NCBI GenBank assembly: GCA_029856435.1
Contig: JAHQXB010000061.1
Span: 1-17,406 of the forward strand
Source of the DNA: Candidatus Jordarchaeia archaeon
GTDB lineage: Archaea; Asgardarchaeota; Jordiarchaeia; Jordiarchaeales; Jordiarchaeaceae
Direction of reading: 5' to 3'
Length of the DNA stretch: 17,406 nucleotides
Shown here: in pieces, positions 1-17,406 of the stretch
Position numbering within the stretch: position 1 is the first letter of the stretch
Layout: the number at the start of each line of letters is the position of its first letter
The notes under the pieces: generated by a model
Databases searched by the model: none
The model's input: the letters and a program-made list of their open reading frames with translations, nothing else
What the model was told of the DNA's origin: nothing
Made by a program: the position numbers and the translations under genes

Positions 1-1638
1 CGTCCCACCAATAACCAAGGTTATGTCGCCGGTGGTTGAACCACTGTTAATATCCATGTAGCCCTCCACAGTTATTGAGCCCTCCATGTAGTTGTACCCG
101 GAAATTCCAATGTCGCCAGACATCATGATGTTGCCAAACATGCTTATCAAGTCGCTCGAAATGTAGGAGGCACCAGATATGGATGTGTAGCCGTCCAAAG
201 TTATGCTGAGCTGGATTCCGCCATAAATCCTTCCAAGATTCAGCATCCCCTCAAGGATCATTCCCCCCTCTAGGGAGACCGTGGTTGAAACTGGAAATGT
301 GTGGAACCCATTCAGATCGAAACGCAGCCCACTGCTCAGATACTGGTAGTTCGAGGTAAGTTCGACACTGCTCTGACTCACGGAGTATATGCCCCTTATT
401 TGGGTGTAACCTCCACTACTGCTCCATCCCCCAACGGTGAGATTCAACGCTTCCACATGAACACGGAGAACATCCGGGTTGCCTTCAGGATAGCCTGGGC
501 TGCCTACAACCCTGATGCCTGCTCCATCTCCCCCAGCTCCACTATTAAATGTCATGACAGACGACTGGTAGCTCTTCATCACCATATGGGTGTTAAGCAT
601 TTTAATATAGCCGTCCGTGATAATCATCGGATTAGTACCGGAAGGCTGAGGATTACTCGGATCAACGCTCCAAGACTCAAATTCGGTGTTTGCACTCCAA
701 TACATACTGTAAAGACCACTGTAATAGTTATTTTTGGTTTCCATATTGAGGATTTCATCGTTCATGTCGATTGGTATGATTAGTATCCATAGGGTTGGTA
801 GTACGTGAGCGTGTGCCATTGCGCTGAGGTTAATGTACGGGTAGCTCCCGGCATAGTAGTAGTCTTCAGAGTCACTACCAAGGCTGGTGGTAATGTGGAA
901 GTTAATGTGGTCGGGGTAAAACGTGATGTAGACATCAGCAGTTATGGGAATGCCTATTACTGATCTTTGTTGTTGTGTGTAGGTGGTTAGAGATCCGCTG
1001 TAAACTTTTATGCCTGTTCTTACATCTATTTTCACGACGTTTGTTTTCAGTCCTTGGAGGTCGCCGCTGTCGCCTATGTAGCCGCTGCCTCCTGGCCCTG
1101 TTTTGATGTACATGTAGGATTCTTTGAGGGTTTGTTCAAGGCAGTCTCCTGTGACACTTCCGCCGCTTGTTACTGCTCCTATTGTTATGTTGCCTTTGGC
1201 TTCAAAGACCGTTGGATTGGTGTAGCTGCCGTTCATTATGACATAACCGTTGGGTGTGAGTGGTTCACCTTGGGAGAATTTGTCAGCGTATATGTTCATG
1301 GTGAATGGCTGGCTGTTGATGCCATTCATGGCTAGTGTGGGGGACATGGTGAGGTAGGGGTTGCCGCTGGTTTTTGTGATTTGTAGGTTGCCCCCTATGG
1401 TACTTGTTCCTGTGATGTTTATGGGGCTCCAGGCGGTGAGTTGACCGTTTATGCTTGTTCCTTCTATTATTTGTAGTGGTTGTGGGTTTTGATGTGTGGG
1501 TTGGGGTGCTGAGAGAATGGTTGGGGTGCTGGTTGTGGTGGAGGCTAGTGCTAGGGAGGCTATTAGTAGCATCACTATTGTTAGGTAGGCTGTTTTGAGA
1601 AGTTTTTTCCGGTTCTTGTTTTTTCCTTTTTTCTCCAT
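1..1638 (-). CDS. Large secreted/surface protein, partial (at least 546 aa, runs off the left edge), beta-rich with hexapeptide-like repeats
   Basis: Translated by hand. ATG at 1638 is preceded by a GAGGAG RBS, and the frame has no stop down to base 1. The N-terminus MEKKGKNKNRKKLLKTAYLTIVMLLIASLALAS is basic then hydrophobic (signal peptide), followed by a T/P/Q-rich linker and G/S/T/N/I-rich strands. Five N-x-S/T sequons (NIT, NGS, NIT, NLS, NLT). Not in the ORF track, presumably because its stop lies outside the window. Confidence 0.9.
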   Translation of the reverse strand, partial: MEKKGKNKNRKKLLKTAYLTIVMLLIASLALASTTTSTPTILSAPQPTHQNPQPLQIIEGTSINGQLTAWSPINITGTSTIGGNLQITKTSGNPYLTMSPTLAMNGINSQPFTMNIYADKFSQGEPLTPNGYVIMNGSYTNPTVFEAKGNITIGAVTSGGSVTGDCLEQTLKESYMYIKTGPGGSGYIGDSGDLQGLKTNVVKIDVRTGIKVYSGSLTTYTQQQRSVIGIPITADVYITFYPDHINFHITTSLGSDSEDYYYAGSYPYINLSAMAHAHVLPTLWILIIPIDMNDEILNMETKNNYYSGLYSMYWSANTEFESWSVDPSNPQPSGTNPMIITDGYIKMLNTHMVMKSYQSSVMTFNSGAGGDGAGIRVVGSPGYPEGNPDVLRVHVEALNLTVGGWSSSGGYTQIRGIYSVSQSSVELTSNYQYLSSGLRFDLNGFHTFPVSTTVSLEGGMILEGMLNLGRIYGGIQLSITLDGYTSISGASYISSDLISMFGNIMMSGDIGISGYNYMEGSITVEGYMDINSGSTTGDITLVIGGT

Positions 1639-1830
1639 GTTACTCTCCTCCTTTTTAAGGATGGGTGTGGTTTGTTGACGTAGTTGTCGGACTGTGTTTG
1701 GTTTTGTTTCTGGAGAATCTTTTGTTCCCTTTGTCCTCTATTGGTGTGTTTTTGTTGTTTTCTTCCACCTTGCCCTTCTCCTTTTTCCTTCTACTTTTTT
1801 GGTTTTGTTGATTTTTTGGCGTCTTTCCCC

Positions 1831-1838
1831 TATTTAAA
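1831..1838 (-). promoter_or_regulatory. Candidate TATA box (TTTAAATA) for the surface-protein gene
   Basis: Minus strand reads CCAAAATG-TTTAAATA about 190 nt upstream of the ATG at 1638; this would imply a long A-rich leader. Confidence 0.35.
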
Positions 1839-1973
1839 CATTTTGGAAAAATGACGTATTTTTACGGCAAATAATCCATGTTAACATAACTAGGGAGATT
1901 GGTAAATACCAAACTGTTCCAAAAAATTGTATATATCCACATCTTTCCACAAAATTGAAGTACTAGTTGCCTC

Positions 1974-1989
1974 TGAAAAGGTTTAAAAG
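1974..1989 (+). promoter_or_regulatory. BRE/TATA (GAAAAGG-TTTAAAAG) for the thiolase-like/DUF35 operon
   Basis: Purine run followed by TTTAAAAG at 1982-1989, about 30 nt before the probable TTG start at 2019. Confidence 0.55.
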
Positions 1990-2018
1990 AGCTCCATCTC
2001 TTGGTGAGAGGTGAGTTT

Positions 2019-3203
2019 TTGAACGTATTCATTGTGGGAGTTGGACTAACTGAGATTAAATCCCGCTGGTATGCGGACTCAGCTGTGCTTGCGCAGCAAG
2101 CTATAATGGATGCTCTAAAGGATGCTAACCTGGAACCGAAAGACATAGAAGGGATTATAACTACGCCTCAGGGATACTTTACTGACGCTAGAGATATTGA
2201 CCGGTTTGCTCCTCAGAGAATGGGGGAATACCTAAACATAAGTGCTAGGGTACAAGTTGCTGTTGACATTGGTGGGATGAGTAGCTTAGCCGCCGTGAAG
2301 TATGGAGCCTACGAGATACTGCTGGAGAAATGTGGAACGCTTTTAATCTACGCTTCGGAAAAGCTTGTGACCCGGGAGGCCTTCAACATTTCGCGGCACA
2401 TGTACCTCACATATTTAGTTAATGGGCTCTTTGGACCCTATGACTGCAGGTATGGTGTAGCCAGAGCCGCTCCGTATTATGCTATGGCCACTCAGAGGTA
2501 TATGTATGAATATGGTGTTAAAAGGGAAGACGTGGCTCACTTACCAGTTGTCTTGAGGGAGAACGCTGTTTTGAATCCGCGGGCTCAGTTCCGGGAACGC
2601 ATAACTGTTGAGGATGTGCTCAATTCTAAATCTGTGTGTCCCCCACTAAACCTTCTCGACTGTTGTCCTGTATCTGAGGGGGGAGCGGCGATAATCATTG
2701 CAGACCAGAATACTGCTAAAGATTTGGGGAAGGACGATTGTTACATAGCGGGAATAGGGGAGGCACATGATCCCACAAGCTTTTTCCCAGTTTATCAGTC
2801 AGTCACTGAAATTCCTTCTTTGAGGAGAGCTACTCGGGAAGCTTTGAAACAGGCCAAAGTTGATTTAAAGGATGTGGATGTAGCAGAGGTTTACGGTCCA
2901 TTCAGCGGCACAGAACTTATGGTGTATGAAGAACTAGGCTTTTATGAAAGAGGCAGGGCAGCGGAGGCGGTAGTTGAGGGACGCACAAAGATTAGCGGGG
3001 ATATGCCTATAAATCCTTCGGGGGGAAGACTCTCTCTGGGGCACCCGCCCTATGTCACGCCTCTTGCAGAAATATTCGAAATAGTGATCCAACTAAGGGG
3101 AGAGGCAGGGAGGAGGCAGGTCCAAGGTGCAGAAACCGGATTGGTGCACGCGGAGCACGGGATGATGAACGGAAACATGGTAGTGATAATAAGGAGGAGG
3201 TAG
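2019..3203 (+). CDS. Thiolase-fold protein (SCP2-thiolase/Ltp2-like) lacking the nucleophilic Cys
   Basis: Motifs FIVGVG, LNLLDCCPVSEGGAA, DVAEVYGPF, INPSGGRLSLGHP and QLRGEAG.RQV. The ORF track starts at 2001, but the in-frame TTG at 2019 follows GAGGTGA (2008-2014) and fits the TATA position better. Confidence 0.88.
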   Translation: MNVFIVGVGLTEIKSRWYADSAVLAQQAIMDALKDANLEPKDIEGIITTPQGYFTDARDIDRFAPQRMGEYLNISARVQVAVDIGGMSSLAAVKYGAYEILLEKCGTLLIYASEKLVTREAFNISRHMYLTYLVNGLFGPYDCRYGVARAAPYYAMATQRYMYEYGVKREDVAHLPVVLRENAVLNPRAQFRERITVEDVLNSKSVCPPLNLLDCCPVSEGGAAIIIADQNTAKDLGKDDCYIAGIGEAHDPTSFFPVYQSVTEIPSLRRATREALKQAKVDLKDVDVAEVYGPFSGTELMVYEELGFYERGRAAEAVVEGRTKISGDMPINPSGGRLSLGHPPYVTPLAEIFEIVIQLRGEAGRRQVQGAETGLVHAEHGMMNGNMVVIIRRR

Positions 3204-3208
3204 GAGAG

Positions 3209-3568
3209 TTGGAGAGATTCTTCCAAGAACTTCAAAACAGGAAATTTGTGGTGCCAAAATGCAAAAACTGTGAAAAGCATATATATCCACCAAGGAATTT
3301 TTGCCCCTTCTGCAACTCAAAAAAATTGGAATGGGTTGAAATAAGTGGGATGGGAACACTGTACGCCTACACAATAAATTCTGGAGGCATCTGCTTCCGC
3401 GACGAAACTATTGGAATAGTGGAATTAAAAGAAGGGTTCAAAATCCTAACCTACATAGGAAAACCAATCCAGGAATTAAAAATCGGCCAACCAGTGAAAC
3501 TTGAATACATCGAAATAGAGACAAAAGAGGGGAAAGTAACACTGCACAGGTTTGTACCACAAAAATAA
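3209..3568 (+). CDS. DUF35 family Zn-ribbon/OB-fold protein (acyl-CoA-binding thiolase partner)
   Basis: CKNC...YPPRNFCPFC, then SGMGTLYAYT and IGIVELKEG. Starts 5 nt after the thiolase stop, the usual thiolase-DUF35 arrangement. Confidence 0.9.
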   Translation: MERFFQELQNRKFVVPKCKNCEKHIYPPRNFCPFCNSKKLEWVEISGMGTLYAYTINSGGICFRDETIGIVELKEGFKILTYIGKPIQELKIGQPVKLEYIEIETKEGKVTLHRFVPQK

Positions 3569-4008
3569 AATGGCCCATACTCCTCTTTTAGGGTTAACGT
3601 CATTAAGTTAAGGTGAAGGAGTAGCGTGGTTTTGTTTGATTCTGCCTCTAAAAGGTGTCTAAAGATTTTTTCTGGTTGAGAGCCTAGAAAATAGGTGGTA
3701 AAATCGGGTGAATCTAACCGCCTCATAAGTACTAAAAAGTAATTTAACTTAATGCCATTGCTCTCTAGGGGGCACTGTTAACTAAGTGTCACCTATCGTG
3801 CGCCATACATTTTTAGGCTTAAACATCCCTCCTCTTGGACGTATTTCGGCGTTTTTCAACGGTGAAACAATTGCGAGCATACTTCTATGAGGGGACTTAA
3901 CACTTTCCGAACATGCACACAATAGGTAATGCCTACTTTAATTTTGTCTCTGGGGAAGGCTTAGGGGGGATGGATGCGGAAAATTTTGATTATTTTTATC
4001 CGTTTGTT

Positions 4009-4320
4009 TTATTGCCTTTTTTTGATCAGTGGGAAAGTTAGAGCCACTATGAATGCCGCCACTCCACCAGAAACACCCAAAACTATAAGGGTCTGAGAAC
4101 TTGTAGAAATCTGGTTTAAAATGATCAAGATGATAGTGATAAATCTTTCAAAGAGTGGAGGAATATAAGGGCCGGTTCTACTATGGAACACAGCGTTTTC
4201 TGTAAAGTTTACTTCTTCTTGGTGTCCCTTGAATGCCTCAACCTTAATTCTCTCATCACCCACAACCTGCACAGCAAGTGTGTATTTTTTGACGCTATAG
4301 AGTTTCTCATTAATTTTTTC
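4009..4320 (-). pseudogene. Probable C-terminal remnant of a membrane-anchored surface protein
   Basis: The frame is open from 4320 (EKINEKLYSVKKYTLAVQVVGDERIKVEAF...) and ends in a hydrophobic helix plus basic tail (LIVLGVSGGVAAFIVALTFPLIKKRQ*). TAG stops lie immediately upstream, with no convincing RBS/start. Confidence 0.4.
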
Positions 4321-4499
4321 CTAAACCTATCCTTGAATGGGGTTATTTAAGGCTTCTTTTCCCAAAAGAGGCGGAAAAAAACCATATTTTCTGGAAGCGA
4401 AAAGGGAAAAATTAAATGGAAAGTCTATATATTTTTTTCTAGAGATTTTTGGAAAAATTTATTATTTTTTTAGTATTTATTATTTATTTATTAAAGAGT

Positions 4500-4566
4500 T
4501 ATATAAATTATGATATATAAATTAAAGATGAGTGTCTGTATATGTTTAAGAAAAAAAGTATATAAA
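4500..4566 (+). promoter_or_regulatory. AT-rich tfe promoter region: BRE/TATA (AAAAAAAG-TATATAAA, 4551-4566) plus tandem TATATAAATTA repeats
   Basis: TATATAAATTA at 4500-4510 and 4514-4524; TATATAAA at 4559-4566 after a purine run; RBS AGGAGGG at 4649-4655. Confidence 0.5.
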
Positions 4567-4662
4567 AGTTATTTTAACCAAAAAATTTAAAATCATTCTT
4601 TTTCCTAAAAATTTTCCAAGGGGACTAGCAGTTTTCAAGTTTCTTTGAAGGAGGGATTATAA

Positions 4663-5265
4663 ATGAGTGTAGAAGCTTCAAACCATGGTCAAATATCCAA
4701 ACAACCACATATGCTCTATGAAACGATAATACAGGATTACCGAACCATTATTGGAGACGAATTCGACGAAAATTTTGTCGCGGTTCTGGAGCAGCTGTCG
4801 ACAGATTTTGAAACCACCGAGGAGAAGATCGGTGCAGAGACAAACATGCCTTTCAAGGAGATTAGAAAGATTCTCTATAAACTGTATGATTCACGCATAG
4901 CGACCTACAGAATGGTTCGAGACCCCAACACTGGATACATAATATTTCTGTGGAAGCTTCTCCCCCTAAAGTGCAGTTTTGCAACATTTAAGCATAAAGC
5001 CCTGCTCACAATTAAAAGTTTAGAGGAGCGAATCGAATACGAAAAAAGCAATACCTTCTACCATTGCGGTATGAACACCTGTCAGAGGCTCACCTTCGAC
5101 CAAGCCGTAGAAGCAGAGTTCAGATGTCCAACCTGCGCAAAACCTCTACAACTTGTAGACAACCAAGAAACTATAAATATGCTGAGAAAGAAAATCCAGG
5201 AACTAGAAAAAGATATTGAAACCATCTCCAAAAGTCTCTCAGAGAAAGAAACCGCCACTTCCTAA
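4663..5265 (+). CDS. tfe: Archaeal transcription factor E (TFE / TFIIE-alpha homologue)
   Basis: Winged helix with IRKILYKLYD..IATYRMVRDPNTGY...W, linker EERIEYEKSNTFY, Zn ribbon CGMNTC...TFDQA.EAEFRCPTC and the DN..I..L coiled tail. Confidence 0.93.
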   Translation: MSVEASNHGQISKQPHMLYETIIQDYRTIIGDEFDENFVAVLEQLSTDFETTEEKIGAETNMPFKEIRKILYKLYDSRIATYRMVRDPNTGYIIFLWKLLPLKCSFATFKHKALLTIKSLEERIEYEKSNTFYHCGMNTCQRLTFDQAVEAEFRCPTCAKPLQLVDNQETINMLRKKIQELEKDIETISKSLSEKETATS

Positions 5266-5581
5266 TCTCAAAAACAAACCTATTTTTGAGAAATTAAAAG
5301 AGGACGCTTGAGAAGTCTTTTCTCCATTTTTGTGGCACAATTAACTACACTTTTACCTATCCATAGACTGGTTCAGGTCGCGTGGAAACTGATTCAATTA
5401 TGTTCCTTAAAATTTGGCTTTTAGGCTGGAAAAATCCACTTCCAGTCGCAAAAAATAATTATCAAAACAATGCCGCCCACAACTGGGAGATGCTTGTATA
5501 AATTGTGCTTACAGTTGCACCAAATCTTTTTTAAATCCGAACCACCCTTATAATTATTAAAGGAATATTAGGGAGAGAGAA

Positions 5582-6667
5582 ATGGAGAAGGCTCGTTTTA
5601 CTCTTCTGCGTGGAGGAGCAGCTGAAGCCTTGGCTTCTGCGGCAACCACTTTTAAACATAGAATAATTGGTAAAATTCCAGACACCGTTTCTGTTTGGAT
5701 TGCGGATAGGCCCTGCGTTGCTATGGGCTACTATGAAGATATTGACTCTGTGGTAAACATTGAGGGAATTAAAAAGCACAAAGTGGAGCTGAGCAGAAGG
5801 TTTAGAGGTCAGGGTGCGGGAACATACTTTGCATCACCGGGGTCAATGGTTTGGTCAGTAATAACGAATAAGCTGGATAACATGGAGGAAGCAGCAAGAC
5901 TCATTGTGGGCGACATAACGCTCGGATTATACAAGAAAGCGGGAATCGAAGGATTATGGTATAAACACCCGGGAGATATAAAAACTGGTGAGAGGAAGCT
6001 GAGTGGACATTCTACCTCAAAAATATTCAACACCACGCTGGTATTCACATTTATTAATAGGGTTTCTCCTGACGCTGAGATGATGGCGGAGGTAATTAAG
6101 TATCCTCCTGAAAAGGCTAAAGACAAAATAATTAAGGATTTGAGGGATTATGCCGCCAGCATTGAGAAGGACGGCAAAATAATGATGGATGAGGAAGAAA
6201 TAATAGAGTACCTAGTAGAATCAGTGAAGGATAAACTTGGAATAGAAGTGGAGCCGGGTGAGCGGACGCCCGAAGAGCTAGCAGACATTGGCAATTTAAC
6301 AAAGTACATGTTGGACGAAAAATTTGTTTATAGGTATTCCAGCGAAAAATGGAAGAAGAATCTACCCAGCGAAGATAGGGTTGGCTCCCGAGAATACAAA
6401 GCAGCAAAACTCATTCAAGCCCATGTAGCAGTTGACCCCAATGGGATGATTGACGATGTGCTCATAACTGGAGACTTTTTGGTCAGACCACCACACGGTC
6501 ACCAAGTAATAGCGGAAATGCTTAAGGGCACTATGGCAATGAATAGCGCCGCAATAAAAGAAGTGGTTAAAAATGTGTTCTCGATGCCGGGCTTCGAATG
6601 CTCAGGAATAACAGCTGAAGAGTTCGCAACACCCATAATCGATGCGGCAAAAAACGCACTAGGATAA
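5582..6667 (+). CDS. lplA: Lipoate-protein ligase A family protein (BPL/LplA/LipB catalytic domain plus C-terminal accessory domain), divergent active-site motif
   Basis: [26 protein letters not shown] (divergent RRxxGGG.VY), HPGDI...RKLSG with the catalytic Lys, and C-terminal I.DVLITGDF. Confidence 0.8.
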
Positions 6668-6733
6668 AAACATTCAAGAGAAGTAACCAAAACTCTTTCT
6701 CCCTTTTATTCTTAACTCAGGGAGGTTTTTGGT

Positions 6734-7681
6734 GTGGTAATTAGTGTGCATGGGCACCTAGCTCACAAGAATATGTGGTCTGATAGGTTCTGGGATTTCG
6801 TAGCCGACAATTACGCTAAGTCATTGGGCATACCCAAAAAAATGGTGGTTGAGCAGATGTTGCCCCAATTTTGGAAGTCTAACGCCGAAGTATTCGTCGG
6901 AGTGATGGATGGTGCAGGCATTGATAAGGCTTTAGTTATGGGGGTTGACTGGGGCATGTCTATTGTTGGCGAGGCGGAGTGGTCGGTGGAGGAGATGAAC
7001 GAGTGGGTCGCAAAGCAGGCTGACGAGTACCCAGATAAGCTTGCCGCCCTTTGCGCCATAGACCCGAGGAGAGGAGAGAGAGCAGTTAAACTTTTAGAAA
7101 GAGCCGTGGAAGAATGGGGAATGAAGGGGCTCAAGTTCCACCCCACAGCTGGTTACTACCCCGATGACCAGAAATATTTCCCACTTTATGAGAAGTGTAT
7201 AGAACTCGATGTGCCCCTCTACTCACATACTGCAGCGGTAATCTCTGCTCCAATGGAATCCAAATACGCAGACCCCATATATTTAGACAGTGTTGCGGCA
7301 AACTTTCCAGATCTAAAAATAGTTATGGTTCACTTCGGTGGAATGAATTGGACTCTCAAAGCGGCGGAGATAATGACTGCCCGACCCAACGTTTACGCTG
7401 AGATCTCTGCCCATCAGGTAGCTGCTGCGGGTATGCCTCAGTACTGGTTAACCACTTTGAGAAACCTGCTTAACGTTCCCTCTCTGCTGGGGCCTCCTCT
7501 CAAGGATAGGATAATGTTTGGCACCGACTGGCCCTACCTCTTGACAGTTATGGGTGATGATGCCTGGGTCAACTGGGTAAAAAGTATTCCAGAAAAAGCA
7601 AAAGAATACGGCTTAAAATTCACACAGGAAGAAATCAACAAAATTCTGAGCGAGAATGCGAAGAGAATACTAAAACTGTGA
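6734..7681 (+). CDS. Amidohydrolase_2 family metal-dependent TIM-barrel hydrolase/decarboxylase
   Basis: N-terminal HGH, GLKFHP, LYSHT, MVHFG and FGTDWP motifs; GGAGG RBS before the GTG. Confidence 0.88.
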   Translation: MVISVHGHLAHKNMWSDRFWDFVADNYAKSLGIPKKMVVEQMLPQFWKSNAEVFVGVMDGAGIDKALVMGVDWGMSIVGEAEWSVEEMNEWVAKQADEYPDKLAALCAIDPRRGERAVKLLERAVEEWGMKGLKFHPTAGYYPDDQKYFPLYEKCIELDVPLYSHTAAVISAPMESKYADPIYLDSVAANFPDLKIVMVHFGGMNWTLKAAEIMTARPNVYAEISAHQVAAAGMPQYWLTTLRNLLNVPSLLGPPLKDRIMFGTDWPYLLTVMGDDAWVNWVKSIPEKAKEYGLKFTQEEINKILSENAKRILKL

Positions 7682-7687
7682 AAAACT

Positions 7688-7722
7688 GTTTCCCATTTTT
7701 CTTCCATTTCTTTTTTTAATTC
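7688..7722 (+). terminator. Oligo-T terminator region between the convergent amidohydrolase and fur genes
   Basis: Pyrimidine tract with T runs (CCCATTTTTCTTCCATTTCTTTTTTTAATT) just after the stop at 7681; archaeal intrinsic terminators are U-rich. Confidence 0.45.
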
Positions 7723-7749
7723 TACGCGTTTATTCTACTTTTCAAGAGA

Positions 7750-8142
7750 TTACTTTATAATAATAATTAGACTTTCGATGCTTTTTCTCCCTTTACTGAT
7801 TATTTTTACTATCTCTTCCAGGTGCATCTTTATTTCATTGTTGCTGATATCCCTAATTGTTCCGTCTGGCTCCGCTATGTTGATGTGTAGTTCTGGGTTT
7901 GTTTCATAGCGGGTTTCTCTCTCATAGTTGAAAATTTTTAATAGTTTTAGTTCAACCATGATTTTCAGGTTGTTGAACACGGTGGAACGGCTTATGTTGG
8001 GATAGGTGCGCCGAATAGCGTTAAAAATTTGGTTGAATGAGGGGTGGTCCTTCCCTAACTCTCCAAGTATTTTGATTAATTCCCGCCTTTGGGGGGTGAT
8101 TTTCATTCCGTGCTTCTTTAATTGTTCTTCCATGAGCGCCAC
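7750..8142 (-). CDS. fur: Fur/PerR family transcriptional regulator, Cys-free variant
   Basis: KITPQR.ELI, DHPSFNQIF, PNISRSTVFNNLK wHTH; RYE...HINI...GTIRDI. Divergent from the DPS-like gene. Start is GTG 8142 or ATG 8133. Confidence 0.85.
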   Translation of the reverse strand: MALMEEQLKKHGMKITPQRRELIKILGELGKDHPSFNQIFNAIRRTYPNISRSTVFNNLKIMVELKLLKIFNYERETRYETNPELHINIAEPDGTIRDISNNEIKMHLEEIVKIISKGRKSIESLIIIIK

Positions 8143-8173
8143 TTTCCCATGTTATATATTGGGGGGCGGGATA

Positions 8174-8230
8174 AAAACTTATTTTAAAATAAATAGTTTT
8201 AAATAGAACTTAGTTCTTTTTAGAACTAAG
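8174..8230. promoter_or_regulatory. Candidate Fur/PerR operator array overlapping the divergent fur/dpsL promoters
   Basis: Two tandem 17-bp units, TAGTTTTAAATAGAACT (8194-8210) and TAGTTCTTTTTAGAACT (8211-8227). Perfect 9-bp inverted repeat CTTAGTTCT-TTTT-AGAACTAAG (8209-8230). Perfect palindrome TTATTTTAAAATAA (8179-8192). Confidence 0.6.
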
Positions 8231-8240
8231 GTGAAATAAA

Positions 8241-8798
8241 TTGGGAAAAGTAGGAAGGGAAGTTGTCGAAAAGGCAGGAATAGACGTCGACAAACTACTA
8301 AACATGCTGGTTAAAGCAGCAGCCGCAGAATTCACCACATACTATTACTACACTCTGCTAAGGGCCCACGCCACAGGAATCGAGGGAGAATCCATAAAGG
8401 AAATAATTGAAGACGCAAGACTGGAGGATAAACTCCACTTCGAAACACTGGTACCCAGAATCCTAGAGCTGGGAGGAGACCTCCCCAGAGACATAAAGGA
8501 ATTCGCCGGTATGGCGGCCTGCAAAGATGCTTATCTGCCAAAGGAAGAAACCATCAAAAACCTATTAAATGTCTTAGTTGAAGCTGAGAGATGCGCCATA
8601 AGAGTCTACACCGAAATATGCAACTACACATTTGGAAAAGACCATAGAACATATGATGTATCACTAGCCATTCTACACGAAGAAATAGAGCATGAAGCCT
8701 GGTTCGAAGAGCTATTAACTGGAAAACCCTCTGGACACTTCAGAAGAAGAATGCCCGGAGAGGGACCATACACCCAAAAATTCAGACATATAGGTTAA
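8241..8798 (+). CDS. dps: DPS-like (DPSL) ferritin-superfamily antioxidant protein
   Basis: [53 protein letters not shown] and SGHFRR; includes the Cys pair typical of DPSL. AAGGTGA RBS before the TTG. Confidence 0.93.
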
Positions 8799-8872
8799 AA
8801 CAGCAGCTTTATATTCTACCCCCCATTTCATTTTTTATACTATTATGGAACCGAACTTGCGTTACTGATAAA

Positions 8873-9664
8873 ATGTATTGGCTATTTGTGTTTTGGTTTT
8901 TTTATGAGCACCAGTTTAGCCAGAATTTAATATTATGGGGCTCCTCGGCAAGTCTTATTGCGGGTCTCGCAACCGGTTTTGGATGCATACCCGTTCTATT
9001 TGTCAGAACAGTTTCTCTAAGGATATTAGACACAATGCTGGGCTTTGCAGCAGGGGTAATGTTGGCTGCTTCATTTTTCAGCCTTATACTGCCTGCTATT
9101 GACAGTGGAGGAATCTGGATGGCCATTGGGGGAATCGGGTGCGGAGTAGTTTTCATCCTAGTTGTGGATCGTCTGGTTCCACATATGCATGGTTTAATAA
9201 AATCTACGGAGTCAACTCCAAAACTTGGGCGGGTGTGGCTGCTCATCCTTGCCATAACCATCCACAACTTTCCGGAAGGGCTTTCGGTGGGCGTGGGTTT
9301 TGGAGCTGGAGACATAAGCGCAGGCCTGGCACTAGCCACAGCAATTGGACTTCAAAACATGCCCGAAGGTTTAGCTGTTGCTCTACCACTACTGCGCGAA
9401 GAGTATAGCAGGTGGAAAGCTGCGGGGTACGCAACAATGTCCGGCCTTGTGGAGCCAGTGGGAGGAGTAACCGGTATCACTATTGTGAGCATAGCACACC
9501 AGTTTTTGCCCTTCGCACTCGCCTTTGCGGCGGGAGCCATGATATGGGTAGTAAGTGACGAGATGATACCAGTGAGCCATTCAAGAGGATTCGAGAGAGA
9601 AGCCACCGTAGGAGTCATCATAGGCTTCTTAGTCATGATGCTTCTGGACAATCTTTTCGCGTAA
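8873..9664 (+). CDS. ZIP family (GufA/ZupT-like) divalent metal transporter
   Basis: LGFAAGVMLAASFFSLI.P, HNFPEGLSVGV, QNMPEGLAVA and FAAGAMIWVVSDEMIP motifs; about 8 hydrophobic segments. TTTATAC about 35 nt upstream supports the start. Confidence 0.92.
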   Translation: MYWLFVFWFFYEHQFSQNLILWGSSASLIAGLATGFGCIPVLFVRTVSLRILDTMLGFAAGVMLAASFFSLILPAIDSGGIWMAIGGIGCGVVFILVVDRLVPHMHGLIKSTESTPKLGRVWLLILAITIHNFPEGLSVGVGFGAGDISAGLALATAIGLQNMPEGLAVALPLLREEYSRWKAAGYATMSGLVEPVGGVTGITIVSIAHQFLPFALAFAAGAMIWVVSDEMIPVSHSRGFEREATVGVIIGFLVMMLLDNLFA

Positions 9665-9963
9665 AGCCACTGCAATTTTTAAGATACCTCAACTAAAGAT
9701 GGTTGATGGAAAAATATAAACAGGAATAGGTTTAGCTCAGAATCTTTTTCGCCTTTCAAACAATTCAAATTCTTTAAAAAAACACCATCTATCCACGGGA
9801 GGTGGGTTCCTACAAATCTTGTAAATGAGCTAGACTGGTAGTTTCCCAAAAACTGATAAACTTTTATTTGTTAGAAAAAGTATGTTGGAATGCTTGAGTA
9901 CCTTTTTGGGGTTGCTTTACTGTTTATAGGCTGACAAGGAATTGGAACCAGATTTTAGTTATT

Positions 9964-10656
9964 TTACTGGACTTTTCTTCCTTTAATCACCATTTCTATG
10001 CTCAGAGCATAAATCCAGATGGTTAGTGTGAGGAGCATGAGCCATTCGGGAATAGCACCGTAGAGTAGGGTGAGGATTCCCAGTGCCCAGCCCGCTGCCC
10101 ATTCGAAGTATCCGATACGCTGCATTGTTTTTGAGAAGAACGATGATGAACGCATAGCCAAACTTAGGATACCGGCTGTTAATGCGATGAGCATCCAGAA
10201 CAATATAGAGAATAGATTATGGTAGAATGATGCCACCTCTGAAAAAACACCTATGCCAATGAGGGAGGCGCACGCAACCCAACCTGTTATCACTCCAATC
10301 TTGGCAGTTCTGGTGTATTCCAAAGGCTTGAGAATCGTCGGAAGGAACGGAAGATACAGTATGCCAGTAATAATTAGACCTACGTTGAACATGAACGAAG
10401 TGGGGCCCACGCCCAGGTCGCTTATAGCCTGGCGAGTCCAGGAGTATCCAAAATTGGGAACGGGAACCCAAGTCCTAAAGATGAATATCTTAACTGAGTA
10501 AGGCATAACCGGAGAGGCACTGACATAAAGGAACACTGCACCCAAAATGCAAACAGCCGCAATAGTTATGCCCAAGAAGGCAACAACACCGCCTACAAAA
10601 GTCAAAGATAACTTTTTCCCTAAACCAGATTTTTTATTCGTCACAGAGATCACCAC
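9964..10656 (-). CDS. DUF998-like multi-pass membrane protein (paralogue 1)
   Basis: About 6 TM segments; AISDLGVGP.SF.FN.G, GIGVFSE...HNLFS, and PEW near the C-terminus. Confidence 0.75.
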   Translation of the reverse strand: MVISVTNKKSGLGKKLSLTFVGGVVAFLGITIAAVCILGAVFLYVSASPVMPYSVKIFIFRTWVPVPNFGYSWTRQAISDLGVGPTSFMFNVGLIITGILYLPFLPTILKPLEYTRTAKIGVITGWVACASLIGIGVFSEVASFYHNLFSILFWMLIALTAGILSLAMRSSSFFSKTMQRIGYFEWAAGWALGILTLLYGAIPEWLMLLTLTIWIYALSIEMVIKGRKVQ

Positions 10657-10764
10657 ACCACGAGAATCTTACTTCTCAAATATTCACTACTAAACCAGTT
10701 ATATTCTTTTCTATGAAAAAGAGGGGTTAGGGAGGAAGTTCAAGTCTTGGGAAAGCTTAGACTA

Positions 10765-11451
10765 TTAGAGACGATTCCCTTTAGCCAACATTTCTATGCT
10801 TAGTGGTAGAGCCCAAATTAATAATAAGAAGAGCAGAACCCATTCTGGAGGAGGCCCGAAAATTAGAATAAGACCAGTGCAAACAAGACCCGCAGGAAAT
10901 ACGAAGTAGCCCAATCTTTGAACAGTTTTTGAAAAGAACGAGGTTGACTCGTTGACATAGCTGAGAAACCCCGCCGCAATAAAAATCGAAATAAAGAACA
11001 TGGAAGCAAACAACACATGGTAAAATCCTGTATTTTCTGGAAAGGCCCCGACACCAGCCAACCCTACCCCCGCAATAATTCCAAACGCGACACCTACCTT
11101 CGCTTTTCCCGTATTTCCCAGTGGCCTAAGCAGGGTGGGAAACATTAGCACAGTGAGGACGCCTGCAACAATCATGCCAGTGTTAAATATGAATGAGGAA
11201 GGCCCCACACCCAAATCACTTATAAAATTGGTAAACACCCCATAACCAAAGTTGGGGACTGGTATCCACAAATTAGGTAACAGTTTAATTCCCAAAAAGT
11301 GAACAGGATAAGGCTTAAGGGGAAAACTGGTGTAAAGTATAACCGACCCAAAAATACTCACTGCAGAAACTATCAACATAGCCAACAGGAGAACGCCGCC
11401 AATAAATGTTAGCGGCAAACCTCTAGGCAAACCCGACTTCTCACTTGCCAT
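10765..11451 (-). CDS. DUF998-like multi-pass membrane protein (paralogue 2)
   Basis: ISDLGVGPSSFIFN.G, GVGAFPE...HVLFAS and PEW; collinear with 9964..10656; GGTGA RBS. Confidence 0.75.
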   Translation of the reverse strand: MASEKSGLPRGLPLTFIGGVLLLAMLIVSAVSIFGSVILYTSFPLKPYPVHFLGIKLLPNLWIPVPNFGYGVFTNFISDLGVGPSSFIFNTGMIVAGVLTVLMFPTLLRPLGNTGKAKVGVAFGIIAGVGLAGVGAFPENTGFYHVLFASMFFISIFIAAGFLSYVNESTSFFSKTVQRLGYFVFPAGLVCTGLILIFGPPPEWVLLFLLLIWALPLSIEMLAKGNRL

Positions 11452-11685
11452 AAGATCACCCTTTTCAAGAAAACCAATGGATAAAATATTTCCTTCCTAA
11501 ACTATTAACCTTTCCTAGGAATAATGCTCCACAAGGGGGAAGGAAACCTATTGTAGAATCTTGAAAGCTCCAAGAAGACTGCAAAAGCTCAAAAAGACGG
11601 GTAGGTGGAAGAATAAATTAAAAAGAGATTGTCAAAAAAATGATTTCAAGGCATGGTTTCAAAAATTTTCGGGGAGACCCTTTTT

Positions 11686-12003
11686 TTAGCCAGTTATGAA
11701 TTCTGCGACTTCTTTGCATCCGTACTTCAGGCATATTTCAGCGGTTTTTTCGGGCTCCACGCTCAATGCTGCTTTGAATAGAGCTCTCAAACCGTTATTG
11801 GTCTCCAGTTTTCCGCGTCTCCACAGGTGCAGGACTCCCTTGGCATACTCGGTGGGCATGGAGTTCTCAGTCTCCAGAACCATACTTATTAGATCTTCTA
11901 CCAATTGTCCTCTAACATCTGGTTTTACTCCGCTTACGAGCTCTGCCAGCTCAAGCGCGGCTATTTTTTCTTTTGCAAACAACATTTTTGCATCTACCTC
12001 CAA
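11686..12003 (-). CDS. Small all-alpha hypothetical protein (99-105 aa)
   Basis: Clean ORF with amphipathic helices and an upstream TATA (TTTATAAG at 12041-12034). GGAGGT lies 10 nt before the in-frame ATG at 11985, which may be the true start. Confidence 0.75.
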   Translation of the reverse strand: MEVDAKMLFAKEKIAALELAELVSGVKPDVRGQLVEDLISMVLETENSMPTEYAKGVLHLWRRGKLETNNGLRALFKAALSVEPEKTAEICLKYGCKEVAEFITG

Positions 12004-12033
12004 CCTTTACTGTATTATTGCCCACTTTTCCTA

Positions 12034-12042
12034 CTTATAAAG
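12034..12042. promoter_or_regulatory. TATA element (minus TTTATAAG; plus TTATAAAG)
   Basis: About 30 nt upstream of the 11686..12003 gene and readable on both strands. Confidence 0.5.
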
Positions 12043-12049
12043 TAAAGGT

Positions 12050-12470
12050 CATGTTTTAGGGTATAAAAATTCAAAAATAGTGAAAAGTAAACCCTTACAA
12101 AATAAAGAATTAGAAGGATACAATAGAAAACACTAATTAAAAACGGATTAAACTCGACCATAAAAAACACAATTTTCAAAAAAACATTCCGAAAAACAAA
12201 AAAATGTGGAAAAAAGGTAATAAAAAACATCACAAACCTCGCATATTAAAACAAAAACCAAAAATATCCCCATAACAAAAAAGAAAAACTAACCATTTTT
12301 CAAGCACAAAAACAAATAAACAGGCCAAAAACCCTCAACCATCCACGCCCACAAGCCCGAATTATAAAAATGTAAGCAGTGGGCACGAACACCCATCTAG
12401 CTCAACTCTTCTAACCAGAAAAAAATAATCAACATACCCAAAAAAATAAGAAAGAGAGACGGAACCGGCT
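12050..12470. repeat. Low-complexity A/C-rich non-coding tract
   Basis: For example 12301-12360 is 51/60 A+C. Runs of AAAAC/AAAAAC with no exact repeat unit and no credible ORF. Confidence 0.6.
12433..12446 (-). terminator. T7-GGGTATG element downstream of amidase B
   Basis: Minus strand TTTTTTTGGGTATG; an identical 14-mer follows amidase A (15493-15506). Confidence 0.45.
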
Positions 12471-12489
12471 TTACCCAAGTTGGGTCTTT

Positions 12490-13905
12490 TTAAATTGGCG
12501 GCTTTTTGTCCCTCCAAGGAAAATTCTTCTCAAAGGCTCGGGAAGCACGAAGCACACCCAACTCGTCGAACCGGTTACCCACAATCTGTAGACCCACAGG
12601 CAGACCTTCCCTAGTATAGCCGCATGGAACAGAGGCCGCAGGTACATAGGTGAAGTTAAAGGGGTAGGTAAACGCTGTCCAACCCGTAGGCCCCACAGGC
12701 TTTCCCGCAATCTCATTGGGTCCCAACCCTACGTCTATCTTGAATGGGGGAACAGCATTTGTTGGAGTCAGAAGAAAATCGTACTTCTCAAAAACCCTTC
12801 TGAGCTGATCCCACAGTTCCTTACGCCGGTACTCAATCTTACAATAGTCCGTGGCCTTTATGTGATCCGCCAGCCAGAGAAAGTCAAGGTATGGCTTATA
12901 ACACACCTTCTTCCATTCTTCCATACGATCTCCCACCGCCGCAACCATATTTGAAATCTCCACACTGACAAAATCCGCCCCCATATCTATGAAATTCAGC
13001 TTTACCTCCTCCACAACGCAGCCCATATCCCTAAAGGAAAAAGCCGCCCTTCTCACAATCTCCTCAACCTCTGGCTCAACTATCGCGTAACCCAAATCAG
13101 GACTGAAAGCAAACTTCTTCCCCTTAATGCCTCTCTCCAGGTTTCCAAGGTAACTCACACCCGGCGGTGGAAGCGAGAGATAGTCCCTACTGTCAGGTCC
13201 CGCCATAACGTCCATCATTAAGGCGGCGTCCTCAACCGTCCGGGTAATGGGGCCTTCCACGGCCAATGTCTCAAATCCAGAGAGCTGAGGCCAACGCGGA
13301 ATACGCCCCAAGTGGGGTTTAAAGCCGAAAATACCGCAAAAACTAGCCGGAGTCCTTAAAGAACCTCCCCAATCATTTCCCACTGCGATGGGACACAAAC
13401 CTGCAGCCACCGCAGCCGCGGAACCCCCACTTGAACCCCCACAAGTCCTAGTTTTATCCCAAGGATTTCTGGTAACTCCAAAAACAGGATTGTCCGTAAT
13501 ACCAATTAACCCGAACTCGGGAAGATTAGTCTTACCCATTATTATAGCACCGGAACTCCTCAGCCTCTCCACGAGAACATAGTCCTCTTTGGGAACATAG
13601 TTCTCGTAAAGCTTTGAACCCCAAGTGGTGCGAACACCCTTAACTGGCATATTATCCTTTACGGCAACCGGAACACCATGCAGGGGGCCCAGCTTCCTGC
13701 GGCTCTTTACCGCCTTCTCTGCGGCTTCAGCTTCCTTTCGGGCATCCTCCTCTGTTAGTGTTACGAAGGCGTTAATTTCTGGATTCACTTTTTCGATTCT
13801 TTTAAAGAAGGCATCAACAACATCAACTGGTGATAATTCGCCATTCTTTATGGCTTTAGAAAGCTCCAAAGCGCCCATCCAAACAATTTCTCCCTCTTTA
13901 ACCAT
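12490..13905 (-). CDS. Amidase-signature (Ser-cisSer-Lys) family amidase, paralogue B
   Basis: GPLHGVPVAVKDN (Lys83), GKTNLPEFG, GGSSGGSAAAVA (Ser158), GNDWGGSLRTPAS (Ser182) and GLPVGLQIVG. Confidence 0.93.
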   Translation of the reverse strand: MVKEGEIVWMGALELSKAIKNGELSPVDVVDAFFKRIEKVNPEINAFVTLTEEDARKEAEAAEKAVKSRRKLGPLHGVPVAVKDNMPVKGVRTTWGSKLYENYVPKEDYVLVERLRSSGAIIMGKTNLPEFGLIGITDNPVFGVTRNPWDKTRTCGGSSGGSAAAVAAGLCPIAVGNDWGGSLRTPASFCGIFGFKPHLGRIPRWPQLSGFETLAVEGPITRTVEDAALMMDVMAGPDSRDYLSLPPPGVSYLGNLERGIKGKKFAFSPDLGYAIVEPEVEEIVRRAAFSFRDMGCVVEEVKLNFIDMGADFVSVEISNMVAAVGDRMEEWKKVCYKPYLDFLWLADHIKATDYCKIEYRRKELWDQLRRVFEKYDFLLTPTNAVPPFKIDVGLGPNEIAGKPVGPTGWTAFTYPFNFTYVPAASVPCGYTREGLPVGLQIVGNRFDELGVLRASRAFEKNFPWRDKKPPI

Positions 13906-13952
13906 GAAACACCACCCGTTTTTTATTGATAGTTTTTATCTCTTAAAATTGT

Positions 13953-15401
13953 TTAGTGTCCTCTTATTTTGCTCGGGTCGACTTTATCTATTTTTTTAAT
14001 GGCTCCAATGAATGCCGCCGCCACTGGATTCAGCTGGTCTACCGCCACCTTATCCAAGGTGTCGCAGGGGTCAAAAAGGTACTCTGGTCCCGAGATGCAG
14101 CTGTAGATGGGATATCCCGCTCTGAAGAAGGCCATGGCGTCCGTGGGCACTCCCAGAGGAGTGGTTCCAGGCAATATTATGAGGCGTTCCAGATTGTACT
14201 TCTCCGCTTCCACAGCCAAATTGTAAACTAGGGTGCTGGTGGCTTCTTCGTTTCCTCCCTTGGTGAAAACTCCTCGGGGCTCGGGCAGGCCGGTGTCCAC
14301 CCATTCTTCCTGTTCTGCGTCGAAGTCTTGGGCAATATGCTCAATGCACACATCTATTACCAGTTTCCGCACTATGTCTGGATTGTTTTCTATGAAGGTG
14401 CTGTCCCCTCTTGCGGGTCCTCCAAAGTGGGTTCCCGTAGATAGAAAAACTAGGGTTTTCTCTCTTTCTGATAAGGGTGTTTTGGCGAAGTGTTCAGCTA
14501 CGGCTAGAACTTCGGCCACTCCGGAAGCGTCTTCCACTGCACTGTTCCAAGGACCATCGTGGTGGGAGTGTACCACTATTGTATCTTTGGTTTGCCCTGG
14601 CAGTACTGCGACAATGTTGTGGGTGGTGGCTGGCTCCACTTCTCCAGTCAAGATTAAGTTCGCCTTAAGGCTGCCTTTCACATCCTGTATTTTTTTCACT
14701 AGTTCCTCTCCGTCTCTTCTTCCAATCCATAGTCCGGGTATCCAACCGGGTATCTTTCCCGGGAGCCCTAGGCGGTTGAGGTACCAGTCTGGCATTTCTT
14801 GGTTTAGGGGTCCAAAATAGGGAATGTATATTCGATTTTCGTTGGTGGGATAGTCTGCTAGAATACCCACTATTCCCGCTGCCTTTTGTTTGCATGCGTG
14901 CCAGTAGGCTATCCACCAGTTGGGGTAAATCCAGGCTGTGGGGTGGGCAAAGTTTTTGAGTGTTTCTTTTGGGTCCCAGACAAAGAACGCCATTTTCTCT
15001 AGGAGACTTGCCGGAAGCAGTGGAAAGCGTACATTCATCAAAACAATTTTTCCCTCAACATTCTTACCTTCGAAATCCTTGGCGGTTCCATCTCCCAGGT
15101 AAACCATTTCCCCCTCTACGCCGTTCTCATCTGTGAAGCCGGTGTTCGGTGTGTGAAAGCAGGGTATTTCGTTTTCGCCCACGGTGAGCCTCCAGTCTCG
15201 GGCTTCCCATTTTAATATCCGGTAGGGCTGCTTTTCTATATCGCTTAATCCAAAATCCTCAAACTTCTTCGCAATATATTCTTCAGCCTTGGAGTCCGCC
15301 AAGGTTCCGGGTCTCCGATAGCCGAAGGAAGCTACTTTCTCTATCCAACCCAAAATTTCCTCATTGGAAACCACGTCGGATGCTAAATTCAAAATGTTCA
15401 C
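13953..15401 (-). CDS. M28-like peptidase-fold protein with PA domain and non-canonical metal site
   Basis: PA domain (EGEMVYLGDG...DF.GKNV.GKIVL) and M28 core (THNIVAVLPG....IVVHSHHDG, EDASGVAEVLAVAE). No signal peptide. The probable start is TTG 15392, after GAGGTGA. Confidence 0.8.
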   Translation of the reverse strand: MNILNLASDVVSNEEILGWIEKVASFGYRRPGTLADSKAEEYIAKKFEDFGLSDIEKQPYRILKWEARDWRLTVGENEIPCFHTPNTGFTDENGVEGEMVYLGDGTAKDFEGKNVEGKIVLMNVRFPLLPASLLEKMAFFVWDPKETLKNFAHPTAWIYPNWWIAYWHACKQKAAGIVGILADYPTNENRIYIPYFGPLNQEMPDWYLNRLGLPGKIPGWIPGLWIGRRDGEELVKKIQDVKGSLKANLILTGEVEPATTHNIVAVLPGQTKDTIVVHSHHDGPWNSAVEDASGVAEVLAVAEHFAKTPLSEREKTLVFLSTGTHFGGPARGDSTFIENNPDIVRKLVIDVCIEHIAQDFDAEQEEWVDTGLPEPRGVFTKGGNEEATSTLVYNLAVEAEKYNLERLIILPGTTPLGVPTDAMAFFRAGYPIYSCISGPEYLFDPCDTLDKVAVDQLNPVAAAFIGAIKKIDKVDPSKIRGH

Positions 15402-15492
15402 CTCTCTCCAACAAGTATTAGTATCCTCTCATCACAACTACAAAATAAGCTTTTGCAAAACAAACCAAATTTAGCGCCAAAAAGCGACAAAC

Positions 15493-15506
15493 CATACCCA
15501 AAAAAA
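15493..15506 (-). terminator. T7-GGGTATG element downstream of amidase A
   Basis: Identical to 12433-12446 and preceded on the minus strand by a pyrimidine tract. Confidence 0.45.
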
Positions 15507-15570
15507 GGGAGAGAAAAGAAGAAGGGGAAATGTTGGATGGGTTTGAATCAACTTTTTGCTTCTTTGTACC

Positions 15571-16986
15571 TTAAATTGGTGGTTTCTTGTCCTGCCAGGG
15601 CAAAACCTTTTCAAAAGCTCTGGATGCTTGAAGCACTCCTAGTTCATCAAAGCGGTTGCCCACAATTTGGAGACCCACTGGAAGCTTGTCCTTAGTGAAA
15701 CCGCAGGGAACCGAGGCTGCAGGTTGACCTGTAAAGTTAAAGGGATAGGTAAAAGCAATCCAGCTCACTGCGCCCACAGGTTTTCCCGCAATTTGGGAGG
15801 GCCCCATCCCCAACTCTAGATTAAAGGCCGGAACAGCGGTTGCGGGAGTCAAAAGGAAGTCATATTTTTCAAAAACTCTCCTGACCTTTTCCCAGAGCTC
15901 TTTCCTGCGATACTGTGTCTTAACGTAGTCGACAGCCTTCAAAGCGTCAGCCAGCCAGAGAAAGTCAAGGTACGGCTTATAGCATACATTCTTCCACTCC
16001 TCTAAACGATCTCCGTAGGCTGCAACTGTTTCTGCAACTACCTGATTCACTAAGTCTCCTTCCATGTTGGGAAAGTCCAGCTTAACCTCCTCCACACCAT
16101 AGCCGGCATCAGCAAAATCGAAAGCCGCCTTTCTAGTAATCTCTAGAACTTCTGGGTCAACCACGGCATATCCTAGGTCAGGGCTGTAGGCGAACTTCTT
16201 TTTCTTGACGCCTTTCTCCAAGTTTTCCAAGTAGCTCACACCAGGTGGGGGCAGTGAGAGATAATCCCTATTGTCGGGGCCAGCCATAACATCCATCATT
16301 AGGGCGGCGTCAGCCACATTTCGGGTAATAGGTCCTTCTGATGCCATTGTTTCCCAGCCTGGTAGAGCCGGCCAACGCGGAATGCGGCCAAGGGAAGGCT
16401 TCAAGCCGAAAACGCCGCAGAGGCTACAGGGAACCCTTATGCTTCCCCCTCCATCGTTGCCCACCGCAATGGGACACATACCCGTGGCCACAGCAGCTGC
16501 GGAGCCGCCACTGGAGCCGCCTGTGGTCTTTGTTCTATCCCAGGGATTCTTGGACGCTCCAAAAAGGGGGTTGTCCGTGATGGGAATTAAGCCGAACTCT
16601 GGAAGATTAGTTTTGCCTAGGATTATTGCCCCAGCGTTTTTTAGCCGCTCCACCAAAACCATGTCTTCCTGCGGAACATAATTCTCGTAGAGTTTGGAGC
16701 CGTATGTGGTGCGGACACCCTTAACTGGAATGTTGTCCTTTATGGCTACCGGTACACCGTGAAGTGGCCCCAGCTTCTTGCGGCTCTTTACCGCCTTCTC
16801 TGCGGCCTCAGCCTCCTTCCGGGCACTTTCCTCGGTTAGGGTGACAAAGGCGTTAATTTCTGGATTAATCTTTTTGATACGATTATAGAAAGCGTCTACA
16901 ACCTCAACTGGTGAAAGCTCTCCCTTCTTTATGGATTTGGCGAGTTCTATGGCACTCATCCAGATGATTTCCTTCTTTTTAGACAT
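15571..16986 (-). CDS. Amidase-signature (Ser-cisSer-Lys) family amidase, paralogue A
   Basis: VAIKDN, GGSSGGSAAAVA and GNDGGGSIRVP; GGAGG RBS at 16997-16993. Gap-free alignment to paralogue B with about 356/471 identities by manual count. Confidence 0.93.
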   Translation of the reverse strand: MSKKKEIIWMSAIELAKSIKKGELSPVEVVDAFYNRIKKINPEINAFVTLTEESARKEAEAAEKAVKSRKKLGPLHGVPVAIKDNIPVKGVRTTYGSKLYENYVPQEDMVLVERLKNAGAIILGKTNLPEFGLIPITDNPLFGASKNPWDRTKTTGGSSGGSAAAVATGMCPIAVGNDGGGSIRVPCSLCGVFGLKPSLGRIPRWPALPGWETMASEGPITRNVADAALMMDVMAGPDNRDYLSLPPPGVSYLENLEKGVKKKKFAYSPDLGYAVVDPEVLEITRKAAFDFADAGYGVEEVKLDFPNMEGDLVNQVVAETVAAYGDRLEEWKNVCYKPYLDFLWLADALKAVDYVKTQYRRKELWEKVRRVFEKYDFLLTPATAVPAFNLELGMGPSQIAGKPVGAVSWIAFTYPFNFTGQPAASVPCGFTKDKLPVGLQIVGNRFDELGVLQASRAFEKVLPWQDKKPPI

Positions 16987-17031
16987 GTGAATCCTCCTTT
17001 TTTGGATGATAGTATAGGAAGAGTTATTGAT

Positions 17032-17212
17032 GTGAACTACCCCGCCCTAACGGACGGGGCTTCCAGCGTTTAGAGTAGGCTTTACGCCCATCTCCTCATC
17101 TGCTGGTTCGGGGGGCTCAGGGCCCCCCATCCCATAGAGCTCGTTACCCTATGGGCTATATTTTTACACACGCATTCAGGTCTCTGTCGTATTTTCTGCA
17201 AGGGAACATTCC
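17032..17212 (-). ncRNA. Putative TnpB omega-RNA (reRNA) scaffold; guide would begin at 17031
   Basis: Stacked stems on the minus strand: CCCATAGGG/CTCTATGGG (17155-17131), GGGGGGC/GCCCCCC (17128-17110), CCAGC...GCTGG enclosing GGC-GTAAA-GCC, then the right-end hairpin. TnpB guide scaffolds are known to overlap the tnpB 3' end and the right end. Expression is not shown. Confidence 0.6.
17082..17208 (-). pseudogene. tnpB: 3' fragment of tnpB (end of Zn finger plus RuvC-III motif), frameshifted
   Basis: GAC AGA GAC CTG AAT GCG (17188-17171) encodes DRDLNA, matching the TnpB DRDxNAxxNI motif. It is preceded by C-S-L-(C)-R-K-Y (one base missing) and followed, after a slip in an A5 run, by NIAHRV...WA* ending at 17082. 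Confidence 0.8.
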
Positions 17213-17235
17213 AAAAACTTTTTAGATTGTAAGAG

Positions 17236-17250
17236 TTATTTAAGTTTAAC
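17236..17250 (-). promoter_or_regulatory. Element-internal BRE/TATA-like sequence (GTTAAAC-TTAAATAA)
   Basis: Sits just inside the left end and points toward the tnpB tail, the right end and the amidase A gene; predicted start near 17212. Confidence 0.45.
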
Positions 17251-17406
17251 CGAATTCATCCCCTCCCTTTCGGAAGGTGTCTTCTTGCGAAGTGTAGATA
17301 AAAATTGTGTTTGTTGACAGTCCACATCTTGAGTGGGGGCTTTTTGCCAGAGGTTTTGTAAGGATTAAGACTTTAAACTAATGAACCAGTCATGGCGACA
17401 TTTGCC

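Follow-up and report, generated by a model that had tools for sequence, protein, structure and literature searches.

A gene-less IS200/IS605 derivative inserted within the probable TATA box of an amidase gene in an Asgard archaeon

Insertion sequences are commonplace in the promoters of bacteria and haloarchaea, where they silence genes or supply outward-reading promoters. Within the IS200/IS605 family, gene-less derivatives with omega RNAs have been described as PATEs, and both precise excision and the cleavage of donor joints by TnpB have been documented for the family (Meers et al. 2023, doi 10.1101/2023.03.14.532601). The pentanucleotide TTTAT has been published as the TAM of ISGst2 TnpB2 from Geobacillus stearothermophilus and, in Sulfolobus islandicus, as the motif that flanks solo-tnpB elements on the left. 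Here, we describe a 266-bp element upstream of an amidase gene, amidase A, that resembles the PATEs in having no protein gene, in carrying subterminal imperfect hairpins rather than inverted repeats, in its insertion 3' of a pentanucleotide without duplication, in keeping an omega-RNA region at its right end, and in needing TnpA and TnpB in trans. It differs from them in its Asgard host, in the position of this copy inside a conserved and very probable TATA box, and in that the assembly, which is 97.8% complete, yielded neither a tnpB nor a tnpA to match it. With ISGst2 TnpB2 and the S. islandicus elements it shares TTTAT 5' of the left end, hence the expected TAM, a likeness of motif; unlike the present element, they encode a TnpB. 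As in other promoter insertions, a mobile element lies between promoter and gene and may bring an outward-reading promoter with it; unlike them, this insertion occurred without duplication and is in principle exactly reversible via single-strand peel-and-paste. The insertion is a very clean and well-controlled instance, from an Asgard archaeon, of an event whose kind is already known.

The window analysed here is the entire contig C36 (17,406 nt) of a Candidatus Jordarchaeia genome of 3.54 Mb in 181 contigs. TBP genes in this source genome confirm its archaeal domain, archaeal SSU rRNA was not found in its assembly, and searches of the window with Rfam at gathering thresholds and with a tRNA scan returned no matches. 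The element occupies positions 17032..17297 of the minus strand, with its left end at 17297 and its right end at 17032, and is oriented in the same direction as amidase A; it begins CTACACTTCGCAAG... and finishes ...GGGCGGGGTAGTTCAC. These boundaries were set by ten left-end and eleven right-end junctions of sibling copies, by junction alignment, and by the empty sites of three related species. The motif TTTAT (17298..17302, minus strand), which forms the 5' part of a split octamer TTTTAT|AT, closes the left-end flank in all ten cases, and the right-end flanks are mutually unrelated. As the target motif, TTTAT is expected at the joint of every insertion of the family. A comparison of the first and last 30 nt of the element revealed no terminal inverted repeats. 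At the right end, sequence and fold define an imperfect subterminal hairpin (17040..17060, minus strand), after which comes the cleavage motif TTCAC, and the alignment of copies defines a second imperfect hairpin near the left end (17260..17279, minus strand), just outside which, at 17278, the C36 copy bears a private C-to-A change.

Between these hairpins lie the remains of a transposon-encoded nuclease gene. A search by tblastn with a consensus tail peptide, together with alignment, identified a tnpB 3'-end remnant (MFPCRKYDRDLNACV..., with a RuvC-III-like motif) at 17085..17209 of the minus strand; it spans 41 codons, includes the motif DRDLNACVNIA, and in the C36 copy is shifted in frame by an AA insertion. 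The region 17032..17200 (minus strand) resembles an omega-RNA scaffold both in its fold and in its similarity to contig C23, where it is 74-75% identical to DNA beside the zinc-ribbon of a decayed tnpB (C23:12778-13082). The folding energy of 17012-17215 is -79.9 kcal/mol (z = -3.96), and in this fold the 3' flank stays single-stranded. An internal TATA-like box, TTAAATAA (17236..17243, minus strand), is nearly invariant across the element copies and points toward the right end and amidase A; it is presumably the former tnpB promoter. A fixed tetra- or pentanucleotide target, insertion without duplication, subterminal palindromes in place of terminal inverted repeats, and a tnpB 3' end with scaffold at the right end are features of IS200/IS605 elements. 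The C36 element is a PATE-type IS200/IS605 derivative that has no genes but retains its omega-RNA region, and the mode of insertion proposed in an initial, sequence-only reading of the window, that is, 3' of TTTAT and without duplication, is borne out by the ten left ends and by the empty sites in relatives.

The source genome contains about 11-14 copies of the element at 94-100% identity, many of them at contig ends. In addition to the C36 copy, five copies have both ends on a single contig (one of these is split by another repeat), and about ten are partial. A copy on C26 that interrupts a PIN-like ORF was considered as a frame test of the left boundary and set aside; no right-end flank continued the ORF, and the empty sites of relatives made such a test superfluous. 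The five congeners of the source species (G001-G005) were searched for the family without a match; its expansion is therefore confined to the source lineage, and the sites were ancestrally empty. The C36 copy differs from the family consensus by about four private changes, or roughly 1.5%, an age estimate that is very imprecise (95% interval roughly 0.4-3.8%).

A DNA search with positions 16500-17406 revealed the empty site in G001, G003, and G004, which belong to the same genus and are 90-92% identical to the source. The matches of these relatives end exactly at 17031, and that of G001 restarts at 17298 on the adjacent base. The minus-strand flanks of the element are ...CAAACACAATTTTTAT (17313-17298) and ATCAATAACTCTTCCTATACTATCATCCAAAAAAGGAGGATTCAC-ATG (17031-16984), and the sequence-only reading had predicted that joining them would give a TATA box 45 nt before the amidase A ATG, accompanied by a GGAGG. 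The junction found in the three sister species and in five public contigs, ACACAAKTTTTAT|ATCAATAAYTCTTCC, matches that prediction base for base. With the C36 flanks, in which C at 17023 and T at 17305 are SNPs of this strain, the rejoined junction reads TTTAT|ATCAATAAC; the empty sites of the three relatives read ...ACACAA(T/G)TTTTAT|ATCAATAATTCTTCC..., without duplication, or, followed along the amidase strand to the start codon, ACACAA(T/G)TTTTAT|ATCAATAATTCTTCCTATACTATC...AAAAAGGAGGGTTTAC(A/G)TG, and on the plus strand ...GGAAGAATTATTGAT|ATAAAA(A/C)TTGTGT.... The five additional contigs (Jordarchaeia/Freyarchaeota) were recovered by a junction pattern scan, and all come from the same three lineages. 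Two hot-spring sequencing runs contain a G001-like relative whose contigs pass from 17031 directly into ATAAAAATTGTGTC; the empty junctions in runs other than the source belong to a relative that is about 92% identical. No RNA run containing the stretch was found, and two runs labelled metatranscriptomic yielded contigs of a relative only.

Empty sites were also found for sibling insertions. The site corresponding to the C21 copy is empty in G003 (TTTTAT|TGCTC), and an empty site in G001 unites the left flank from C16 with the right flank from C69, again as TTTAT|flank, such that those two contig ends represent one insertion; at three loci, then, TTTAT is directly followed by the right flank in the empty sites of relatives. 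The contigs of the source sample carry the filled allele at a depth of 61, compared with 59 for its flanks. Empty alleles, which the sequence-only reading had suggested looking for in the metagenome and in relatives, were present in relatives with the predicted junction and were not found among the source-sample contigs, a contig-level comparison to which minority alleles are invisible. The C36 locus and its empty counterparts show, exact to the base, one Asgard site before and after the insertion of an IS200/IS605 element. The pair fixes the TTTAT target and the absence of duplication and marks out a well-footprinted core promoter of this Asgard lineage, and the locus can serve as a reference in a little-studied group, both when promoters are annotated and when TnpB TAMs are predicted.

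The motif divided by the element is conserved in position as well as in sequence. Rejoining the C36 flanks rebuilds TTTTATAT 45-51 nt upstream of the amidase A start, with TTTTAT beginning at -51 from the Shine-Dalgarno-led ATG, and either TTTTATAT or TTTTATAA is present at -48 to -51 from the amidase start in all five other species of the genus. Across four aligned lineages, two columns vary in the 37-nt block that runs from ACACAA to CTATC, and farther upstream there are many substitutions and indels; the synonymous divergence of the amidase A gene among these lineages is 0.27-0.52. The leaders of G002 and G005, whose gene is 72-75% identical, are unalignable, yet CACAAGTTTTATAT is still found at -48 in G002 and TTTTATAA at -51 in G005. 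A T-run together with ACACAA (17303..17310, minus strand) lies just 5' of the box and may represent a BRE, ACACAA(K)TTTTAT being invariant in the four lineages, and the last two bases of the octamer, AT (17030..17031, minus strand), now adjoin the right end of the element. Because the box holds this position and is conserved in all five other species, the amidase case goes beyond chance. The box represented by TTTTATAT and TTTTATAA is very probably the real TATA box of amidase A, in keeping with the earlier proposal that the element splits such a box.

The gene downstream of this box (15571..16986, minus strand) is intact and encodes a protein of 471 aa that matches the Pfam Amidase family over its full length (E = 8e-124). 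Once the flanks are joined, TTTAT and the amidase A ATG at 16986 are separated by the 45-nt stretch at 16987..17031 (minus strand), which comprises the conserved block ATCAATAAYTCTTCCTATACTATC, the region in which transcription would be expected to start, about 22-27 nt 3' of the box, and a leader whose GGAGG Shine-Dalgarno sequence is readable at 16993-16997. On the basis of published TnpB biology, the same 45 nt would be the guide flank of the omega RNA. Terminator-like T7 and T5 runs are located 3' of the amidase A stop codon (15479..15506, minus strand); the T7 motif, CCCTTTTTTTGGGTATG, also occurs 3' of amidase B (repeat D10), a paralogue of amidase A 3 kb away. Between amidase A and the neighbouring M28 gene there is a TATA-like TTATTTT 47 nt before the M28 start. 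Since T-runs and a separate TATA-like box intervene, M28 and amidase B probably form separate transcription units, and it is likely, judging from this layout, that only amidase A depends on the split promoter. The sequence-only reading had envisaged a switch for the whole amidase-M28-amidase cluster, and the T7/T5 runs and the second TATA-like box suggest an effect confined to amidase A. For the same reason a neutral-decay test spanning the three-gene cluster, in which the probability of every gene being intact was about 0.02, was dropped. A divergent gene starting at 17392 on the plus strand, which would have shared the TATA box, was also rejected; no ORF of at least 50 aa exists at that place in G004.

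In the filled allele, the left junction reads ACACAATTTTTAT|CTACAC (TTTTTAT|CT). Most of the TATA box survives, as does the BRE-like stretch, and both point into the element; GC-rich right-end DNA, GGGGTAGTTCAC, now occupies -50 of amidase A. From either box to the Shine-Dalgarno sequence and start codon of amidase A, the sole T-run is one T5, situated near the expected start site of TTAAATAA and upstream of the scaffold; neither the scaffold nor the leader contains a T-run. Given that this T5 is the only such run, read-through into amidase A is possible, and the structured 266-nt leader together with a T5 near the internal start could strongly lower expression. The coding sequence shows strong purifying selection, with an omega of 0.03-0.06 relative to sister species, and private codon changes in the source genome are 41 synonymous to 8 non-synonymous, compared with 45:12 and 57:4 on the sister branches. 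About 16 non-synonymous changes would be expected in amidase A under neutrality since an insertion about 1.5% old, and the branch comparison with the sister species gave no sign of relaxed constraint. This argument from constraint for continued use of amidase A is suggestive only, and the intactness of the ORF is uninformative (P(intact) = 0.26-0.67 under neutrality). From these sequence features we consider that amidase A is probably still expressed and not fully off.

We favour the view, and hold it to be probably correct, that the insertion is an ordinary and probably fixed transposition event rather than a working switch, and that it changed amidase A expression without abolishing it. By this account a PATE-type mini-element, which retains its two subterminal hairpins, the omega-RNA scaffold, and both the former promoter and the final codons of tnpB, would have inserted a single time, in the lineage of the source species only, 3' of the TTTAT that constitutes the TATA-box core of amidase A. 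Ancestrally the promoter would have been unbroken, as it still is in the sister species, with a BRE-like ACACAA followed by TTTTATAT from -51, and a precise, duplication-free excision would give that promoter back base for base. Expression of amidase A would be altered and most likely not abolished, with transcripts able to traverse the 266-bp element into the gene. Every insertion of the family yields TTTAT at its joint, and TTTTATAT might accordingly be a by-product of an AT-rich target that is rebuilt there and is no amidase promoter. Across the source genome, TATA-like hexamers are most frequent at -57 to -55 relative to Shine-Dalgarno-led starts, and TTTATA shows a 2.6-fold enrichment between -62 and -46, a weak signal obtained in a crude analysis with our own rough gene calls; the amidase box, at -51/-50, sits at the near edge of this peak, whose mode is about 5 nt farther from the ATG. 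Against a by-product stand the retention of the box at -48 to -51 by each of the other five species, two of which have leaders that are otherwise unalignable, and the arrangement in G004, where the next gene upstream is co-oriented with amidase A and ends about 400 nt away, so that amidase A needs a promoter of its own. We regard a by-product as most improbable. It is possible, if somewhat doubtful, that the only functional promoter was lost and that amidase A is silent or nearly so, the gene remaining intact as the insertion is recent. The TATA octamer is split with GC-rich GGGGTAGTTCAC at -50, ORF intactness carries no information at the estimated age, and the paralogous amidase B could cover the function; on the other hand, the source branch has no non-synonymous excess (41:8), the BRE and TTTTTAT survive, and the internal TATA-like box aims at the gene with one T5 between. 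These latter observations favour a gene whose expression was altered over one that was knocked out.

The sequence-only reading went further, proposing that TTTAT directs the family to TATA boxes, that insertion and excision act as a reversible ON/OFF switch of the cluster, and that the element's guide RNA brings TnpB to the restored promoter. The exact junction and the scarless empty site are as this model predicts, TTTAT is part of the TATA consensus of the source genome, and the literature documents both precise excision in the family and the cutting of donor joints by TnpB, but several lines of evidence weigh against it and we consider it very unlikely. As a null for promoter targeting we used the 16,740 TTTAT sites of the source genome, 58% of which fall inside our own gene calls; sites 30-65 nt upstream of a co-oriented start, a window set before the other genomes were examined, account for 6.6% of intergenic sites and 2.8% of all 16,740. 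Two of eleven distinct right-end flanks in the source genome lie in this window (C36 at 45 nt and C69 at 51 nt). Most siblings are positioned just 3' of genes or in long spacers: at least four lie just beyond gene ends (C21, C78, C136, and C88), one interrupts the PIN-like ORF on C26, and the remainder are in longer spacers. The right-end motif RGGGCGGGGTAGTTCAC was detected in 13 of 40 other Asgard genomes, with zero control matches, giving 60 distinct right-end flanks, 35 of them non-coding. Five of these 35 ends lie 44-58 nt from a co-oriented start, compared with 15 of the 194 TTTAT sites that the flanks contain (P = 0.17 by Fisher's test), and a pattern search found no left ends within 330 nt of these five promoter-proximal right ends. 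Pooled, and with the focal case excluded, 6 of 45 non-coding insertions are at 30-65 nt against an expectation of 6.6-7.7% (P = 0.07-0.13). For the window of 20-50 nt upstream of genes, in which the sequence-only reading had proposed that sibling insertions be tallied, no bias emerged (P = 0.40). The trend is at most about two-fold and non-significant, and we claim no promoter bias. Counting the focal case, 7 of 71 right-end flanks across Asgard genomes have a co-oriented start 44-58 nt downstream, and none has one at 0-43 or 59-95 nt, a tight cluster that was noticed post hoc with crude ORF calling in related genomes. It is rather improbable, in our estimation, that this cluster is the trace of a more general process in which AT-rich targets (TTTAT, TTTAA) of archaeal IS200/IS605 elements match the TATA core, so that some insertions would land in host TATA boxes, always in one orientation, and, with BRE and TTTAT kept at the left end, capture the promoter for the element and its guide RNA, with excision restoring the host promoter. 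Within the literature searched, no publication was found that links TnpB TAMs to archaeal TATA boxes; TATA-box targeting is conceivable only as a weak trend, and the present locus should not be cited as evidence for it.

The machinery that reversible switching would demand also bears on the choice between a switch and the ordinary transposition event that we favour. The source-sample contigs hold the filled allele only, T-runs separate amidase A from M28, and neither a cognate tnpB nor a cognate tnpA was found in the source genome. Among its 17 TnpB-domain matches, none is an intact tnpB with an element-like tail, scaffold, or 3' flank; the matching tnpB relatives are decayed only and reside on C23 and C141, although at 97.8% completeness a copy may have been missed. 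The notion that the element's own guide would target the restored promoter is correct insofar as the guide flank is promoter sequence, a relation that all TnpB elements have to their donor joint; with no cognate nuclease found in the assembly, this identity is probably without consequence in the source genome. No tnpA lies within the element, and the two tnpA genes of the source genome are at the ends of contigs C166 and C58. Their left ends have the same layout as that of the element, TTCG.CAAG-hairpin-GGGGATGAATT, with a hairpin sequence that differs from its own.

The genome that carries the gene-less 266-bp IS200/IS605 derivative (window 17032-17297, minus strand) also holds two near-identical tnpA genes of the Y1, HUH type, both located at contig ends (C166:1-600 and C58:1-450; loci L034 and L035). 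The left ends of these two tnpA copies share the layout TTCGACAAG-hairpin-GGGGATGAATT, and the left end of the mini-element is similarly arranged around a hairpin of different sequence. The right-end motif, RGGGCGGGGTAGTTCAC, is present in 13 of the 40 other Asgard genomes searched (loci L088-L147), reaching a maximum of 16 copies per genome (G027 and G038), and its reversed control returned zero matches in the same search. Five of 60 right-end flanks from these genomes (L113, L117, L118, L121 and L143) are positioned 44-58 nt 5' of a co-oriented, SD-led start, an interval picked out after the data had been seen; none of the 60 falls 0-43 nt or 59-95 nt upstream of such a start. Within the source sediment sample (run X1), contig pieces resembling window 17032-17297 reach a total depth in the thousands, compared with approximately 60 for the flanks. 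Thus, relatives of the element are common throughout the sediment community and are not confined to the genome of the window.

The promoter of amidase A is preceded by a stretch that is conserved in sequence comparison with sister species (window 17330-17406; L039:2060-2140; L040:880-960) and that reads, on the amidase strand, TTCAACTGCTCCAG..GTT.GCC.TAA.TGG...GGTTTA. A small ORF is one candidate for this stretch and a non-coding RNA another; in sister species G004 it contains no ORF of at least 50 amino acids. Amidase A orthologues start with GTG in G004 (L039:1985-1987) and G003 (L041) and with ATG in the window's genome and G001, the GTG-start genes having the same SD and spacing as those with ATG. 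The amidase paralogues A and B are about 73-76% identical and are separated by the M28 peptidase gene, at a distance of 3081 nt. Each is followed at its 3' side by a terminator-like motif, CCCTTTTTTTGGGTATG (window 15479-15506 and 12433-12449, minus strand).

A further repeat, roughly 171-175 nt long, interrupts one sibling copy of the element at positions 423-597 of contig C78 (locus L008). This repeat, which has at least 13 copies of 90-94% identity in the genome, represents a separate miniature element family.

What the first reader, a model, noticed from the sequence alone, without database searches (positions are those of the whole stretch)
17032..17297. Protein-free IS200/IS605 mini-element reduced to two ends plus an omega-RNA scaffold
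Seen: 266 bp with both subterminal hairpins, a TTCAC right terminus, a TTTAT left flank, and only the tnpB tail (CxxC remnant, DRDLNA) that overlaps a richly base-paired region. Known: in IS608/ISDra2-type elements TnpA recognises the end hairpins, and TnpB is guided by an RNA made from the tnpB 3' end and right end plus the flanking DNA. Inference: the deletion removed nearly all coding DNA but kept what is needed for trans-mobilisation and guide production, so this may be a guide-RNA cassette that borrows TnpA and TnpB (or a nuclease-dead TnpB derivative) from elsewhere. Predicted guide: ATCAATAACTCTTCCTATAC; predicted TAM: TTTAT.
Basis: partly seen in the sequence, partly recalled or inferred. 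Interest (0 to 1): 0.75.

Follow-up and report, generated by a model that had tools for sequence, protein, structure and literature searches.

The report
Gene-less IS605 mini-transposon with guide-RNA scaffold
This 266-base stretch is one of at least 11 copies of a protein-free miniature IS200/IS605 transposon (a PATE) in an Asgard archaeon that kept both transposon ends and the scaffold that encodes the TnpB guide RNA in intact relatives; it is a clean example of an already described kind of element, and no working partner nuclease was found in this assembly.

Summary
Window 17032-17297 (minus strand) is a 266-bp mobile element. Its borders are confirmed to the base by empty sites in three species of the same genus. 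It sits directly 3' of TTTAT, with no target duplication.

The genome holds at least 11 distinct copies, 95-98% identical. All share one internal deletion junction.

Intact relatives in other archaea are about 1.3-kb tnpB-only (IS1341-type) elements. The mini keeps these parts:
- the left-end hairpin
- a TATA-like box
- the tnpB start codon
- the last 12 tnpB codons
- a 130-nt four-helix scaffold (18 of 36 pairs show compensatory changes)
- the right-end hairpin and the TTCAC terminus

The "CxxC remnant" is a frame artefact across the junction.

It is a PATE carrying a stand-alone omega-RNA cassette. Papers already describe this kind of element, including the idea that it uses TnpA and TnpB in trans. 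This scan has also reported gene-less IS200/IS605 minis of this kind at other loci of the same genome.

An intact Y1 TnpA is present. The only matching tnpB here is a pseudogene, but the assembly drops contigs under 5 kb, so absence is not proven. No RNA or activity data exist.

Verdict: a new member of a known kind, of modest interest.

The parts
17298..17302 (-). TTTAT target motif on the left flank. It is the TnpA insertion site and the predicted TAM.
   Evidence: All nine left junctions in G000 read TTTAT. It is present in the uninterrupted empty sites of G001, G003 and G004.
17032..17297 (-). The whole 266-bp gene-less mini-element (PATE).
   Evidence: Empty sites define both borders. At least 11 distinct copies at 95-98% identity. 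No ORF of 60 aa or more.
17260..17279 (-). Left-end subterminal hairpin: 8-bp stem with a T:G mismatch and a GAAA loop. This copy has a C-to-A change that weakens the base of the stem.
17236..17243 (-). TATA-like box TTAAATAA, a candidate promoter of the former tnpB and of the guide RNA.
   Evidence: Kept at the same place after the left-end hairpin in the full-length relatives and in the four mini lineages compared. Promoter function is inferred, not shown.
17192..17201 (-). Remnant of the tnpB start codon (TTG CAG AA..) and the deletion junction just after it.
   Evidence: Alignment to four full-length relatives; similarity ends after TGCAGAA.
17156..17191 (-). Last 12 codons of tnpB (YDRDLNACVKI, then stop), holding the third RuvC aspartate motif. 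They are out of frame with the start-codon remnant.
17032..17161 (-). Omega-RNA-type scaffold of four helices. The last helix is also the right-end hairpin.
   Evidence: Covariance model R1 scores 147 bits here. 18 of 36 pairs have compensatory changes across 13 relatives.
17040..17059 (-). Right-end subterminal hairpin: 8-bp stem with a T:G mismatch at the same position as in the left end, GTTA loop.
17032..17039 (-). Right terminus TAGTTCAC. The element ends at C 17032.
   Evidence: Similarity among the copies stops here. Empty sites agree.
17012..17031 (-). Flank that would be read as the guide (ATCAATAACTCTTCCTATAC). It is part of the leader and promoter region of the amidase gene.
   Evidence: It lies directly after TTTAT in the empty sites of the congeners. 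Use as a guide is inferred only.
15571..16986 (-). Downstream host gene, an amidase of 471 aa. Its ATG lies 45 nt past the element, on the same strand.
   Evidence: Pfam PF01425, E = 8e-124; ORF list.

Best explanation
The stretch is a PATE (palindrome-associated transposable element). It is a non-autonomous deletion derivative of a tnpB-only IS200/IS605 (IS1341-type) insertion sequence in an Asgard archaeon.

Shown:
- An internal deletion removed tnpB from just after its start codon to its last 12 codons.
- The resulting 266-bp unit then spread to at least 11 sites.
- It always inserts 3' of TTTAT and never duplicates the target. This is the signature of single-strand 'peel-and-paste' transposition by a Y1 (HUH) TnpA.

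Inferred:
- The transposase was supplied in trans. An intact tnpA is present elsewhere in the genome, and its own left end has the same architecture.
- The retained cargo is a promoter-like TATA box plus the complete omega-RNA scaffold. Transcription running out of the right end would give a guide RNA whose last roughly 20 nt match the empty site (TTTAT + ATCAATAACTC..).
- Where a matching TnpB is available in trans, that RNA would direct cutting of emptied or uninserted sites. That would favour retention of the mini-element, as published for full-length elements.
- In this assembly the matching tnpB is a pseudogene. This copy also carries small lesions in the left-end stem and in scaffold helix 2. 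The cassette here is therefore most likely an orphan that is no longer serviced. As a side effect it has split the TATA-like box of the amidase gene.
For: - Exact empty sites in three congeners.
- 21 matches in the genome, all with one junction, many at contig ends.
- TTTAT at every left junction and TTCAC/CTCAC at every right end.
- Matched left-end and right-end hairpins.
- Both ends and the scaffold are homologous to full-length elements with open tnpB frames of 426, 422 and 381 aa in G032, G053 and G026.
- Scaffold covariation in 18 of 36 pairs.
- Minis in G000, G032, a Bathyarchaeota MAG and metagenome contigs differ in their junctions or internal segments, yet all keep the TATA-like box and the whole scaffold.
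- The scaffold core is 92-97% identical to metagenome minis whose ends differ.
- An intact Y1 TnpA with HUH and Tyr motifs lies at C166 and C58, with a homologous left-end layout.
- C23 tnpB is a pseudogene, and there is no other close TnpB.
- The kind of element is defined in PMC3119063, and trans use of its omega-RNA is proposed or shown in PMC10055086 and PMC10691335.
Against: - No RNA data exist, so neither the promoter nor the guide RNA is shown.
- The TnpA present has a different hairpin stem and probably a different target (TTTAC). Its ability to move this element is unproven.
- Among the G000 copies the scaffold is not clearly more conserved than the rest: 11.5% against 16% variable columns, p = 0.30. 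The per-cell count is lower (p = 0.045), but related copies inflate it.
- 'Orphan' rests on a draft assembly with no contig under 5036 bp. A 1.3-kb parent flanked by these repeats would have been dropped.
- The TATA-like box may be kept because it is part of the left end that TnpA needs, not as a promoter.
Confidence: 0.8

Rival explanations
1. Active trans-guide cassette. The copies are transcribed and their omega-RNAs are loaded now by a cognate TnpB that exists in the organism but is missing from the assembly. The minis would then enjoy TnpB-driven homing and retention today.
For: - The assembly has no contig under 5 kb, and at least nine contig ends break inside this repeat.
- Open-frame TnpBs whose scaffolds are 85-90% identical occur in metagenome contigs, some under the same sample prefix Ga0080004.
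- Minis of several lineages all keep the TATA-like box and the scaffold.
- In G032 the minis share an identical scaffold with a tnpB that has an open 426-aa frame.
- Stand-alone omega-RNAs work in trans elsewhere (PMC10691335).
Against: - tblastn and the covariance model find only a tnpB pseudogene of this clade in 3.54 Mb at 97.8% completeness.
- There is no clear excess conservation of the scaffold among the copies.
- This copy has lost the bulged A of helix 2 and one base pair of the left-end stem.
Confidence: 0.15
2. Host-level regulatory side effect or exaptation. The insert matters mainly because it split the amidase promoter. Its internal promoter, or read-through from the host TATA remnant, would now drive the amidase. 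Alternatively a nuclease-dead TnpB relative (TldR-like) would use the guide to repress the gene.
For: - The insertion lies inside a TTTTTATA box about 50 nt upstream of the amidase ATG, on the same strand, and the amidase ORF is still intact.
- The guide flank equals the amidase leader.
Against: - No TldR-like or other matching TnpB-family protein was found.
- The other copies have unrelated flanks, and the base after TTTAT follows no common pattern.
- A 76%-identical amidase paralogue lies 3 kb away, so loss of expression could be tolerated.
- There are no expression data.
Confidence: 0.04
3. Not mobile DNA: a structured 5' leader or riboswitch, or a small RNA gene native to the amidase locus.
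For: A strongly folded GC-rich region directly upstream of a gene. A weak sub-threshold similarity to Rfam HgcC.
Against: - The locus is empty in three congeners.
- The same 266 bp lies at at least 11 unrelated sites.
- Both ends are homologous to tnpB elements.
- No Rfam family reaches its threshold.
Confidence: 0.01

Closest known systems
PATEs (palindrome-associated transposable elements), the gene-less IS200/IS605 derivatives first named in Haloquadratum walsbyi (Dyall-Smith et al. 2011, PMC3119063)
   Same: - No terminal inverted repeats, near-terminal palindromes at both ends, no target duplication, too short to code.
- Derived from an IS1341-type (tnpB) element by core deletion.
- A 'homogeneous' family over 90% identical.
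- Copies are themselves hit by other small mobile repeats; here this is seen in the C16 and C78 copies.
   Different: - The host is an Asgard archaeon rather than a haloarchaeon.
- This family keeps the full guide-RNA scaffold and a TATA-like box, whereas some Haloquadratum PATEs are reduced to 52 bp of fused termini.
PATE-like elements of Geobacillus stearothermophilus and stand-alone omega-RNAs of OMEGA systems (Meers et al. 2023, PMC10055086; Altae-Tran et al. 2023, PMC10691335, citing the 2021 OMEGA study)
   Same: Gene-less, mobilised units that encode an omega-RNA and would need both TnpA and TnpB from other elements.
   Different: In those genomes compatible effectors co-reside, and trans activity was shown for some stand-alone omega-RNAs. 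Here the only matching tnpB in the assembly is a pseudogene, and nothing has been tested.
IS608 (Helicobacter pylori) and ISDra2 (Deinococcus radiodurans), the model IS200/IS605 elements
   Same: - Insertion 3' of a fixed 4-5-nt motif (TTAC, TTGAT; here TTTAT) without duplication.
- Imperfect subterminal hairpins at both ends.
- In the intact relatives, the omega-RNA runs from the tnpB 3' end plus the right end, with the guide in the flank.
   Different: - The parent lineage carries no tnpA (IS1341-type).
- It is archaeal.
- The scaffold sequence is unrelated and matches no Rfam family.

Membership tests
PATE / non-autonomous IS200/IS605 element | Subterminal imperfect hairpins at both ends and no terminal inverted repeats | tested here: met
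   Left end 17260-17279 and right end 17040-17059. Both have 8-bp stems with a T:G mismatch at the same position. The inverted-repeat scan of 16950-17406 reported no pairs.
PATE / non-autonomous IS200/IS605 element | Insertion 3' of a conserved short motif, without target-site duplication | tested here: met
   TTTAT at nine of nine left junctions. Three empty sites show TTTAT followed directly by the right flank.
PATE / non-autonomous IS200/IS605 element | Too short to code; no transposase or TnpB gene | tested here: met
   No ORF of 60 aa or more in 16987-17406. Only a start-codon remnant and 12 terminal codons remain, and they are out of frame.
PATE / non-autonomous IS200/IS605 element | Both ends homologous to those of full-length IS605/IS1341 elements | tested here: met
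   Left part 74-83% and right part 72-83% identical to elements with 381-426-aa TnpB frames in G026, G053 and G032, and to the C23 pseudogene element.
PATE / non-autonomous IS200/IS605 element | Mobilised as a unit: several copies sharing the same internal junction | tested here: met
   At least 11 distinct right junctions and nine left junctions, 95-98% identical, with one junction. No full-length copy turned up in the five congeners; the scaffold model gave one weak hit, in G001.
PATE / non-autonomous IS200/IS605 element | A Y1 (HUH) TnpA available in trans that recognises these ends | tested here: inconclusive
   An intact tnpA lies at C166, with a second, 99%-identical copy truncated at the end of contig C58. 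Its left end shares the TTCG.CAAG - hairpin - GATGAATTG layout, but the stem differs. Recognition cannot be tested with these tools.
TnpB omega-RNA (OMEGA guide RNA) | Lies at the tnpB 3' end and right end in intact elements | tested here: met
   In G026, G032 and G053, and in metagenome contig L136, the same scaffold overlaps the last codons of an open tnpB frame and runs to the right end.
TnpB omega-RNA (OMEGA guide RNA) | Conserved secondary structure supported by covariation | tested here: met
   Of 36 consensus pairs, 18 have changes on both sides. Model R1 finds it in 20 of 151 sampled genomes of the phylum.
TnpB omega-RNA (OMEGA guide RNA) | A cognate TnpB encoded in the same genome | tested here: not met
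   Only the C23 pseudogene, with several stops and frameshifts. The next nearest TnpB (C43) is 26% identical, and R1 does not hit its 3' end. Caveat: the assembly omits contigs under 5 kb.
TnpB omega-RNA (OMEGA guide RNA) | Transcribed, bound by TnpB, and directs TAM-dependent cleavage | not testable with these tools
   No RNA-seq or biochemistry is available. Only the sequence logic (TTTAT plus flank in the empty site) agrees.
Rfam HgcC family RNA (RF00062) | Score at or above the gathering threshold (50 bits) | tested here: not met
   18.2 bits, E = 0.063. Nothing reaches gathering thresholds.

The most novel reading that the evidence does not exclude
Gene-less 'promoter + omega-RNA' minis may be a recurrent, selected life form of this archaeal IS1341 lineage: guide-only hyperparasites that exploit both TnpA and TnpB of other elements. 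They arose separately in several lineages in Asgard genomes, a Bathyarchaeota MAG and metagenome contigs, and their scaffold core stays 92-97% identical while the ends diverge. In this Asgard genome they could still be serviced by an unassembled TnpB, or by another RNA-guided effector. That would give at least 11 dispersed guides, one of them aimed at the amidase promoter.
Probability: 0.12. Interest if true: 0.55.

Novelty: new member of a known kind. Interest (0 to 1): 0.3.

Why it matters
The locus is a textbook-quality archaeal example of a PATE. It has base-exact borders, empty sites, a defined parent lineage and a covariation-supported guide scaffold, all in an Asgard archaeon.

It adds comparative support to the published view that the TnpA ends, TnpB and the omega-RNA are separable modules. 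Minis with different deletion junctions all keep the TATA-like box and the whole scaffold.

It does not reveal a new mechanism.

Practical uses: annotating these repeats avoids calling them novel small RNAs, explains contig breaks in this MAG, and flags a disrupted amidase promoter.

Tried and rejected
- Rfam at gathering thresholds found nothing. At relaxed thresholds there were only sub-threshold hits: HgcC at 18 bits, HEARO at 11.5 bits, and frameshift-site models hitting the G6/C6 stem. None is evidence.
- The generic inverted-repeat finder missed the hairpins because of their mismatches. They were found by pattern search and folding instead.
- I looked for a parent at 90% identity or more in G000. 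The best is the C23 element at 75-83% DNA identity, and its tnpB is a pseudogene.
- I tested whether the scaffold is more conserved than the rest among the G000 copies. Variable columns: 11.5% against 16%, p = 0.30. Differing cells: p = 0.045, but shared variants are counted repeatedly. This is no usable evidence of selection.
- Three metagenome tnpB elements seemed to share the window's right flank, which suggested the same insertion site. The match is only 12 of 17 bases and the sequences diverge afterwards, so the idea was rejected.
- Metagenome contig L136 has the same length as the window (17406). It is not the same DNA: only the 162-bp scaffold matches.
- I first read the ATG in GGAATGTTCCC as the tnpB start. 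Alignment to full-length relatives places the start at the following (A/T)TG CAG AAG instead.
- One of my DNA folds (third item) used wrong coordinates and is ignored.

Full report
**What is there**

Read on the minus strand, window 17297 down to 17032 runs in this order:
- CTACAC..
- a hairpin (CACCTTCC-GAAA-GGGAGGGG)
- GATGAATT
- a TTAAATAA box
- TTG CAG AA
- a short coding tail, YDRDLNACVKI then stop
- about 130 nt of GC-rich stems
- a second hairpin (CCCCGTCC-GTTA-GGGCGGGG)
- TAGTTCAC

TTTAT lies just before the first base. No ORF of 60 aa or more lies in 16987-17406. As RNA the stretch folds far better than shuffles, z = -4.6.

**It is a mobile insert with base-exact borders**

Three genomes of the same genus carry the orthologous amidase locus without the insert. 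There ..CACAA(T/G)TTTTAT is followed directly by ATCAATAA(C/T)TCTTCCTATAC... The insert is therefore exactly 17032-17297 (266 bp). It went in 3' of TTTAT and duplicated nothing.

**Copy number in this genome**

- The window's own genome gives 21 matches.
- Aligned with their flanks, they show at least 11 different right junctions and nine different left junctions. Identity is 95-98%, and the internal junction is the same throughout.
- TTTAT is on the left and (T/C)TCAC is the last word on the right in every copy.
- At least nine contig ends stop inside the repeat. The repeat therefore breaks the assembly and the true copy number may be higher.
- BLASTN found no full-length copy in the five congeners. 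The scaffold model gave only one weak hit among them, in G001. The family therefore probably expanded in this lineage.

**Origin**

Both halves match about 1.3-kb elements that carry only tnpB (IS1341-type):
- an Odinarchaeota MAG (G026, 381-aa frame)
- a Baldrarchaeota MAG (G053, 422 aa)
- G032 (426 aa)
- a decayed copy in this genome, C23

The proteins carry the Cas12f1-like TNB domain. G026 and G053 are listed as the same phylum as the window. Their record titles name Odin- and Baldrarchaeota. This independently places the window's genome among the Asgard archaea, as earlier notes of this scan had said.

Alignment of the 5' parts shows that the mini follows the parents through three features: the left-end hairpin, a conserved (C/T)TTAAATA box, and GGGATGTTCCC(A/T)TG CAG AA. 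It departs right after that start codon. Similarity resumes at TAC GAC (A/C)GA GA(C/T) CTG AA. This encodes the YDRDLN of the last RuvC motif (..CPKCGMEYDRDLNACINIAH in a metagenome relative).

The deletion therefore took out almost exactly the ORF body.

**The scaffold**

Thirteen sequences were aligned: five G000 minis, C23, C141, full-length elements from G026, G032 and G009, and G032 minis. They give a four-helix consensus of 36 pairs. Eighteen of these pairs have changes on both sides that keep the pair.

A covariance model (R1) gave these results:
- It hits the window at 17032-17161 with 147 bits.
- It finds only the minis, C23, C141 and three weak sites in this genome.
- It finds matches in 20 of 151 sampled genomes of the phylum.

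No Rfam family reaches threshold.

**Evidence that the cargo is not an accident**

Minis of this lineage arose more than once:
- G032 minis use a different junction. Their scaffold is identical to that of the tnpB with an open 426-aa frame in the same genome.
- A Bathyarchaeota MAG has a roughly 270-bp mini with another internal segment.
- Many metagenome contigs hold roughly 290-bp minis with unrelated internal DNA and different end hairpins. Their scaffold core is nevertheless 92-97% identical to the one here.

All of them keep the TATA-like box after the left-end hairpin, and all keep the whole scaffold. This argues for selection on a 'promoter + guide scaffold' cassette somewhere in the history of these elements.

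It is not proof for this genome. Among the G000 copies, variable columns are 11.5% in the scaffold against 16% elsewhere (p = 0.30). The per-cell difference (p = 0.045) is inflated by shared ancestry.

**Partners**

*TnpA.*
- An intact Y1 gene with the HUH motif and the catalytic Tyr lies in C166. A second, 99%-identical copy is truncated at the end of contig C58.
- Its left end has the same layout as the mini: TTCG.CAAG, hairpin, GATGAATTG. The same holds for tnpA elements in G032 and G018.
- The stem differs, however, and its left flank reads TTTAC in both copies. It is a plausible helper, not a demonstrated one.

*TnpB.*
- tblastn with the G026 protein finds one gene of this clade, in C23. 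It is broken by several stops and frameshifts.
- The best intact TnpB (C43, 431 aa) is 26% identical. R1 does not match its 3' end.

*Caveat.* The shortest contig in the assembly is 5036 bp. A 1.3-kb parent bounded by these repeats would assemble as a short contig and be discarded. Open-frame TnpBs with scaffolds 85-90% identical do occur in metagenome contigs, several under the same sample prefix as one another.

**Mechanism**

Shown:
- an internal deletion of a tnpB element
- spread of the deleted unit to many TTTAT sites without duplication
- retention of a covarying scaffold

Inferred from established IS608/ISDra2 biology and from PMC10055086 and PMC10691335:
- TnpA supplied in trans excises and inserts the single-stranded unit through its two hairpins.
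- Transcription out of the right end would yield an omega-RNA whose guide equals the flank.
- With a matching TnpB, that RNA would cut TTTAT-flanked empty sites and so favour retention of the mini.

This copy has private changes: C-to-A in the left-end stem, a lost G after the hairpin, and loss of the bulged A in helix 2. The matching tnpB in the assembly is dead. I therefore rate the cassette as probably orphaned in this genome (about 0.8), with about 0.15 for current activity through an unassembled TnpB.

**Local consequence**

The insertion sits inside a TTTTTATA motif about 50 nt upstream of the ATG of an intact amidase gene, on the same strand. The likely promoter is split. The gene would now depend on read-through from the element or from the TATA remnant. 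This is untested. A 76%-identical paralogue lies 3 kb away.

**Comparison with what is known**

The element meets every structural criterion of a PATE as defined in Haloquadratum (PMC3119063). That definition includes derivation from IS1341-type elements by core deletion and being hit by other small repeats.

[quoted passage not shown] Earlier notes of this scan describe gene-less IS200/IS605 minis of this kind at other places in this genome, and one of them likewise reported finding no matching nuclease gene. I re-derived those points independently. I add the 5-kb assembly caveat, the empty sites for this copy, the corrected junction, and the comparison of several mini lineages.

**Verdict**

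This is a new member of a known kind, of modest interest.

Noticed in passing
G000 contig C16:131-260 (a sibling copy of the element); about 100 other matches in the genome: A roughly 105-bp repeat with terminal inverted repeats (GTGATGTAGA.. / ..TCTGCATCAAC) and an apparent 9-bp target duplication (GGGATGAAT) is inserted just after the left-end hairpin of one PATE copy. BLAST gives about 100 matches to it in this genome, most at 93-98% identity. This recalls the small mobile repeats that target PATEs in Haloquadratum.
   Followed up: partly
G000 contig C78:411-610 (another sibling copy): A roughly 180-bp repeat with about 13 copies at 90-93% identity is inserted into the PATE just before the tnpB start-codon remnant. 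It is flanked by a repeated TGTTCCCT.
   Followed up: partly
G000 contig C20:10634-11307: A tnpB tail, scaffold and right end of a related family (hairpin CCCCTTCC-AATA-GGGAGGGG, CAGTTCAC) lies directly behind a LAGLIDADG-type ORF (..LAYIAGFFDGEGSI..).
   Followed up: no
G000 contig C135:6488-6531: A solitary left-end fragment of the family (TTTAT + CTATACTTCGCAAGAAGATCCCTTCCGAAAGGGGGG, 89% identical) is followed by unrelated ORFs. No scaffold or right end was found on the rest of this contig, which ends about 650 bp further on.
   Followed up: no
window 17018-17156, minus strand: A sub-threshold match to Rfam HgcC (18 bits against a gathering score of 50) runs through the right-end hairpin. 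This raises the possibility that HgcC RNAs of hyperthermophilic archaea are themselves TnpB guide scaffolds. Not tested.
   Followed up: no
window 16987-17031 and 17298-17310: The insertion splits a TTTTTATA motif that is intact in three congeners about 50 nt upstream of the amidase ATG. The amidase gene (15571-16986) is still an intact ORF and has a 76%-identical paralogue at 12490-13905.
   Followed up: partly
G000 contigs C136:41-312 and C174:1-83: Two contigs carry the same right junction, including the same private variants of the element. This is either the same locus assembled twice or a recent segmental duplication.
   Followed up: no
L082 (WUQV01000256.1, labelled Bathyarchaeota MAG) 5239-5507: A roughly 270-bp mini at a TTTAT site has a right half 91% identical to the Asgard mini. 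This means either transfer between archaeal phyla or a mis-binned contig.
   Followed up: partly
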